A DNA stretch of 64,000 nt from Minisyncoccota bacterium. GTDB taxonomy: Bacteria; Patescibacteriota; Minisyncoccia; Phycocordibacterales; PALSA-1337. This document shows, one piece after another, positions 1 to 64,000 of this stretch (positions within the stretch are counted from its first letter, which is position 1; each line of letters opens with the position of its first letter). The notes under the pieces were generated by a model that was given only the letters and a program-made list of their open reading frames with translations, was not told where the DNA came from and did no database searches. The stretch covers positions 73,086-137,085 of the forward strand of contig JBAYFZ010000001.1 of assembly GCA_041666915.1 (NCBI GenBank), in the 5' to 3' direction. The translations under genes were made by a program, and so were the position numbers.

Positions 1-152
1 AGACTTTGAAAGAAGTTGGACCAGATCATGATAAAAAATTCACTCTCGGTGTTTTCCTCGGTGATGTTCAAGTTGCTAGTGGTTCCGGACCTTCCAAACA
101 AGAAGCCGAACAAAAAGCTGCTGAGAAGGCCCTAGCTATCAAAGGCTGGTAA
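1..152 (+). CDS. rnc: ribonuclease III, C-terminal dsRNA-binding domain fragment (5' end lies outside the window)
   Basis: Frame-3 translation ...KKFTLGVFLGDVQVASGSGPSKQEAEQKAAEKALAIKGW* matches the conserved dsRBD tail of bacterial RNase III; stop TAA at 150-152. Confidence 0.6.
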   Translation, partial: TLKEVGPDHDKKFTLGVFLGDVQVASGSGPSKQEAEQKAAEKALAIKGW

Positions 153-179
153 TACTCTTATATTTGTTGTATTGTCTCT

Positions 180-443
180 GTGAAGGAGGACATTTACATT
201 ATGAAAAGTAATCGTAAAAAGATTAGCTTTTTTAGTCGTTCTAGGAAGAAGCTCAAGATTGACGTGACAAAGTTAATGCAGGCTTGTGGGCATTGTGGAG
301 AGAAAATGCCCATAATAAGTTGGCCTGAGCACATTAAAAGTTGTCCCAAGAGGAACGCTAATCCAATTGCACCTTTTGGTTCAAAACGTCATAGGAATAT
401 TCGTACGAGATTGAGGATTTTGGAGAGTATGGATTTGGTGTAA
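180..443 (+). CDS. hypothetical small basic protein with CGHCGE and CP motifs
   Basis: 87-aa ORF, lysine/arginine-rich, CxxC motif; followed by a hairpin plus T-run. No family recognised. Confidence 0.3.
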   Translation: MKEDIYIMKSNRKKISFFSRSRKKLKIDVTKLMQACGHCGEKMPIISWPEHIKSCPKRNANPIAPFGSKRHRNIRTRLRILESMDLV

Positions 444-465
444 CTCTTCGGAGTAACACTCGCAA

Positions 466-497
466 TCCCCGTAGCTGTAATAGCTGTGGGGATTTTT
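466..497 (+). terminator. rho-independent terminator (CCCCGTAGCTG...AGCTGTGGGG + TTTTTT)
   Basis: GC-rich inverted repeat followed by a T-run, directly downstream of the 180-443 ORF. Confidence 0.5.
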
Positions 498-539
498 TCA
501 TATAAAGAAAAATAAGGTAGAATATAAGCTAATACTCCG

Positions 540-2813
540 ATGTATCTAAAATCACTGGAACTTTCCGGATTCAAGTCATTCGCCAAAAAAGCGACGCTTA
601 GCTTCACGTCTCCGATAACAGGTATTGTTGGGCCGAATGGTTCGGGTAAATCCAACATGGCTGAGGCATTTCGTTTCGTTCTCGGTGAACAATCCATCAA
701 ATCTTTGAGAGGTAAGAAAGGTGAAGATATGATCTGGAATGGTGGTGGAGAAGTGGGAACAAATACAAATAGAGCCAATCGAGCTAGTGTCAAACTCGTC
801 TTTGATAATTCCCGCAGACTTTTTCCTACTATTGATTTCGATGAAGTAAGTTTAGAAAGAGTGGTCAATCGTGATGGGGTCAACGAATATCTTTTGAATG
901 GTAGTCAGGTTAGGTTGAAGGATATCGTAGAACTTTTGGCTGGGGCACATATCGGTGCTACCGGACACCATATCATTTCTCAAGGTGAAGCAGACAGGAT
1001 CCTTGGTGCATCTATACGCGAAAGAAGGGAAATGATAGAAGATGCTCTCGGTCTCAAGATTTATCAATGGAAAAAACAAGAGAGTATTCGCAAGTTAGAA
1101 AGAACCGAGGAAAACATGAAGCAAGTGGAATCTTTGAGAAGAGAGATCGCTCCGCATATCAAATTTTTGAAGAAACAGGTTGAAAAGGTTGAAAAAGCCG
1201 AAGAACTTCGTCGTGAGCTTGTTATTTTGTACAAGGAATATTTTGCTGTAGAAGATTATTATATAAAAACAGAAAAGGAAAAAGTTTTGCAAGAATTGGC
1301 TCCGCCAAAAAAAGAGCTTGTAGAATTGGAACAATCTCTGTTGACAGCAAAGAAGATTTTGACCGACTCCAAAGTGGCTGATAAAAAGAGTGGTGAGATT
1401 ATCGCTTATGAAGAAAAATTGAAAACTGTTCGTGCTGATAAAGACGCTTCGGTCCGTGAGCTTGGTCGTCTAGATGGAGAAATAAATGCTAATAAGAGGG
1501 CTATAGAAAAAGAAGAGAGTAGGAGAAAGAAGGAAGAATTCCAAACTGTTTATCTCAAAGATGTTGAGGAAGTTATTTCAAGAGTTGAACTTTTGAATTC
1601 AATATCCGATGCCAAGCAATTATTTACAGAAGTTATAGGACTTCTAAAAGGTTTTGTGACTGGACATAGAACTGCAACTGACTCTGCTTTTATAGGTGAA
1701 GCTGAGCAGGATATATCTAGACTTTCTGAAGAGAAAAAAGTTCTTGAAGTGAAGATTCAGTCCATTTTGAACGAAGAATCAAGATTGACTAGTGAGTACA
1801 ATAATCTCAGGAATACTATTGAAAAGGAAAAAGATACCGACCGTGAAGCTGAGAAGAACATTTTCAGGATTATTGCTCGTCAAAATGAGATACGAAATGT
1901 TATTTCCATTTTGAGTTCTAGACTTGAAGTTTTGAATAGGGAAGAAGATGCTTTCAAACAAGAGTTGGGGCAAGCGGGTATTGTGGTTGGAAGGGAGGCA
2001 GTGGATTACAAAGGCTTTGTTGCTACTGGGAATGACAGGACAATTCAAGAAGAGAGAAGAAAGAAGATAGAAAGAAGCAAAATTCGTCTAGAAGATGCTG
2101 GTGGTGGAGGCACAGAAGTTTTGAAGGAATATAGAGAGACCGAAGAAAGGGATACTTTCTTACAAAGGGAACTTGCAGACCTTGAAAAAGCTAAAGAAGA
2201 ACTTTTGAAGCTCATAAAGGATCTAGATATTCGCATTGATTATGAATTCAAGAGTGGTATTTTGAAGATTAATGACGAATTCCAGAAATATTTCAATTTG
2301 ATGTTCGGTGGAGGTCGTGCTTCTTTGGAGATCGTCAAAGAAACAAAGAGAAGGAGAAATTCTGATATAGAAGATTTGGGAGAAATACTTTCAGGTTCTA
2401 TTCCTGAAGAAAATTCGGGAGATGGTTCTGCTGTAGCCGACGAAAATCAAAACGCCCTAGAAGGATTAGATGTGAATGTTTCTCTGCCTAGGAAGAAGGT
2501 AAAGGGCCTCATGATGCTTTCTGGTGGCGAAAGGGCCCTGACTTCTATTGCTTTGCTCTTTGCCATCTCTCAAGTCAATCCACCGCCATTCATCATCCTA
2601 GATGAAACTGACGCGGCTTTGGATGAAGCCAATTCCAAAAAATATAGTGACATGATAGAGAATCTTTCCAAACATTCACAGTTGATACTTATCACTCACA
2701 ATCGCGAGACTATGTCACGTGCTGGCGTCATATATGGTGTCACCATGGGAGCCGATGGTGCTTCCAGACTCCTCTCTATTGCTTTTGAGGAGGCGGTCGT
2801 GGTGGCGAAGTAG
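540..2813 (+). CDS. smc: chromosome segregation ATPase, SMC family (short form, 757 aa)
   Basis: N-terminus MYLKSLELSGFKSFAKK...GPNGSGKSN (Walker A). C-terminus LSGGERALTSIALLFAI...ILDETDAALDEAN (ABC signature plus Walker B, D-loop). Long coiled-coil middle region. Confidence 0.8.
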   Translation: MYLKSLELSGFKSFAKKATLSFTSPITGIVGPNGSGKSNMAEAFRFVLGEQSIKSLRGKKGEDMIWNGGGEVGTNTNRANRASVKLVFDNSRRLFPTIDFDEVSLERVVNRDGVNEYLLNGSQVRLKDIVELLAGAHIGATGHHIISQGEADRILGASIRERREMIEDALGLKIYQWKKQESIRKLERTEENMKQVESLRREIAPHIKFLKKQVEKVEKAEELRRELVILYKEYFAVEDYYIKTEKEKVLQELAPPKKELVELEQSLLTAKKILTDSKVADKKSGEIIAYEEKLKTVRADKDASVRELGRLDGEINANKRAIEKEESRRKKEEFQTVYLKDVEEVISRVELLNSISDAKQLFTEVIGLLKGFVTGHRTATDSAFIGEAEQDISRLSEEKKVLEVKIQSILNEESRLTSEYNNLRNTIEKEKDTDREAEKNIFRIIARQNEIRNVISILSSRLEVLNREEDAFKQELGQAGIVVGREAVDYKGFVATGNDRTIQEERRKKIERSKIRLEDAGGGGTEVLKEYRETEERDTFLQRELADLEKAKEELLKLIKDLDIRIDYEFKSGILKINDEFQKYFNLMFGGGRASLEIVKETKRRRNSDIEDLGEILSGSIPEENSGDGSAVADENQNALEGLDVNVSLPRKKVKGLMMLSGGERALTSIALLFAISQVNPPPFIILDETDAALDEANSKKYSDMIENLSKHSQLILITHNRETMSRAGVIYGVTMGADGASRLLSIAFEEAVVVAK

Positions 2814-2933
2814 GATAATTTATCCGCCATTATGGAGAAATTGGAAAAGACATTCGATATGAATATTGCAGTCAATCGCAACCTCAATTCATGGTAAAAT
2901 AGCTCTACATAAACGAAATGGCATATAAATATT

Positions 2934-3998
2934 TTGTATATGAATAAAAAAATAATAAACAACATCAACATTCGTTCATCTGCTGCAGAGTATCTAACCT
3001 TTGTGTCTGCAACAGGAAATCAAGAAAACGCGATTGAAATGCGTTATGAGGACGAAAACATTTGGCTTACGCAAAAACTGATAGCTGAGCTTTATGGTGT
3101 TTCTGTCCAGGCGATAGACCAGCACGTCAAAACACTTATTGAAGTTGGCGAGCTTGATGAGGCAACTATCAAGCAGTACTTGATAGTTCAAAATGAGGGG
3201 AAGCGAGTAGTGCAAAGAAAGGTGGATCACTATAATCTCCAAGCAATTATTTCCGTTGGTTTCAAAATTGAAAATGAGCGAGCTGTGCAGTTTCGTAAAT
3301 GGGCGCGTCAGATCGTAAAAGACTACACTATTCAGGGCTGGACGATGAATGTAGATAGACTCAAACAAGCATATCAATTTGATAAAGAATTCTTCAAACG
3401 TCAATTGCAAAAAATCCGTGAAATTCGTCTCAGTGAACGCATGTTTTATCAAAAAGTTACGGACATTTATGCTACTAGCGTTGATTACGACCCATCTTCC
3501 TCGATAACACTTAACTTCTTCAAGAAAGTGCAAAACAAACTTCATTATGCAGTACACAGACATACTGCCCCAGAACTGATTGTGGAGCGGGCAAATGCTA
3601 CTAAGGATCATATGGGGCTTGAAACTTGGGAAAGTGCACCAAGAGGTAAAATCCAAAAATATGATGTTTCCGTAGCCAAAAATTACCTCACTCCAAAAGA
3701 GATGGAATTTCTTGAAAGACTTGTCTCTATGTATTTAGATTACGCCGAGCTCCAAGCAGATCGTAATATACCAATGACAATGGAAGACTGGGCGAAACGC
3801 TTGGATAAATTTATTGAGTTTAATGGAGCGGAATTATTGGTTAGTGCTGGAAAAATCAGTCATGAAGAAGCCATAATTCATGCTCAAACTCAATTTGAAA
3901 AATATCGCATTGTGCAAGACAAGGTATTTGAAAGCGACTTCGATCATTTTATGCAGTTAGAAAAAGCAGAAAATGAATACAAAAAATATCGCATATAG
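2934..3998 (+). CDS. RhuM-family virulence-associated protein
   Basis: Motifs YNLQAIISVGFKIENERAVQFRKWARQIVKDY typical of the Virulence_RhuM family. Confidence 0.55.
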   Translation: MYMNKKIINNINIRSSAAEYLTFVSATGNQENAIEMRYEDENIWLTQKLIAELYGVSVQAIDQHVKTLIEVGELDEATIKQYLIVQNEGKRVVQRKVDHYNLQAIISVGFKIENERAVQFRKWARQIVKDYTIQGWTMNVDRLKQAYQFDKEFFKRQLQKIREIRLSERMFYQKVTDIYATSVDYDPSSSITLNFFKKVQNKLHYAVHRHTAPELIVERANATKDHMGLETWESAPRGKIQKYDVSVAKNYLTPKEMEFLERLVSMYLDYAELQADRNIPMTMEDWAKRLDKFIEFNGAELLVSAGKISHEEAIIHAQTQFEKYRIVQDKVFESDFDHFMQLEKAENEYKKYRI

Positions 3999-4119
3999 AT
4001 GACTATAACTTAGCAAATTTTGTGCTTGTCGTCAGGCTCGATTGGTTCTTTATTCGTAACAATGATAACGCCTTATTCTGTCAATATCGCTTTTTTTGCT
4101 GATATGATAATGTTGACCT

Positions 4120-5184
4120 ATGAAAGTCAAAGATTTAAAGAATAAATTCCTAACTCGTTTCTCCAATGATGTCGGTATAGATCTCGGTACCGCCAACACT
4201 CTAGTTTACGTACAAGGCAAAGGTATAGTGGTCTCTGAACCTTCTGTGGTCGCTGTCAACGAAAAGACCGGGCAGGTGGTGGCTGTTGGGAAGGCTGCAA
4301 AAGAAATGCTCGGTAGAACCCCTGTGCACATCACTGCTGTACGACCACTCGTAGACGGTGTCATCTCTGACTTTGAAGTTACAGAAGAAATGATTGCTTA
4401 TCTATTGAAGCGTGCTGGAGAATTTATGCCAAAACGATTCCTTGGTCCACGAGTAGTGGTCGGAGTTCCTTCTGGAGTTACCAATGTGGAAGTTCGAGCT
4501 GTACGTGATGCTACGAAAAATGCTGGAGCTAGAGAAGTCTACGTCGTAGAACAACCCATCGCTGGAGCTATTGGTATTCGCTTACCGATCTTTGAACCTA
4601 TCGGAAGTATGATCATAGATATTGGTGGAGGCACCGCTGATATTGCCGTTATTTCACTCGGGGGTATTGTCCAGTCAAAGAGTCTCAAAGTTGCTGGTGA
4701 TAAATTGAATAGTGATATCATTTCTTATATTCGTAACGAATTCAAAATTCTCATTGGTGAGACTACAGCTGAACAAGTCAAAATATCTGTAGGAGCCGTT
4801 GTACCAGGAGAACCTTTGGAAACAACTATTCGTGGACGCGATCTCATCACAGGTTTGCCACGCGAAGTCGTCATCACTGATTCAGATATTCGTGAAGCTA
4901 TCGGTCAATCTATTGAAGTCATCGTTTCCTCTACTAGAGAAGTCCTTGAAACAACTCCACCAGAGATCCTTTCTGACATTATGCGAAGGGGAGTATTCTT
5001 GGTCGGTGGCGGAGCACTTATAAAAGGTTTGGACAGATTGCTTTCGGAGACTCTCCAATTACCAGTCACTATAGCTGACGATCCTCTCACTGCTATCGCT
5101 CGTGGTGCTGGTATTATTCTAGAAGATTTGGAAACCTATAGTCCTATTTTATTACACAGTGAAGATGACTTACTTAGAACCTAA
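4120..5184 (+). CDS. mreB: rod shape-determining protein MreB
   Basis: DLGTANTLVYV, actin-like ATPase motifs, GGGTADIAV; full length 354 aa. Confidence 0.9.
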   Translation: MKVKDLKNKFLTRFSNDVGIDLGTANTLVYVQGKGIVVSEPSVVAVNEKTGQVVAVGKAAKEMLGRTPVHITAVRPLVDGVISDFEVTEEMIAYLLKRAGEFMPKRFLGPRVVVGVPSGVTNVEVRAVRDATKNAGAREVYVVEQPIAGAIGIRLPIFEPIGSMIIDIGGGTADIAVISLGGIVQSKSLKVAGDKLNSDIISYIRNEFKILIGETTAEQVKISVGAVVPGEPLETTIRGRDLITGLPREVVITDSDIREAIGQSIEVIVSSTREVLETTPPEILSDIMRRGVFLVGGGALIKGLDRLLSETLQLPVTIADDPLTAIARGAGIILEDLETYSPILLHSEDDLLRT

Positions 5185-5950
5185 AAGACGTAGTAATACA
5201 AAAATAATCACGCTTATCACGGTCGTTGTCTTTATTGTATTTATTTTAATTCAAATATTTATACCACATATTTTCTCGGCTATATTCACCAGTATGGTCG
5301 CGCCATTTTGGCGAGCAGAATTTTCTATAGAAAGTGGAAGTCTCTCTTCACCTTCAGCTTTGCTTCGCGAGAATGAAGCTTTGAAACAAGAACTATCTTC
5401 GGTATTGGCTAGGATGAATGTTATTGAGTATATTGATTTTGAGAATTCTGAACTCCGTTCTCAAATGAGTAGAGGTTCGTCTACTACTCCGCATGTTTCA
5501 GTTGTTGTTTTGAAGCGACCACCTTTTTCATCTTATGATGAACTTATCATTGATGCCGGATTAGATCGTAATATTTCAACTACCAGTACCGTCTATGCTA
5601 ACGGAAATATCCCTATTGGTAGAGTCTTTGAAGTTTCGGGGCAGACTTCAAAAGTTATTCTTTTTTCTTCACCCAATCAAAAACAAGAAGTGCTCATTGG
5701 TCCGACTCATATTCCAGCTACAGCTATAGGTCGTGGCGGAGGTCAATATGAGGTAGAATTGCCAAGGGGTTTACAAGTTAATGAAGGTGATTTCGTCATT
5801 CTAGCTTCTTCTGATACTAGGCCAATAGGTAAAGTTGTTTCAATCAGTTCTGATTCAGCCGAACCTTTCCAAAAAATACTTTTTTCTCCACCAATCAATA
5901 TTTATGAATTAAGATGGGTCTCGGTTGATGTTGGTGGCAAGAAAAGATAA
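5159..5950 (+). CDS. mreC: rod shape-determining protein MreC-like
   Basis: N-terminal TM helix, coiled-coil segment and C-terminal beta-rich domain, immediately downstream of and overlapping mreB. Confidence 0.65.
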   Translation: MKMTYLEPKRRSNTKIITLITVVVFIVFILIQIFIPHIFSAIFTSMVAPFWRAEFSIESGSLSSPSALLRENEALKQELSSVLARMNVIEYIDFENSELRSQMSRGSSTTPHVSVVVLKRPPFSSYDELIIDAGLDRNISTTSTVYANGNIPIGRVFEVSGQTSKVILFSSPNQKQEVLIGPTHIPATAIGRGGGQYEVELPRGLQVNEGDFVILASSDTRPIGKVVSISSDSAEPFQKILFSPPINIYELRWVSVDVGGKKR

Positions 5951-5953
5951 TTT

Positions 5954-6338
5954 GTTGTCATTCCCGCGAAGGCGGGAATCCAGGATATTACCAAGACATA
6001 ACGAATAGTATGAATAAGGTATATTATGTTTATATATTAGCGAATGATAAGAATGGTACTTTGTATATAGGTGTTACTAATGATCTTAGAAGAAGGTTAT
6101 ATGAACATAAGAATAACCTAGTAAAAGGATTTACAAAGAAATATAATGTCCATAAACTAGTTTGGTACGAATATACTAATAGTATTGATTCTGCAATACA
6201 AAGAGAGAAACAGCTTAAGAAATGGAACCGTAAGTGGAAGATTAGACTAATTGAAGAAACCAATCCTATTTGGAAAGATTTATCTAATGACGATCTGTAG
6301 TGGTAATATCCTGGATTCCCGCCTTCGCGGGAATGACA
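5954..6338. mobile_element. 385-bp element: GIY-YIG nuclease gene flanked by perfect 37-bp terminal inverted repeats identical to the window's MITE family
   Basis: Left arm TGTCATTCCCGCGAAGGCGGGAATCCAGGATATTACC (5954-5990). Right arm is its exact reverse complement (6302-6338). The mreC stop and the GIY-YIG stop abut the arms. Confidence 0.6.
6010..6300 (+). CDS. GIY-YIG nuclease family protein (UPF0213/YhbQ-like, 96 aa)
   Basis: YYVYILANDKNGTLYIGVTNDLRRRLYEHK motif (GIY-YIG with conserved R and E). Confidence 0.8.
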   Translation: MNKVYYVYILANDKNGTLYIGVTNDLRRRLYEHKNNLVKGFTKKYNVHKLVWYEYTNSIDSAIQREKQLKKWNRKWKIRLIEETNPIWKDLSNDDL

Positions 6339-6344
6339 CAAAAA

Positions 6345-6626
6345 ATGAACAAAAATACAATTAAAAGATTAATATGTGACTTACTGATCTTAATATCAGT
6401 TATGAATGGTTGGTGGCCAATTGCTATAGTTGTTGGCTTATTCGGTAATTGGTTCTTCTTGTATTTTATAGAAATAATAATCGCTGGAGTAATATTTGAT
6501 TCACTTTTTGGTTACAACCAATATCTTGGAGTAGTCGGATATTATGGAACAATAATAACTGTAGTCATTTTCATCATAATTTCCGGATTGAAGAAAGTGT
6601 TAGGAAGAGGAAATAATATGTCATAA
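6345..6626 (+). CDS. small integral membrane protein (3 TM) in the MreD position
   Basis: Hydrophobic 93-aa ORF between mreC and the PBP2 gene. The upstream part of the called ORF is read-through of the repeat arm. MreD identity is positional inference only. Confidence 0.35.
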   Translation: MNKNTIKRLICDLLILISVMNGWWPIAIVVGLFGNWFFLYFIEIIIAGVIFDSLFGYNQYLGVVGYYGTIITVVIFIIISGLKKVLGRGNNMS

Positions 6627-6633
6627 TGCAATC

Positions 6634-8355
6634 ATGGTTATGAATTTTAGAAAAATAATATCTTGGAGACGTACTTCAAAAAGAGGACTAGAAATAGATC
6701 CTGATGAAGTCATGCTTGATTCTAGCAACCTTCCAAATTATGATACTTCTCAATTTGAAGGACGTCTGGAAAAACCAATTTCAAGAGCGATGCTTTATTA
6801 TGTCATCGTCATTTTTGTAATAATCGCATTTATTTTTACTATTCAAGCTTTCAAATTACAGATTATCCATGGATCCGAATATCAAGCCAGAAGTGAGAAC
6901 AATACTTTACGACCAGTTCCTATATTTGCAGGAAGGGGACTCATCTTAGATCGTAATGGAATAATGCTCGCGTGGAATTCTCCGGTTACAGATAAAGATG
7001 ATAAAGATGCTGTGTCAGTCCGTAATTACGCTACGACTACTGGTTTGGCACACGTACTCGGGTATGTTCAGTATCCGTCAAAAGATTCCAAGGGATTTTA
7101 CTATCAAGAAGATTTTAGAGGGGAAGCTGGTGTAGAAAAATATTATGATGAAAAATTATTAGGAACCCCCGGTTCTAGGTTGGTAGAAGTAGATGCTCAT
7201 GGGAAAGTTGTCTCCGAAGATGTGGTTCGTCCGCCCGTCCAAGGGCAAAATCTTGTTTTGTCTATAGATAGTCGTGTTCAATCGGCTGTTTTCAATAATC
7301 TTCGCGACATAGCTACGCGAGTAGGTTTCAGTGGTGGTGCTGGAGTTATCATGGACGTTAAAACAGGAGAAATTCTGACCCTTACCAGTTATCCAGAATA
7401 CAATTCCCAAATTATGTCAGATAAGACCAATTCATCAGCGGTTCGCGCAATGTTAAATGATAAGAGTTTACCTTTTCTTGATAGGGCAGTAGACGGTTTG
7501 TACACTCCGGGTTCTATCGTCAAACCTTTCGTAGCTTTGGGAGTACTTAATGAGAAAGTTATTGATCCAGATAAGATAATAGTAACCACTGGTTCTATTT
7601 CTATTCCAAATCCTTATGATGATACGAAATCTACTATCTTTCGTGATTGGAAAAATCTAGGTCCTGTAGATATGCGACACGCTATCGCTATGTCATCTGA
7701 TGCCTATTTCTATACAGTTGGTGGTGGTTTCAAAGATCAAAAAGGTTTGGGTATTATAAAAATAGATAAATATTTGAAAATGTTTGGCTTCGGTACTACG
7801 ACTTTAGATGGCAGTTCATCTTTTCTTTTGGATAAGGCTGGTACGATACCAACACCAGAATGGAAATTGAAAACATTTAATGAAAGTTGGTTTGTCGGAG
7901 ATACTTATCACACCGCTATCGGCCAATATGGTTTTCAGGTAACTCCAATGCAGATTATCCGTGCTCTCGGTGCTGTTGCCAATGAAGGAACTATTTTGAG
8001 TCCAACTATTCTAAAAGATGACAATGTTCATACAGAATCAAAGATTCCCATTCCAAAAGAGTATTTTGATATTGTTCACGAAGGTATGCGACTTTCAACC
8101 AAGATTGGTACTAGTGTTGCTTTGAACGTGTCTTATGTTGATATTGCTGGTAAATCTGGTACAGCTGAACTTGGAGTTTCAAAGAGCAAGGTCAACTCTT
8201 GGATTACTGGTTTTTGGCCTTATGAGAATCCAAAATATGCTTTTGTCTTGATGTTGGAACAAGGTTCGGTCCACAATCTCATCGGTGCCGCCGCCGCAAT
8301 GCGTCAGACGCTAGATTGGATGAGTGTAAATACTCCGGAATATTTCAACAAATAA
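6634..8355 (+). CDS. mrdA: penicillin-binding protein 2 (class B transpeptidase)
   Basis: N-terminal TM, SIVKP (SxxK), SSD (SxN-like), KSGTA (KTG). Location next to mreBC. Confidence 0.8.
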   Translation: MVMNFRKIISWRRTSKRGLEIDPDEVMLDSSNLPNYDTSQFEGRLEKPISRAMLYYVIVIFVIIAFIFTIQAFKLQIIHGSEYQARSENNTLRPVPIFAGRGLILDRNGIMLAWNSPVTDKDDKDAVSVRNYATTTGLAHVLGYVQYPSKDSKGFYYQEDFRGEAGVEKYYDEKLLGTPGSRLVEVDAHGKVVSEDVVRPPVQGQNLVLSIDSRVQSAVFNNLRDIATRVGFSGGAGVIMDVKTGEILTLTSYPEYNSQIMSDKTNSSAVRAMLNDKSLPFLDRAVDGLYTPGSIVKPFVALGVLNEKVIDPDKIIVTTGSISIPNPYDDTKSTIFRDWKNLGPVDMRHAIAMSSDAYFYTVGGGFKDQKGLGIIKIDKYLKMFGFGTTTLDGSSSFLLDKAGTIPTPEWKLKTFNESWFVGDTYHTAIGQYGFQVTPMQIIRALGAVANEGTILSPTILKDDNVHTESKIPIPKEYFDIVHEGMRLSTKIGTSVALNVSYVDIAGKSGTAELGVSKSKVNSWITGFWPYENPKYAFVLMLEQGSVHNLIGAAAAMRQTLDWMSVNTPEYFNK

Positions 8356-8437
8356 TCGTAAAGTGGATATATGTATTGAATTCCACAACATTTCTTGCTA
8401 GTATATGAATGATTAACCTTAATTTTCAATACTATTT

Positions 8438-8905
8438 ATGTCAACTGATGTTCAGTATCTTACAAGTGAGAAGTTTAGTGAGTTACAAAAGGAGCTAGAT
8501 TTTCTCAAAGTTGAGAGACGCAAGGAGATTGCTGAGCATTTGGAGTATGCCAAGAAGCTCGGTGACTTATCTGAAAATGCAGAATATCATCAAGCTCGTG
8601 AAGACCAAGCTGAGGTAGAAGGTCGTATCGGCAAGATTGAAAGCATATTGAAGAATGCTGTTATGATCGGTGTTGGAGGTACAGAAGTTATCACTATCGG
8701 TTCAACTTTTAGACTCTTGAAAGAAGGAGACAACAAGTCATATCTTTATACTATAGTCGGTTCAGAAGAAGCTGATATGGCTTTGGGTAAAATTTCCAAT
8801 TTATCCCCACTCGGTTCAGCATTGCTTGGTCACAAGAAAGGTGACAAAGTTGCAGTCAATACTCCAAAAGGTAAAATTGTCTATACTATAGATATCATTA
8901 AATAA
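8438..8905 (+). CDS. greA: transcription elongation factor GreA
   Basis: Coiled-coil N-terminus with LSENAEYHQAREDQ and a C-terminal FKBP-like domain; 155 aa. Confidence 0.9.
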   Translation: MSTDVQYLTSEKFSELQKELDFLKVERRKEIAEHLEYAKKLGDLSENAEYHQAREDQAEVEGRIGKIESILKNAVMIGVGGTEVITIGSTFRLLKEGDNKSYLYTIVGSEEADMALGKISNLSPLGSALLGHKKGDKVAVNTPKGKIVYTIDIIK

Positions 8906-8908
8906 AAA

Positions 8909-10366
8909 ATGGCTTCTCTTGCAGAATTAAGGTCCGCACGTCTACATAAGCTTGAACTTTTGAAGCAAGCAGGTATGGCTGTGTATCCAGCCAAAGTTCC
9001 AAGAACATTTTGTCTGTTTGATGCCAAGAATAATTTTGCAGAATACGAAGCTAGTAAAAAAGAGGTTTCTCTTTGCGGTCGTGTCATGGCTATTCGTGGT
9101 CAAGGGGCTATTTTATTTTTCGTCTTGGATGATGGTAAGGCTACTTTTCAAGCGGTTGTGAAAAAAGATGTCTTGAAGCCTGAACTTTTTGACCTCATAA
9201 CTCAAGCAGTTGATATTGGTGACATTATCAGTGTTACTGGAACATTTTTTGTAACTCAAAGAGGGGAGCAGAGTCTACTTGTCACTTCTTGGACAATGGC
9301 CACGAAATCTTTACTTCCTCTTCCAGAAAAATGGCATGGTCTAGCAGATCCAGATGAAAAATTCCGCAAGAGGTATTTGGATTTCATCATGGATCCTGAG
9401 GTTAGAGATATTTTCTATAAAAAATCCAAGTTTTGGAAAGTTACTAGGACATTTTTGGAAGAAGAAGGATTTCTAGAAGTAGAAACTCCTACTTTGGAGA
9501 CAACTACCGGTGGTGCCGAAGCAACTCCTTTCAAAACACATCATAATGATTTTGATCTAGCTGTCTTTTTGCGTATTTCAGTTGGTGAACTTTGGCAAAA
9601 GAGGCTCATGGCTGGTGGTTTCCCAAAAACTTTTGAGATCGGCAGAGTTTATCGCAACGAGGGTTCTAGTCCAGAACATATGCAAGAATTTACCAATATG
9701 GAATTTTACTGGTCATACGCTGATTACAATGATGGCATGGCTTTGGTTACAAAAATGTATCGTAAGATTGCTCTAGAAGTTTTTGGTACTACAAAATTTA
9801 CATACAAAGATCATTCTTTTGATTTGGCAGATGAATGGGTGAAGATTGATTATTCTCTAGAGATCAAAAAACAAACTGGTGTTGATATCGGTACCGCTAG
9901 TGATGGTGATATAAAAAAGAAACTTGGTGAACTCAAAGTTTCTTATGAAGGAGCCAATAGGGAACGTCTCATAGATACTCTTTGGAAATATTGTCGCAAG
10001 AATATTGCTGGTCCAGCCTTTTTGATCAATCATCCAAAATTGATTGCTCCTTTGGCCAAAAGTGTAGAAGGGAAAGATTCAGGTACAGTCCAGATGTTCC
10101 AGCCTATTATTGGCGGTAGTGAAATAGGTCGTGGATACTCTGAGCTCAATGATCCTATTGATCAAGCAGACCGTTTTGTAGAACAAAAGAAGCTTTTGGA
10201 AGGTGGTGATACTGAGGCTATGATGGCAGACGATGAATTCGTAGAAATGCTAGAACATGGCATGCCACCAACTTGTGGTTTCGGATTCGGTGAAAGACTT
10301 TTCGCTGTTCTCTCCAATAGACCTTTGCGTGAGACTCAGATGTTTCCTTTGATGAAACCTAGGTAA
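8909..10366 (+). CDS. lysS: lysine--tRNA ligase (class II)
   Basis: OB-fold N-terminus. Class II motifs RYLDFIMDPEVRD, FLEVETP, GRVYRNEG, GGSEIGRGYSELNDP. Confidence 0.9.
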   Translation: MASLAELRSARLHKLELLKQAGMAVYPAKVPRTFCLFDAKNNFAEYEASKKEVSLCGRVMAIRGQGAILFFVLDDGKATFQAVVKKDVLKPELFDLITQAVDIGDIISVTGTFFVTQRGEQSLLVTSWTMATKSLLPLPEKWHGLADPDEKFRKRYLDFIMDPEVRDIFYKKSKFWKVTRTFLEEEGFLEVETPTLETTTGGAEATPFKTHHNDFDLAVFLRISVGELWQKRLMAGGFPKTFEIGRVYRNEGSSPEHMQEFTNMEFYWSYADYNDGMALVTKMYRKIALEVFGTTKFTYKDHSFDLADEWVKIDYSLEIKKQTGVDIGTASDGDIKKKLGELKVSYEGANRERLIDTLWKYCRKNIAGPAFLINHPKLIAPLAKSVEGKDSGTVQMFQPIIGGSEIGRGYSELNDPIDQADRFVEQKKLLEGGDTEAMMADDEFVEMLEHGMPPTCGFGFGERLFAVLSNRPLRETQMFPLMKPR

Positions 10367-10421
10367 ATATCAAGGTTGCCTTCGCTTTGATAAGCTACGG
10401 CGAACCAAAGGCAATCCTGAT

Positions 10422-10465
10422 AAAAAACACCCCAGAAAGTTGTCTATGCAACTTTCTGGGGTTTG
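10422..10465. terminator. bidirectional rho-independent terminator (A-run, CCCCAGAAAGTTG/CAACTTTCTGGGG, T-run)
   Basis: Perfect 13-bp stem between convergent lysS (+) and the repeat protein (-). Confidence 0.6.
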
Positions 10466-10474
10466 ATATTGATT

Positions 10475-11071
10475 TTATGCTTTTTGCTTCAGCAATTCTG
10501 CAATCTTGCGGATGATAAGTTTCCTTACTTCACTTTCATTGGGGACAAGAGAGTATGCCCCCGTAGCTTCAGCAATAGTGGTGATATTGTTAATTGCTAC
10601 AAGTGACAATTCATTCAACTTTTCTAAAACAAGATATTCGAATGGGCTCCTATCATGAGTAGCGTCGTATACTTCTTTGATTTCATCGATGGTCGTACAG
10701 AAACTAACCCATTTTTCTATAGCAAGCCTTTCGACTTCACCTCTATCAGAAGCAACATCATACACCTCCTGAACTTCAGTAATGGTAGCACAAAGATTGA
10801 TCCATTTTTCTATAGCAAGCCTTTCGAATTCACTTGAAGCAGGAGTAGCATAATATACTTCTTTGATTTCATCGATGGTGGTACATAAACTAATCCATCT
10901 TTCTATAGCAAGTTTTTCGGCCTTGCTTCTACTGGGAGCAAGTGTGTATGCTTCTGCAGCTTTGTCAATGGTCGTAATGTCACCTATAATAATTTCAGAA
11001 TCCAGAGCTTCATTGACAACGCGGATGTCTTCTCCTAAAAGATCAGCTATCTCTCTATTTATATTACTCAT
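10475..11071 (-). CDS. hypothetical protein with three tandem ~25-aa repeats (ERLAIEKW..C.TI.E..EVY)
   Basis: Start chosen at MSNINREIAD, preceded by GGAGAAGG RBS. Internal 75-nt periodic repeats are visible in DNA (about 10640-10900). Confidence 0.5.
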   Translation of the reverse strand: MSNINREIADLLGEDIRVVNEALDSEIIIGDITTIDKAAEAYTLAPSRSKAEKLAIERWISLCTTIDEIKEVYYATPASSEFERLAIEKWINLCATITEVQEVYDVASDRGEVERLAIEKWVSFCTTIDEIKEVYDATHDRSPFEYLVLEKLNELSLVAINNITTIAEATGAYSLVPNESEVRKLIIRKIAELLKQKA

Positions 11072-11253
11072 ACCTTCTCCTATTCTATTGTTTTGCTGAT
11101 ATTTCAACCAGCTTGTACTTAAAACTATAATGTACAATATCGTAATAATATATACGTGTCAATGATTGACCAAAATCTATATACGTGCTATATTGCCGTA
11201 GTACTGCTCTTTTTTATGTTTGAAGGGCTCGTTTCAAAAAAGCAAAATAACTT

Positions 11254-11628
11254 ATGGAAAGGAGTTTGTTAGTAATGGAGATAAAAGCAAAGAAAATAGA
11301 AGCGCGAGTGTGGTCAGTTCCTGCCGGTCAAACGGAGGAGGATCTACAGAAAATTCATTGGGCGATTGTTCGGGCGGTTACTGGAATTCCAGAATTGGGC
11401 ATAAAAGACCACGACAGGGTGGTTTGTATGTTCCCAGATAATCTTCGTGAACATAGTTCAAAATCTGTCATCATAGAGGTTAAGAAACTGATGAAACTTA
11501 ATCGTGCTGGCAGGGTTCACCACGAAATCGTTCAGAAGATTAAACGGGGATTCAAGGAAGCTGCTCGTGAGTTGGGTCTGGGTATTATGGCAAAATGTCC
11601 AGTCAAAATCTTTAGTGGCGCAGAGTAA
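11254..11628 (+). CDS. hypothetical protein
   Basis: 124-aa ORF followed by a strong terminator; no recognisable family. Confidence 0.4.
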   Translation: MERSLLVMEIKAKKIEARVWSVPAGQTEEDLQKIHWAIVRAVTGIPELGIKDHDRVVCMFPDNLREHSSKSVIIEVKKLMKLNRAGRVHHEIVQKIKRGFKEAARELGLGIMAKCPVKIFSGAE

Positions 11629-11680
11629 AGTCTGTTCCACCAAAAGCACTTCAAAAATTTAATCCTGCACTGTTGCTCAA

Positions 11681-11720
11681 GAGCCGTTCGGTATTCATTT
11701 ACCGGGCGGCTCCTTTTTTT
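11681..11720 (+). terminator. rho-independent terminator (GAGCCGTTCGG...CCGGGCGGCTC + TTTTTTT)
   Basis: GC stem followed by a 7-T run downstream of the 11254-11628 ORF. Confidence 0.6.
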
Positions 11721-11922
11721 CCGGAAGCGAGGCTTCCGTACGGAGGCTTCACCTCCGTAAATTTCGTTATCCACAACTTATCCACCGTTTTTGTATTGCA
11801 AAGTGTTAGGAAAAAGGAGCAAAGTGGTATAAAATATCCATCAAGTGGGAAGAAGTGGTAAACAATGAATCTCATAATTTTAATTTTGAAGGATCATATA
11901 AAACCACTAATCCTACAACAAT

Positions 11923-12363
11923 ATGATCATCGGGCAATTCAATCACACTATCGATGACAAAAACCGCCTTTCTCTTCCTGCCAAATTCAGACAGGAAATG
12001 GGAAAGAAAGTGGTTATTACGCCCGGCCTCGATTCTTGTTTATTCATCTTCACGATGAAGGAATGGGAAAAGATAGCCGATCGTCTGTCAGTGAAAGAAA
12101 GCTCGATACTCCAGGCGGATAATCGAGGCTTCAATCGCTACCTCTTGGGAGGTGCGGTTGAAGTCGAGATTGATGGAGTAGGTCGTATGCTTCTTCCGGA
12201 ACATTTGCGCGAGCGAGCCAATTTGAAAAGCAAAGTTGTTTTCATTGGTGTCAAAGATCGTGCAGAGTTGTGGGATGAGACGACTTGGAATTCATATAGA
12301 AAAGAGGTCGAGAACAAAGCTGGTGCCTTGGCCGAGAAGCTTGGTCAAGCGGGCATGATTTAA
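11923..12363 (+). CDS. mraZ: transcriptional regulator MraZ
   Basis: MIIGQFNHTIDDKNRLSLPAKFR and a duplicated DxxxR SpoVT/AbrB-like motif (second copy ...VEIDGVGRMLLPEHLRE). Confidence 0.85.
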   Translation: MIIGQFNHTIDDKNRLSLPAKFRQEMGKKVVITPGLDSCLFIFTMKEWEKIADRLSVKESSILQADNRGFNRYLLGGAVEVEIDGVGRMLLPEHLRERANLKSKVVFIGVKDRAELWDETTWNSYRKEVENKAGALAEKLGQAGMI

Positions 12364-12368
12364 AAATC

Positions 12369-13343
12369 ATGCAAAGTGTACATGAACCGGTTCTTTTACA
12401 TGAGATAGTGGCAAACTGTGTCATTTCCGCGAAGGCGGAAATCCAGGATGTCACCGAGAATGTATCTAGTGGTAATACACTGGATTCCCACCTTCGTGGG
12501 AATGACAAGAAGACCCCTTGGTACCTCGACGGTACTCTCGGTGGAGCAGGTCACGCTTTGGCTATAGCAAAAGCATTCGCTGGCAAGTTGAATATTATCG
12601 GCTTGGACAGAGATGCTACGGCTCTAGAGAGAGCAAAAGGGACTTTGGCAGGCAAAGCAGAGAAGGTGATACTGGAATGTGAGAATTTTCGTAATTTAGA
12701 TAAAGTTTTGGAGAAAAATGGTATTGATTCAGTCGCTTTGATTCTAATGGATTTGGGTATTTCATCTGACGAACTAGATAATTCTGGTAGAGGGTTCACT
12801 TTTCAGAAAGACGAACCTTTGCTCATGACTATGGGAGATCCAAAATCTTATCCATTCACAGCAAAAGATATTGTGAACGATTGGGATGAAGAAGTGATCG
12901 CCGATATTATCTACGGTTATGCCGAAGAGAGGTTTGCAAGAAAGATCGCTAAAGCAATAGTCAATTATAGAGAGAAGAAAAGTATAGAAACATCGGGAGA
13001 GTTGGCAGAAATAGTGAAAATGTCAGTACCGGGCTTTTATAAGAGAGGAAAGATTCATCCGGCTACAAGAACATTTCAAGCTTTACGTATTGCAGTCAAT
13101 GATGAGCTTAATTCATTGAAAGAAGGATTGAGAAAAGGTTACGAAAAGTTGGATAAAGGTGGACGAATGGCAATTATTTCATTCCATAGTTTAGAAGATC
13201 GTATCGTCAAAGATTTTTATAAAGAAAAAGCAAAAGAAGGTTCCAAAATTATTACAAAAAAACCGATTACCGCTTCTTTGCAAGAAATTGCAGAGAATCC
13301 AAGGTCAAGAAGTGCAAAATTAAGGATTATTGAAAAAATATGA
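12369..13343 (+). CDS. rsmH: 16S rRNA (cytosine1402-N4)-methyltransferase RsmH, with an in-frame ~29-aa repeat-element insertion near the N-terminus
   Basis: HEPVLLHEIV...YLDGTLGGAGHA and downstream SAM-binding motifs. The segment ISAKAEIQDVTENVSSGNTLDSHLRGNDKK is encoded by a MITE copy. Confidence 0.85.
   Translation: MQSVHEPVLLHEIVANCVISAKAEIQDVTENVSSGNTLDSHLRGNDKKTPWYLDGTLGGAGHALAIAKAFAGKLNIIGLDRDATALERAKGTLAGKAEKVILECENFRNLDKVLEKNGIDSVALILMDLGISSDELDNSGRGFTFQKDEPLLMTMGDPKSYPFTAKDIVNDWDEEVIADIIYGYAEERFARKIAKAIVNYREKKSIETSGELAEIVKMSVPGFYKRGKIHPATRTFQALRIAVNDELNSLKEGLRKGYEKLDKGGRMAIISFHSLEDRIVKDFYKEKAKEGSKIITKKPITASLQEIAENPRSRSAKLRIIEKI
12419..12506. repeat. MITE-family copy inserted in-frame within rsmH
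   Basis: TGTCATTTCCGCGAAGGCGGAAATCCAGGAT...CACTGGATTCCCACCTTCGTGGGAATGACA. Arms are slightly diverged. The internal GTATCTAGTGGTAATACACTGG is shared with the pheT copy. Confidence 0.7.
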
Positions 13344-13696
13344 CAAAAGCAATCGCAAATACATATGATTTAATCGGTGAAAACCTAAAGAGGATAAACC
13401 GCATATTCTTTGGCGCTTGTTTGTTTTTGATTATTTTGTACGCTTTCAATATTTTTTCAGTTATTTCTAGAACCGTAGCTTTACAAAAAGTTGAGGCCCA
13501 AATATCTACACTTGGGAGTAGTGTTAACAATTTTGATTCTGAATACTTACATCTATCTGGCAAAATAACTCCAGATAATTTGACTGCTTACGGTATGAGT
13601 CAGGGGAAAGTCATTGAATATATCACTAGATTGAATAATTCAAACTTGGGTGTTGCTGAAAACTTTAACCATGTAGCTACTGTTCATGAACTCTAG
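13340..13696 (+). CDS. ftsL: cell division protein FtsL-like (single TM)
   Basis: 118-aa protein with one TM helix, sitting between rsmH and ftsI in the dcw cluster. Assignment is mostly positional. Confidence 0.5.
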   Translation: MTKAIANTYDLIGENLKRINRIFFGACLFLIILYAFNIFSVISRTVALQKVEAQISTLGSSVNNFDSEYLHLSGKITPDNLTAYGMSQGKVIEYITRLNNSNLGVAENFNHVATVHEL

Positions 13697-15401
13697 GGTC
13701 AAGCTTAGAGCGAGAATTATTTTGATTGGAATACTATTGGTAGCAATAGTACTTTGTGTATGGCTTTACTCTATTCAAATAGTTCGTGGTGATTCTTATG
13801 CAAAAAAGGCCAATCAGCAATATATAAAACCGGCTACAGCTCTCTTGGATAGAGGATCTATCTTTTTTACTGCTAAAGATGGAACAAAAATTCAGGCCGC
13901 TACTTTGAAAAGTGGTTTTAAAATTTTCATGAATCCTTCTCTGGTATTAGACCCTAAGCCTGCTTATGAAGCCCTTTCGGAATATTTAACTTTGGATAAA
14001 GAGGATTTTATGCGTAAGGTTATAAAGTCAAACGATCATTATGAAGAATTGGCAGATAGGGTAGCAGAATCTACGGCGACATCTATCCGTAATCTTGGTG
14101 TGGCTGGTTTGGGGGTTTCAAAAGAGACTTGGCGTGTATATCCAGGCGGTTCTATGGTTGCTCATGAACTTGGTTTATTAGGAGAAAGTGCTAGCTCAAC
14201 TTCTGTCACTGGTCGTTATGGTTTGGAGAGAAGTTACGAAAATGTTTTGAAGAGATCCGGCACATCTTCCAATGCGAACGCTTTTGCACAACTGTTCATA
14301 TCTATCCGTGACGCTCTTTCTAATGGAAATGAAGAGGAAGGGGATATTGTGACAACTATAGAACCAACTACTCAAAAATATTTGGAGAAAATTTTGGGGG
14401 AAACTTCTTTAGCTTGGCGTCCAGATTCTATCGGGGGTATTGTTATTGATCCAAAAACAGGAGAAGTGGTGGCCATGTCTTCTTTGCCAACTTTTGATCC
14501 AAATGATACAAGTAGTGTCAAAAATGTCAGGGTCTTTTCCAACCCTCTAGTAGAGAATGTTTATGAAATGGGTTCTATTATGAAGCCTTTGACTATGGCT
14601 GTGGCTCTGGATACTGGAGCAGAGACCGTCAATTCAACATATGACGATACTGGAACTATGACTTTGAGTGGTAAAAAGATATCTAACTTTGATGGAAAGG
14701 CTCGCGGAGTGGTCTCTATGCAAGAGATACTCAGTCAATCTTTGAATGTGGGTGTAGCTACGATTGCTCTTAAAGTTGGTAAAGAAGATTTTTCAAAATA
14801 TTTTCTAAATTTTGGTCTGGGTAATAAGACAGGTATAGATTTGCCAAATGAAGCGACTGGTATAGTTGGTAACCTGAAAACTGGTCGCGATGTTGAGATT
14901 GCCACAGCGGCTTATGGACAAGGTTTGGCTATTTCTCCTATAAATATGGTAACGGCTCTTTCGGTACTAGCCAATGGCGGTTATGTCGTCAAACCTCATT
15001 TGGTAAAAGAGATAAGTCACGCTGATGGTACGGTGAAAAAGATTGATGACGTCAGAAAAGGGCCTTTCTTGAAAACGGAGACAACTAATGATGTAACAAA
15101 GATGTTGGTTGAAGTAGTAGATAAATCTTTGCTCAAAGGAGCAATAAAGATTGATCGTTATAGTATTGCTGCCAAGACTGGAACAGCTCAAATACCAGAT
15201 CATGTGAATGGTGGTTATTATACTGATCGTTATTTGCATTCATTCTTCGGATATTTACCAGCTTCCAATCCGAAATATCTAATATTCTTGTATCAAGTCT
15301 ATCCAAAGGGTGCAGAATACGCTTCAGCTACTTTGACCAATCCATTCGACCAAATGGCTAAGTTTCTGATAGACTACTACAATATTGCTCCAGATAGGTA
15401 A
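13686..15401 (+). CDS. ftsI: penicillin-binding protein 3 / FtsI (class B transpeptidase)
   Basis: N-terminal TM, SIMKP (SxxK), SQSLN, KTGTAQ (KTG). Position in the dcw cluster. Confidence 0.8.
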   Translation: MNSRVKLRARIILIGILLVAIVLCVWLYSIQIVRGDSYAKKANQQYIKPATALLDRGSIFFTAKDGTKIQAATLKSGFKIFMNPSLVLDPKPAYEALSEYLTLDKEDFMRKVIKSNDHYEELADRVAESTATSIRNLGVAGLGVSKETWRVYPGGSMVAHELGLLGESASSTSVTGRYGLERSYENVLKRSGTSSNANAFAQLFISIRDALSNGNEEEGDIVTTIEPTTQKYLEKILGETSLAWRPDSIGGIVIDPKTGEVVAMSSLPTFDPNDTSSVKNVRVFSNPLVENVYEMGSIMKPLTMAVALDTGAETVNSTYDDTGTMTLSGKKISNFDGKARGVVSMQEILSQSLNVGVATIALKVGKEDFSKYFLNFGLGNKTGIDLPNEATGIVGNLKTGRDVEIATAAYGQGLAISPINMVTALSVLANGGYVVKPHLVKEISHADGTVKKIDDVRKGPFLKTETTNDVTKMLVEVVDKSLLKGAIKIDRYSIAAKTGTAQIPDHVNGGYYTDRYLHSFFGYLPASNPKYLIFLYQVYPKGAEYASATLTNPFDQMAKFLIDYYNIAPDR

Positions 15402-15409
15402 AACTACTG

Positions 15410-15512
15410 TGTCATTCCCGCGAAGGCGGGAATCCAGGATATTACCATTGAAGATATTATAATAGTTGTTTGTTCGTAATAATCCTGGATCCCCGCCTTC
15501 GCGGGGATGACA
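15410..15512. repeat. MITE-family copy (intergenic ftsI-murF), 103 bp
   Basis: TGTCATTCCCGCGAAGGCGGGAATCCAGGATATTACC...AATCCTGGATCCCCGCCTTCGCGGGGATGACA. The left arm is identical to the arms of the GIY-YIG element. Confidence 0.75.
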
Positions 15513-15531
15513 CAATAAGAAGTATAATTTT

Positions 15532-16854
15532 ATGCAGCTCTTAAAGAAATTACTAATAGAAATACTAACCCTTGAATCGCGTCTCATTCTTGCAAAATAC
15601 AAGCCTTTTATCGTGGCTGTAACTGGTAGTGTAGGCAAGACTTCTACAAAAGATGCTATATATGCGGTTCTCAAAGATCAAAGTAGTTTTGTACGTAAAA
15701 GTGAGAAAAGTATGAATAGTGAAATAGGTTTACCACTGACTATCATCGGTGCACCAAATGCTTGGCATAGTATAGGGGGTTGGGTAAAGAATATTTGGAA
15801 AGGGTTGGGTATTATTTTTTGGAAAAATTCATATCCGGATTGTCTCATCCTAGAGATTGGCGCAGATCACCCAGGAGATATAAAGAAGGTTACAAAATGG
15901 TTACATCCAGATATTGCAGTGATCACCAAGGTCAGCAAGACGCCTGTGCATGTAGAATTTTTCAAATCACCAGAAGAAGTCTTTGAAGAAAAAGCTTCTC
16001 TTGCAAAAGCGGTCAAGGCTGACGGTACTTTGATTTTATTTGGAGATGATGAAAAAGTTATGACTATGACTGATATGGTTAAAGGTTCGACAAGCTCACC
16101 TCAAGGAAAAAGTGTAAAAGTTATTACTTATGGAACAGGCTCTAATTCAACAGTTAGAGGGTTAGATGATAAGGTTTTGTATGATAATAATTCTCCAGTC
16201 GGATTAACTTTCAATTTGAATCTTGATGGCAGCACTTTACCGATTACTCTTAGAAATGTAATTGGTAACGTGTATATGTATCCACTACTTGCAGCTGCTT
16301 CTGTCGGTAAAGCTCGTGGTATGAGATCGGAGGTAATTGCAAATTCATTAGCTGATTATGAAGCTCCAAAAGGTAGAATGAATCTCATCTCTGGAATTAA
16401 TGGTTCAACGATCATAGATGACACTTACAATTCATCGCCTGACGCAGTTTTTTCAGCTCTACAGACTTTGAAAGGTCTGGAAACAACCGGTGCAAAAATC
16501 GTTGTCCTAGGAGATATGATGGAATTGGGAAATTATTCTGCAGAAGAACATCGCCATGTTGGTAAAGAAGTTATTGGTTCAGCCTCAATGTTGGTTACAG
16601 TCGGTCTACGATCGCGCCAGACTGCTGAAGAAGCTGTGAAGGACGGTTTTTCAAAAGAAATGATCCATAGTTTTGAGACTTCAATTGAAGCGTCTGAGTA
16701 TTTAGCTAAAGAAATTAAGACTGGAGATATTATCCTAGTTAAAGGTTCTCAATCAATGCGTATGGAGAGGGTAGTAAAAGCGCTCCTGAAAGAACCATCA
16801 AAAGCTGACAGTTTGCTCGTTAGGCAAGAAAAAGAGTGGTTGGAGAAGAAGTAA
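15532..16854 (+). CDS. murF: Mur ligase, most likely UDP-MurNAc-pentapeptide synthetase MurF
   Basis: VAVTGSVGKTSTKD P-loop and C-terminal DDTYNSSPDA (MurF DDxYNANP-like). Position in the dcw cluster. Confidence 0.65.
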   Translation: MQLLKKLLIEILTLESRLILAKYKPFIVAVTGSVGKTSTKDAIYAVLKDQSSFVRKSEKSMNSEIGLPLTIIGAPNAWHSIGGWVKNIWKGLGIIFWKNSYPDCLILEIGADHPGDIKKVTKWLHPDIAVITKVSKTPVHVEFFKSPEEVFEEKASLAKAVKADGTLILFGDDEKVMTMTDMVKGSTSSPQGKSVKVITYGTGSNSTVRGLDDKVLYDNNSPVGLTFNLNLDGSTLPITLRNVIGNVYMYPLLAAASVGKARGMRSEVIANSLADYEAPKGRMNLISGINGSTIIDDTYNSSPDAVFSALQTLKGLETTGAKIVVLGDMMELGNYSAEEHRHVGKEVIGSASMLVTVGLRSRQTAEEAVKDGFSKEMIHSFETSIEASEYLAKEIKTGDIILVKGSQSMRMERVVKALLKEPSKADSLLVRQEKEWLEKK

Positions 16855-16856
16855 TT

Positions 16857-17750
16857 TTATTCTCCTACTGTTATAACAAAACGTCCGTCATCTCTTTGAA
16901 TAGCGGTTAGTGACTTTTCAACATCTGTTCTTTGTTTATTTCCTTCAAAATCAACTAATTCTTCTAGTCTGTAATTACGTTGACCAGGGTATCCTGGAAT
17001 CTTGAACGTGTTTGGACTTATTAAGACTCTGGCCCTTCCTCTTTCTTGACCGCCAGGATCAATTACTATGACCTCAGCCCTTTTCCAATTCTCATTTGTT
17101 TCTTTGTTATCGGCCTCTAGTCTTTCCCATGATTGTTCTTCCGTCTCCTTTTCAATATTAGAATTTTCAATTGGTGATTGTTCAGAAGGTTGCTCTGCTA
17201 CTGCCTCAACAGGAGGGCTTTCAGTGTCGGGTTTTTCTAATATCACAGTCTCATCCTCAGAAATATCTTTTGGGACATCGGCTTTATTTATTATTACCGT
17301 CTCTGCTTCTGATGGATCAACTTCTGTAAGATTATCGGAAGTCTCTCCATTTTCCATCATAGAGATTGATGCTTGTTCATTGGTAATATCAATTTTAGGA
17401 CTCCTAAAAGCTGTGTTAGTAATGTTTCTTTCTTGTCCTTTTTTATCAAACCATTTCAATAATCTATAATTGCGCACCTTATTATCTGGATTACCACTGG
17501 GACAGAATGTATTTGGGCTCATCAGGACTTCTGCTGCCCCAGTCTTAACATTATAAGAATTGACTACATCAATAATTTCTGTTTTCCAACCTTCTGTATT
17601 TTTGTCATCAGCCCTCAATTTATCGTATTCTGCCAAACGATCAATAGACTTTGTTTTTCCTTCAGTTTCAGTTTTGTTTTCAGGAACTTCTGCCGGTACC
17701 TCTGCTGGTGTTGGTTCTACTGGTTCTGCAAATGGATTTTCGAAACTCAT
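16857..17750 (-). CDS. hypothetical acidic protein with an internal domain duplication
   Basis: Two copies of ~55-aa module (NWK..V.VI....G...VL.SPNTF..PG.P...RNYRL) separated by a D/E/S/T-rich linker. Confidence 0.5.
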   Translation of the reverse strand: MSFENPFAEPVEPTPAEVPAEVPENKTETEGKTKSIDRLAEYDKLRADDKNTEGWKTEIIDVVNSYNVKTGAAEVLMSPNTFCPSGNPDNKVRNYRLLKWFDKKGQERNITNTAFRSPKIDITNEQASISMMENGETSDNLTEVDPSEAETVIINKADVPKDISEDETVILEKPDTESPPVEAVAEQPSEQSPIENSNIEKETEEQSWERLEADNKETNENWKRAEVIVIDPGGQERGRARVLISPNTFKIPGYPGQRNYRLEELVDFEGNKQRTDVEKSLTAIQRDDGRFVITVGE

Positions 17751-17880
17751 GTTTTTGTTTGGTTAATTGAAAGGATTTTGAACTTATAACCCTATAATAC
17801 GATAATTGTAACAAATTGAGGCAATGTAAACCACTTGTTAGTGAATTCGCACAATACACAAGTAGTGTTATAATTTCCTC

Positions 17881-20634
17881 ATGAATCCTACATTTGAAGG
17901 AACAAAGATTACTAATCCACAAGAAGAATTGGCGCGTCTTCGTGAAGTAGCCGTTCAACATGCAGAGCGGGCAAAAGAAAGTGGTATAGAATTAGCTCCA
18001 CATCAAGCTGTCAACGAGACCATCAAGCAGTATGCAGAGACCAAACCAAAAGAGGTTTTACATCCAGAGTTTGCTCTAAAGTCTCATGAGACAGAAGCTA
18101 TAACTCTCCAACTCCGACCAGAGCTTCATGATCAGCAGATTGAACAACTCATAGGTGTTCTTCAAGAAAAGGGTATTCGTAACGCTATGTCAGTTTTGGA
18201 AAGAATGAATAATCCACACTTAATGGATGATTTTCATCGTTTCCTCATTCAATTTATTGCTTCTGGATATCCGATCCTTGACCTTAAGGAAAAAGATGAA
18301 CTCTGGAAACCTTTGCATATGACTCTTTTTGAAGTTAGTTTGCCAGAAGTTTTAGAAGAAAATAAGAACAAGCAGTTAAAAGAACTTATCTCTGGAATGG
18401 AACAGTTTTATTCCGCCATGCTTTCTATTTCCGATGACAAAAAGAATCCTGCTTGGTTTACTGTTGAAGTAGCCAACGCCAATGGTAGTGAAGAATTTAT
18501 TTTCTACGTTTCTGTACCGACTTCTCGCAAGGAATTATTTGAAAAGCAGATTCAGGCCATCTTTGCTGGCGCTCATGTTCATGAACATAGAGATGATTAC
18601 AATATTTTCAATGAGAAAGGCATTTCAGTTGCTTCATATGCCAGTCTGTACAAGCACTTTTTGTACCCATTGAAGTCTTACGAAAGTTTTGATGTAGATC
18701 CTCTTGGTTCTATCTTGAACAGTTTCTCTAAAATAAATCGTGAAGGAGAGGGTGCTGCTATACAGTTTGTTATTGGATCAAGAAATGATGAACTTATGAG
18801 AAGTTCAGAAAAGTCATTAGAAAAGATAAAAAAGGGAGAAAAAATAGGGGACGCTTTGAAAGAGATAGATCAGTCTGTAAGTGGCGCTATAGTCAAAGAT
18901 GTCTTCAGTATGTTCAAAAGTAAAGAAAAGATAGATAAAGAGAAAGAAGAAAAAATCAAAAGAGCTGATGCTATAGACCAGACTTCTTTGGATCAGTTTA
19001 CTCGCAAATTAAAGAGTCCTTTTGTTTCGGTCAACATCCGAATTGTAGCCTCAGCTGGTACAGAATCTGAAGCCGAAGGTATTCTCCATGATCTGGAGTC
19101 TAGTTTCAACCAATTTGAAAATGGTCATGGCAATCGTATTGCGTGGAATAAGGTTGAAAAAAGTAAGTTGGAAGATTTGTTGGAAAGATTTTCTCTTCGT
19201 ACTTTCAATGAAAAAGAACAGATTGTTTTGAATCTTGAAGAAATAACGACTTGTTTACATTTCCCAGCTACTCATGTCGGACATGTTGCGCCACAGCTCA
19301 AACAATCCAAAGCTGGTACTTCACCAGCTCCATTGGATGTTCCTAAAGAAGGAACTCTCATTGGTACAAATTTACATCGTGGAGAAGAAAACAAAGTCTT
19401 TATAGCCCCAGAAGACCGCATGCGACATTTTTATGTTATCGGTCAAACTGGTACTGGTAAGACCACTCTTTTGAAGAATATGATCATTCAAGACATCAAT
19501 GATGGACACGGTGTCTGTTTCGTAGATCCACACGGTTCTGATGTTGTAGATATTTTGGCCAATATTCCAGCCAATCGTTATCAAGATGTTGTCTATTTTG
19601 ATCCAGCTTCTACCGACAGACCGATGGCTTTGAATATGCTTGAATACGACCGACGTTTTCCTGAACAAAAAACATTCGTAATAAACGAAATGTTCAATAT
19701 TTTCCAAAAGTTATATGGTGGTACCCCAGAGTCTATGGGTCCAATCTTTGAACAATATTTCCGTAATGCTACGGGACTAGTCGTAGAAGATCCAGATTCA
19801 GGTTGTACTCTTTTGGATGTTTCGCGAGTAATGTCCAACAAAGCTTTTCGTGATTTGAAAATATCAAAATGTAAAAATCCCATCATCGTCCAGTTTTGGA
19901 AAGAGATCGCCGAGAAAGCTGGTGGGGAAGCGTCACTTGCAAACGTTGTACCGTATATCACTTCCAAGTTTGATGTATTTTTGGCAAATGAAATAATGCG
20001 ACCGATCATTGCTCAAGAAAAATCTTCATTCAATATGCGTGAAGTCATGGATAATAAAAAGATTTTGTTAGTAAATCTTTCCAAGGGAAGGTTGGGCGAC
20101 ATCAACTCTCATCTAATCGGACTTATTCTCGTAGGAAAAATACTTATGGCAGCACTCTCTCGTGTGGATTCATTTGGTAAACCTATGAATGATTTCTTCC
20201 TTTATTTGGATGAATTCCAAAATGTAACCACGGATTCTATCGCTACTATTCTTTCTGAAGCACGCAAATATCGTCTTGGACTCACCGTTGCTCATCAGTT
20301 CATAGCTCAGCTTGATGATAAGATCAAGAATGCTGTTTTTGGTAACGTTGGTTCAATGGTAGTATTCCGTGTTGGTACCGAAGATGCTGAATTTTTGGAA
20401 AAACAATTCGTGCCAACCTTCACTCATACCGATATTACAAATCTGGATAACTTCAATGCTTATGTGAAGTTGTTAGCCGGAGGTCGTCCTGTCAAACCGT
20501 TTAATGTCGTCATTGCACGTCCAGAAAAAGGTAATGCTGAACAAGTAGATAAACTCAAAGAGTTGTCGTCATTATCATTTGGTAGACCTGGGGCAGAGGT
20601 GGAGGAAGAAGTGATGAGGAAATATCAGAAATAG
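17881..20634 (+). CDS. soluble TraG/VirD4 (type IV coupling protein)-like P-loop ATPase with a ~470-aa N-terminal domain of unknown function
   Basis: RHFYVIGQTGTGKTTLL (Walker A), FVDPHGS. The C-terminal LYLDEFQNV...ARKYRLGLTVAHQFIAQL...VGTEDAEFL resembles the TraG/TraD C-terminal region. No TM helices. Confidence 0.6.
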   Translation: MNPTFEGTKITNPQEELARLREVAVQHAERAKESGIELAPHQAVNETIKQYAETKPKEVLHPEFALKSHETEAITLQLRPELHDQQIEQLIGVLQEKGIRNAMSVLERMNNPHLMDDFHRFLIQFIASGYPILDLKEKDELWKPLHMTLFEVSLPEVLEENKNKQLKELISGMEQFYSAMLSISDDKKNPAWFTVEVANANGSEEFIFYVSVPTSRKELFEKQIQAIFAGAHVHEHRDDYNIFNEKGISVASYASLYKHFLYPLKSYESFDVDPLGSILNSFSKINREGEGAAIQFVIGSRNDELMRSSEKSLEKIKKGEKIGDALKEIDQSVSGAIVKDVFSMFKSKEKIDKEKEEKIKRADAIDQTSLDQFTRKLKSPFVSVNIRIVASAGTESEAEGILHDLESSFNQFENGHGNRIAWNKVEKSKLEDLLERFSLRTFNEKEQIVLNLEEITTCLHFPATHVGHVAPQLKQSKAGTSPAPLDVPKEGTLIGTNLHRGEENKVFIAPEDRMRHFYVIGQTGTGKTTLLKNMIIQDINDGHGVCFVDPHGSDVVDILANIPANRYQDVVYFDPASTDRPMALNMLEYDRRFPEQKTFVINEMFNIFQKLYGGTPESMGPIFEQYFRNATGLVVEDPDSGCTLLDVSRVMSNKAFRDLKISKCKNPIIVQFWKEIAEKAGGEASLANVVPYITSKFDVFLANEIMRPIIAQEKSSFNMREVMDNKKILLVNLSKGRLGDINSHLIGLILVGKILMAALSRVDSFGKPMNDFFLYLDEFQNVTTDSIATILSEARKYRLGLTVAHQFIAQLDDKIKNAVFGNVGSMVVFRVGTEDAEFLEKQFVPTFTHTDITNLDNFNAYVKLLAGGRPVKPFNVVIARPEKGNAEQVDKLKELSSLSFGRPGAEVEEEVMRKYQK

Positions 20635-20711
20635 GGCGGATTTACACAGTCCTTCCTAGAAGGAACATGATAATTTGCGACCACTAGACAAAATTAACCA
20701 TTCATGTTAGT

Positions 20712-20906
20712 ATGTTAAACGGCATGAAAACAAGTAGTACAAATAAAACAGATGCCATTCTCGCTCGCTTGAAAAAACAAAGGGCGCGGGGACGGATAGA
20801 ACAGATCAACACCGATGCTCATCTTATTAGGCTCAAAGAAAAAGGCGACATTACGCAAGCTCAGTTTGATGATGTGACAGGTCGGCAAAAGGAGAAAAGT
20901 GATTAA
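20712..20906 (+). CDS. hypothetical small protein
   Basis: 64-aa ORF upstream of a bidirectional terminator; unsupported otherwise. Confidence 0.25.
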   Translation: MLNGMKTSSTNKTDAILARLKKQRARGRIEQINTDAHLIRLKEKGDITQAQFDDVTGRQKEKSD

Positions 20907-20937
20907 TATGTAAATAAAAAAATAACATAAATCAAAT

Positions 20938-20971
20938 TAAAAGGTCCCTCACAAGCTCGGGACCTTTTTTC
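20938..20971. terminator. bidirectional rho-independent terminator (AGGTCCC...GGGACCT + TTTTTT)
   Basis: 7-bp GC stem flanked by an A-run and a T-run, between convergent genes. Confidence 0.6.
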
Positions 20972-20992
20972 TTGGATTATTTACAGCAATTA

Positions 20993-21943
20993 TTATGGTT
21001 TACGATCCAGATCAATAGGAGTAAAAGATAGAAGGGAAAGGTCTTTACTCATTTGCATAGCGAAAGCGTCACCTCGGATATGTTGTTGTATTGTCTTTAT
21101 ATCCGCTCCAGCTTCTTCTGCTAATTTTTGAATGACTGCCAGAGTGTTTTTGTGCACTTCAAGAGAAGTTGTCGCGCGTTCCATGATCTCTTGCTTGTTT
21201 TGTTTATTGGCTTCAACTATGACCTTTTCCAATCTATTTATAAATACTGACAATTGAGCTTGTATTTCTCCGAAAAGGACGAAACGAAAAGGGTCTTCTT
21301 TTATCTCATTTCTAACCGATTCTGTTATGGCAGAACCGTTCATGATTTCAAAACTGTATGATACTAGACGCTCTAGAGACTCGTGTCCAGCTCCTACTAC
21401 AATTCTTGGTAATTTAAAATTCTTAACTTGACCTGTCTTTTCTGATTCAAAATATTTGACTGCTGGTGTATAGCCAAGGTCAATGTCATCAAATGTTCGG
21501 CGTAACTTTTCTCCGATATCATTTGTGCCCGTGGCAAAATCTATGGCGAAACCGAGATGCTCTGAATGCTTGGGATCAATCTCAATCTGAGCGACAGAAT
21601 CTATACCTCTAACAAAGTCATCGTATTGTGAAGTTACGATCATTTTGACTTTTTCAGCAAGCCAACCATAATTTTCCATTACATTACGAAATGCGAATTC
21701 TGCCGCTAAACCTCTTTCAGATTGCTCACGTCGTTCTTCGTTTTGAGAATTCCTCCTATTTTCAAATTTATGTTTAAGAACGTCACAAGTTTTGATATCT
21801 TTATCAATCTCTTGTTCACTAAAATGTTTATGACCTCGGAAACTTTCTAGTTTGATACGTTTCTCGTCTATTTCTTCGTTTACTTTCTCAATGTCCAACA
21901 ATTCCTTGACACCAGCCTCTTCTGTAGATTTGAATGATTCCAT
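20993..21943 (-). CDS. hypothetical protein (316 aa)
   Basis: Long ORF with consistent codon usage, 12 nt downstream of the 21956-22300 ORF (likely an operon). No family recognised. Confidence 0.5.
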   Translation of the reverse strand: MESFKSTEEAGVKELLDIEKVNEEIDEKRIKLESFRGHKHFSEQEIDKDIKTCDVLKHKFENRRNSQNEERREQSERGLAAEFAFRNVMENYGWLAEKVKMIVTSQYDDFVRGIDSVAQIEIDPKHSEHLGFAIDFATGTNDIGEKLRRTFDDIDLGYTPAVKYFESEKTGQVKNFKLPRIVVGAGHESLERLVSYSFEIMNGSAITESVRNEIKEDPFRFVLFGEIQAQLSVFINRLEKVIVEANKQNKQEIMERATTSLEVHKNTLAVIQKLAEEAGADIKTIQQHIRGDAFAMQMSKDLSLLSFTPIDLDRKP

Positions 21944-21955
21944 ATTATTATATTA

Positions 21956-22300
21956 TTATAAAGGCATTTCTCCAGTTTCTATTTGGTGATGTACGTCTTC
22001 AAGTGTAATGTTCTTTATATTACCTTGAAATCTTGGGTGTGTTTGAAATGCGGGGTTATGGACGATATCACTAAAAGCTTTTGACCATTTTGAATTGTTT
22101 GCCCATTCAAATGTAATACTTTCCAATCGGTCATGATCTAGTGTTTCTTCTGGATGTTCTGTTACGAATTTTTCTACCGCCAGTTGCATCTGACGAAGGT
22201 TATAATTGCTCGATGGGGGACCGTCTAGAAGTTTATTAATTTCAGCACCAACATCTTTTGCTTTAGGTGTTTCTGCTGGTGATGATTCTGTGTAGTTCAT
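21956..22300 (-). CDS. hypothetical protein (114 aa)
   Basis: ORF upstream of, and co-oriented with, the 316-aa ORF. No family recognised. Confidence 0.45.
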   Translation of the reverse strand: MNYTESSPAETPKAKDVGAEINKLLDGPPSSNYNLRQMQLAVEKFVTEHPEETLDHDRLESITFEWANNSKWSKAFSDIVHNPAFQTHPRFQGNIKNITLEDVHHQIETGEMPL

Positions 22301-22406
22301 GGCTCAATAATACACCTGATTGGAGTTGTTGTTAAATGTATGTGTATGAAAGTAAAAAAATTAGGCCGCCATTCAGTTAAGAATGACGACCTAGTGAGGC
22401 GGGAGA

Positions 22407-22814
22407 TTACCTGTGGTAACCGTACACGCCAGAATGTTGTTGTCGTGGTGCCGGCGCCTGTCGTTCGGTCTTGAGACCGTACGTGTGCGCCGTCCTCTCC
22501 ATAAAGTACCGTTGAGAATTCATTGGTACCGTTATGATCGGGTACCCGGAGTGAGTGGGTACAAATCGAGGAGACGGTTGACATGGCGCCGGTGCCACAT
22601 AGACTCGTTGCACTGGAGCGTAACTATAGACTGGTTGATGAACTACAACAGGTCGCGCTGGGACATATACGACTGGCGGAGGAGTCCGACAGAACGAAGA
22701 TCCGTTCCCGCTACCAATCCGGACACTAACCCCGAAGCTCAATTGGGCTTGGGTAGTATTGGCCATAGCCAATAGAACAACCGCAAAGCAAGCAGATTTA
22801 ATCAAAGTTTTCAT
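22407..22814 (-). CDS. secreted proline-rich protein (signal peptide), encoded in a GC-rich island
   Basis: MKTLIKSACFAVVLLAMANTTQA signal-like N-terminus followed by a PV-rich sequence. Local GC is well above the surrounding ~35%. The opposite-strand ORF at 22413-22775 is probably an artefact of the GC richness. Confidence 0.45.
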   Translation of the reverse strand: MKTLIKSACFAVVLLAMANTTQAQLSFGVSVRIGSGNGSSFCRTPPPVVYVPARPVVVHQPVYSYAPVQRVYVAPAPCQPSPRFVPTHSGYPIITVPMNSQRYFMERTAHTYGLKTERQAPAPRQQHSGVYGYHR

Positions 22815-23045
22815 TGTACAATCTTTCTCTTTTATCCCAAGGTTATCTTGAGATTTCTGTTACCATTATAGCATGTTTAATACCCAAAAGTCAAGCTCAT
22901 TTTTGACCCTACTTGAAAGAACTGTGGAAAACCTATACACTGCTTGGGTAGTAGAAAGTAGGGTTTTGTAGGGGCCTGCCCTGCGAAGCTCTGACTGTAA
23001 AGAAGAGCGAAGCCCTCCTTCGTTAAAACTACGAAGGGTAAACAG

Positions 23046-23117
23046 GGCCTTATCGTCTAATGGTTAGGACACGGCCTTCTCAAGGCTGTAATCCGGGTTC
23101 GACTCCCGGTAAGGTCA
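23046..23117 (+). tRNA. tRNA-Glu (anticodon CUC)
   Basis: Cloverleaf with acceptor GGCCTTA/TAAGGTC (one G-U) and D-arm GTCT/GGAC. Anticodon stem CGGCC/GGCTG with loop TTCTCAA. T-arm CCGGG-TTCGACT-CCCGG. No encoded CCA. Confidence 0.8.
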
Positions 23118-23212
23118 CAAATTTTTTAGAGCTAAGTAGAGCCAAATATTTTTTATACTAAAGAACTTATACACTGTTCAGGTCTATTTTTGTATTGTAA
23201 AGTTACGGTAAT

Positions 23213-24622
23213 ATGAAAAATTTACAGAAAGGTTTTGTTGTTCAAAGTATAATTGGATTATTAACTCTACTCCTTATTGCTGGTGGGGCATATTATGCAG
23301 GGACGTTAAAAAAATTGACTTCTATAATTGATAAAGATTTCGTTGAAGATAGTAATATGGATAGTTTAGTACAAGAGAAGGGAGATATCCTTATTAGACA
23401 ATTACCTATATCAACATCTACACTAAATTTAGTAAACGTCGAATTGCTCCCAACTCCTCATAGGGGAGCAAATATAACTGAGTTTTCTTTAGGACAAGTT
23501 TTTGAGATATCTACGATTTTTAATATGAGCAATAGTTTGTCAGAAATTGATCTAAAAAATATTAATATTGAAGTATCGGTACCTGACGGTCGTGTCGTAG
23601 CTGTTATTGAACTTGAATGTGAGAAAACTCAAAATATTTTCTATTGTGCAAATAATGTGTGGAATACGAGTAATTTACAAAGCGGGCAGAAGCAGTATAA
23701 ATTTAGTGTAAGTGGCACAGATTCACTTAAGAAGAAAGTCCTAGGTTCTATTGTCCGCGAATTTACATTTAAGGATGTATCAAAAAATTTATGTAAAGCA
23801 GTGTACTCTCAAAACAATATTGATAATGTTAATGAAAACAAATTTAATTTAGTTTTTGTTGGAAGTGGATACTCTAATGTAATTGGAGAATCATTTTCAG
23901 AAGTTTTCACAAAAGTTTCATCTAAATTAATAGATCTCAATGCTATTGGCCATGGACTTTTTTCCATTGATCCTTTCAGAGGTAATAAAGATCTTTTTAA
24001 TTTTTGGTATATAGATAAATCATATCCTCTTGAACAATGTACGCTTATAAATAATTCTTGTCCAAGAGAAGACATTTTAAAATTAGCTGAGAATTGTCAA
24101 TACCCAAATTCTTATGTTGTGGAGGTTCATGATAGAAATGCATACGATCAAGAGGTTGGGGCTTCAGCCAGAAGTATTGTGGTTGCAATGCCGTACTTCA
24201 AGTTTTCAGATCCTACACAATTCGCAGATATTGACTCTCTCCAAAGAACATTTGTTCATGAATTTGGGCATACTTTTTCGGATCTTGGTGATGAATATGT
24301 GCTTTTTCCTGAACAAAAATCGACTCCTGTCCAGATAAATATTCAGAAACTGAAGTCGATTTTTCAAGCCCAGAAAAATATTTTTTATGGTACTTTAAAT
24401 GAATGTCAAAAAGAAGCCCCTTGGCGTAACATTGCCGGCACAGGATGCTTTGAAGGGGCTGGGAAAATTGGTTTTAATGCTTTTAGACCGACAGAGAATT
24501 CCCTGATGCGTGATCAATTTCTTGATCCGTTTACTTTTGGGGCATACAACTCTTCTCTTATTATTAAGACATTTGATCATTTCCTAATTAAATCAAAAAT
24601 AATAAATAGTGAGAATTTGTAG
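23213..24622 (+). CDS. secreted/membrane-anchored zinc metallopeptidase, M64 (IgA-peptidase-like) family candidate
   Basis: N-terminal hydrophobic anchor. HEFGHTFSDLGDEY (HExxH...DEY signature typical of M64). Confidence 0.55.
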   Translation: MKNLQKGFVVQSIIGLLTLLLIAGGAYYAGTLKKLTSIIDKDFVEDSNMDSLVQEKGDILIRQLPISTSTLNLVNVELLPTPHRGANITEFSLGQVFEISTIFNMSNSLSEIDLKNINIEVSVPDGRVVAVIELECEKTQNIFYCANNVWNTSNLQSGQKQYKFSVSGTDSLKKKVLGSIVREFTFKDVSKNLCKAVYSQNNIDNVNENKFNLVFVGSGYSNVIGESFSEVFTKVSSKLIDLNAIGHGLFSIDPFRGNKDLFNFWYIDKSYPLEQCTLINNSCPREDILKLAENCQYPNSYVVEVHDRNAYDQEVGASARSIVVAMPYFKFSDPTQFADIDSLQRTFVHEFGHTFSDLGDEYVLFPEQKSTPVQINIQKLKSIFQAQKNIFYGTLNECQKEAPWRNIAGTGCFEGAGKIGFNAFRPTENSLMRDQFLDPFTFGAYNSSLIIKTFDHFLIKSKIINSENL

Positions 24623-24692
24623 TCCTGAAAGCTACGCAATAGGGTCACAGAATTATGTTATAATTGGTCTTATTAGAAAAACATAAAAAATC

Positions 24693-24962
24693 ATGAGTTC
24701 ATCTTTTAAGGGTATTATAAGTGTTATTATTTCTGCTATTTTCTTTTTCCCTTGGGTGTGGATGGGTATTTTCCATATTAAGTTGCCTGCTCTTGTGGCA
24801 TTGATGATTGGATTGGTTGCGGCAATTATCGCCGTTATGTTTGGATCTCAGGCCAGAAAGGGAGGTTCTAGAATATGGGGAACAGCAGGTCTGACATTGG
24901 GGATAATTTCTACGGTCTTGAATGTGGTCAATATAATTGCAGTTGCTTTAAGCCGTGCGTAA
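24693..24962 (+). CDS. small membrane protein (2 TM)
   Basis: 89-aa hydrophobic ORF. Confidence 0.4.
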   Translation: MSSSFKGIISVIISAIFFFPWVWMGIFHIKLPALVALMIGLVAAIIAVMFGSQARKGGSRIWGTAGLTLGIISTVLNVVNIIAVALSRA

Positions 24963-25156
24963 AAAACTTATTGTTATCGCAATAGTTAGTTAAAGTAGCG
25001 TATACTCCTCATAATATTTATGGTTTATATGCGCTGATATATTTTGTGTCATTTTTTATACTTTTCTATCTTTATATTTTTTTAACAAAATAAAGGTCAA
25101 TAATACCTTCTATATTTATGGTATGATTTAATTTATGTAATGGTAAGAGATAAGAC

Positions 25157-26368
25157 ATGAGTAAAATTAACATCACCAAACCACATAAAATCATTTTAAC
25201 ATCTTGTTTTGTTGTTATAGTACTTGGTGTTGTGGCGTATCTTTTCTCAAGAAATGTAAGCTCACCTGTCTCAGAATTTGTTTCAACTGATACGGTTGTT
25301 GTGGCAACTACATCGGATTCATTGATGGTATCTTTGGTGAACATGACGACAACTGTTGTTGATACAACAGATTGGACTAGTGGCTCTGATTCCAATTTTG
25401 ATATTTCATTTAAATATCCTACGAACTGGGTTATATCAACGACTAGTGATAAAAGAGGTATCTACTCCTTAACTGTTACTGATTCTTCGTGGGGTAGTGA
25501 TTTTAAAAATCAGGTTAAGATATCATTTACGAGTCATCAGAATTGCAGCGGAAATGGGTATGATCAACCTGAAATTTTGGGCTTAAAAGTAAGCGATGGT
25601 AAGTGGAGTTACAACAAAACATCTATAGGTAGGACACTTTGTTTCCCAGATAAACAATTTTATATAAGAATGACGGCTGTTTCGGCTCAAGCAAAAAATA
25701 TAGCCGAGCAGATACTTTCGACTATAAAATTCAATCCGGTAGCTGAAAATTCATGGAAGAAATTCTTCGATAGGACTTTGGGGTTGGAGTTTGAATATCC
25801 TGCTTATTTGGGACATGTTATCGTCGAAAAAGCAAATTCAATGAGTTGTCCAGAGATGAAGACGTACGCTCGGAATGGGCAATTGGAAGCAGAGGATTAT
25901 CTTATCTGGTTTTCAAACCTTCAGCATATCGGTACAAGTACGTCTTATGTGGAATACTATATTCCTCTCATAAAAACCGAAAACAGTACGATGGTATGCG
26001 GAATTGATTTGGTTGAGCTTCGTAAGAATTTAGCTTCGAATCCTCAGTATCAATCATCAGCATTTCCACAATTGTATGCCACGGATGCTTATGTTTCGAC
26101 TATAGGTACTACCATTGGGACGTCTGCTAATCAGTTTTATACTTTATATTTTATAAAGCGTAATTCTATGGTAGTTATTCAGCCAGATATCAGGTTTATG
26201 CCGGTTGCGAATTCGAATGAGGAAAATGAGATAGTACAGAAGGAAACTACGAAGGATATGTATTCTTCAATCATTAATTATGTACTTAAGAGTGATAGTG
26301 CTAAGCCGATAAGGAATTACATGGATGATTTTAAAAAGGTTGTAGCTAGTATGAAAATCGTTGATTAA
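25157..26368 (+). CDS. hypothetical membrane-anchored/secreted protein (403 aa)
   Basis: N-terminal TM helix then a T/S/V-rich region and a large extracytoplasmic domain. No family recognised. Confidence 0.5.
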   Translation: MSKINITKPHKIILTSCFVVIVLGVVAYLFSRNVSSPVSEFVSTDTVVVATTSDSLMVSLVNMTTTVVDTTDWTSGSDSNFDISFKYPTNWVISTTSDKRGIYSLTVTDSSWGSDFKNQVKISFTSHQNCSGNGYDQPEILGLKVSDGKWSYNKTSIGRTLCFPDKQFYIRMTAVSAQAKNIAEQILSTIKFNPVAENSWKKFFDRTLGLEFEYPAYLGHVIVEKANSMSCPEMKTYARNGQLEAEDYLIWFSNLQHIGTSTSYVEYYIPLIKTENSTMVCGIDLVELRKNLASNPQYQSSAFPQLYATDAYVSTIGTTIGTSANQFYTLYFIKRNSMVVIQPDIRFMPVANSNEENEIVQKETTKDMYSSIINYVLKSDSAKPIRNYMDDFKKVVASMKIVD

Positions 26369-26413
26369 AATATAATCCACATAAATTTTTAAAGATGTGG
26401 TAAAATTTAGTCC

Positions 26414-26791
26414 ATGTCAAGTTTAAAAGAAAAATCATATTATCTAATAGCGAACATTTGGATTATGGTCGTAATTGGATTTGGTGTGCTTTTGTATGGA
26501 AAAGCTTTTAATTTTATTACAGGCCCAATAGCTGAAACTTTTGATAATATTTCTTTGTATATTATCTCTGCACTTTTCATATTTATCATGGTTGGGCACG
26601 TAATCCTTGCTAAGAGAAATGGCAAAATTTCTGAAATTTTTATTGAAGGAGGTTATAGTGGGTACTCTTGTTCGTGGACAATAGATGAGAATAAGGATTT
26701 TGAAGTATTTTGGGGCACAATAAAAACCTGGCTTTTTATGATTGCTTTGTATGTTATCGGTATAATTTTTCTTTTCTTCTTAGGTAAATGA
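26414..26791 (+). CDS. small membrane protein (3-4 TM)
   Basis: 125-aa hydrophobic ORF. Confidence 0.4.
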   Translation: MSSLKEKSYYLIANIWIMVVIGFGVLLYGKAFNFITGPIAETFDNISLYIISALFIFIMVGHVILAKRNGKISEIFIEGGYSGYSCSWTIDENKDFEVFWGTIKTWLFMIALYVIGIIFLFFLGK

Positions 26792-26927
26792 TTCAAGCGA
26801 TATCTTTATTTTTTTATGTAATTTCTATCAGTCATCAATTTTGAAAGCCAACCTAATGGTTCACACTCTCAAAATAAAAAGCAAAGAGTATTTCATCTTT
26901 GCTTTCGTGTGAATTGATCTAGTTTTT

Positions 26928-27212
26928 TTAGATTGCTTCAATGGTACTTCCGTAGACATCAAAGCCTTTGCCTATTGTCAGAACCCCACTATTTCTTGTT
27001 TCGATCTTGAGCTCCCCATGATCGAGAATCAGGGTACCTGTAAGGTCTCCGGTCCAGTCGCCCTCATTTTCTACATGGAACGAGACTCTTTTTCCAATAA
27101 GCGATCTGTCTGTAAACCTAAAGATGCGCTTGGTCATCGGTTTGGCCACCGGTATTCTACGTTTTTTAGTTTTCATACATTTCTTAAGTCTGATTGCATT
27201 ATGTACATTCAC
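26928..27212 (-). CDS. hypothetical protein
   Basis: 94-aa ORF with a basic N-terminus; weak support. Confidence 0.3.
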   Translation of the reverse strand: MNVHNAIRLKKCMKTKKRRIPVAKPMTKRIFRFTDRSLIGKRVSFHVENEGDWTGDLTGTLILDHGELKIETRNSGVLTIGKGFDVYGSTIEAI

Positions 27213-27261
27213 TACGACTAAGTCAATGGTAAGAGTTTTTTGATATCTTCTCTGCTATACT

Positions 27262-27717
27262 TTGATTATGATAGACATCCGTAAAAGAGTCATTGAAGTC
27301 CTGAGCAACACTCATCTTATGAGTTTAGGCACATCAGATAAAAATGGTGTTTGGGTTGCGGATGTCATCTTTGTATACGATGACGATTTGAATATTTATT
27401 GGTTATCAAGTCCAGATTGCAGACATTCAAAAGCTATAATGGAAAATGATAAAGTTTCTGGAACTATTACTCTCAGCACTAATAAAAAAGAGCCAAATCT
27501 CGGTATTCAATTTGAAGGAAAGGCAGAAAGATTGGAAGGTGTTAGAATTGATCTGATTGCTAAGCATTGGACAAAGAGAAGTCATAGAATTCCTGACATT
27601 TGCAAAGCTTTAGAAGTTTTAGATGGTGATTGTTGGTACAAATTGACGCCAACAATGATTGGGCTTATTGATGAAAAAAATTTTGGTTTTGATAGACAAG
27701 AGTTGAAAATAGTCTAA
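27262..27717 (+). CDS. pyridoxamine 5'-phosphate oxidase-like FMN-binding split-barrel protein
   Basis: HLMSLGTSDKNGVWVADVIFVYDDDLNIYWLS pattern typical of the PNPOx/general stress protein 26 family. Confidence 0.55.
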   Translation: MIMIDIRKRVIEVLSNTHLMSLGTSDKNGVWVADVIFVYDDDLNIYWLSSPDCRHSKAIMENDKVSGTITLSTNKKEPNLGIQFEGKAERLEGVRIDLIAKHWTKRSHRIPDICKALEVLDGDCWYKLTPTMIGLIDEKNFGFDRQELKIV

Positions 27718-27726
27718 AAAATAACC

Positions 27727-28170
27727 ATGAACATAACAATAATCTCCCCGGGAAAACCAAAAAATTATCTAGGTGAAGATGTTGTTTTGGAGTATACGTC
27801 ACGCATTGCTCATTATTCTCCAATTGAATGGAAATTTATATCGCCATCGGATATGAAGGAAGAAGGTGAGAAAATGATGAAAATTATTCCTGACAATTCC
27901 TACGTAGTTTTACTTGATGAAAAAGGGAAGTCACTTGATTCTATAGGTTTCTCTGAATTTATAGGTAAGCGTCTGAATGAAAGTGTAAAAAACTTAGTTT
28001 TTATAATTGGTGGTGCCTACGGCATTGATGATAAGGTCAAAGAAAAAGCCAATTTTTCCATATCACTTTCGGCACTCGTTTTTCCACATGAACTTGCAAG
28101 GAGTATTTTATCGGAGCAGATATATAGAGGTTTTACGATACTCAAAGGTGAGAAATATCACCATAAGTAG
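27727..28170 (+). CDS. rlmH: 23S rRNA (pseudouridine1915-N3)-methyltransferase RlmH (SPOUT)
   Basis: LVFIIGGAYGIDDKVKEKANFSISLSALVFPHELARSILSEQIYRGFTILKGEKYHH matches the RlmH C-terminal knot region. Confidence 0.85.
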   Translation: MNITIISPGKPKNYLGEDVVLEYTSRIAHYSPIEWKFISPSDMKEEGEKMMKIIPDNSYVVLLDEKGKSLDSIGFSEFIGKRLNESVKNLVFIIGGAYGIDDKVKEKANFSISLSALVFPHELARSILSEQIYRGFTILKGEKYHHK

Positions 28171-28218
28171 GCGAGTAGCAATATTGAACTAACCCTTTTC
28201 TGTAAATTCAAACTTCAT

Positions 28219-28247
28219 AAAATGTGACGGATTTTCCGTCACATTTT
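28219..28247. terminator. bidirectional terminator-like palindrome AAAATGTGACGGATTTTCCGTCACATTTT
   Basis: Perfect 11-bp stem with an A-tract before and a T-tract after. A near-identical sequence recurs at 42129-42158. Confidence 0.5.
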
Positions 28248-28343
28248 CATAAGTTGTTTAAGTAGAAAAGTGCTCTGGTTTAGGCTCGGGTTTTTCTTTT
28301 TGAAACATGATATTATTTAATAAAGTTTTAAATTTCTATTTAA

Positions 28344-29009
28344 ATGAAGACAAATGATTTTAGTCCAATTCCTCGTGATTTCTCAGAGATTTTCTTGATT
28401 GTTGTTAACCTGTTACCTTTGTTTGGTGTATGGTTTTTGGGTTGGAATTTACCAGATGTATTTATTTTGTATTGGGCTGAGAGTGCTATTATAGGTTTCT
28501 TTTGGTTTTTTAAATTAATTTGTGCATTTATTTTAGATAAGACTAAGTTTAAACGGTTTCCTAAGTTATTTTTGTTTTTCTTATTTCTCTTAATACATTT
28601 TGGCGGTTTTATGTTCGGCCATTTGATTGCTATACTTTCCGGTTTGATATTTAAAGGCAAAGGAGTTGAACTTAGTGTGATGTTTATTTATTTTAAAGAC
28701 ACTATAATAACACTCTTAATACCGCTTGCACTTCTTTTTATAAGTCATGGAGTATCCTTTGTGCAAAATTTTATCTTGAGTCAAGAATATAAGGTGTGGA
28801 TAGAAAGACAAGATAAAATTAAATCGATTCCTCCGTATGGCAGAATCATAATAATGCACATATCGGTATTTTTGATCGCGTTTTTAATGAACGCAGGTGA
28901 AGTATGGTTACCACTTTCATCGTTATTAATAATTTTTACAAAGATTTTTACGGATTTGAGAGCGCATAGAAAAGAACATCAAAAAGTAATACGACAAGGA
29001 ACAATTTAA
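28344..29009 (+). CDS. polytopic membrane protein (about 6 TM), unknown function
   Basis: 221-aa highly hydrophobic ORF. Confidence 0.5.
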   Translation: MKTNDFSPIPRDFSEIFLIVVNLLPLFGVWFLGWNLPDVFILYWAESAIIGFFWFFKLICAFILDKTKFKRFPKLFLFFLFLLIHFGGFMFGHLIAILSGLIFKGKGVELSVMFIYFKDTIITLLIPLALLFISHGVSFVQNFILSQEYKVWIERQDKIKSIPPYGRIIIMHISVFLIAFLMNAGEVWLPLSSLLIIFTKIFTDLRAHRKEHQKVIRQGTI

Positions 29010-29479
29010 TACAAAAAAAGACCGACCTGTAAGGATCGGTCAATTCGGAGCAGGGGGATCTAGTTTAGGCTTATCACAAACGTCCTGTTTCTGGGAATAT
29101 TTGAGACGGATTTGTGCAGTATGACTCCGGCCGGAAGACATAATACACTTGGGATAATCGGGCCACTTAACTCGGAATTGACCAGCCTTCTGGTCAACTG
29201 TTTGATTTATATCAGAATATTTCTATCCTGACATCATCCTATTCTTCGCAAAACAATAGTCCCGCCTCGCTTTAGCGAAATCGGAATAACTGTAGAATAG
29301 AATTAAGCGGTCATTTCACCTGATGTTGGAGATTTCCCACGACACCTCTTTTGCACGTTTTGCATTCGCACAGGTAAGGGGTTTAGCCTGTTCTCTTTTT
29401 AAAGGAGAATCGAATAATCTTTGTTCAAAGAACCATCCTGCCAATGGTTAGTATATCTACGACTTATTTTTTGTCAATA

Positions 29480-29884
29480 TTACCTCCAAGCTCCAATAAT
29501 AGCCCCGCCAATAGTGAGAACCACCAAGTTGTTGATGGCATCTATGAGAACTAGAGTGAATGATTCTCTTTTCCAAAGAAGTCCAGAAAGTAAAGATGGA
29601 ATGACAAAACCTAGCCAGACCAATAATCCCAAGAAGGCACCATCGGTGGAACTTCTAACACTGGCCATACTGATAAGAAAAGCCAAGACCGAGAAAGTGA
29701 TGAGGGTAATGAAGAATTGAGCGATGTATGATTTCCAAACAGTTTTTGGATTTATAGTTTTCATATCGGTACCGGATAGGGCAACCCATTCTTTACCGAA
29801 TAGTATAGGGGAGTACCAGAGTGAGCTTATGGCGAAACTTGCTAGAGAAGCGACTAATATTGGCAGATAATTTATAGGGTTCAT
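29480..29884 (-). CDS. membrane protein (4 TM), unknown function
   Basis: 134-aa hydrophobic ORF. The overlapping + strand ORF 29421-29720 is rejected. Confidence 0.5.
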   Translation of the reverse strand: MNPINYLPILVASLASFAISSLWYSPILFGKEWVALSGTDMKTINPKTVWKSYIAQFFITLITFSVLAFLISMASVRSSTDGAFLGLLVWLGFVIPSLLSGLLWKRESFTLVLIDAINNLVVLTIGGAIIGAWR

Positions 29885-29943
29885 GTTGGCTAATTTGCTA
29901 TATTATTTAGTATGTTAGAATGGTAGCATAACTTTTTATAAAA

Positions 29944-30447
29944 ATGAAAACAAATAAGGGTTCATCATCAGCTTTTATATTTATCATTGTAGGTATTATT
30001 GGCCTAGTCATTTTGACATATTACCTAGTATCAACAAAATCAGTACCAAGTTTTGATGATTATGTACAGCAAAATTCTAGTAAGCTCAGTACTATTTCAG
30101 TGGGAGCTCCAAATGGAACCATCAATACCTTTGTCGCTACAAGTTCAGATGATCAAGAACTGGGCTTAGGTGGACGCGATTCAATATCAAAACAAGAAGG
30201 TATGATTTTTGCATTTCCTGATTCTGCAAGTAGGGGATTTTGGATGCAAGATATGCTATTTCCGATTGATATAGTCTGGATTCGTGAAGACAAAACTGTC
30301 GCTAGTGTAACTTCCGGTATCGCAACTAGTACTTACCCAGATATTTTCTTTCCTACTGAACCAGTTATGTACGTACTAGAACTTAATGCTGGTTCTGCAA
30401 AAGATTTTGGTATCGCTACTGGAACTCCTCTTCAATTTGTGATCTAA
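29944..30447 (+). CDS. DUF192 (COG1430) domain protein with N-terminal TM
   Basis: GMIFAFPDSASRGFWMQDMLFPIDIVWIRED...YVLELNAGSAKDFGIATG matches the DUF192 pattern. Confidence 0.6.
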   Translation: MKTNKGSSSAFIFIIVGIIGLVILTYYLVSTKSVPSFDDYVQQNSSKLSTISVGAPNGTINTFVATSSDDQELGLGGRDSISKQEGMIFAFPDSASRGFWMQDMLFPIDIVWIREDKTVASVTSGIATSTYPDIFFPTEPVMYVLELNAGSAKDFGIATGTPLQFVI

Positions 30448-30668
30448 CTCACTATCCACAGTTTTTTTAAGTGAGACTTGGATGTACAATGATCTCAAGA
30501 ATCAAAAAATAATTTCTTCGGTCGATACGAAAAAATTATTGTTAGTTGTCAAAAAAATTATTAGCAGAGGAAAAGGTTAATCCTTTTCTTTCGTCGTCCC
30601 CGGAAGATTGTGTAAATAACAAAATTCTAGGTCGCCGGAATAAGTACGCAGCCGCCTGCGCACCAATT

Positions 30669-32993
30669 ATGCCCAAAAAGAAAAAAACAACCGCCAAAGG
30701 AGCGGTCAAGGCTCCTTCTGTCCCCACAATTATTAAAAGAGATGGTCGAATAGTGCCTTTTGATCTAGAAAAGATAGTTACTGCTACTTGGAAAGGTATG
30801 AATGCAGTCAATGAAGGTTCTTTGGAAGAAGCCAGAGTTGTCGCAAACCAAGTTTATGCTGAACTTATCCGCATCAAGAGGAAATTTAATAATTTCATTC
30901 CAACAGTTGAAGGTTGTCAGGATATAGTTGAGCAAGAACTCATGCGTGCTGACTATGTGAAGGCTGCAAAACATTACGTTTTGTATCGTGAAGAACGTGC
31001 AAGACTTCGTGCTGTAGGTTTTGAAGTTCCAGAACATGTTCGCAAGCTTGCTACCGATTCTCAAAAATATTTCCGTAATGCTTTGGGCGAATTTGTATAC
31101 TATCGTTCGTATTCAAGATGGATTGAAGCTGAAAATCGCCGTGAGACTTGGATAGAAACAGTCAATCGTTACGTTGAATTTATGAAAGTCAATCTAGGTG
31201 ACAAGCTCAAGGAAAGTGAATACAAAGAAGTTCGCGAGTCCATCCTCAATCAGCAAGCTATGCCATCAATGCGTTTACTTCAGTTCGCTGGTAAACCTGC
31301 TGCAACCACAAATGTCTGTGCTTACAACTGTTCTTTTATTGCTCCAGAATCATTCCAAGATTTGGCGGAGATTATGTACATTTCTATGTGTGGTACAGGA
31401 GCAGGTTGGTCAGTAGAGAGTACAAATGTAGAACGTTTTCCTCAGATTATGATGCAGACTGGAGAAAAATTACCTACACACGTTATTCCAGATAGTAAAG
31501 AAGGTTGGGCAGATTCTCTTGCTTTGGGTATGAAGACTTGGGCGTCTGGAAAAGATATAGAATTTGATTTTACACAACTACGACCAGAAGGTGCACGTCT
31601 CAAGACTATGGGTGGCAAATCATCTGGTCCGGCTCCTCTCATGAGACTTTTGGCTTTCTCACGTCAGATTATGTTTGCTCGTCAGGGACGCCGTCTACGC
31701 AACATAGACCTTCACGATATTATTTGTATGATCGGAGATTGCGTCGTTTCTGGAGGTGTACGAAGAAGTGCCATGATCTCTTTGTCAGATCTTGGTGATG
31801 AGCAGATTCGCGATGCAAAGAAAGGTGCTTTCTACATGACTCATCCTCATCGTATGCTCGCAAACAATTCTGCTGTTTATATGATCAAGCCAACCAACGA
31901 AGAATTTCTCAAAGAATGGATGGCACTTGTTGAGAGTCGTTCTGGAGAGCGTGGAATATTCAATCGTGGTTCATTGGCAAAGACTTTACCAGAACGTCGT
32001 ATCAAAGTTCTCAAAGAATACAAAGGGTATTTTGATCAAACAGGTAATCACATCATCGGTCCTATCGGTACAAACCCTTGCGGAGAGATCATTCTACAAT
32101 CAAAACAATTTTGTAATCTATCAGAGATTGTCGCTCGTGCCGAAGATACCGAAGCAACCCTCATAAAGAAAATGCGTATTGCAACGATTCTCGGTACTTA
32201 CCAAGCATCTCTCACAAATTTCCAATATCTTTCAAAAGAATGGAAAGAACATTGTGAAAAAGAGCGTCTTTTGGGAGTCTCTATCACTGGTCAATGGGAT
32301 TGTCCCGTTGTTCGCAAACCAGAAGTTATGCGCAAACTCAAGGCGGAGGCTATCAAGATTAACAAAGAATATTCAAAGCGTTTTGGTATCAACGAATCAA
32401 CCGCTATTACTTGCGTTAAACCTTCAGGTACTTTGTCTCAGACCGTAGATTGTTCATCAGGTATGCACCCAAGACATTCAAAGTATTACATTCGCCGTAT
32501 TCGTATTTCTGCCACTGACGCTCTATTCAAAATGCTTAGGGATCAGGGTGTACCACATTTTCCAGAAGTAGGACAATCTCCAGAGACAGCTACGACCTAC
32601 GTATTAGAATTCCCAGTCAAAGCTCCAAGTGGTTCTATATTCCGCGACGATCAGTCAGGTATAGAGCAGTTGGAATATTGGAAGATGGTCAAGGAAAATT
32701 ATACCGAACACAATCCTTCAGTTACTATTTCTGTTGGTAATGATGAATGGATCGCAGTTGCAAACTGGGTTTATGAAAATTGGGATATTTGCGGAGGTCT
32801 TTCATTCTTGCCTCGCGAAGATGCTGTTTACAAGCTTGCACCATATGAGTCTATTGATGAGAAGACTTACAAGGAATTGGCAAAGCGTATGGAACATGTG
32901 GATTATTCAAAGATCATTACTTATGAGAAGCAGAATGAGACGGATCTTAAAAAAGAACTAGCTTGCGCGTCGGGAGTTTGCGAAATTGTTTAA
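30669..32993 (+). CDS. nrdJ: adenosylcobalamin-dependent ribonucleotide reductase (class II, NrdJ)
   Basis: N-terminal IKRDGRIVPFDLEKI, catalytic TNPCGEI, C-terminal CASGVCEIV redox tail. ATG start at 30669 is preferred over the TTG-extended ORF from 30546. Confidence 0.8.
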   Translation: MPKKKKTTAKGAVKAPSVPTIIKRDGRIVPFDLEKIVTATWKGMNAVNEGSLEEARVVANQVYAELIRIKRKFNNFIPTVEGCQDIVEQELMRADYVKAAKHYVLYREERARLRAVGFEVPEHVRKLATDSQKYFRNALGEFVYYRSYSRWIEAENRRETWIETVNRYVEFMKVNLGDKLKESEYKEVRESILNQQAMPSMRLLQFAGKPAATTNVCAYNCSFIAPESFQDLAEIMYISMCGTGAGWSVESTNVERFPQIMMQTGEKLPTHVIPDSKEGWADSLALGMKTWASGKDIEFDFTQLRPEGARLKTMGGKSSGPAPLMRLLAFSRQIMFARQGRRLRNIDLHDIICMIGDCVVSGGVRRSAMISLSDLGDEQIRDAKKGAFYMTHPHRMLANNSAVYMIKPTNEEFLKEWMALVESRSGERGIFNRGSLAKTLPERRIKVLKEYKGYFDQTGNHIIGPIGTNPCGEIILQSKQFCNLSEIVARAEDTEATLIKKMRIATILGTYQASLTNFQYLSKEWKEHCEKERLLGVSITGQWDCPVVRKPEVMRKLKAEAIKINKEYSKRFGINESTAITCVKPSGTLSQTVDCSSGMHPRHSKYYIRRIRISATDALFKMLRDQGVPHFPEVGQSPETATTYVLEFPVKAPSGSIFRDDQSGIEQLEYWKMVKENYTEHNPSVTISVGNDEWIAVANWVYENWDICGGLSFLPREDAVYKLAPYESIDEKTYKELAKRMEHVDYSKIITYEKQNETDLKKELACASGVCEIV

Positions 32994-33009
32994 AACTTCC
33001 AAATTTGGC

Positions 33010-33145
33010 ACATTTTGTCGTCGCTTCGTTCGTCTTAAAATTTCTAATTTTTAATTACTAATTTCTAAGAAATGTTTAAATGTCTTGGAATTAGTAATTG
33101 GAATTTGGTCATTATTTAGAAATTAAAAATTAGTAATTAGAAATT
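33010..33145. promoter_or_regulatory. AT-rich intergenic region with three copies of an AATTAGTAATT motif (one inverted) and nested inverted repeats
   Basis: taattactaatttctaa ... ggaattagtaattggaatttgg ... aaattagtaattagaaattgg, immediately upstream of the 33165 gene. Confidence 0.4.
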
Positions 33146-33164
33146 GGTCAACTTCACTGCTTCT

Positions 33165-33644
33165 ATGAAAAAGAAGACATTAAAAAGTAAAAAATCTAAT
33201 AAGAAGAACAAGGAGATTGTCGTCGCTGTCAGTGGTGGTTTTGACCCTGTACACATAGGACATGTTCGTATGTTCAATGAAGCCAAGAAGTTGGGACATA
33301 GACTTGTGGTCATTCTCAACAATGACAATTGGTTGAAGGCCAAGAAAGGTTATGCCTTCATGAGTCAACATGAGAGAAAAGAGATAATTGAAGCTTTTGA
33401 ATCTGTTGATGAAGTAGTTATAACTTCGCACCCAGAAGATCCTGCTGACATGAGTGTTTGTGATGAACTTATAAACATCAAACCACACATTTTTGCCAAT
33501 GGTGGTGACCGAACAAATAAGAATGTTCCAGAAATTCCTGTCTGCGAAGAAATCGGTTGTGATATGATCTATAACATCGGTGAAGGTGGCAAAGTCCAAT
33601 CAAGTTCTTGGTTGGTAGGGAAGGTGAAGGGGAAGAAAAAGTAA
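33165..33644 (+). CDS. HIGH-motif nucleotidyltransferase (cytidylyl/adenylyltransferase-like) family protein
   Basis: VAVSGGFDPVHIGHVRMF (HxGH nucleotidyltransferase motif) in a 160-aa Rossmann-like protein. Start taken at MKKKT. Confidence 0.55.
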   Translation: MKKKTLKSKKSNKKNKEIVVAVSGGFDPVHIGHVRMFNEAKKLGHRLVVILNNDNWLKAKKGYAFMSQHERKEIIEAFESVDEVVITSHPEDPADMSVCDELINIKPHIFANGGDRTNKNVPEIPVCEEIGCDMIYNIGEGGKVQSSSWLVGKVKGKKK

Positions 33645-33726
33645 AATTTTGTAAAAAAAGTAGTTCCGACATAAAATTTTTCTGTTGAATAGTTCCCAAA
33701 ATATTTTTTTGGAGTAAAATTACGGG

Positions 33727-34350
33727 GTGAATAATATTGAATCAGTTAAAAAAGAGATTACTCTTCAAGCAATAGCAAATTCACTGGAGTTGATCACAAA
33801 GACTCTAGGTAATTTTGCTACCAAAAAGGATCTTACTGATTCTCAAGCGAATTTCATTACAAAGAAAGACCTGACTGATTCTCAGGTAAATTTCGCTACC
33901 AAGAAGGATCTTGAGGCTTTTGCTACAAAGAAAGACCTCGAAAGGTTTGCTACCAAGAAAGATCTTGAAACTTTCGCTACAAAGAAAGATCTTGAGAATT
34001 TTCCCACCAAGAAGGATTTGGCTGATTCTCTTGCAAATTTCGCTACCAAGAAAGATCTTGAAAGATTTGCTACAAAGAGTGATCTTGAAAGTCTTGCCGT
34101 CAAAACAGAAGCATCCTTTGCTCGTTTAGAGGATTTGATTGACGGTCTCGCTATCATGACAAAGACCGAACTTTTCAAAGTAGAACATAGGCTTTCTGAT
34201 AGGATTGATGAATTGGATAAAAAAGTTGATCGCAACCATACGTATTCGGTCAATCAGTTAGATTATATAATGACGCATTACGCTAGGAGACAAGAGTATG
34301 TACATTTTGATGGTCGTCTGAAGAAGATTGAAAGAAAGGTCTTTGCATGA
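33727..34350 (+). CDS. hypothetical protein with about ten tandem 11-residue repeats (FATKKDLExFxx)
   Basis: 33-nt periodic DNA repeat about 33820-34090. GTG start. C-terminal unique domain. Confidence 0.5.
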   Translation: MNNIESVKKEITLQAIANSLELITKTLGNFATKKDLTDSQANFITKKDLTDSQVNFATKKDLEAFATKKDLERFATKKDLETFATKKDLENFPTKKDLADSLANFATKKDLERFATKSDLESLAVKTEASFARLEDLIDGLAIMTKTELFKVEHRLSDRIDELDKKVDRNHTYSVNQLDYIMTHYARRQEYVHFDGRLKKIERKVFA

Positions 34351-34503
34351 TGGGGATATAATATTACTTACCCAGTTGTGTTGTATTGACAGATTGCACC
34401 ATTAACTGTATATTATTATGGTAGCCCTTTGATATTGATAGATGAACTATAAAACAAAATAAACTCGTGTCCGAAAGGATACTAATAAAGAAAGGTAGCA
34501 ACG

Positions 34504-35226
34504 ATGAAAAAACCATCGGTTGTATCAGTTGGTGAAAATCAGATTATTGAGGCATGTGTGACTTTGGTTACTAAAGCTACTCGTAAAGCGACCAGAGTAG
34601 CGATTCGTGGACTTATTGAGAGAGGCGTTCTTAACCGACAGAACATTGAGTATGTCCGAGCGCGTGGTAACGAGGTGGTCGCCAGGATCACTGTTCTCGT
34701 GAAAGAAAGGTTTGCCGAAATCGCTGAGGATACCGTCGTCACAATCCAAAGTTGCCTCAAACGCATCTTTGAAGGAAAAAAGATTGTCATCGCCAAAACG
34801 AGCGGGAAGGAAAATCTCGCTAACGCCAAGGATGTCTTCACAGGTTGGGTTGATCCAAACTTCGTGAACTACGGTTGTGACGTGGAAGATAAACCGACCG
34901 TTGAGACACCGGTAGAAGTGTTTGAGATGGTGGAGGATGGCGACTTCGCACGAATATTTGGTGGTTTTAACGTCAACCTCGATCAGTTGTGTTTATCACA
35001 ACACCAGATCAAGGAGTTTGTGAAGAATCACCGCGATAAACTCCGTACGGATGGTTATGCAACGTTCTTCCTGTTCAAAGTCGGCAAAAAGTTCTTCGTC
35101 GCGAACGTGTACTTCGATGACGCGGGGCGTCTCAAGGTCCGCGTGCACCGCTTCTCGCACGACTACGGCTGGGATGCCGCGAACCGTCATCGCGTCGTAG
35201 TCCCGCAACAGAAACTTGTAAGTTAG
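34504..35226 (+). CDS. hypothetical protein encoded by a GC-rich (roughly 50%) segment
   Basis: 240-aa ORF. Composition is clearly distinct from its neighbours. Followed by hairpins plus a T-run. Confidence 0.5.
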   Translation: MKKPSVVSVGENQIIEACVTLVTKATRKATRVAIRGLIERGVLNRQNIEYVRARGNEVVARITVLVKERFAEIAEDTVVTIQSCLKRIFEGKKIVIAKTSGKENLANAKDVFTGWVDPNFVNYGCDVEDKPTVETPVEVFEMVEDGDFARIFGGFNVNLDQLCLSQHQIKEFVKNHRDKLRTDGYATFFLFKVGKKFFVANVYFDDAGRLKVRVHRFSHDYGWDAANRHRVVVPQQKLVS

Positions 35227-35397
35227 TTTTGAACCTTTGTCCGCCAGCTGGCGGACTCAGTCCCTCTGACTCTTGTCATTTATTTTGGCAAATCAGAGGG
35301 ATTTTTTGTTGTTGGGATTACTCGTTGTCGGAATTGTATTTTAATTAGACCTATCAAATACTCATCTTGTCAAGCCTTTTGAGATATGCTAAACTAT

Positions 35398-35772
35398 CTT
35401 TAGTTGTACCAGACAACCGCGTTTTGCTTGGCGAAAGCTAGGTAGGATGAGGAAAGTCCGAACACTGGTCTAGAGAAATCTAGACAGCAAGTAGCGGGTA
35501 ATACCCGTCGGGTTAATAACCAGAGGTGCGAACAGAAACGCTGGATCCGAAAGGTGAAAGCTCCATCGCAAGGTGGATGAAGTTCATGGCAACATGAATA
35601 TGCAACGGCTAAATCCTTACTTCAGTGCAAGGTCGTGTTTCTTGGCTAACTTGCGAAAGCGAGTAAGTTGAGGAAAGAACCGCTTGATCCCGCACGTAAG
35701 TGCGAGACTAGATAAATGGTTGTCACTGATATGTTTACATATCAGAACAGAATTCGGCTTATGGTATGACCA
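35398..35772 (+). ncRNA. rnpB: RNase P RNA (bacterial type)
   Basis: P4 strands GAGGAAAGTCCGAACAC (35449-35465) and ACAGAATTCGGCTTAT (about 35745-35760), with co-variation relative to the E. coli GUCCGGG/CCCGGCU. GTACCAGACAAC-like P1/P2 start. AGGTGAAAGCTCC...GGTGGA region. Followed by a strong terminator. Confidence 0.75.
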
Positions 35773-35777
35773 AAATG

Positions 35778-35810
35778 AAAAACTCGCCCTTACCGGGCGA
35801 GTTTTTCTTT
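35778..35810 (+). terminator. rho-independent terminator (AAAAACTCGCCC..GGGCGAGTTTTT)
   Basis: Perfect GC stem with flanking A and T tracts. Confidence 0.7.
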
Positions 35811-35921
35811 GCAGAACATTGAAACTAGACATTGAAAAGTGGATTATCTGTGGATTAGTTGGTTTTATTTTTTATATTTCTGTTATAATGACAAGGTTAT
35901 AAATAATGCATTACACATCTT

Positions 35922-38303
35922 ATGAATAATGAAGCAGTTCCTCAACCTTCCAATCGATTGGAATCAATCGGTTTTTGGGTTTTCTTAGCAACTATAGTCT
36001 TGGCACCACTTGCTTTTTGGCCTAGCCCTTACATCTCGCTTGATTTGGTAAAGACTTTTGTCATAGCTTTTGGGACAATAATCTCTGCTATACTTTTTAT
36101 CTTTATAGCTATAAAAGAGAGAAAATTGGTTTTACCACCAAAGAGTCTTACGCGAACAAGTGTTCTCGTTGTGGTGTCATTGATAGTATCTTCATTACTT
36201 AGTATTCAAGTAGCAAAGTCCTTATTTGGACAAGGTTTTGAAATTGGTAACGCTAGCTTCATTATACTTATGTTCTTGGCAGGTCTAACCGCTTTTACCA
36301 TAATCTCACGTCAAAAAGATCGTGCCATAGTTCTTTATGTAGGAATAGTCGCTTCTTATATTGTTGTCTTTATATTCCAATTACTCCGAGCTATATTCGG
36401 TCCACAGTTTATGACTTTTGGAATTTTTAGTTCAGCTACCTCATCTATGGTAGGTACTTGGTATAACTTGGGTACGTTCTCTATGCTCGTAGTTATTCTC
36501 TCATTGTTAGCTTTGTCATTGTTAAAACTCTCTTTTAAGATGAAAGTAGTTTATTGGGTATTGTTGGTACTTTCAGCGTTTGGAACTTTGGTCAGTGCTG
36601 GTTTCAAGACATGGCAGATGATCGCCACGATCATCTTACTTGGGCTTTCAGTATTTCTTTCTTTTGAGAAGTGGAAATCGGTTAGGAAATCAACCGTTGA
36701 GAGTAAAACCAAATCATTTTTCAAATCTCTAGCATGGATACCTGTCGTTTTGTTTATCATATCTGCAATATTCACATGGCAGATCCCAGGGATAATACAA
36801 CCAGCTGTTGCAAAATTAAGTGCAGGATATTCAGAATTAGTCCTACCATGGCAAATGACTCTTGATGTTAGTGCTTCTGCTATCCAAAATTATCCTCTAT
36901 TCGGTGTCGGTCCAAATCACTTCAATCAAGCTTTCTTGGCTTACAAACCGACTCAGATCAATACCACCAATTTTTGGGGAGCCGAATTCCAAAACGGTTT
37001 TGGTTTGATACCTACATTTGTCGCTACTCAGGGTTTGGTCGGAACAATCCTATGGATACTCTTGTTTGTCTTCTTTGGGATCTTATCGGTACGTATATTG
37101 AAGAAATTACCAGAAGAATCAGATGAGCGTTTTATGGTACTTTCTTCGTTCACTATGTCAGTTTTCTTGTGGTTGATCGCTATTGTATCGGTACCATCAC
37201 ATACTATTCTCTTCTTTGCTTTTGCTTTGACAGGTATATTCTTTGCTGTGTCGGCAACTGCAGGATCTAAGTCTTATTTACCGGTGGTTGGTTCAAAGAT
37301 GTACAAGATTTTCCCTTCAATCATGGCTGTCGTCGTACTTGTCTTGGTAGTCTGGGGTATTGTATATATGAAGAAAACTATTGCACTATCATATTTTGGT
37401 AGTGGAGTAAAAGAACTAACTGTGAGCGGTAACGCAGAAAAAGCCAATGCTTATTTTACAAAAGCAATAAAGTTTGATGAATCAGATATATATTGGAGAG
37501 CAAAAGTTGAGACAGCTTTAGCTTCTGCTCAAAAGTTGGCCGCTACGGTAAATTCAACGACTCCAGCTTCAACTACTCAGGCAGTGGTAGTACAGATAGG
37601 CAATGTTTTAAATCAAGGCTTGATTGATGCTAGAAAAGCTATAGCTTTTGATTCTACAAATTATTACAACTATCTATCCGAGGCTCGTATTTCTGAGGCC
37701 ACTGCAGATATTCAAATAAAAAGTGGATATGAGAATGCTATCAAAGCCTACAATTCTGCTATAAATATGAATCCGTTCAACCCTTCTATTTATCTTTCTT
37801 TGGCAAGTTTTGAAGCAAGACAAAAGAAGTATGATGATTCTATTAGAGATTTGGGCAAAGCTCTTCAAGTAAAAAATAATTATCTGGATGCAATATTCTT
37901 GCTTTCACAGGTCTATGCCGCCAAGGGTGATATTGTCAACGCCGTTACAGCTGCCAAAGTTGCTGTTGAACTCAATCCTCAAAGCCCTCAACTTTTGTTC
38001 CAGCTCGGAATTTTGGATTACAATATCAAGGATTATGCTGGAGCGGTACAAGCACTTGATGGGGCAGTCAAAATTCAGAAAGATTATGCCAATGCCAAAT
38101 ATTTCCTAGGTTTATCTTATGCACGCTTAAACAATATTGTCGGCGCTGTCTCACAGTTTGAAGATCTAGCAAGAACAAATCCAGAAAATCAAGAAGTTGC
38201 TCTTATATTGGCCAATCTGAAAAATGGCAAGTCTATCTTTGCTGATGCAAAAGCTTCTGCTCCAGAAAAGAGAGCAAGCCTACCTATCAAAGAGAAGAGA
38301 TAG
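35922..38303 (+). CDS. O-antigen ligase (Wzy_C/WaaL-like) polytopic membrane domain fused to a C-terminal TPR-repeat domain
   Basis: More than 10 TM helices. NYPLFGVGPNHFNQAF motif of O-antigen ligase-like proteins. C-terminal repeated TPR-like units (YLDAIFLLSQVYAAKGD..., YANAKYFLGLSYARLNN...). Confidence 0.6.
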   Translation: MNNEAVPQPSNRLESIGFWVFLATIVLAPLAFWPSPYISLDLVKTFVIAFGTIISAILFIFIAIKERKLVLPPKSLTRTSVLVVVSLIVSSLLSIQVAKSLFGQGFEIGNASFIILMFLAGLTAFTIISRQKDRAIVLYVGIVASYIVVFIFQLLRAIFGPQFMTFGIFSSATSSMVGTWYNLGTFSMLVVILSLLALSLLKLSFKMKVVYWVLLVLSAFGTLVSAGFKTWQMIATIILLGLSVFLSFEKWKSVRKSTVESKTKSFFKSLAWIPVVLFIISAIFTWQIPGIIQPAVAKLSAGYSELVLPWQMTLDVSASAIQNYPLFGVGPNHFNQAFLAYKPTQINTTNFWGAEFQNGFGLIPTFVATQGLVGTILWILLFVFFGILSVRILKKLPEESDERFMVLSSFTMSVFLWLIAIVSVPSHTILFFAFALTGIFFAVSATAGSKSYLPVVGSKMYKIFPSIMAVVVLVLVVWGIVYMKKTIALSYFGSGVKELTVSGNAEKANAYFTKAIKFDESDIYWRAKVETALASAQKLAATVNSTTPASTTQAVVVQIGNVLNQGLIDARKAIAFDSTNYYNYLSEARISEATADIQIKSGYENAIKAYNSAINMNPFNPSIYLSLASFEARQKKYDDSIRDLGKALQVKNNYLDAIFLLSQVYAAKGDIVNAVTAAKVAVELNPQSPQLLFQLGILDYNIKDYAGAVQALDGAVKIQKDYANAKYFLGLSYARLNNIVGAVSQFEDLARTNPENQEVALILANLKNGKSIFADAKASAPEKRASLPIKEKR

Positions 38304-38331
38304 TAATAAAGTGTGTTAGAATGGTTCTACT

Positions 38332-40011
38332 ATGGTAAAGCGTTGGTTTTCTTTTATAGGACAAGAAATACGCGGCCTGCATGAGGCCGCTTATCTCTTG
38401 GCTATATTTGCAATGCTTTCACTTGTCCTCGCTCTTGTTCGTGACAAACTTTTGGCTTTCACTTTTGGTGCAGGACATTCTCTAGATGTATACTATGCCG
38501 CTTTTCGTATTCCAGATCTTATCTTTGCTACCATCGGTTCTCTGGTCTCAGCTTCAATACTCCTACCGTATTTTATAGATAGATTTGAATCATCAAAAGA
38601 AAAAGGTAAATCATTTTCAGATGGTATCTTCACCGTATTTTTTGGTGGAATGATAATTACTAGTGCGGTTATATTTTTTATAGCACCTTGGATTATTCCG
38701 AAAGTCCTACCTGGTTTTGCTAATGATCCATCTCTGCCAGACCTGATAGTTTCTATGAGAATAATGCTTTTGTCGCCTTTCTTCCTTGGTCTATCAAATC
38801 TGTTTTCTAGTCTTACTCAAATGCGTTATCGTTTTCTGGTTTATGCTTTGAGTCCAGTTGTCTACAATGCAGGTATTATCGTTGGCGTTATGTTTGGTTA
38901 TCCTGTATTTGGTATTTCCGGTTTGGCAGTAGGTGTAGCTATAGGAGCATTTTTACACATGGGTATACAGGTTCCATTTATGATTCATGAGAGGTTGTTA
39001 CCAGTATTTACTTTTAAAATCAATTGGTTGGATATAAAGAAAATAGTTACTACATCTCTACCAAGAACTATTACTTTATCAGCCAATCAGTTGGCATCGT
39101 TTATTTTAGTTTCTCTGGCATCTCTGATGGCTACTGGGTCTATATCAATATTTAGTTTTGCTTTCAATCTTCAATCAGTTCCACTGACTTTGATTGGTGC
39201 TAGTTATTCTTCAGCAGTTTTTCCTACACTTTCACGTTTGATTTTCAAGGGTAATATTGTTGAATTTAGATCAAAGATGATTGCTGCGGCGCAACATATT
39301 ATTTTCTGGTCTATGCCGTTAACAGTTTTGTTCATAGTTCTACGTGCGCAGATAGTGAGAACAATATTAGGTGCAGGAAAGTTTGATTGGGCCGATACTA
39401 GGATGACAGCAGCAATGTTGGCAATATTTACATTTTCTACGATTGGTCAAAGCCTCGTAATTCTTTTTGTTCGTGCTTTTTATGCAGAAGGAAAGACTGC
39501 CAAACCACTTCTCATAAATATCGTCTCTGCTTCATTCATGGTCTTTTCTGGTTTTGTCTTGTATCGTCTTTATGATATTTTCCCAATCTTTAGATTCTTC
39601 ATTGAAGATTTGCTCAAAGTCGGTGGTCAGACAGGTACAAGTGTTCTAGTCCTAGCTATAGCATTTAGTCTTGGTACTGTTTTGAATACCATTCTCCATT
39701 GGTGGACTTACGAACGCACTCACCCTGGTTTTACTAGACCAGTCTTCGCCACTTTGTTCCATAGTTTTGCCGCGTCAGTTATCATGGGTTATGTAGCTTT
39801 CCTTAGTCTGCGTCTCTTTGCTCTAGTATTTCCGTTGACAAAAGTTTGGGGACTATTTTTACAAGGATTCTGTGCCGGCATAATGGGGCTTATTGTCTTG
39901 GTACTTGTACTCAAAATCCTAAAGAATAAAGAGTTGGAAGACGTTATAACGACTCTTCATCGTAAGATTTGGAAGACTAATGTTCCTCCTGCAGAAGTGG
40001 AGCATATATAG
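38332..40011 (+). CDS. murJ: lipid II flippase MurJ (MviN family)
   Basis: 14-TM MOP-superfamily topology. N-terminal FGAGHSLDVYYAAFRIPDL motif typical of MurJ. Confidence 0.7.
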   Translation: MVKRWFSFIGQEIRGLHEAAYLLAIFAMLSLVLALVRDKLLAFTFGAGHSLDVYYAAFRIPDLIFATIGSLVSASILLPYFIDRFESSKEKGKSFSDGIFTVFFGGMIITSAVIFFIAPWIIPKVLPGFANDPSLPDLIVSMRIMLLSPFFLGLSNLFSSLTQMRYRFLVYALSPVVYNAGIIVGVMFGYPVFGISGLAVGVAIGAFLHMGIQVPFMIHERLLPVFTFKINWLDIKKIVTTSLPRTITLSANQLASFILVSLASLMATGSISIFSFAFNLQSVPLTLIGASYSSAVFPTLSRLIFKGNIVEFRSKMIAAAQHIIFWSMPLTVLFIVLRAQIVRTILGAGKFDWADTRMTAAMLAIFTFSTIGQSLVILFVRAFYAEGKTAKPLLINIVSASFMVFSGFVLYRLYDIFPIFRFFIEDLLKVGGQTGTSVLVLAIAFSLGTVLNTILHWWTYERTHPGFTRPVFATLFHSFAASVIMGYVAFLSLRLFALVFPLTKVWGLFLQGFCAGIMGLIVLVLVLKILKNKELEDVITTLHRKIWKTNVPPAEVEHI

Positions 40012-40052
40012 TGTTAATATCTTTTATATAATATTTTTGCTATATTCAAAGA

Positions 40053-41882
40053 ATGAATCAGACCTTTATACGCAATTTCTCCATAATAGCGCACATTGAT
40101 CACGGTAAATCAACCTTGGCTGATAGAATGCTGGAAGTAACTGGTACTATTGAAAAGCGTAAAATGCAGGATCAGGTTCTGGATTCTATGGAATTGGAAA
40201 GGGAAAGAGGGATCACTATCAAGATGCAACCAGTTCGTATGAAATGGAAAGTTGATGGTCAGGAATATATCATGAACCTTATTGATACTCCTGGACATAT
40301 AGATTTCTCTTATGAAGTGTCACGTTCTCTGAAGGCTGTAGAAGGCTCTATTCTCCTCGTTGACGCTACTCAAGGTGTTCAAGCACAGACATTAACCACT
40401 TTGAATATGGCTAGGGAAGCTGGGCTAAAGATTATCCCTGTTGTAAGTAAGATTGATTCACAATTGGCAAGGACAGACGAAGTTGTTACAGAGGTCTGTC
40501 AGCTTCTTGGTTGTGAAGTAAGTGAAGTCATAAAAGTCTCTGGTAGGACCGGTGAGAATGTTCCACATCTTTTGGATGAAGTCGTAAAGAGAGTTTCTCC
40601 ACCAGGAGGTAATACTGGACATAATTCAGGTGAACATAGTGAATCTGTTCAATCTAATGTTTTTTGTTCTCTAGTTTTTGATTTTCAATATTCCAATCAT
40701 ACGGGTGTTATAGTTTTCGTCCGTGTTATCAGTGGTTCAGTTAGTAGACGTGAACGCTTGGTTTTCAAAGTCGCTGGAAGGGAATTTGACGCTATAGAAG
40801 TTGGTATTTTTGCCCCAGCTAATACTCCTACGGAGACTTTGGGGGCTGGAGAGATAGGTTATATCGTCACTGGCATCAAAGAGCCCGGTATCGCTTCTGT
40901 TGGAGATACTGTCGCTTCTGTCCGCGATACCTTGCCACCTTTGTCTGGTTATCAGAGTCCTCATCCAGTAGTTTGGGCTTCTCTGTATCCAGAAAGTCAG
41001 GACGATCTTTCTTTGCTACGTCAGGCTCTCGGTCGTCTACAATTGTCTGATTCGGCTTTTACGTATGAAGAAGAGGTTTCTGGAACTTTGGGCAAAGGCT
41101 ATCGTTGTGGTTTCCTAGGAATGTTGCATTTGGAAATAGTAACCGAACGTTTGCGCCGTGAATTTAAATTGGAACTGGTCGTCACTCAACCAAGTATTAC
41201 TTATAATATTGAACTTAAAAATGGTAAAAAGTTAACCGTGTATTCACCAGCTCTTTTTCCAGAAGATCATGAAGTTAAAGAGATTTCAGAACCTATTGTG
41301 ACAATGAAGATTATCACACCTCCTCTGTACTTGAATGGTTTGATGAAATCTTTGTACGATCATGAAGCCGAAGTTATCTCTACGGAAAATTTTGGAGATA
41401 ATAGGACGATGGTTATTTTGGAAATGCCACTTCGAGAACTCATGCGCAATTTCTTTGATGAGATCAAGAGTATTTCTTCCGGTTACGCTTCTATTTCTTA
41501 TGATATAACTGCCGAACGTTCGGCTGATGTTGTACGTCTGGATGTTTTGGTTGCTGATGAGCCAGTCATCGCTTTCACTAGAGTAGTCTCACGTCGTCGT
41601 GCAGAGATGGAAGCTATAACGATGGTTGATAAGTTGAAAGAGATTATGCCAAGAGAATTGTTTACTTACAAGATCCAAGCCAAAGCACTTGGTCGCATCA
41701 TTTCTTCATGTTCTGTCTCCGGTAAGAAAAAAGATGCTGCGGGCACGCTCTCTGGTGGAGATATAACGAGAAAGATGAAGCTTCGTGAGAAACAAAAAGA
41801 AGGACGTAAGCGCCTCAAGGAACATGGTTCCGTCATCATTCCTCAAGAAGTTTTTGTGAAGATAATGAGGAGTGGGGAGTAA
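40053..41882 (+). CDS. lepA: translation elongation factor 4 (LepA)
   Basis: NFSIIAHIDHGKSTLADR G1, DTPGHIDF, SKID, and the LepA-specific C-terminal domain. Confidence 0.9.
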   Translation: MNQTFIRNFSIIAHIDHGKSTLADRMLEVTGTIEKRKMQDQVLDSMELERERGITIKMQPVRMKWKVDGQEYIMNLIDTPGHIDFSYEVSRSLKAVEGSILLVDATQGVQAQTLTTLNMAREAGLKIIPVVSKIDSQLARTDEVVTEVCQLLGCEVSEVIKVSGRTGENVPHLLDEVVKRVSPPGGNTGHNSGEHSESVQSNVFCSLVFDFQYSNHTGVIVFVRVISGSVSRRERLVFKVAGREFDAIEVGIFAPANTPTETLGAGEIGYIVTGIKEPGIASVGDTVASVRDTLPPLSGYQSPHPVVWASLYPESQDDLSLLRQALGRLQLSDSAFTYEEEVSGTLGKGYRCGFLGMLHLEIVTERLRREFKLELVVTQPSITYNIELKNGKKLTVYSPALFPEDHEVKEISEPIVTMKIITPPLYLNGLMKSLYDHEAEVISTENFGDNRTMVILEMPLRELMRNFFDEIKSISSGYASISYDITAERSADVVRLDVLVADEPVIAFTRVVSRRRAEMEAITMVDKLKEIMPRELFTYKIQAKALGRIISSCSVSGKKKDAAGTLSGGDITRKMKLREKQKEGRKRLKEHGSVIIPQEVFVKIMRSGE

Positions 41883-42345
41883 TGGGGGTGGTGGTGGATG
41901 AGGTTTTTGAAGATTGGTGGATGGTGGAGATTTTATAATTTCTCATAAGTTAAGGGTTGATTATGGTTTAGGTGAGTTTTTTCGTCTTGTGGCGTTTTAC
42001 GGAGACGGAGAAGGTTGCGACATTTGTTTCTGTTGTCGGTCTAATTGGCGAATTCATTGATTTTGCAGATGTTGTGGACGTAGGACATGCTCACACACCT
42101 CTTTTTTGTTACATTAAAAATGTGACGGATTTTTCGTCACTTTTCTGATGTTTAAAATTTGTGCGCAGGCGTGGCAGTGTCATTTTTATTACATCAGAAA
42201 AACGTCGAACTTTTCGACGTTTTTGATGAAGTTGTGATTTGTGAAGGTATCGGATGTTTAAGTGTTCTTGTTTTGATTGTGACCCTCCCCCCTAGGGGGG
42301 AGGGGGGACTGTGTTCGTACTTATCTAATCAATACCCCGGGGTAT
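41883..42345. repeat. GT-skewed repeat element, copy 1, ending in palindromes CCCTCCCCCCTAGGGGGGAGGG and ATACCCCGGGGTAT
   Basis: Extreme G+T bias on the + strand with almost no C. Perfect 10-bp-arm palindrome 42283-42307 and palindrome 42332-42345. Contains two A/T-flanked hairpins (42129-42158, 42215-42241). Confidence 0.55.
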
Positions 42346-42559
42346 CAAAATGAAATTCAATATTCAACAATAGAAAAGGCCCATCATTAAAAGTGAATTT
42401 TTACACTTAAATAAATATAGTAAATACTTATCTCCAAACTGGGAAATAGAGTAGGATCATACTCACAATAACGAGAGCTCCCACTACCATAAAGCCAACA
42501 CTTACGGCCTTTTTTGTTTTTTCATGAAATAAAAGCATGAATCTAGTATACTGTGAGAT

Positions 42560-42964
42560 ATGAAATACGGCAACCAATCAATCTGGAAGAAGCTCATATC
42601 GTCCCCGATAACCCTCCTCGGTTTCCTTATCCTATTTTTCTTCTTATTCAGAGCTGCTTGGAGTGTCCACGAGAAAGCCGTCTTGAGTGAACTTAAACTT
42701 AAAACTGCTCAGATAGAATTAAATAAACTAGAGGCACATCAGAGAGACTTATCAAACCAGATTGGTTATCTTTCTACTGAGCAGGGTATTGAAGCAGAGT
42801 TGCGCACAAAGTATAGGGCAGTCAAAGAAGGTGAGTTGGTCGCTGTTATCGTTGATAACAATCAAAACGTTGCAAACATTTCTGCTGTGACAGCGACAAC
42901 AACTGCAACTACTACCGAATCCAATGGTTGGGGTAGGAGATTATTGCGAATGTTTGGTCTTTGA
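42560..42964 (+). CDS. FtsB/DivIC-like septum-formation protein candidate (TM plus coiled coil)
   Basis: N-terminal TM, heptad coiled coil LKLKTAQIELNKLEAHQRDLSNQI, then a T/A-rich tail. Confidence 0.4.
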   Translation: MKYGNQSIWKKLISSPITLLGFLILFFFLFRAAWSVHEKAVLSELKLKTAQIELNKLEAHQRDLSNQIGYLSTEQGIEAELRTKYRAVKEGELVAVIVDNNQNVANISAVTATTTATTTESNGWGRRLLRMFGL

Positions 42965-42970
42965 GAATAA

Positions 42971-43041
42971 GCGGGTATGGTTTAGTGGTAGAATGCGACC
43001 TTCCCAAGGTTGAGACGCGAGTTCGATTCTCGCTACCCGCA
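42971..43041 (+). tRNA. tRNA-Gly (anticodon CCC)
   Basis: Acceptor GCGGGTA/TACCCGC, anticodon stem CGACC/GGTTG with loop TTCCCAA, T-arm GCGAG-TTCGATT-CTCGC. Confidence 0.8.
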
Positions 43042-43106
43042 CAACGACACGTTTTTTATTTTCATGACATATTGAAATATTTTTTGTAGGTGAGAAAATA
43101 TCATCT

Positions 43107-43502
43107 ATGAAAAATGATTTTAATAAATGGAATGAAATAAAAAAACAGATAGAAACTGACACGTGTAAATCAGAGTATTTTCCGCAGGTTGGCGAAGTAT
43201 GGATGTCTACAGTTGGTAGGAATATTGGCTATGAGCAAAATGGCAGCGGCGAGAACTTCTCTCGTCCGGTACTTGTTGTTAAGAAATTCAACAATAAGAT
43301 GTTTTGGTCAGTACCACTCTCTACGAAACAGAAAAGTTTAGATTTCTATTACAATTTTGTCGATCCACAAAGTAATAAGGTTTCTGCAATCTTAGCTCAG
43401 ATGAGGCTTGTGAGCGTGAAAAGATTAAACAGAAAGTTATATGACATGTCACCTATAGGTCTACAAAAAGTGAAAGCAGGATTGCGGGATTTTCTGGTAT
43501 AA
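43107..43502 (+). CDS. MazF/PemK-family toxin-like protein (no adjacent antitoxin ORF seen)
   Basis: VGEVWMSTVGRNIGYEQNGSGENFSRPVLVVKK...WSVPLSTKQ...VSAILAQMRLVSVKRL fits the PemK/MazF pattern. A terminator follows. Confidence 0.5.
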   Translation: MKNDFNKWNEIKKQIETDTCKSEYFPQVGEVWMSTVGRNIGYEQNGSGENFSRPVLVVKKFNNKMFWSVPLSTKQKSLDFYYNFVDPQSNKVSAILAQMRLVSVKRLNRKLYDMSPIGLQKVKAGLRDFLV

Positions 43503-43651
43503 ATCGAAACCCCGCCGTTAAGCGGGGTTTCTCGGAGCCTTTCGGCACTTTGTACAATACAGTATACAGGTATTTAGCTTAGAGTCAATTTACAGGATAG
43601 TTGCTCAACAGAGTCATAATACGACATATATTTGACGAAATAGTCAAAGTG

Positions 43652-43680
43652 TTGACAAATACACTGCACTATGTTATACT
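43652..43680 (+). promoter_or_regulatory. near-consensus sigma70 promoter TTGACA-17-TATACT, with an upstream palindrome TTGACGAAATAGTCAA (43632-43647)
   Basis: Exact -35 TTGACA, 17-nt spacer, -10 TATACT, about 100 nt upstream of the 43785 ORF. Confidence 0.55.
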
Positions 43681-43784
43681 TGTATCAGAAGGTTAAGAAC
43701 ATTGAGAACGGCTAAGTCTAGCTCCAAAAAGGTAAAAATTTGCCTTTTAAGAGCTAGATTTAACCAACAACAAACAACGAAAGG

Positions 43785-44009
43785 TTGAGTATGAATAAAA
43801 CTGAACTGTTTAATGTAGCAATGGTTGTAGCGGCACAAGCGACCAAGGCAGATCCATCACTTCAGTTCTATGTGGAGTCCCCGGATGGTGGATTCCTTCT
43901 CGTTAGCTCGAATGGGTGTTGCGGCCCTTTTAAGGACGCTCAGGATGATGAGACACGGAAGTTCTATCTCCTGGAAATCAAAGGTCTATCCAATCCCAGG
44001 AAGGTATAG
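43785..44009 (+). CDS. hypothetical protein (74 aa)
   Basis: ORF downstream of the consensus promoter, followed by a terminator hairpin (CCCCGCGGTC...GATCGCGGG + T-run). Confidence 0.4.
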   Translation: MSMNKTELFNVAMVVAAQATKADPSLQFYVESPDGGFLLVSSNGCCGPFKDAQDDETRKFYLLEIKGLSNPRKV

Positions 44010-44186
44010 TGGTCTGTCCACTCGGTCGAAAGCAACCGGAGCATAGGCTCGAAACTTTCATGGATTTTCCCCGCGGTCAGCAATGATCGCGGGTTTCTGT
44101 TTTATTAACCAAACTAAACCAAAACAACCCCTTTCGGGATTGTTTTGACAGAAAAGGGCCTCTGTGAGGTCCATTATATTTTCTTA

Positions 44187-44423
44187 CTATTTTGACTTCA
44201 AGATTTCCTTGATCCTAGACTCATCGAACCCTACGACTACTTCTCCTCCGATATCAATGACTGGTACGCCCATTTGTCCGGTTTTGTCGATCATTTCCTT
44301 GCGCTTGGCAAGATCTGTTGCGACGTTATGTTCGGTAAAAGGCATAGAGTTGGCTGAGAAAAAATTCTTGGCCAATCCGCAATACACGCAAGTTGGTGTT
44401 GAATATATTGTTATGTTCTTCAT
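44187..44423 (-). CDS. glutaredoxin-family redoxin (NrdH/Grx-like, CVYC active site)
   Basis: ITIYSTPTCVYCGLAKNFF...GVPVIDIGGEVVVGFD thioredoxin-fold signature; 78 aa. Confidence 0.75.
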   Translation of the reverse strand: MKNITIYSTPTCVYCGLAKNFFSANSMPFTEHNVATDLAKRKEMIDKTGQMGVPVIDIGGEVVVGFDESRIKEILKSK

Positions 44424-44532
44424 TTTATTTTTTAATAGGTGCTTATAAATTATGCGTTTCGCTGGAACGCATAGGCGTTTGTTATTTTGTCATTAATATA
44501 ATAGCATAACGTGTTATAATCTAGCAACATAT

Positions 44533-45801
44533 ATGCCATATGCACATGTATTTTCGGCTTTCGTTGGTCATATAGAGACCTTTATTTCGCAAGGTGGATA
44601 TTTTTTCCTTTTCATTTTTACTATATTGGAAGGTATTCCACTGTTTGGTATGGTTATTCCTGGTCATATTGCCATCATCGCTTCAGGTTTCTTGGCAAAA
44701 ATCGGCACCTTGGATTTGTTATGGGTTCTAGTTATTTCTGGAGCGGGAGCAATCATCGGTGATTATATAGGATTTTATTTTGGTAGGAAGTATGGTATGG
44801 CTTTTATAGAAAAATTTCGTCCGTATTTTTTTATTACAGATGCGCATATAGAAAAAGCTCAAACTCTTTTGAATAAACATACCGGTAAAGCTTTGATTAT
44901 GGGTAGATTTACACCAGCTACTCGTTCACTCATGCCATTTTTGGTTGGTGCTTCCCATACTCCGGCTGGACGTTTTTGGTTTTTCAATATTATCGGTGGG
45001 ATAACATGGGTTACTACCTCTGTAATGCTTGGATATGTATTCGGTACCGCTTATCATGCTGTTGCAGGGTATATGGGCAAAGTTTTGGTCGTTGCTATAT
45101 TAGTTTCTCTCATAACTATTTGGGGTTATAGATTTGTAAATTCTCGTTTTCATATTTTTAGACGTTATGAATTGTTTACTCTTATTTTGAATGTCTTGTC
45201 GTTGGGATCTCTGGCTATTATCATAGATAAGTTGTCTGATGAGACATTTAAATTAAATTTTGATGTTTGGATAAGTGTTTTTATGGATAAATTCAATCAT
45301 CTTCATCCTTACTTTACAACTTTGGCTGATTGGATTTCTAATATAGGTAGTACGGCTGTGACGGCTGGTTTGGGGATTATTATCGGGGTGTACTTCCTCT
45401 TCAAAAAGAAATGGCGTTCTGGAACTATTATGCTTTTAGCTGTAGGATCTACGGGAATAGTCACCGGTCTCATGAAAGAATTTTTCCTGAGTGAAAGACC
45501 TGTGAATGCTCTCCATGCCATAGTCAATGATCCGAGTTTCCCTAGTGGTCACTCTTCTCTGGCAGCGGCTTTCTTTGTAATTTTGGCATATCTCTTGGCA
45601 CCAAAGATAGAATCTTGGATTAAAAGGGAATTTATGATAGTTGTTTGTGTTCTGGCAGTTATTTTGATAGGTGTTAGTCGTCTAGTCTTGAATGTTCACT
45701 GGTTTTCTGACGTTGTTGCTGGTTGGTCTTTGGGAATATTTATGGCAACAGCCTCAATACTTTTTGTTAGATATGTAGGAGCGCTTGTTATAAAGAAATA
45801 A
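44533..45801 (+). CDS. DedA (VTT-domain) membrane protein fused to a PAP2 phosphatase domain (undecaprenyl-pyrophosphate phosphatase-like)
   Basis: N-terminal DedA motifs (EGIPLFGMVIPGH..., GDYIGFYFGRKYG). C-terminal PAP2 motifs KEFFLSERP, PSGHS, SRLVLNVHWFSDV. Confidence 0.65.
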   Translation: MPYAHVFSAFVGHIETFISQGGYFFLFIFTILEGIPLFGMVIPGHIAIIASGFLAKIGTLDLLWVLVISGAGAIIGDYIGFYFGRKYGMAFIEKFRPYFFITDAHIEKAQTLLNKHTGKALIMGRFTPATRSLMPFLVGASHTPAGRFWFFNIIGGITWVTTSVMLGYVFGTAYHAVAGYMGKVLVVAILVSLITIWGYRFVNSRFHIFRRYELFTLILNVLSLGSLAIIIDKLSDETFKLNFDVWISVFMDKFNHLHPYFTTLADWISNIGSTAVTAGLGIIIGVYFLFKKKWRSGTIMLLAVGSTGIVTGLMKEFFLSERPVNALHAIVNDPSFPSGHSSLAAAFFVILAYLLAPKIESWIKREFMIVVCVLAVILIGVSRLVLNVHWFSDVVAGWSLGIFMATASILFVRYVGALVIKK

Positions 45802-45812
45802 TTAATCATGTG

Positions 45813-45934
45813 TGTCATTCCCGCGAAGGCGATTTAGCAAAATCGTGTCGAATGGACCGGGAATCCATGGTTACCACAAGATATAGACTGTTGATTCGTA
45901 ATAATCCTGGATTCCCGCCTTCGCGGGAATGACA
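45813..45934. repeat. MITE-family copy (subfamily with a 27-bp insertion in the left arm), intergenic
   Basis: TGTCATTCCCGCGAAGGCG[ATTTAGCAAAATCGTGTCGAATGGACC]GGGAATCCA...TTCGTAATAATCCTGGATTCCCGCCTTCGCGGGAATGACA. Confidence 0.75.
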
Positions 45935-45968
45935 AAAATGCAGGAATAATAGAAATCATGTAAAATAA

Positions 45969-46727
45969 ATGCCTATGAATAAATATAAATTAGTTTTAGT
46001 TAGACACGGCGAAAGCCAATGGAATAAAGAGAATAGGTTTGCGGGTTGGGTTGATGTGGATTTGAGTGAGAAGGGTGTAGGTGAAGCCCATTCTGCTGGT
46101 AAAGCCCTGAAAGAAGCCGGTTTCACTTTTGATTTGTCGTTTACTTCATTTTTGAAAAGAGCCAATAGGACTTTGGATATTATTCTCGGGGAAATGGGTG
46201 AGAGTAATATTGAAATCCGTAAATCTTGGAAATTGAATGAGCGTCATTACGGTTCTCTTCAGGGTTTGAATAAGTCTGAGATGGCTACAAAATATGGTGA
46301 AGCCCAAGTTAAACTTTGGCGAAGAGGTTATGATACGGTTATTCCACCTTTGACCAAGGATAGTGAAATGTACCCAGGTAGAGACCCTCTTTACAAAGAT
46401 CTCAAAGAATCAGAGATCCCTTTGTCAGAAAATTTGAAGATGGTTGTAGAGAGGGTTGTGCCATATTGGCAAGAATCCATAGTTCCTGAGATAAAGGGTG
46501 GTCACAAGATTATCATTGCCGCTTCTGGTAATAGTTTACGTGCGCTTATGAAGCATATAGAAGGTATTTCTGATGAGGAGATTACTGGTATTGATGTGCC
46601 AACGGGTATCCCTTTGGTCTATGAATTGGATGAAAATTTGAAGGTCATTAGCAAGAAGTATTTGGCTGATGAGGAGAAGCTCAAAGTTGCCATAGAAGCA
46701 GTTGCAAATCAAGGTAAGGCAAAATAG
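45969..46727 (+). CDS. gpmA: 2,3-bisphosphoglycerate-dependent phosphoglycerate mutase
   Basis: LVLVRHGESQWNKENRFAGWVDVDLSEKG, RHYG, and a C-terminal histidine phosphatase fold. Confidence 0.85.
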   Translation: MPMNKYKLVLVRHGESQWNKENRFAGWVDVDLSEKGVGEAHSAGKALKEAGFTFDLSFTSFLKRANRTLDIILGEMGESNIEIRKSWKLNERHYGSLQGLNKSEMATKYGEAQVKLWRRGYDTVIPPLTKDSEMYPGRDPLYKDLKESEIPLSENLKMVVERVVPYWQESIVPEIKGGHKIIIAASGNSLRALMKHIEGISDEEITGIDVPTGIPLVYELDENLKVISKKYLADEEKLKVAIEAVANQGKAK

Positions 46728-47284
46728 TGGAATTAAATTCTTTTTTGTGTCCTAATTTTTAACCAAATTACATCACACCATAAAAGTACGGTTTTACGGC
46801 ATTATTGCGATATAGGTTTTGACGAGTAGTCAACTTGGTGAGGGAAAGTAGTTTGCCCTTGAAGTGGTATTAAAATTCTTTCTGCGGGAGTTAACCAACC
46901 TGCATTAATAACATGGCAAAGCCAGTTCCTCCTCAGGTTCCACCACAGGTGCCTCCTCAGGCATAATGTGTAGTGAAATCCCCGTAACGGGGATTTTTCT
47001 ATAATGGATATTTCCTTTGTTATTCATGCGAGCATTCTCATATGTAAAACACTGTAAAACACCTTTCCATACGCACAAAAGCCCGCCTGAGCGGGCTCCT
47101 GTGCCATAATGTTCACATGGTTAGAAGAAAGATTCCGAAAGTATAAAGGTGGGATCCTGACCGGCGGGGAGCCAGTGTTGTGCGGATTCCTTGTTGATTA
47201 GTTAAGGATCTTCTTCATAACGTGAACTGCATACATTGTCTTATTAAATTTAGATTAAATCAAGAGGTATCGGTGCAGAAAAAA

Positions 47285-47550
47285 GTTGATAACGTGGGGA
47301 CAGTGAGTATTTTTCTGGGGATAGTGAATCAGGTGATGGATTTTTAATTGTAGGAAGGGTAAGTGGTGACATTTTTCTTTTTAAGATAAGTTAATTTTTT
47401 GTTATGAGTCGTGAATTTTTGGTTTGGTACGGGCTTTGATGTTTTGATGTAGACGCGGGCCGTCGTATGATCTGTCTTGATTTGAAAATACCCCCCTCCC
47501 CGGGGAGGGGGGTGGTGTCGTCGTTTGTAGATCTGATACCCCGGGGTATC
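47285..47550. repeat. GT-skewed repeat element, copy 2, ending in palindromes CCCCCCCTCCCCGGGGAGGGGGG and ATACCCCGGGGTAT
   Basis: Same architecture and composition as 41883-42345. The sub-terminal CTTGATTTGAAAATA resembles CTTGTTTTGATTGTGA in copy 1. Confidence 0.55.
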
Positions 47551-47699
47551 AAGAAGAAGATTAGGATTACTACCAGAGTACGAACCTCTAAAAAGGTGTT
47601 GCAATTAGCCTGCAAACTTTGTTACGTTTAGAACGAGAATTCACCGCGGAGTATTTGACAGATATAATAAGTCATGCTATTCTGTAGTAAGAGTACACG

Positions 47700-48122
47700 T
47701 TGATTGAAACATCAGCATCAATAATTAAATACGATAGATTCTATATGCTAAACGCTAATGAAATCACAGAGCTCTTTAAGAGGTTAGAAAGAAAACATGG
47801 TGTCTATGATCCAGAATTCGATAAGAAAATTGAAGACGGTATATTAACAGGCGACATCCTTGGTCCTGAACAGCTTCGTAATTTTTCGGACGAATTTGAT
47901 ATTCCAGTTGATATAATCCGAACATTCTCTTTAGAACAGTTTGGGCTACTGATGGCGGAATCTTGTGATGGTGTTCAGCTTTCATTCGAAGCCGAACAAG
48001 AAATCCTCGATCAATTGGTTGAAGTAGAAAAAGCAGGTGGATTAGCTGCTTATTTAAAACAAAAGACAAAGAAGAAACAATGTCCAAGCCAGCAGCTTCT
48101 TCCCAGTACAAGACGTCGTTAG
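47700..48122 (+). CDS. hypothetical protein (140 aa)
   Basis: ORF followed by a bidirectional terminator (AAAACGCACA...TGTGCGTTTT). Confidence 0.4.
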   Translation: MIETSASIIKYDRFYMLNANEITELFKRLERKHGVYDPEFDKKIEDGILTGDILGPEQLRNFSDEFDIPVDIIRTFSLEQFGLLMAESCDGVQLSFEAEQEILDQLVEVEKAGGLAAYLKQKTKKKQCPSQQLLPSTRRR

Positions 48123-48198
48123 ACTGTTTAATTCAAAAAACGCACAACCTTTGGGTATGTGCGTTTTCCTTTTTTTGATTTGATAATCCCGCCACCCT

Positions 48199-49542
<1,344 letters not shown>

Positions 49543-49563
49543 TTATGTCATCTGCACTCGCGT

Positions 49564-49689
49564 TGTCATTCCCACGAAGGCGATTTAGCAAAATCGTGTC
49601 GAATGGACCGGGAATCCAGTGTGTTACCACTTAGTATGCTGACTTTTAGTTCGTAATAATCCTGGATTCCCGCCTTCGCGGGAATGACA
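49564..49689. repeat. MITE-family copy (same subfamily as 45813-45934), intergenic eno/MFS
   Basis: TGTCATTCCCACGAAGGCG[ATTTAGCAAAATCGTGTCGAATGGACC]GGGAATCCA...CCTGGATTCCCGCCTTCGCGGGAATGACA, plus a partial extra GGAATGACAAAAA at 49697-49709. Confidence 0.75.
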
Positions 49690-49708
49690 ACAACAGGAAT
49701 GACAAAAA

Positions 49709-50878
49709 TTATTTTGTATCCTTAATAGTCAGCACCGGATATAGTGCCACAAGTGATATTATTCCTATAACAATGAACATATATTGAGTATCCAAGAATG
49801 TAAGACCTATTATCATGATGAGTGGAGCAAGAAAATATGAGAGTGGGCGAGTGATACGGAATGAGCCCAAGACGGCAGTATCTCTAACAGAAACTGTTTT
49901 GAAGAAATAAGTTTCCATCATAATTTCAGCAGCGGCAGCTCCTATACGAGTAACCAATAGTAATATAGACCAAATCAAAACACTTTTGATTGTAAAAAAC
50001 GATAGACATATTGTTGATATTCCCATTATTGCAAAACCAATAGCCATTATCTCTTTTTCACCATATTTTTTGTCAGCCAATTTTCCTAGAGGATATTGGA
50101 TAAGAGGGAATGGTATGAGCATTATGACTAAAATTATCCCTATCTCTTCCCAATTGAAACCAATATTTTTGTTTAGATAAATAGTACTGTAAACGACCAT
50201 CCAAGAATAGAATGTCTGAAGGATAATGTTGGCGTAGAACAATTTCATCCAGTTCTTATTTGAAGATATGTGTTTAACCAATTGCCAAGGCGAAAGATGC
50301 ATGTAATTTGGATCATGGAAACGTGGAAAATTGCGGTATATGAGATAGAGAAGAGGGAAAAGCATTGCCAGAGCAGCTACGTAAGTATTGCGATAGTTAT
50401 TTGTACCATTGATGAGCATACTACCTATGAGTGGACCTATAACCCAAGAAGCGTTGAGAGTAGCAGAGTATAATCCTCTGACTGTGCCGACCGATGAACC
50501 GTCAGTATAAACTTCTAAGAATATATCCAGACAAAGACCAATTAGAGAAGAGATCGCCATTTGAATGACGAATAGAATTATCAAAGTCTGCGTTGATGTA
50601 GTTGAGATGAGTCCGTAAAACAATCCTATTTGTATGCAAACCAATAGCATAGTTGTCGTATAATTTCCTAGACGACGGATGATATGCGGAGCCAATAGGA
50701 AACCGAGAATAGAAACCGCAGAACCTATCATGTAGATGAGGCTTACTAGTTGTCCATCGGCAAATACACTCAAGAAACTTGAGTTTGAATACATGGGTAT
50801 GACCATGTGCAGAGTGAAGATGAAGCCGATGACAGCGACCGTGTAGATTATATGAGAACGAGGTCTATGGATTGTCAT
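49709..50878 (-). CDS. MFS transporter (12 TM)
   Basis: 389-aa polytopic protein with 6+6 TM organisation and MFS-like loop motifs. Confidence 0.65.
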   Translation of the reverse strand: MTIHRPRSHIIYTVAVIGFIFTLHMVIPMYSNSSFLSVFADGQLVSLIYMIGSAVSILGFLLAPHIIRRLGNYTTTMLLVCIQIGLFYGLISTTSTQTLIILFVIQMAISSLIGLCLDIFLEVYTDGSSVGTVRGLYSATLNASWVIGPLIGSMLINGTNNYRNTYVAALAMLFPLLYLIYRNFPRFHDPNYMHLSPWQLVKHISSNKNWMKLFYANIILQTFYSWMVVYSTIYLNKNIGFNWEEIGIILVIMLIPFPLIQYPLGKLADKKYGEKEIMAIGFAIMGISTICLSFFTIKSVLIWSILLLVTRIGAAAAEIMMETYFFKTVSVRDTAVLGSFRITRPLSYFLAPLIMIIGLTFLDTQYMFIVIGIISLVALYPVLTIKDTK

Positions 50879-50961
50879 GTGTTTCTAATATTATAACAGG
50901 AGTAAGTTAAATTTGGTACGATATTGCACCAATTTAATAATAATGTTAGATTACATGAACT

Positions 50962-51225
50962 ATGAAGAAAGATATACATCCAAAGAACTACCGCCAAGTT
51001 ATTTTCGCCGACAATTCAAGTGGCGCTAAATTCCTCGTATCTTCTACTATTGAAACAAAAGAAACCCAAAAGTGGACAGATGGTAAAGATTACCCAGTTC
51101 ATTTCGTTGAAATTTCTAGTGCTTCACATCCTTTCTATACCAAAGAAGAGAAGATTATTGATACCGCTGGTCGTGTTGAGAAATTCAAGACTCGCCAATC
51201 CAAAGCCAGTTCAAAGAAAGCTTAG
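50962..51225 (+). CDS. rpmE: 50S ribosomal protein L31 (type B, non-zinc form)
   Basis: [13 protein letters not shown]...[27 protein letters not shown]. Confidence 0.85.
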
Positions 51226-51267
51226 GCTCACACCGCACTTCAAAGTGCGGTTTTGCGTTATTCCACT

Positions 51268-52245
51268 ATGAATATTGAACAATATAAAACCAATCCTAAA
51301 ACGGCCTTTCTAGCAGGTCAGTATGAAAAATTATTGAAAGATGAAAAGGAGATGCAGACTATGGCAGAAAAGGATCCTTCTCTGAAAGAATTGGCCGAAG
51401 GCGATCTCGCTTCTATTCGTGAACAAAAGAAAAATCTTGAAGAACAGATGACTGCTATTTTGGAAGGTGACAAAGAAGAAGATGAAAAGCCAAATGAAGT
51501 CATTCTAGAAGTCCGTGCTGGTGCTGGTGGTGACGAAGCGGCTCTCTTTGCTGCTGAACTTTTGAATATGTACAAAAGATATGCTGAGACAAAAGGTTGG
51601 TCTGCAAAATTAACTGAAAAATCAGAGAATGATGTTGGTGGTTACAAGGATGCTTGTCTTGAGATAAAAGGCAAAGGTGTTTATGAAGATTTACGTTGGG
51701 AGACCGGTGTTCACCGTGTTCAGCGTGTTCCAGAAACAGAAAAGATGGGACGTATTCACACATCTACGGCATCAGTTGCTATTATGCCTATTCGTAAAAA
51801 ATTCAAATATCAGCTAAATATGGCTGATGTTGAAATGGAATTCTCTCGTGCTGGTGGTAAAGGTGGTCAAAATGTTAATAAGGTTGAATCAGCTGTGAGA
51901 GTTATTCACAGACCGACTGGTATTGATGTACGTTCTACTGTCGAGCGTAGTCAAGGTGCAAATAGGGAAAAAGCTTTACAATTACTTACGTCAAAACTTG
52001 AAGCTTTGAAAGAAGAAGAAGAGGCCAAGAAATTTTCGGCACATCGTAAGGGTCAGATCGGTACAGGTGATCGCTCCGAAAAGATTCGTACTTACAATTA
52101 TCCTCAAGATCGTGTGACTGATCATCGTATCAAACAGTCATGGCACAATCTCCCACTTATTTTGTTAGGTAAATTTGGTCCCATCACCGAAGCCTTGAAA
52201 GAATTTGAGAAGACAGGGAAGGTGGGGAATGAGGATGAGGAATAA
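51268..52245 (+). CDS. prfA: peptide chain release factor 1
   Basis: GGQ motif (RAGGKGGQNVNKVES) and a PET tripeptide (RF1-type PxT) in VHRVQRVPETEKMGRIHTS. Start taken at MNIEQYK. Confidence 0.85.
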   Translation: MNIEQYKTNPKTAFLAGQYEKLLKDEKEMQTMAEKDPSLKELAEGDLASIREQKKNLEEQMTAILEGDKEEDEKPNEVILEVRAGAGGDEAALFAAELLNMYKRYAETKGWSAKLTEKSENDVGGYKDACLEIKGKGVYEDLRWETGVHRVQRVPETEKMGRIHTSTASVAIMPIRKKFKYQLNMADVEMEFSRAGGKGGQNVNKVESAVRVIHRPTGIDVRSTVERSQGANREKALQLLTSKLEALKEEEEAKKFSAHRKGQIGTGDRSEKIRTYNYPQDRVTDHRIKQSWHNLPLILLGKFGPITEALKEFEKTGKVGNEDEE

Positions 52246-52347
52246 TTGGGTTGGGATGATGTAAAAGAAAAACCGTTGGCAGAAGTCAACGGTTTTTTGT
52301 GAGTTGTAGATTTAACAGGGTATTGGATCTTGTTCTAACGGTCTCGA

Positions 52348-52806
52348 TTAATCCAATTTGAATTCACCGGAGATGTCGAGTGTGACCGCCTCACCTTCGC
52401 CGAATTGGTCCCAAAGATGTCGGTTAGCGATATGGGTCACGATAGAAGCGACTTCGTTGAATTCAAGCGGAGTCTTTTCAACGATGCTGTAAACTTCATT
52501 TCGAAGATCGTGGAGATCCCAGAAGAATCCCATTTTGAGCATACGAAAAGCAATCTTAGCTTCACGTTCGTTTGGTTCAGAATCGTAATGATGACCTCTG
52601 AGTTCACAGCTATGGAGGATTTCTGGGATAAGGAACCTGTTGAAGAATCCCAATAATTCCTCGCGTGGACAGCCGATACGCTGTGCATTCTTGGTTATAC
52701 GTTGAGCAAACTCGCTCGGTCGGAGGTCGATACCTTGACGGCCGATTTTGAACTTCAGGATAATGAGGGCTTTCTTGCCGACTTCATGTGCACTGAGTTT
52801 TATCAT
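52348..52806 (-). CDS. HD-superfamily phosphohydrolase-like protein (weak)
   Basis: H...HD spacing (ILHSCEL ... WDLHDLRNE) then HIANRH and D. The opposite-strand ORFs are rejected. Confidence 0.35.
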   Translation of the reverse strand: MIKLSAHEVGKKALIILKFKIGRQGIDLRPSEFAQRITKNAQRIGCPREELLGFFNRFLIPEILHSCELRGHHYDSEPNEREAKIAFRMLKMGFFWDLHDLRNEVYSIVEKTPLEFNEVASIVTHIANRHLWDQFGEGEAVTLDISGEFKLD

Positions 52807-53039
52807 ACTAACCTTTCTTTTTGTTTGTTTTGTGCTGATGCTCTAGGAATCATCCTAGAACCAATACCGGCGACGCACTTATGCCGGTACAAGTAATTTA
52901 TCATATTACACAATAGAAGTCAATATGTTGTCCAATTGTAGTAAACGTCAACCCCGCCATTAAGGCGGGGTTAGTGGGAAATCCCAAATTATGCTAAAAG
53001 TTTACCAAATCTGACTTCGAAGTCAAATTTTATCATTGG

Positions 53040-53111
53040 TGCCCCCGGCAGGAATTGAACCTACATCAAACGCTTAGGACGCGTCTATTCTATCCGTTGA
53101 ACTACGAGGGC
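53040..53111 (-). tRNA. tRNA-Arg (anticodon CCU)
   Basis: Reverse complement folds as acceptor GCCCTCG/CGGGGGC, anticodon stem GACGC/GCGTT with loop GTCCTAA, T-arm GTAGG-TTCAATT-CCTGC. Confidence 0.75.
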
Positions 53112-53738
53112 ATTGAATTTTTTCTTTATCTCATTTATGAGACTTATAAGTAGTTTAAAGTATTGCGCACCTTTTGCAACTCTAATACGGCACATGCCAA
53201 ATTTGAGTTTACCTATTTTTTGTCCATGGACAATTTCAATTTTTCCTATTCGTTCTGGTTTTATATCTAAAATGTTTGACCAAAACAAGATTGCTTCTCT
53301 TTTACTGATTCCATTATAGAGTCTCAAGTTGATCTTTAATTGTTCTTTTGCAATACCTATATCTTGTAAACAAGAGACGAAGACTTTGATAAGTTGCGGA
53401 TCAGAATTAATTAGATTTAACTCTTTTTTCGTTCCTTCACCCCAGTAAATACCTATAAGAAGACAAAGTCTTTGTTCAAGAGATAACGGATTACCAATTA
53501 ATTCTTGTGCTTTAGCATCAGCTTCATCCCAAGCTTTTTTAGCTCGTTTTTTACTTCCACCTTGTTTGGTCTTTAATATTGATATGTATTTTGAAGGAAT
53601 AGGGACATTTTTGATATATTTAAATACAGTACTGGAGCCTCTCTTTGTAATCCGTCTTATTTCAGGAAGACTGTGTCCCGTTTTACGTAACGAAATAATT
53701 GAATCTATTTCTGATTGTGTAATCGGTATTCCATTCAT
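53085..53738 (-). CDS. HTH DNA-binding protein with a LAGLIDADG-like motif (possible homing-endonuclease-like protein); 3' end overlaps tRNA-Arg
   Basis: N-terminal resolvase/IS-type HTH (GHSLPEIRRITKRGSSTVFKYIK). LLIGIYWGEGTK resembles the LAGLIDADG dodecapeptide. The last 27 nt overlap the tRNA. Confidence 0.35.
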   Translation of the reverse strand: MNGIPITQSEIDSIISLRKTGHSLPEIRRITKRGSSTVFKYIKNVPIPSKYISILKTKQGGSKKRAKKAWDEADAKAQELIGNPLSLEQRLCLLIGIYWGEGTKKELNLINSDPQLIKVFVSCLQDIGIAKEQLKINLRLYNGISKREAILFWSNILDIKPERIGKIEIVHGQKIGKLKFGMCRIRVAKGAQYFKLLISLINEIKKKFNALVVQRIE

Positions 53739-53809
53739 TGGTTTATGATATTAAATTATATTAATGACGTACACTTCCGTCGGGAAAATAAATCTGTTAT
53801 AGTGTTCCC

Positions 53810-54103
53810 ATGACCCCAGAAGAGAAGTCATTATTGGAGCGCACATACAAAATGGCCGAGGAGAACAATCACATTCTCCGCGGTATTCGTAGATCCAATC
53901 GCTATGGTATAGCGGCAAAGATTTTCTATTGGGTAGTCATTATAGGTATTACTTTCGGTGCATTCTATTATTTACAACCGTATTTAAATTCAATGGTTAA
54001 TCTCATTGAACAAGCACAGAAGGCAGTACAAAGTGTAAATGGTACAGTTAGTCAGGCACAGAATATTTTTGGTTCTGTAACTGGTTCAACAACGAAGAAA
54101 TAG
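53810..54103 (+). CDS. small membrane protein (1 TM)
   Basis: 97-aa ORF with a central hydrophobic helix. Confidence 0.4.
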   Translation: MTPEEKSLLERTYKMAEENNHILRGIRRSNRYGIAAKIFYWVVIIGITFGAFYYLQPYLNSMVNLIEQAQKAVQSVNGTVSQAQNIFGSVTGSTTKK

Positions 54104-54137
54104 GATCTTTTAGAGGAGATACAGTAAAAATACCAAC

Positions 54138-54210
54138 GCCAAGGTAGCTCAGTTGGTAGAGCATTCCCCTGAAGAGGGAAGGGTCACCAGTTCGATCCTG
54201 GTCCTTGGCA
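54138..54210 (+). tRNA. tRNA-Phe (anticodon GAA)
   Basis: GCCAAGG acceptor, TAGCTCAGTTGGTAGAGC D-arm, anticodon stem TTCCC/GGGAA with loop CTGAAGA, T-arm ACCAG-TTCGATC-CTGGT. Confidence 0.85.
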
Positions 54211-54344
54211 CTACTTCATAGCATTGGCTTGACTGATAGTCATCCATGTGCTATACTATTACTAGTCAATTGAGTCTACGAAAATTATGTCGTAGGTTCA
54301 TAGAGTTAGTTCTTCGTAATATAACCCATTCAGAAAGACAGATT

Positions 54345-54533
54345 ATGACTAAAATTGTGAAAGGTAAGAAACGGAAAGCTCCACGTCGCAAACACGTTGG
54401 TTACGTGGAAAGTCCTCTCGATCGAAAAGTTGAAGATGGTGTGGCGGAGCGTATGCTTGGAAGTCTTGGAGGTATAAAATGGCTAATCTATAGAGACGGC
54501 GTGGTGGACTGGGAACAGTCTGGGTACGCATAG
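54345..54533 (+). CDS. small basic protein (hypothetical)
   Basis: 62-aa K/R-rich ORF followed by a bidirectional terminator. Confidence 0.3.
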   Translation: MTKIVKGKKRKAPRRKHVGYVESPLDRKVEDGVAERMLGSLGGIKWLIYRDGVVDWEQSGYA

Positions 54534-54614
54534 GTAAAGAAGTGGTTACCTAAAAACACCACTCAAAATTTCCCCGCGATCTGAAATATGGTCGCGGTTT
54601 TTTTACTCTCCAAA

Positions 54615-54830
54615 TTAAAGTCCCAAACTTGAACCATCCAAAAGTCCTGAGTAGGTACTCATGAAGTAAGGTGCGATCATGACAACAGCAATAAGCGGTA
54701 AGACAAAGACTATAATAGTTCCTATCATTGACCAGAGAAAATATTTTCTAGTTTTTTCTGCTGAAATATAGATTTGTTCCAGAAGATTGCGTTGCTCACG
54801 AAGCTCTTTTGTTAGTTCTTCATTATTCAT
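54615..54830 (-). CDS. small membrane protein (hypothetical)
   Basis: Start taken at MNNEELTKEL; coiled-coil N-terminus plus one TM. Confidence 0.35.
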   Translation of the reverse strand: MNNEELTKELREQRNLLEQIYISAEKTRKYFLWSMIGTIIVFVLPLIAVVMIAPYFMSTYSGLLDGSSLGL

Positions 54831-55087
54831 GCAAGAATTATAGCATATCCGTATACAGCTTCGCCGTTCGGTTATGCTGACCAAACGGCGAATATTTAGC
54901 GTGCCTGCCTAAAGGTGCTAATTTTAAGCTGTAGGGAAGATACTTCTGGATTATATGGTCATGATTTTGTAAGTTGTTAAGTTATGTCGACACATAACTA
55001 CAACTAGGTTATCAAACCGAGTTAAAATCCTGATTAAGAAAGGTTAAAGAAATGATTAAGAAATTTTGCTTACCCTTAGAGTGTGAC

Positions 55088-55777
55088 TTATAGCAATTTC
55101 AGATTTTCTGGAGTATCCATGATATAACCTCTTCCAGCAATGTTTGCTATGAGATTTGGCTTGTTACCTGTATTTATTTTCTTACGGAGATTGGTTATAT
55201 GAGCCTCTACTGTATTTGAAAAAGGGTTATTATCGGCTGTCCAGACATGTTCCATAAGCATGGCTCTAGATAAGACAATACCGATATTTTTCATGAAATA
55301 TTCCAATAGACCAAATTCTTTACGAGTTGGATGTATTCTCCTATTTCCTCGCCTTACAATATTTTTTTCAGAGTCTAATTCTAAATCGTGAACACGGAGT
55401 ATATGATTCTTTACTATGACAGGACGGCGGGATAGGGCTTTTAGTCGTGCAGATAATTCTTGTAGTGAAAAAGGCTTTTGTAAATAATCGTCAGCACCAC
55501 TTTCAAAAGCCATCATTTTTGTTTCAATACCTCCGTCTATTGTCAAAAACAGGATAGGCGTTGTCTTTCCAGCACTTCTGATCTCTCTACATATAGTGAG
55601 TCCGTCTTTCTTTGGTAAAGAATTGTCCAAAATTATAGCATCGTATTCAAAACTTCTAGCCAAGAATGAACCGTCGGCACCGTTATCTGTTAATTCAACA
55701 GTATTATTTTGGGCCATTAAATCGTTTTTGACGGTCTTGGCTAACTGCTGATCATCTTCAACAATGAGTAGCTTCAT
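55088..55777 (-). CDS. two-component response regulator, OmpR/PhoB family (orphan; no adjacent histidine kinase)
   Basis: MKLLIVEDD receiver domain with conserved D/K residues and a C-terminal winged-helix (RVHDLELD...LTRKEFGLLEY...NTVEAHITNLRKK). The upstream extension of the ORF is read-through of a MITE. Confidence 0.8.
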   Translation of the reverse strand: MKLLIVEDDQQLAKTVKNDLMAQNNTVELTDNGADGSFLARSFEYDAIILDNSLPKKDGLTICREIRSAGKTTPILFLTIDGGIETKMMAFESGADDYLQKPFSLQELSARLKALSRRPVIVKNHILRVHDLELDSEKNIVRRGNRRIHPTRKEFGLLEYFMKNIGIVLSRAMLMEHVWTADNNPFSNTVEAHITNLRKKINTGNKPNLIANIAGRGYIMDTPENLKLL

Positions 55778-55824
55778 GTTGGCGTAAGTATGCGGAATCT
55801 TTGGTAAATATGCAAGTCCCGTTA

Positions 55825-55914
55825 TGTCATTCCCGCGAAGGCGGGAATCCATGTCAGACCACAAATAAACTTTTCTTGGTAATATCCTGGATTCCCGCCT
55901 TCGCGGGAATGACA
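55825..55914. repeat. MITE-family copy in the response-regulator promoter region
   Basis: TGTCATTCCCGCGAAGGCGGGAATCCATGTCAGACCACAAATAAACTTTTCTTGGTAATATCCTGGATTCCCGCCTTCGCGGGAATGACA. Confidence 0.75.
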
Positions 55915-55970
55915 CAAGAGGACCAACGGATTTGACTTAACCCCGCGATTTTGTTACCTTATGTCTACAT

Positions 55971-56663
55971 ATGGATATCAAAAAAAGCATCGAATCAATG
56001 TTTGCCTCTGGGGCGCATTTTGGTCTAGGTAAATCAAGGAGACACCCAACTCTTTCGTCATATATTTTCGGTACAAAAAATGGCACAGATATCTTTGATT
56101 TAGAAAAGACTCAGGTTTTTGTGGGAAAGGCTAAGGATTTCGTGGCTACATTGGCCAAAGAAGGCAAGACTATCTTGTACGTCGGAGGCAAGAAAGAAGC
56201 TTCTGCTAGTATCAGGATTGCTGCCGGTCTACAAAACATGCCTTACGTAGATGGAAGATGGATTGGTGGTACTATCAGCAATTTTCCTCAGATCAGAAAG
56301 CGTATAGATCGTTATGAGAGACTTATCAGTGACCGTGAGAAAGGTGAACTTGCAAAATACACAAAGCGTGAGCGTATGCTCATAGACAAAGAGATCGCTT
56401 CTTTGGAAAAGATGTTCCTAGGCATTGTCTCTTTGAAGAAGATCCCTGATGCTCTGTTCGTCATTGATCCACGTCACGAAAAGAATGCCGTCAAAGAAGC
56501 TGCCGATTTCAATATTCCAGTTATCGCTCTTTGTGGTTCAGATTGTGATATTTCCAAGATTAACTATCCTATGATTGGAAACGATGGTTCAAAGGTTAGT
56601 ATCCAACATTTTGTAGACGAGATTTCAAAGGCATACCAAGCTGGCAAAGTAGCAAAAGTTTAA
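55971..56663 (+). CDS. rpsB: 30S ribosomal protein S2
   Basis: MLEAGAHFG-like N-terminus (ASGAHFGLGKSRRHP) and conserved S2 core; 230 aa. Confidence 0.9.
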   Translation: MDIKKSIESMFASGAHFGLGKSRRHPTLSSYIFGTKNGTDIFDLEKTQVFVGKAKDFVATLAKEGKTILYVGGKKEASASIRIAAGLQNMPYVDGRWIGGTISNFPQIRKRIDRYERLISDREKGELAKYTKRERMLIDKEIASLEKMFLGIVSLKKIPDALFVIDPRHEKNAVKEAADFNIPVIALCGSDCDISKINYPMIGNDGSKVSIQHFVDEISKAYQAGKVAKV

Positions 56664-56834
56664 GCTAGGCGTCTATTTTCTGTCCGAATATAAAACGATT
56701 ATATGATAAGTCCATTTTTCCTATTCTGGAAACAAGATGAAAAGTCAGATTCCGGCGGTAAATCGGAAAGTTTTGAACCAAAAGTTATCAAGCAACAGAG
56801 TTTACCAATAGAAGAGATTAAAACAAAAAAGACC

Positions 56835-57434
56835 ATGGCTACAAAGACAATTACAGTTGAAACTATCAAAGAGCTTCGTGATCAGACAGGTATTTCTATC
56901 ATGCAGTGTAAAAAAGCTCTAGAAGAGGCTGGTGGCGATTCTGCCAAGGCTTTGGTTATTTTGCGTAATAAGAGTGGTGAATTGGCCGCAAAGAAAAGTG
57001 ATCGTATTTTCCATTCAGGAACAATCCAAGCTTACATCCATTCCAATGGCATGGTTGGTACTATTGTAGAGTTGCTTTGTGAATCCGATTTCGTTTCCAA
57101 TACAAATGAATTCAAAGCTCTAGCACGCGATATTGCTATGCATGTAACTGCTACAAACCCTCGTTTTCTCTCAAAGGATGATATTACCGAAGCTGACAAG
57201 CAAACCGCTATGTCCGTATTTGAAAAGGAAGTCGCTGGCAAGCCAGAAGCTGTCAAAGCCAAGATTCTAGAAGGAAAGATGAATTCATATTTTTCAGAAA
57301 TGGTTCTTATGGATCAACCTTTCATCAAGAATCCCGAGCTGACTGTTCAAGGATTGGTCAACAATGCTGTCCAAAAGTTCGGTGAGAAGATGGCAGTAGG
57401 TAAGTTCAAGAGGTTCAAGGTTCTAGAGGGTTAA
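56835..57434 (+). CDS. tsf: translation elongation factor Ts (short form)
   Basis: IKELRDQTGISIMQCKKALEEAGGD UBA-like N-terminus directly after rpsB. Start taken at MATKT; the upstream extension of the ORF is non-conserved. Confidence 0.85.
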   Translation: MATKTITVETIKELRDQTGISIMQCKKALEEAGGDSAKALVILRNKSGELAAKKSDRIFHSGTIQAYIHSNGMVGTIVELLCESDFVSNTNEFKALARDIAMHVTATNPRFLSKDDITEADKQTAMSVFEKEVAGKPEAVKAKILEGKMNSYFSEMVLMDQPFIKNPELTVQGLVNNAVQKFGEKMAVGKFKRFKVLEG

Positions 57435-57456
57435 AGTTCTAGAGAGCCAAAAACTC

Positions 57457-57831
57457 ATGTATACATTGATAATAATATTTTATATATCATTCATAGGTAT
57501 CATAACGATGGTTCTACTCAAACGTTATGAAATGAAGACCGGCAAACCTACGGTTGTCTCCAACTTGGGTCGTTCAATAGATCACATATTGTCCTCTATT
57601 TTTGCTGAGATTAAAAAGTTTGTTTCGTACCTCAATAGGAAGACGATGATTGCAATATTTCATCTTGTGGCTTATCATATTCTACTCAGGATTAGGAAGA
57701 TCTATGTTGAGATCAAACATCAGACTCTTTTGAATCCTCATGGCAAGAAATTGATAGATGCTGTAAGAGGACGTGGGGAAGTCAAGAATCATGGTGCATC
57801 GTTTTATTTGAGAAGGATTTCGGATAAGTAA
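57457..57831 (+). CDS. small membrane protein (hypothetical)
   Basis: 124-aa ORF with an N-terminal TM. Confidence 0.35.
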   Translation: MYTLIIIFYISFIGIITMVLLKRYEMKTGKPTVVSNLGRSIDHILSSIFAEIKKFVSYLNRKTMIAIFHLVAYHILLRIRKIYVEIKHQTLLNPHGKKLIDAVRGRGEVKNHGASFYLRRISDK

Positions 57832-57857
57832 AAGTCGGTTTTATATTTTAAATTTCG

Positions 57858-58005
57858 TTTAAATTCGCCATCTTAGCTGTTTTGGTAGGTATGAGCGGGT
57901 GGGTCGTAAGGAGTAAGTGTCCAAAGAAAATTAAATTCGCCATCTTAGCTGTTTTGGTAGGTATGAACGGGTGGATCATGAGAAGTTAGTGTTCAAAGAA
58001 AATTA
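57858..58005 (+). repeat. two tandem ~72-bp repeats, each beginning with a degenerate copy of the tRNA-Thr 5' end
   Basis: TTAAATTCGCCATCTTAGCTGTTTTGGTAGGTATGARCGGGTGG... occurs twice, then a third time as the authentic tRNA (GCCATCTTAGCTCAGTTGGTAGAGC). Confidence 0.65.
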
Positions 58006-58010
58006 AATTC

Positions 58011-58083
58011 GCCATCTTAGCTCAGTTGGTAGAGCAACACTTTTGTAAAGTGAAGGTCCTCGGTTCGAATCCGAGAGATGGCT
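58011..58083 (+). tRNA. tRNA-Thr (anticodon UGU)
   Basis: Acceptor GCCATCT/AGATGGC, canonical D-arm, anticodon loop TTTGTAA, T-arm CTCGG-TTCGAAT-CCGAG. Confidence 0.8.
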
Positions 58084-58114
58084 CCTTAGGAATACTCAGA
58101 GATAGTGATTATTA

Positions 58115-58567
58115 GTGTTAAGTATAATTTTTATGATTAGAAAATGCACAGGTTGTGGTGTTGTTTTGTCGCAGAGATATAAAATAAAATATTGTTCGAA
58201 TAAATGCCAAGCTGATTTTCAATACAAACTTTTCATTAATAATTGGAAGGATGGTCTTGAAGATGGTGTTATTGGCAAGGACGTTAAATCATTATCAAGA
58301 CATCTGCGTCGTTATTTAGCAGATAAAAACGGGGAGAGGTGCTTTTATTGTGGGTGGAATGAAAAACATCCAATAACTGGTAAGGTCACTTTAGAAATTG
58401 ATCATATTGATGGTAATGCTGAAAACAATGAAGAAGGTAATTTACGTTTGTTGTGTCCAAATTGTCATTCATTAACACCTTATTTTAGGAATCTTAATAG
58501 AGGTAATGGGAGGAAGTGGAGAATGGATAAGTATAAAAAACAAGTAGCAACCCAGCCCATTTTCTGA
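58115..58567 (+). CDS. HNH endonuclease
   Basis: CFYCGW...EIDHIDGNAENNEEGNLRLLCPNCH (HNH with Cys4 zinc ligands), immediately downstream of tRNA-Thr. Confidence 0.7.
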   Translation: MLSIIFMIRKCTGCGVVLSQRYKIKYCSNKCQADFQYKLFINNWKDGLEDGVIGKDVKSLSRHLRRYLADKNGERCFYCGWNEKHPITGKVTLEIDHIDGNAENNEEGNLRLLCPNCHSLTPYFRNLNRGNGRKWRMDKYKKQVATQPIF

Positions 58568-58582
58568 TAAAGTTATCCTTAT

Positions 58583-59290
58583 ATGGAAAACGATAAAAAG
58601 GGTCACCTACATCCCATAACTCAAATAGTTCGTGAGATTTTTTCAATATTTAGAGATTTAGGTTTTGAAATAGCAGACGGACCAGAATTGGAAGATGAAT
58701 TCCATAACTTTGATGCTTTGAATGTTCCGAAAGATCACCCGGCTCGAGATATGCAAGATACGTTTTGGATCAAGGATGCTCCAGATGCAGACAAAAAGAG
58801 AGTTCTACGTACTCACACCTCTTCGGTTCAGATTAGGTACATGGAGAAACATAAACCACCAGTACGTATTATTATCCCTGGTAAAGTTTTTCGTAATGAA
58901 GCTACCGATGCTACGCACGAAGCTCAATTTTTCCAGATAGAAGCTCTCTATGTAGACAAAAATGTTTCCATGGCGCATTTGAAAGGAACTTTGGAAAATA
59001 TGTTCAAGAAATTATTTGGCGATGACGTAGAGATACGATTCCGTCCAAGTTTCTTTCCATTTACCGAACCTAGTGTTGAAGTAGATATGAAATGGAAAGG
59101 TAAATGGTTGGAAATGGGTGGTGCAGGTCTCGTACAAAAGAATGTTTTTGAAGCTGTTGGTGTAGATCCAAATGAATGGCAAGGATTTGCTTTTGGTTTT
59201 GGTTTGGACCGTCTTGTTATGCTCAAGTTTGGTATTGATGATGTCCGTTTTCTTTATAATGGAGATCTAAGATTGGTAAATCAATTTTAA
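58583..59290 (+). CDS. pheS: phenylalanine--tRNA ligase alpha subunit (catalytic core only, 235 aa)
   Basis: FDALNVPKDHPARDMQDTFWI, RTHTS, FFQIEALY, and class II motif 3 GFAFGFGLDRLVML. Confidence 0.85.
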   Translation: MENDKKGHLHPITQIVREIFSIFRDLGFEIADGPELEDEFHNFDALNVPKDHPARDMQDTFWIKDAPDADKKRVLRTHTSSVQIRYMEKHKPPVRIIIPGKVFRNEATDATHEAQFFQIEALYVDKNVSMAHLKGTLENMFKKLFGDDVEIRFRPSFFPFTEPSVEVDMKWKGKWLEMGGAGLVQKNVFEAVGVDPNEWQGFAFGFGLDRLVMLKFGIDDVRFLYNGDLRLVNQF

Positions 59291-59294
59291 TTTT

Positions 59295-59507
59295 ATGAAA
59301 CTCGGGACATATCAACATTCAAAAACTGGCAATCTCTACAAGGTTCATTTTGTAGCCAAACATTCTGAAACTTTGGAAGATATGGTTTGTTACGAAGCAC
59401 TTTATGAAAATGATAAGTCCAAGTTTTGGGTAAGACCGATAGAGACGTTCAATGGCGAAGTAGAAATAAAAGGCGAGAAAGTTCCTAGATTTAAATTTAT
59501 AAAATAA
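59295..59507 (+). CDS. DUF1653-family small protein
   Basis: LGTYQHSKTGNLYKVHFVAKHSETLEDMVCYEALYENDKSKFWVRPIETF...VPRFKFI fits the DUF1653 pattern. Inserted between pheS and pheT. Confidence 0.65.
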   Translation: MKLGTYQHSKTGNLYKVHFVAKHSETLEDMVCYEALYENDKSKFWVRPIETFNGEVEIKGEKVPRFKFIK

Positions 59508-59508
59508 T

Positions 59509-61611
59509 ATGAAAGTCTCACGAAATTGGTTACAAACATATTTTGATAAAGAAATTCCAACAGCAGAGAAGTTGGATGAGCTTTTTACTTTCCATGCTTT
59601 TGAAGTTGAAGGAGTAGAGACTTTGACTGGGCCTGGTATCGCTAAACCCGATTCTATTCTTGACGTGAAGATTCTTCCAGACCGTGCTCATTATGATCTT
59701 TGTCACAATGGTATCGCTAGAGAAATTTCAGTCCTGACCGGTTTACCTATGAAAAATCGCTTTGCTGAAGAGCTCAAAGTTACTAGCAAAGAGAAGCCTT
59801 CCGTAAAAATCATTTCCGGAGGTGAAGCCTTCGGAAGCCTCGCTTCCGGAAAGCAGTTTTGTCGTCGTTATACGGCTAGAACTATTGAATTGGGTAGTTC
59901 AAAAGCGGTAGGAACATCCCCTGTATGGCTCAAAAATGCTCTAGAATCAATAGGACAACGCTCTATCAACTCTATCGTGGATATTACAAATTACGTCATG
60001 TATGACATTGGTCAACCATTGCATGCTTTTGATGCCGATAAGGTCAAAGGTGGTATTACTATTCGTCCAGCCAAAGATAGTGAAAAAATAACTTTGCTTG
60101 ATGGTAGAGAGATCATTTTGACTTCTGTTGATAATGTTATCGCCGATGAAGAAGGTCCTCTTGTCATCGCTGGCGCAAAAGGTGGTAGACGCGCAGAAAT
60201 CGGTGAGTCAACAAAAAAGATAATTATAGAATCTGCCAATTTTGATCCAACTATGGTTCGTCGCACTGCTACGAAATATGATATTCGTAGCGATTCTTCA
60301 AAGAGATTTGAAAATGAAATAACTGCTGAGCTCGCTATGAATGGTATGAATAATGTTTCAGCTCTTATTTTAGAAATGATTCCTGATGCAAAATTCGGTC
60401 CTGTTGTTGATGGATATCCAGTAGAACAAACACCGACTGTTATAGATTTTGATCCAGCTTATTTGAAAGAACGTCTAGGAGTAGATGTTCCATTGGATGA
60501 AGCAAAAAGTATTTTGGAAAGAATGGGGATCGTGGTTTCTGTCATTCCCGCGAAGGCGGGAATCCAGGATATGACCAAGGAATCTGTATCTAGTGGTAAT
60601 ACACTGGATTCCCGCCGAAGTTTATCCTCGGAGAGGACGGTAAATGACACAGAACAATGGATTCTTACCATTCCTTTTGAACGCCTAGACCTTATCATTA
60701 AAGAAGATATTGTAGAAGAGGTAGGACGTGTCTACGGTTATGATAAGGTCAAAGGAATACTTCCACCTTTACAAAAAGATGAATCAAATAAAAAGGTCTC
60801 AGAAATTTTGCCGTTATTCTATGTTTCAGAGAAAATAAAGAGTACCTTGGTTGAACTAGGTTTCTCTGAAGTTAGCCTTTACGCTTTGGTTGAAAAAGGT
60901 GATATAGAAATCGCTAAACCTTTGGCCAAAGATAAAGGTTTTGCTCGCAACAATCTTTCAGGTGGAATGATGGCTTGTGTAGAAAAAAATGCTCTCAATG
61001 CAGACCTCCTCGGCCTTGAAGTTGTGAAAGTCTTTGAGGTTGGACATGTTTTCACAGACAAATCAGAACAAGTTCATTTATCTATTGGTGTTGCACAAAT
61101 AAAAAAGGTAAAAGGTTTGAAAGCAGAAAATATTATTACGGAAGCGATCAAAAAGATTGAAGAAAAATTGATGGTCAGTATAAGTGGTAAGACGGTGAAT
61201 GGTAAAACTGGTAACTACAGTGTTTTTGAAATTGATCTAGAATCTATCGTCAAATCTTTCCAATCACCTATTTTATTTGAAGCTTTGAATTTCACCCCAG
61301 CTTCTACAAATCGTTACAAGAAATTCTCGTTATATCCATTCATCGTTCGCGATGTTGCGGTCTTCGTACCAGAATCGGTTGAAAGTGAAAAAGTTTGGAA
61401 TGTTATAGAAAAGGGTATTGCAGAAGCTGGTGCCAATGATCTGCTCGCACGTCATTCTTTGTTTGATACATTCAAAAAAGAAGGAAAAGTCTCTTACGCT
61501 TTCCGTATGATTTTCCAATCTAAAGAGAGGACTCTTACCGATGAAGAAGTAAATAAGACTATGGAGGTTATTTATTCTGGCTTGAAAGGGGAAGGTTGGG
61601 AGGTTAGGTAA
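59509..61611 (+). CDS. pheT: phenylalanine--tRNA ligase beta subunit, with an in-frame repeat-element insertion of about 36 aa
   Basis: MKVSRNWLQTYF N-terminus, B3/4 and B5 regions, C-terminal FDVA-like domain. The segment VIPAKAGIQDMTKESVSSGNTLDSRRSLSSERTVND is encoded by a MITE copy. Confidence 0.85.
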   Translation: MKVSRNWLQTYFDKEIPTAEKLDELFTFHAFEVEGVETLTGPGIAKPDSILDVKILPDRAHYDLCHNGIAREISVLTGLPMKNRFAEELKVTSKEKPSVKIISGGEAFGSLASGKQFCRRYTARTIELGSSKAVGTSPVWLKNALESIGQRSINSIVDITNYVMYDIGQPLHAFDADKVKGGITIRPAKDSEKITLLDGREIILTSVDNVIADEEGPLVIAGAKGGRRAEIGESTKKIIIESANFDPTMVRRTATKYDIRSDSSKRFENEITAELAMNGMNNVSALILEMIPDAKFGPVVDGYPVEQTPTVIDFDPAYLKERLGVDVPLDEAKSILERMGIVVSVIPAKAGIQDMTKESVSSGNTLDSRRSLSSERTVNDTEQWILTIPFERLDLIIKEDIVEEVGRVYGYDKVKGILPPLQKDESNKKVSEILPLFYVSEKIKSTLVELGFSEVSLYALVEKGDIEIAKPLAKDKGFARNNLSGGMMACVEKNALNADLLGLEVVKVFEVGHVFTDKSEQVHLSIGVAQIKKVKGLKAENIITEAIKKIEEKLMVSISGKTVNGKTGNYSVFEIDLESIVKSFQSPILFEALNFTPASTNRYKKFSLYPFIVRDVAVFVPESVESEKVWNVIEKGIAEAGANDLLARHSLFDTFKKEGKVSYAFRMIFQSKERTLTDEEVNKTMEVIYSGLKGEGWEVR
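60540..60648. repeat. MITE-family copy inserted in-frame within pheT (right arm degenerate)
   Basis: TGTCATTCCCGCGAAGGCGGGAATCCAGGATATGACC...GTATCTAGTGGTAATACACTGGATTCCCGCC|GAAG... Internal sequence is shared with the rsmH copy. Confidence 0.7.
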
Positions 61612-61795
61612 GCTCTATTTTGGTATGTGATGAAAATGGTCTATTTTAGGCCCATTTGGGGTTGTTTTTAGGGTATTTGACATTTACAATATAGATGTGA
61701 TATAATACACAAGTAACAAGATATTCAGCTGTACCTTTGGTCAGATATGAAGATTTCTTGTAAGAGTAGAAAAGCACAAATGGAGGACATTTAAA

Positions 61796-62377
61796 ATGAA
61801 AAACACGAATAATGTATCTGTTTTATTGAAACAGATACGGGTGGTTGAAGGGTATGTCGATTATTTCGGAAGCTACAAGGGCGATTTGGCAGATGGTTAT
61901 ATTGTAATAGCTGTTGCCAATACCGAAGCTGGGGACTTGGCAGATAAGCAGGTCAGCAGTTTCAATGAGGTCTGCGGTCCGTGTAAAATCGAAGATATTG
62001 ATGGATACCCATCGTTCGCCATGGAACTTGTTAATCAAAAAGCTCTTATCTCAGACGAAGTCGTCGCCGGTATCGAATTTGTTGAAGGTACTTGGAAGAT
62101 AATAGCTTGGTGCTTCAAGAAAGACTGGGATCGAGTCAGTAACGAGATTCGTAACAAGTCTCAATCTATGAGGAAGGCTATTGAGAGTCATAATGCCGCT
62201 GTCAGTCACCCAACAAACGGTAATGGCAACGGAAAACATCCTCAAAGCAATCAACAACCAAGGCCGCTTGTGATGCCTAAAAAGCACAAGGAGGAACGCC
62301 CACCAAAACTCAGTAGTTTTGCTAGCTTGGACCGTCAGCTATTTCCAGAGAGCACGGTCAATAGTTCTGGGAACTAA
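61796..62377 (+). CDS. hypothetical protein (193 aa) with a low-complexity N/G/Q/P C-terminus
   Basis: ORF followed by a strong terminator (AAGCCCCGT...ACGGGGCTT + TTTTTT). Confidence 0.45.
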   Translation: MKNTNNVSVLLKQIRVVEGYVDYFGSYKGDLADGYIVIAVANTEAGDLADKQVSSFNEVCGPCKIEDIDGYPSFAMELVNQKALISDEVVAGIEFVEGTWKIIAWCFKKDWDRVSNEIRNKSQSMRKAIESHNAAVSHPTNGNGNGKHPQSNQQPRPLVMPKKHKEERPPKLSSFASLDRQLFPESTVNSSGN

Positions 62378-62469
62378 CAAAAAATCCCTAATCAAGCCCC
62401 GTAGGTATGGAGTATCACGGGGCTTTTTTGTTGGAAGAAAATGATAAAATAAGTAACAATATTAATTTT

Positions 62470-62712
62470 ATGCCCACCACCTACATTCTTCTCTGTTCCG
62501 ATTCAACTTTTTATATTGGAAGTACCAACGATCTAGAAAAACGTTTACATCAGCATAACCACGCAAAATCTGGCGCTCATTACACCAAGATTCGTAGACC
62601 AGTAAGACTTGTTTGGAGTGAGGAACATCCGACTTTGGCAGAAGCTCGAGCTAGAGAGGTGGTGTTGAAAAGACTGACGAGAAAGGAGAAGGAGGAATTA
62701 ATTAAGAGTTAG
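62470..62712 (+). CDS. GIY-YIG nuclease family protein (UPF0213/YhbQ-like), second paralogue
   Basis: TYILLCSDSTFYIGSTNDLEKRLHQHN...RRPVRLVWSEEHPTLAEARAREVVLKRLTRKEK. Not flanked by the MITE arms. Confidence 0.75.
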   Translation: MPTTYILLCSDSTFYIGSTNDLEKRLHQHNHAKSGAHYTKIRRPVRLVWSEEHPTLAEARAREVVLKRLTRKEKEELIKS

Positions 62713-63236
62713 AAAAATATTCTGACACAAAAATCTATTCATGAGAACTTGTGCGATTAAATATTTTTGATAAAATTGTAGCAACAGACGGTAAGTTTTT
62801 CTCGGATTACAAGACTTTTTCTACAACTAAATAGTCGCGACGTCATCTAGTCGTCGTTATGTTCGCTGATTCGTTCAGGAAGTGGCTGAATAATTCCTTG
62901 GACAAGGAATAAAGCATACCCGAAAAGCGATGGGGCATAATAGGGTAGTATTGAGGCTTAAAATTACAGAGGTATTGTCCACAAGCGGGTGTAAATAAAC
63001 TGAAACACCCCATATCTATAAACCGGAGAGCGCTAACTCTCGAGGCTAGTTTTTTCCGAGGATATGTAGAGCAAGTGGCGTTGGTTGGTCGCCAGCTCAC
63101 GCGTATTTATCTGGATAGGACCAGATAGCGTCAAAAATAAAAGCTGAAGCAACCCCTCAATGTGCGAGTGAACCCGAATCTCGCCTTCCTGAATGAGTCA
63201 GAGAACTATAGTCTTATTAGATTTAAATCTCTATAA

Positions 63237-63767
63237 ATGATATCTTCAAAACAATCAGAAATTATTCCTTTAGAAGTTATAGGTCAACGAATTTTAATTA
63301 TTCGTGGCGTTAAAGTTATGCTAGATGCTGATCTTGCGGAATTGTATCAAGTAAGCACTAAACGCCTAAATGAACAAGTTAAAAGAAACAGTAGTAGATT
63401 TCCAGAAGATTTTATGTTTCAGCTTACAGAATTAGAAAGAAATGAGGTGGTCGCAAATTGCGACCACCTCACAAAGCTTAAATTTTCATATCAACTTCCC
63501 TATGCTTTTACTGAACATGGTGTCGTGATGCTTTCGGCAGTACTTAATAGTGGACGTGCTGTTGAAGTGAGTATATTTATTGCTCGTGCTTTTATTAAGA
63601 TTCGCGAGATGTTAGCTATAAATAAGGAATTTGCTCATAAAGTTGAGGAATTAGAGAGGGAGCAATATAAACAAGGCGGATATATAGTTGAAATACAAGA
63701 TATTTTGAGACTTCTAATTGAAGAACCTGTTAAACCTAAAGATCCTATAGGTTTTAAGATTGTTTAA
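63237..63767 (+). CDS. ORF6N/KilA-N-like DNA-binding (antirepressor-type) protein
   Basis: ILIIRGVKVMLDADLAELYQVSTKRLNEQVKRNSSRFPEDFMFQLT matches the ORF6N domain pattern. Confidence 0.6.
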   Translation: MISSKQSEIIPLEVIGQRILIIRGVKVMLDADLAELYQVSTKRLNEQVKRNSSRFPEDFMFQLTELERNEVVANCDHLTKLKFSYQLPYAFTEHGVVMLSAVLNSGRAVEVSIFIARAFIKIREMLAINKEFAHKVEELEREQYKQGGYIVEIQDILRLLIEEPVKPKDPIGFKIV

Positions 63768-63778
63768 TTGTATAAAAT

Positions 63779-63850
63779 AGGTGGTCGCAAATTGCGACTA
63801 CCTTGTGAGTAGTTTAAGTGTTTTTAACCGGTCGCAAATTGCGACCGGTT
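63779..63850. promoter_or_regulatory. two copies of the palindrome GGTCGCAAATTGCGACC downstream of the ORF6N gene (a third copy lies inside the CDS at 63444-63470)
   Basis: AGGTGGTCGCAAATTGCGACTACCT (63779-63805) and AACCGGTCGCAAATTGCGACCGGTT (63826-63850). Intragenic copy GAGGTGGTCGCAAATTGCGACCACCTC. Confidence 0.45.
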
Positions 63851-64000
63851 CCAGCATCAAATCGTCCTTTGCTTATCACGTATTTTCCACTATTTTACAC
63901 GTGCATATTGCTTATTTTTCTGCTATACTTTGGGGGTAAAAGCTTGAAGCTTTTTTGTTTTAATAATCTATTACTTAGACGATAAATGGCCGAAAATACC

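Follow-up and report, generated by a model that had tools for sequence, protein, structure and literature searches.

Tandem copies of a tRNA 5' region upstream of tRNA-Thr(UGU): a candidate leader element in Paceibacteria-type CPR bacteria

Repeat units and the tRNA-Thr(UGU) gene

The window, that is, the whole stretch of DNA that was analysed, is 64,000 nucleotides long, and all features described below lie on its plus strand. The genuine tRNA-Thr(UGU) gene was located at 58011..58085 by ARAGORN and matched Rfam RF00005 with 69.3 bits. It was preceded by two repeat units of 72 bp, unit 1 at 57859..57930 (TRF and repeat search) and unit 2 at 57931..58002 (repeat search). TRF gave a period of 72 bp, 2.3 copies and 92% matches over 57859-58022. 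The two units were 90% identical, and the two tandem units of about 72 bp described before tRNA-Thr in the first-pass annotation were thus borne out.

Unit 1 consisted of an 8-nt leader (TTAAATTC), a pseudo-tRNA core, an unrelated stretch of about 29 nt and an AT-rich tail. Its core box (57867..57893), which recurs in relatives, contained tRNA positions 1-12 (GCCATCTTAGCT) followed by GTTTTGGTAG-GTATG, which replaced CAGTTGGTAG-AGCAA of the tRNA. The core box of unit 2 was located at 57939..57965. A third, partial repeat (58003..58032) comprised the leader TTAAATTC and 22 nt from the start of the genuine tRNA; it was 90% identical to the units, and the repeat search placed the three copies, 72 nt apart, in one 30-nt family. 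The sequence GCCATCTTAGCTGTTTTGGTAGG occurred exactly twice in the window (57867 and 57939), against 0 occurrences expected from shuffles. In tRNA numbering, -16 to +27 was invariant between units 1 and 2, and all 7 mismatches fell within the tRNA-equivalent +28 to +54; by our own arithmetic, the chance of 7/7 mismatches there is C(27,7)/C(72,7) = 6e-4. A unit is a head-to-tail copy of the tRNA's own leader and first ~26 nt, and the array closes with a partial repeat, which is the 5' end of the true tRNA.

The units had been said to begin with a degenerate copy of the tRNA 5' end. Similarity to the tRNA did extend to about +26, but the same substitutions were found in all relatives, which is inconsistent with random degeneration. 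The idea that a unit had decayed from tRNA positions 1-64 and retained a remnant of the T-loop (GTGTYCAAAG) was rejected, because the match of +27 to +64 to the tRNA did not exceed that of shuffled sequence (p = 0.45 and 0.97 for the two units). Small antisense or plus-strand ORFs in the repeats were rejected because the periods are not multiples of 3. No Rfam family matched the units, and a full-text literature search turned up no account of repeats of this kind 5' of tRNA genes. Assemblies L001-L003, considered as strain variants of the window, were 100% identical and hence uninformative.

Sequence inspection showed a -10-like hexamer, TATATT (57842..57847), about 20 nt 5' of unit 1. Transcription of the leader might begin there, but the hexamer did not pass the two-hexamer scan: the promoter scan of the window gave no full promoter at this hexamer and none inside the units. 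Upstream of the array, an ORF of 124 aa (57457..57831) was syntenic in relatives and had no Pfam or NCBIfam match. It is not an integrase remnant.

The HNH gene downstream of tRNA-Thr

An HNH endonuclease gene encoding 144 aa (58133..58567) was identified from Pfam, PHROG, PADLOC and an AF2 model. Homologues supported the ATG at 58133, 47 nt beyond the tRNA, as its start, and the resulting 144-aa protein is 100% identical to P0001; the GTG at 58115, 29 nt after the tRNA, is only the longest-ORF start. The gene does lie downstream of the tRNA as first described, but the gap of 30 bp given for it was too short. The intergenic region contained an inverted repeat, ATACT (58092-96) and AGTAT (58121-25), which spans 58092..58128 and overlaps a TATAAT (58123-28). 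The ATACCA...TGGTATAAT arrangement that precedes HNH genes in many relatives takes this form here.

The protein matched Pfam HNH with 26.9 bits (cut-off 21.4), PHROG HNH with E = 2e-21 and PADLOC 'HEase' with 7e-11; PADLOC returned HNH-type matches alone for this window protein. Invariant H91, N110 and H112 and CxxC pairs were found, and the beta-beta-alpha-metal catalytic motif of HNH enzymes was present. The AF2 model had a pLDDT of 84, with McrA, Cap5 and PacI as the best folds.

A tRNA-Thr gene was found within 700 bp of the HNH homologue in 76/80 species of several phyla, on either side and on either strand. HNH identity was 66% where rpsB identity was 91%, and 63% where rpsB identity was 50%. 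Since HNH identity is decoupled from host divergence and the linkage to tRNA-Thr is so frequent, the HNH gene fits a candidate free-standing homing-type endonuclease tied to tRNA-Thr genes, although its synteny in all close relatives examined speaks against full decoupling from the host. The window HNH resembles phage free-standing HNH enzymes (T4 Mob/Seg-type; PHROG HNH), which are small, intergenic and adjacent to a conserved gene; the sequence match and the decoupling from host phylogeny add to the likeness. In contrast to the phage enzymes, the family is chromosomal in CPR, Acidobacteria, Cyanobacteria and Chloroflexi, is strongly conserved (~50-69% identity) and has a putative cleavage activity and target. 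The HNH gene lies outside the repeat element, and its link to tRNA-Thr is independent of the repeats. The earlier suggestion of a homing endonuclease connected to the tRNA gene gained support. A full-text literature search returned no description of an HNH-tRNA-Thr association. Found beside tRNA-Thr in ~95% of sampled species, across phyla, this family is a clear-cut candidate chromosomal homing endonuclease whose target would be a tRNA gene.

The box in relatives and in metagenomes

Orthologous loci of four diverged relatives (L006, L007, L012 and L029) had 1-2 units before tRNA-Thr(UGU). Identity to the window was 69% for HNH and 88% for rpsB at L006, and 63% and 50% at L007. The 9 units at the orthologous loci were collected by a search tolerating any 6/24 mismatches, and TAGCTGTYTTGGTAG was exact in all 9. 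Between window unit 2 and L006, +13 to +30 was identical and +31 to +72 was unalignable; L029 had 16/18 matches over positions 13-30. The core common to the units consisted of tRNA positions 1-12 followed by GTYTTGGTAG-RTAT, where the tRNA has CAGTTGGTAG-AGC. The acceptor part followed the local tRNA (GCCATCT, GCCACCT or GCCGGCA), and the unit flanks could not be aligned between species. The box at positions 13-26 was conserved across species and tRNA types, and the rest of the unit varied freely. The tRNA-Met pseudo-copies in L169 were rewritten in a manner different from the box pattern.

The units were absent from the close relatives L004, L008, L014 and L015, so the element is dispensable. 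Related genomes had been suggested as the place to look for a single tRNA-Thr without repeats or HNH. A tRNA-Thr without repeats does exist (e.g., in L004), but HNH was syntenic in all close relatives examined. The first-pass annotation had named conservation of repeats and HNH at this position in all relatives as the result that would contradict an integration scar. This was largely what was observed: HNH was syntenic in close relatives, and the same rewritten D-arm was present in the four diverged relatives.

The metagenome scan gave at least 120 matches, and ~110 of those listed were located 34-150 nt upstream of a tRNA in the same orientation. Among the matches listed, arrays had 1-5 units, the acceptor was identical to that of the adjacent tRNA in 100/118 units, and the tRNA was identified for 81 deduplicated arrays (22 Thr-UGU, 19 Thr-CGU, 18 Thr-GGU, 18 Phe, 3 Lys and 1 Ile). 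Units outside the reach of the search pattern were found at tRNA-Val, Ile and Asp too. The last unit and the tRNA were one repeat period apart. Nearly all metagenomic arrays listed lacked HNH within 800 bp. At positions not forced by the motif, position 23 was R in 78%, 24 was T in 72%, 25 was A in 66% and 26 was T in 53% of units. As the metagenome set was fetched with the motif itself, conservation of positions 8-22 in it is circular; the unbiased support comes from five related species, together with a small number of adjacent tRNAs from genomes in which the motif had already been found. Many arrays were located at contig ends.

The units expand and contract in a VNTR-like manner and are near-identical within one array; with equal flanks, L115 had 3 units and L125 had 2. 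Canonical promoters were present upstream of unit 1 in L089, L091 and L115, and 19 arrays occupied the spacer directly behind another co-oriented tRNA, which suggests that the units are transcribed. ORF clustering around 110 arrays, used to look for a shared trans-factor, gave only housekeeping synteny (prfB, tsf, rpsB and ftsE). A 'recombinase cluster' near the arrays was rejected, as it stemmed mostly from spurious ORFs on the antisense strand of tRNA genes.

Candidate leader element and rival explanations

The core is neither a stable hairpin nor a canonical -10 promoter element. The hairpin of positions 8-14 with 19-25 had a dG of 0 to -1.7 kcal/mol. This register-shifted D-like hairpin would account for four substitutions; it was rejected as thermodynamically negligible and without covariation at 15:23. 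An extended hairpin between the pseudo-acceptor strand and downstream unit sequence was rejected as well: complementarity of the acceptor strand to the rest of the unit was 5.25 against 5.23 for the shuffled control, and no covariation was found in the stacked register (7:26 to 3:30). Part of the pattern could stem from selection against tRNA-like misfolding and not from a positive function, as transversions occur at D-stem positions 13 and 25.

The partial tRNA copies had been read as attL/attR-type duplications left by site-specific integration, with HNH as cargo of the decayed element. tRNA genes are common integration sites, and att duplications of phages and islands likewise place a partial direct tRNA copy beside the intact gene. 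In addition, a large serine recombinase abuts the tRNA 3' end in L108 and L136, and L004 could represent the 'empty' site without repeats. However, att repeats are usually exact copies of the tRNA 3' part and enclose an element of kilobase size that includes an integrase, whereas the array duplicates the 5' end and leader, with units down to 34 nt, up to 5 copies and a conserved rewritten D-arm. The copies are arranged head-to-tail without an insert, with ~45 nt from the core to the next copy in the window and gaps of 12-50 nt elsewhere. Identity with the tRNA ends at position 12 and is followed by conserved variant sequence. No integrase, recombinase or remnant of one was found in 57457-58567, the region in which a search for such remnants had been proposed; Pfam gave nothing in the 124-aa ORF and HNH alone in the other. 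Recombinase homologues were present at only 3-4 of ~200 loci, and the resolved cases (L108 and L136) were at tRNA 3' ends. HNH was syntenic in relatives with and without units alike, and the same units were found at many other tRNA genes with no HNH nearby. The matches of the box to viral contigs (0/120 adjoining a tRNA) were consistent with chance, and the unit as a phage attP was rejected on the same count. An integration scar is considered hardly credible. Very little probability is likewise given to units formed as by-products or decoys of HNH, in which the D-arm would be cut, repair would duplicate the region and the GTYTT variants would resist cleavage. The close association of the HNH family with tRNA-Thr genes speaks for this, as does the departure of the units from the tRNA exactly in the D-arm, but units occurred at only 5 of ~57 HNH-linked tRNA-Thr loci, and the metagenomic arrays, nearly all without a neighbouring HNH, were in many cases at Phe, Lys, Ile or Val tRNAs.

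Two other explanations, both unlikely, concern the array as a whole. If each unit were a duplicated promoter, the array would raise or tune transcription of tRNA-Thr (and of the downstream HNH-pheST), and the box (TTTTGGTAG...) would be an extended -10-like RNA polymerase site. The long units duplicate about -45 to +27, which is approximately one RNA polymerase footprint, and many of their tails contain TAnnnT or TGnTAnnnT ending 7-13 nt before the next G+1, such as TGTTAAAAT in every L006 unit. Natural promoters of these lineages are T-rich and of the TGnTAG/TGGTAT types (TGCTAGAAT, TGTTAGAAT and TGGTATAAT), to which the box is similar; the copy number also varies from strain to strain. Tandem stable-RNA promoters (rrn P1/P2) and upstream activator sites are comparable as repeated cis modules 5' of a highly expressed gene. 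Yet the constant part of the unit is the tRNA-derived box and not the tail with its -10-like hexamers. The box has the TGG and TAG of a sigma-70 extended -10 element, but the T that is essential at -7 is missing: position 25 is T in 7% of units, and position 29, in the alternative register, in 14%. The box lies anywhere between 12 and 55 nt from the tRNA +1. Most units of short period (34-43 nt) are without any TAnnnT, and the window scan gave no promoter in the units. The box as a -35 or -10 element was rejected, as the geometry was inconsistent and the -7 T was absent; TGnTAGnnAT was not enriched upstream of genes within the window.

Neutral tandem duplication and homogenisation of the tRNA 5' region would explain the patchy presence among close relatives, the variable copy number and the near-identical units within an array. 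The shared substitutions would then only reflect selection against a copy that folds like the tRNA 5' half or competes with it, and the changes do fall exactly at the D-stem and tertiary-pair positions 13, 14, 15, 24 and 25, with transversions where a transition would preserve a wobble pair (G-U at D-stem 13 and 25). However, positions 13-30 would be expected to diverge as freely as the tails after disruption of the D-stem, but they were conserved between the window, L006 and L029. The same GTYTT...RTAT was found at no fewer than six tRNA types with different acceptors, and mutation of the acceptor strand, the best way to stop competition, was not used. Functionless slippage is therefore also given a low probability.

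The array is about as likely as not (roughly 0.5) to be a local member of a widespread class of tandem '5'-tRNA-mimic' leader repeats in Paceibacteria-type CPR bacteria, which would act as a selected cis element. The orientation, flexible distance and flexible copy number of the box suggest the label 'leader box'. For such a leader element, the units would originate by tandem duplication (slipped-strand or unequal recombination), and concerted evolution would keep the leader and positions 1-12 identical to the tRNA. Purifying selection would retain the box through cis action on the tRNA precursor. The array would be co-transcribed with the tRNA and then cut off as a 5' leader by RNase P. The box, unstructured and U/G-rich, would most likely be a single-stranded recognition site for a putative transcription-elongation or RNA-processing factor, and such a site is preferred over a promoter or a folded RNA. 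The long units (~72 bp) also duplicate the proximal -10-like element of the tRNA, so extra start sites are likely as a secondary effect. A more tentative proposal is that the '5'-mimic box' (positions 1-12 plus GTYTTGGTAG-RTAT) represents an undescribed class of tRNA-derived cis element. It may have arisen repeatedly through tandem duplication at tRNA genes and been retained under selection in Paceibacteria pre-tRNA leaders, where it might recruit a lineage-specific factor for tRNA transcription or 5' maturation, with the copy number as a tuning knob.

Comparable arrangements are known in other systems. In E. coli tyrT, 178-bp tandem repeats, each with the last ~19 nt of tRNA-Tyr, are co-transcribed with the tRNA. 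Like the array, these repeats adjoin a tRNA gene and include a fragment of it, but they are downstream, contain the 3' end and are a single-locus curiosity, whereas the array motif spans many tRNA types and species. If the leader is transcribed, the box is comparable to ops/RfaH, boxA/Nus and RNase E entry sites, which are short, oriented, unstructured sequences of variable distance and copy number. The ops sequence GGCGGTAGCGTG has GGTAG in common with the box; however, the box does not match any of these sites in overall sequence, and it is tied to and derived from tRNA genes. The 36-nt tandem units of ToxI (type III toxin-antitoxin) and CRISPR repeats are similar to units of ~35-40 or ~72 nt located 5' of a gene. 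In the arrays, however, no ToxN-like or cas gene was found, the tRNA 5' end is the last repeat, and the 'spacers' were identical or 85% identical within arrays. The neighbouring genes were housekeeping genes; a tRNA follows the arrays, with no conserved downstream nuclease gene across loci.

CPR bacteria have genomes of ~1 Mb with mostly single-copy tRNA genes, and to our knowledge almost none of their gene regulation has been characterised. If the interpretation as a leader element is correct, a copy-number-variable element on many CPR tRNA genes would be a first handle on the control or processing of tRNA precursors in these bacteria, and an unusual example of genes that have repeatedly supplied their own regulatory box. 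The units are open to mis-calling as pseudo-tRNAs or att scars, and they break short-read assemblies.

Tandem units upstream of tRNA-Thr

The tRNA-Thr(UGU) gene was located by ARAGORN at 58011-58085 and matched the Rfam tRNA family with 69.3 bits. Tandem Repeats Finder detected a period of 72 bp at 57859-58022, with 2.3 copies and 92% matches. The repeat search resolved two full 72-bp units, at 57859-57930 and 57931-58002, with 90% identity to each other. It also gave a 30-nt repeat family with three copies at exact 72-nt spacing; the third of these, a partial repeat at 58003-58032, consisted of the 8-nt leader TTAAATTC and the first 22 nt of the genuine tRNA. Two exact copies of the 23-mer GCCATCTTAGCTGTTTTGGTAGG were present in the window, against none in shuffled sequence, which together with the repeat and tRNA calls showed that the tandem units were real and non-random. 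The period, the unit identity and this 23-mer confirmed the tandem pseudo-tRNA 5' copies reported in the first-pass annotation. The gene order was rpsB, tsf, a 124-aa ORF, the repeats, tRNA-Thr, HNH, pheS, DUF1653, and pheT. The locus was present at 100% identity in three other assemblies, which added no information.

The similarity between unit and tRNA ended at about +26 (tRNA-equivalent numbering; G+1 is the first tRNA nucleotide), and the remainder of the unit was no more tRNA-like than shuffled sequence. Units 1 and 2 had 7 differences, all at +28 to +54, and were identical from -16 to +27. By our arithmetic, the chance of all 7 differences falling in this way was C(27,7)/C(72,7), about 6e-4.

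Contigs encoding HNH homologues and 80 species-representative genomes were used for comparison. The synteny rpsB-tsf-x-tRNA-Thr-HNH was kept in the related loci L004, L006, L007, L012, L015, and L029. Units preceded tRNA-Thr(UGU) in L006, L007, and L029 (two each) and L012 (one); none was found at L004, L008, L014, and L015, where the tRNA and HNH were both present. Although the search tolerated any 6 mismatches in 24 nt, 9 of 9 units, the window included, had exactly TAGCTGTYTTGGTAG in place of the tRNA's TAGCTCAGTTGGTAG. The first 7-12 nt of the units matched the local tRNA (GCCATCT, GCCACCT or GCCGGCA). Unit sequence past about +30 was unalignable between species; +13 to +30 did not differ between the L006 units and unit 2 of the window. 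The rewritten segment after tRNA positions 1-12 (GTYTTGGTAG-RTAT, roughly +13 to +27) is called the box below.

Distribution of arrays in metagenomes

A metagenome scan with GCCNNNNTAGCTGTYTTGGTAG returned at least 120 loci. The main caveat is that the motif itself served to fetch this large set; for the specific rewriting, unbiased evidence comes from a small number of neighbouring tRNAs and from the five related species. Among the 120 matches listed, about 10 were chance matches inside coding regions, and about 110 were upstream of a tRNA gene in the same orientation. After duplicate removal, the matches listed gave 81 arrays with an identified downstream tRNA: Thr-UGU (22), Thr-CGU (19), Thr-GGU (18), Phe-GAA (18), Lys-CUU (3), and Ile-UAU (1). 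Six of the matches listed preceded apparently intron-containing tRNA-Thr genes missed by ARAGORN. Long insertions lay just after the anticodon region in the tRNA-Thr genes behind pseudo-units in L103, L114, L130, L133, L142, and L186, which ARAGORN overlooked; the inserted sequences look like group I introns.

Among the matches listed, 100 of 118 units had an acceptor identical to that of their tRNA, although positions 4-7 were free in the search pattern. In the same matches, each array had 1-5 units, usually identical within the array, and its last unit lay one repeat period ahead of the tRNA. The periods fell in two clusters, 35-44 nt and 65-79 nt, and the shortest unit was 34 nt. At the unforced positions of the listed units, the preferred bases were R at 23 (78%), T at 24 (72%), A at 25 (66%), and T at 26 (53%). 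L115 had three units and L125 two, with flanks common to both; copy number thus varies between strains. Arrays stood at contig ends in L089, L097, L101, L110, L118, L128, L134, L145, L147, L148, L157, L165, L173, L175, and L203, so the repeats interrupt short-read assemblies, in which copy numbers are minimum values.

Independently of the search pattern, units were found before tRNA-Val (L095), tRNA-Ile (L181), and tRNA-Asp (L190). In L181, two units had an acceptor that had come to differ from the tRNA at three positions, and in L190 CAACTGGTTAGAGC was changed to GTTTTGGCTAGTCT. tRNA-Met in L169 was preceded by three decayed 5' copies that differed in style. The repeats are members of a widespread tRNA-leader element, apparently not described before.

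Origin and role of the array

The first-pass annotation had read the repeats as a scar of integration into the tRNA gene. This was not supported: the region 57457-58567 had no integrase remnant and no inserted DNA between units, the copied part was the tRNA 5' end with its leader, and units were as short as 34 nt. Units were also kept in L006, L007, L012, and L029, and conservation in relatives had been named in that annotation as evidence against a scar. In the viral-contig scan, box matches were at chance level only and none adjoined a tRNA. A large serine recombinase was found in 3-4 loci and adjoined a tRNA 3' end in L108 and L136, an apparent case of ordinary integration that has nothing to do with the units. 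This 525-aa protein was encoded at 11852-13429 (-) in L108 and 2151-3728 (+) in L136, with its final codons antisense within the 3' part of tRNA-Phe and tRNA-Arg(CCU), respectively; both have the look of classical elements integrated at the 3' end of a tRNA gene. A divergent tRNA-Arg(CCU)/tRNA-Phe pair was also present in the window at 53037-54211.

A CRISPR or ToxI-like array was rejected: inter-repeat segments were identical within each array, no cas or toxN was found, and the neighbours were housekeeping genes. A folded RNA was rejected as well, with the sole recurrent pairing (8-14 with 19-25) at a dG of 0 to -1.7 kcal/mol. The units showed no covariation, their acceptor strand was not complementary in excess to the remaining unit sequence, and no Rfam family matched them. 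The box resembled the upstream half of the extended -10 promoters of these lineages (TnTTGGTAG), clear examples of which were TGCTAGAAT, TGTTAGAAT, and TGGTATAAT. It did not qualify as a canonical promoter, since it lacked the -7 T in both possible registers (T in 7% and 14% of the listed units); TAnnnT was absent from most short units, and the box-to-tRNA distance was variable. In the tails of long units, a -10-like hexamer often stood 7-13 nt ahead of the following G+1, so long units probably duplicate the proximal promoter of the tRNA too.

The evolutionary mode of the tRNA-leader element is clear. The array behaves as a VNTR with the real tRNA 5' end as its final partial repeat; it would arise through duplication of the leader and the tRNA 5' end in tandem, which would account for the lasting identity of the leader and positions 1-12 to the tRNA. 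Neutral slippage, with selection acting only against tRNA-like misfolding, accounts for the transversion bias at D-stem positions but leaves the conservation of +13 to +30 across species unexplained. Sequence comparison indicates purifying selection on the box at +13 to +27, since it was conserved where unit tails were saturated with change, was shared by six or more tRNA types, and showed no difference between units 1 and 2 of the window, which have diverged. The box may be read within the transcribed leader, as RNA or non-template strand, by a putative factor, and the whole array would then be removed by RNase P. Four features suit such reading, and a promoter or operator less well: strict co-orientation with the tRNA, tolerance of any distance and copy number, presence between the genes of tRNA clusters (19 arrays among the matches listed), and location downstream of canonical promoters in L089, L091, and L115.

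The HNH gene and its flanks

The HNH gene followed the tRNA as first annotated; its start was moved from GTG 58115 to the homologue-backed ATG 58133. The gene (58133-58567) encoded 144 aa with an HNH motif and two CxxC pairs, identical to the database protein P0001, which is annotated from a Candidatus Paceibacterota MAG. The protein matched phage HNH families (PHROG E = 2e-21; PADLOC 'HEase'), and its AF2 model, confident at pLDDT 84, had only generic HNH fold neighbours (such as McrA, Cap5, PacI). In 76 of the 80 species-representative genomes (L008-L087), a tRNA-Thr, UGU in 72, was within 700 bp of HNH: upstream on the same strand at 49 loci, downstream on the same strand at 17 (13 UGU, 3 GGU, 1 CGU), and on the opposite strand at 10. 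The family occurred in CPR groups, Pyrinomonadaceae, a Phormidium, and a Chloroflexia MAG. Acceptor stems of the adjacent tRNAs were lineage-specific; therefore, the HNH gene settled beside native tRNA-Thr genes and did not travel with one. HNH identity was decoupled from host divergence (66% where rpsB was 91%; 63% where rpsB was 50%). These results upheld the HNH-tRNA link and fit a candidate free-standing endonuclease of the homing type, with tRNA-Thr genes as the predicted target of cleavage, although local synteny was stable. This link is independent of the repeats; almost no listed array had an HNH gene nearby.

At many loci, a TGGTATAAT-type promoter lay inside an ATACCA...TGGTAT inverted repeat directly before HNH. 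The extended -10 (TGGTATAAT or TGGTATACT) was 5-15 nt ahead of the HNH start, between tRNA-Thr and HNH (L009-L078), and the enclosing repeat was ATACCA-N12-25-TGGTAT; the window form at 58092-58128 was ATACT...AGTAT with TATAAT. This arrangement may serve as an operator, or as promoters that point in both directions. To judge from the short spacing, HNH mRNAs may be leaderless or near-leaderless. The pheS beside HNH (58583-59290) was a short 235-aa form, 64-80% identical in L004 and L015; in L007 and L029, the only pheS lay on the opposite strand and was 30-32% identical. Downstream synteny thus changes among relatives, and tRNA-Thr-HNH stays joined.

The palindromic repeat GTCATTCCCGCGAAGGCGGGAAT had 11 copies in the window, with 0 expected, at 55816-55923, 60537-60616, and 9 further sites (including 5957, 6315, 12420, 12484, 15411, 15489, 45911, and 49666). 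One pair lay between a response-regulator gene and rpsB, and one copy lay within the pheT reading frame as an apparent in-frame insertion (...VIPAKAGIQDMT...).
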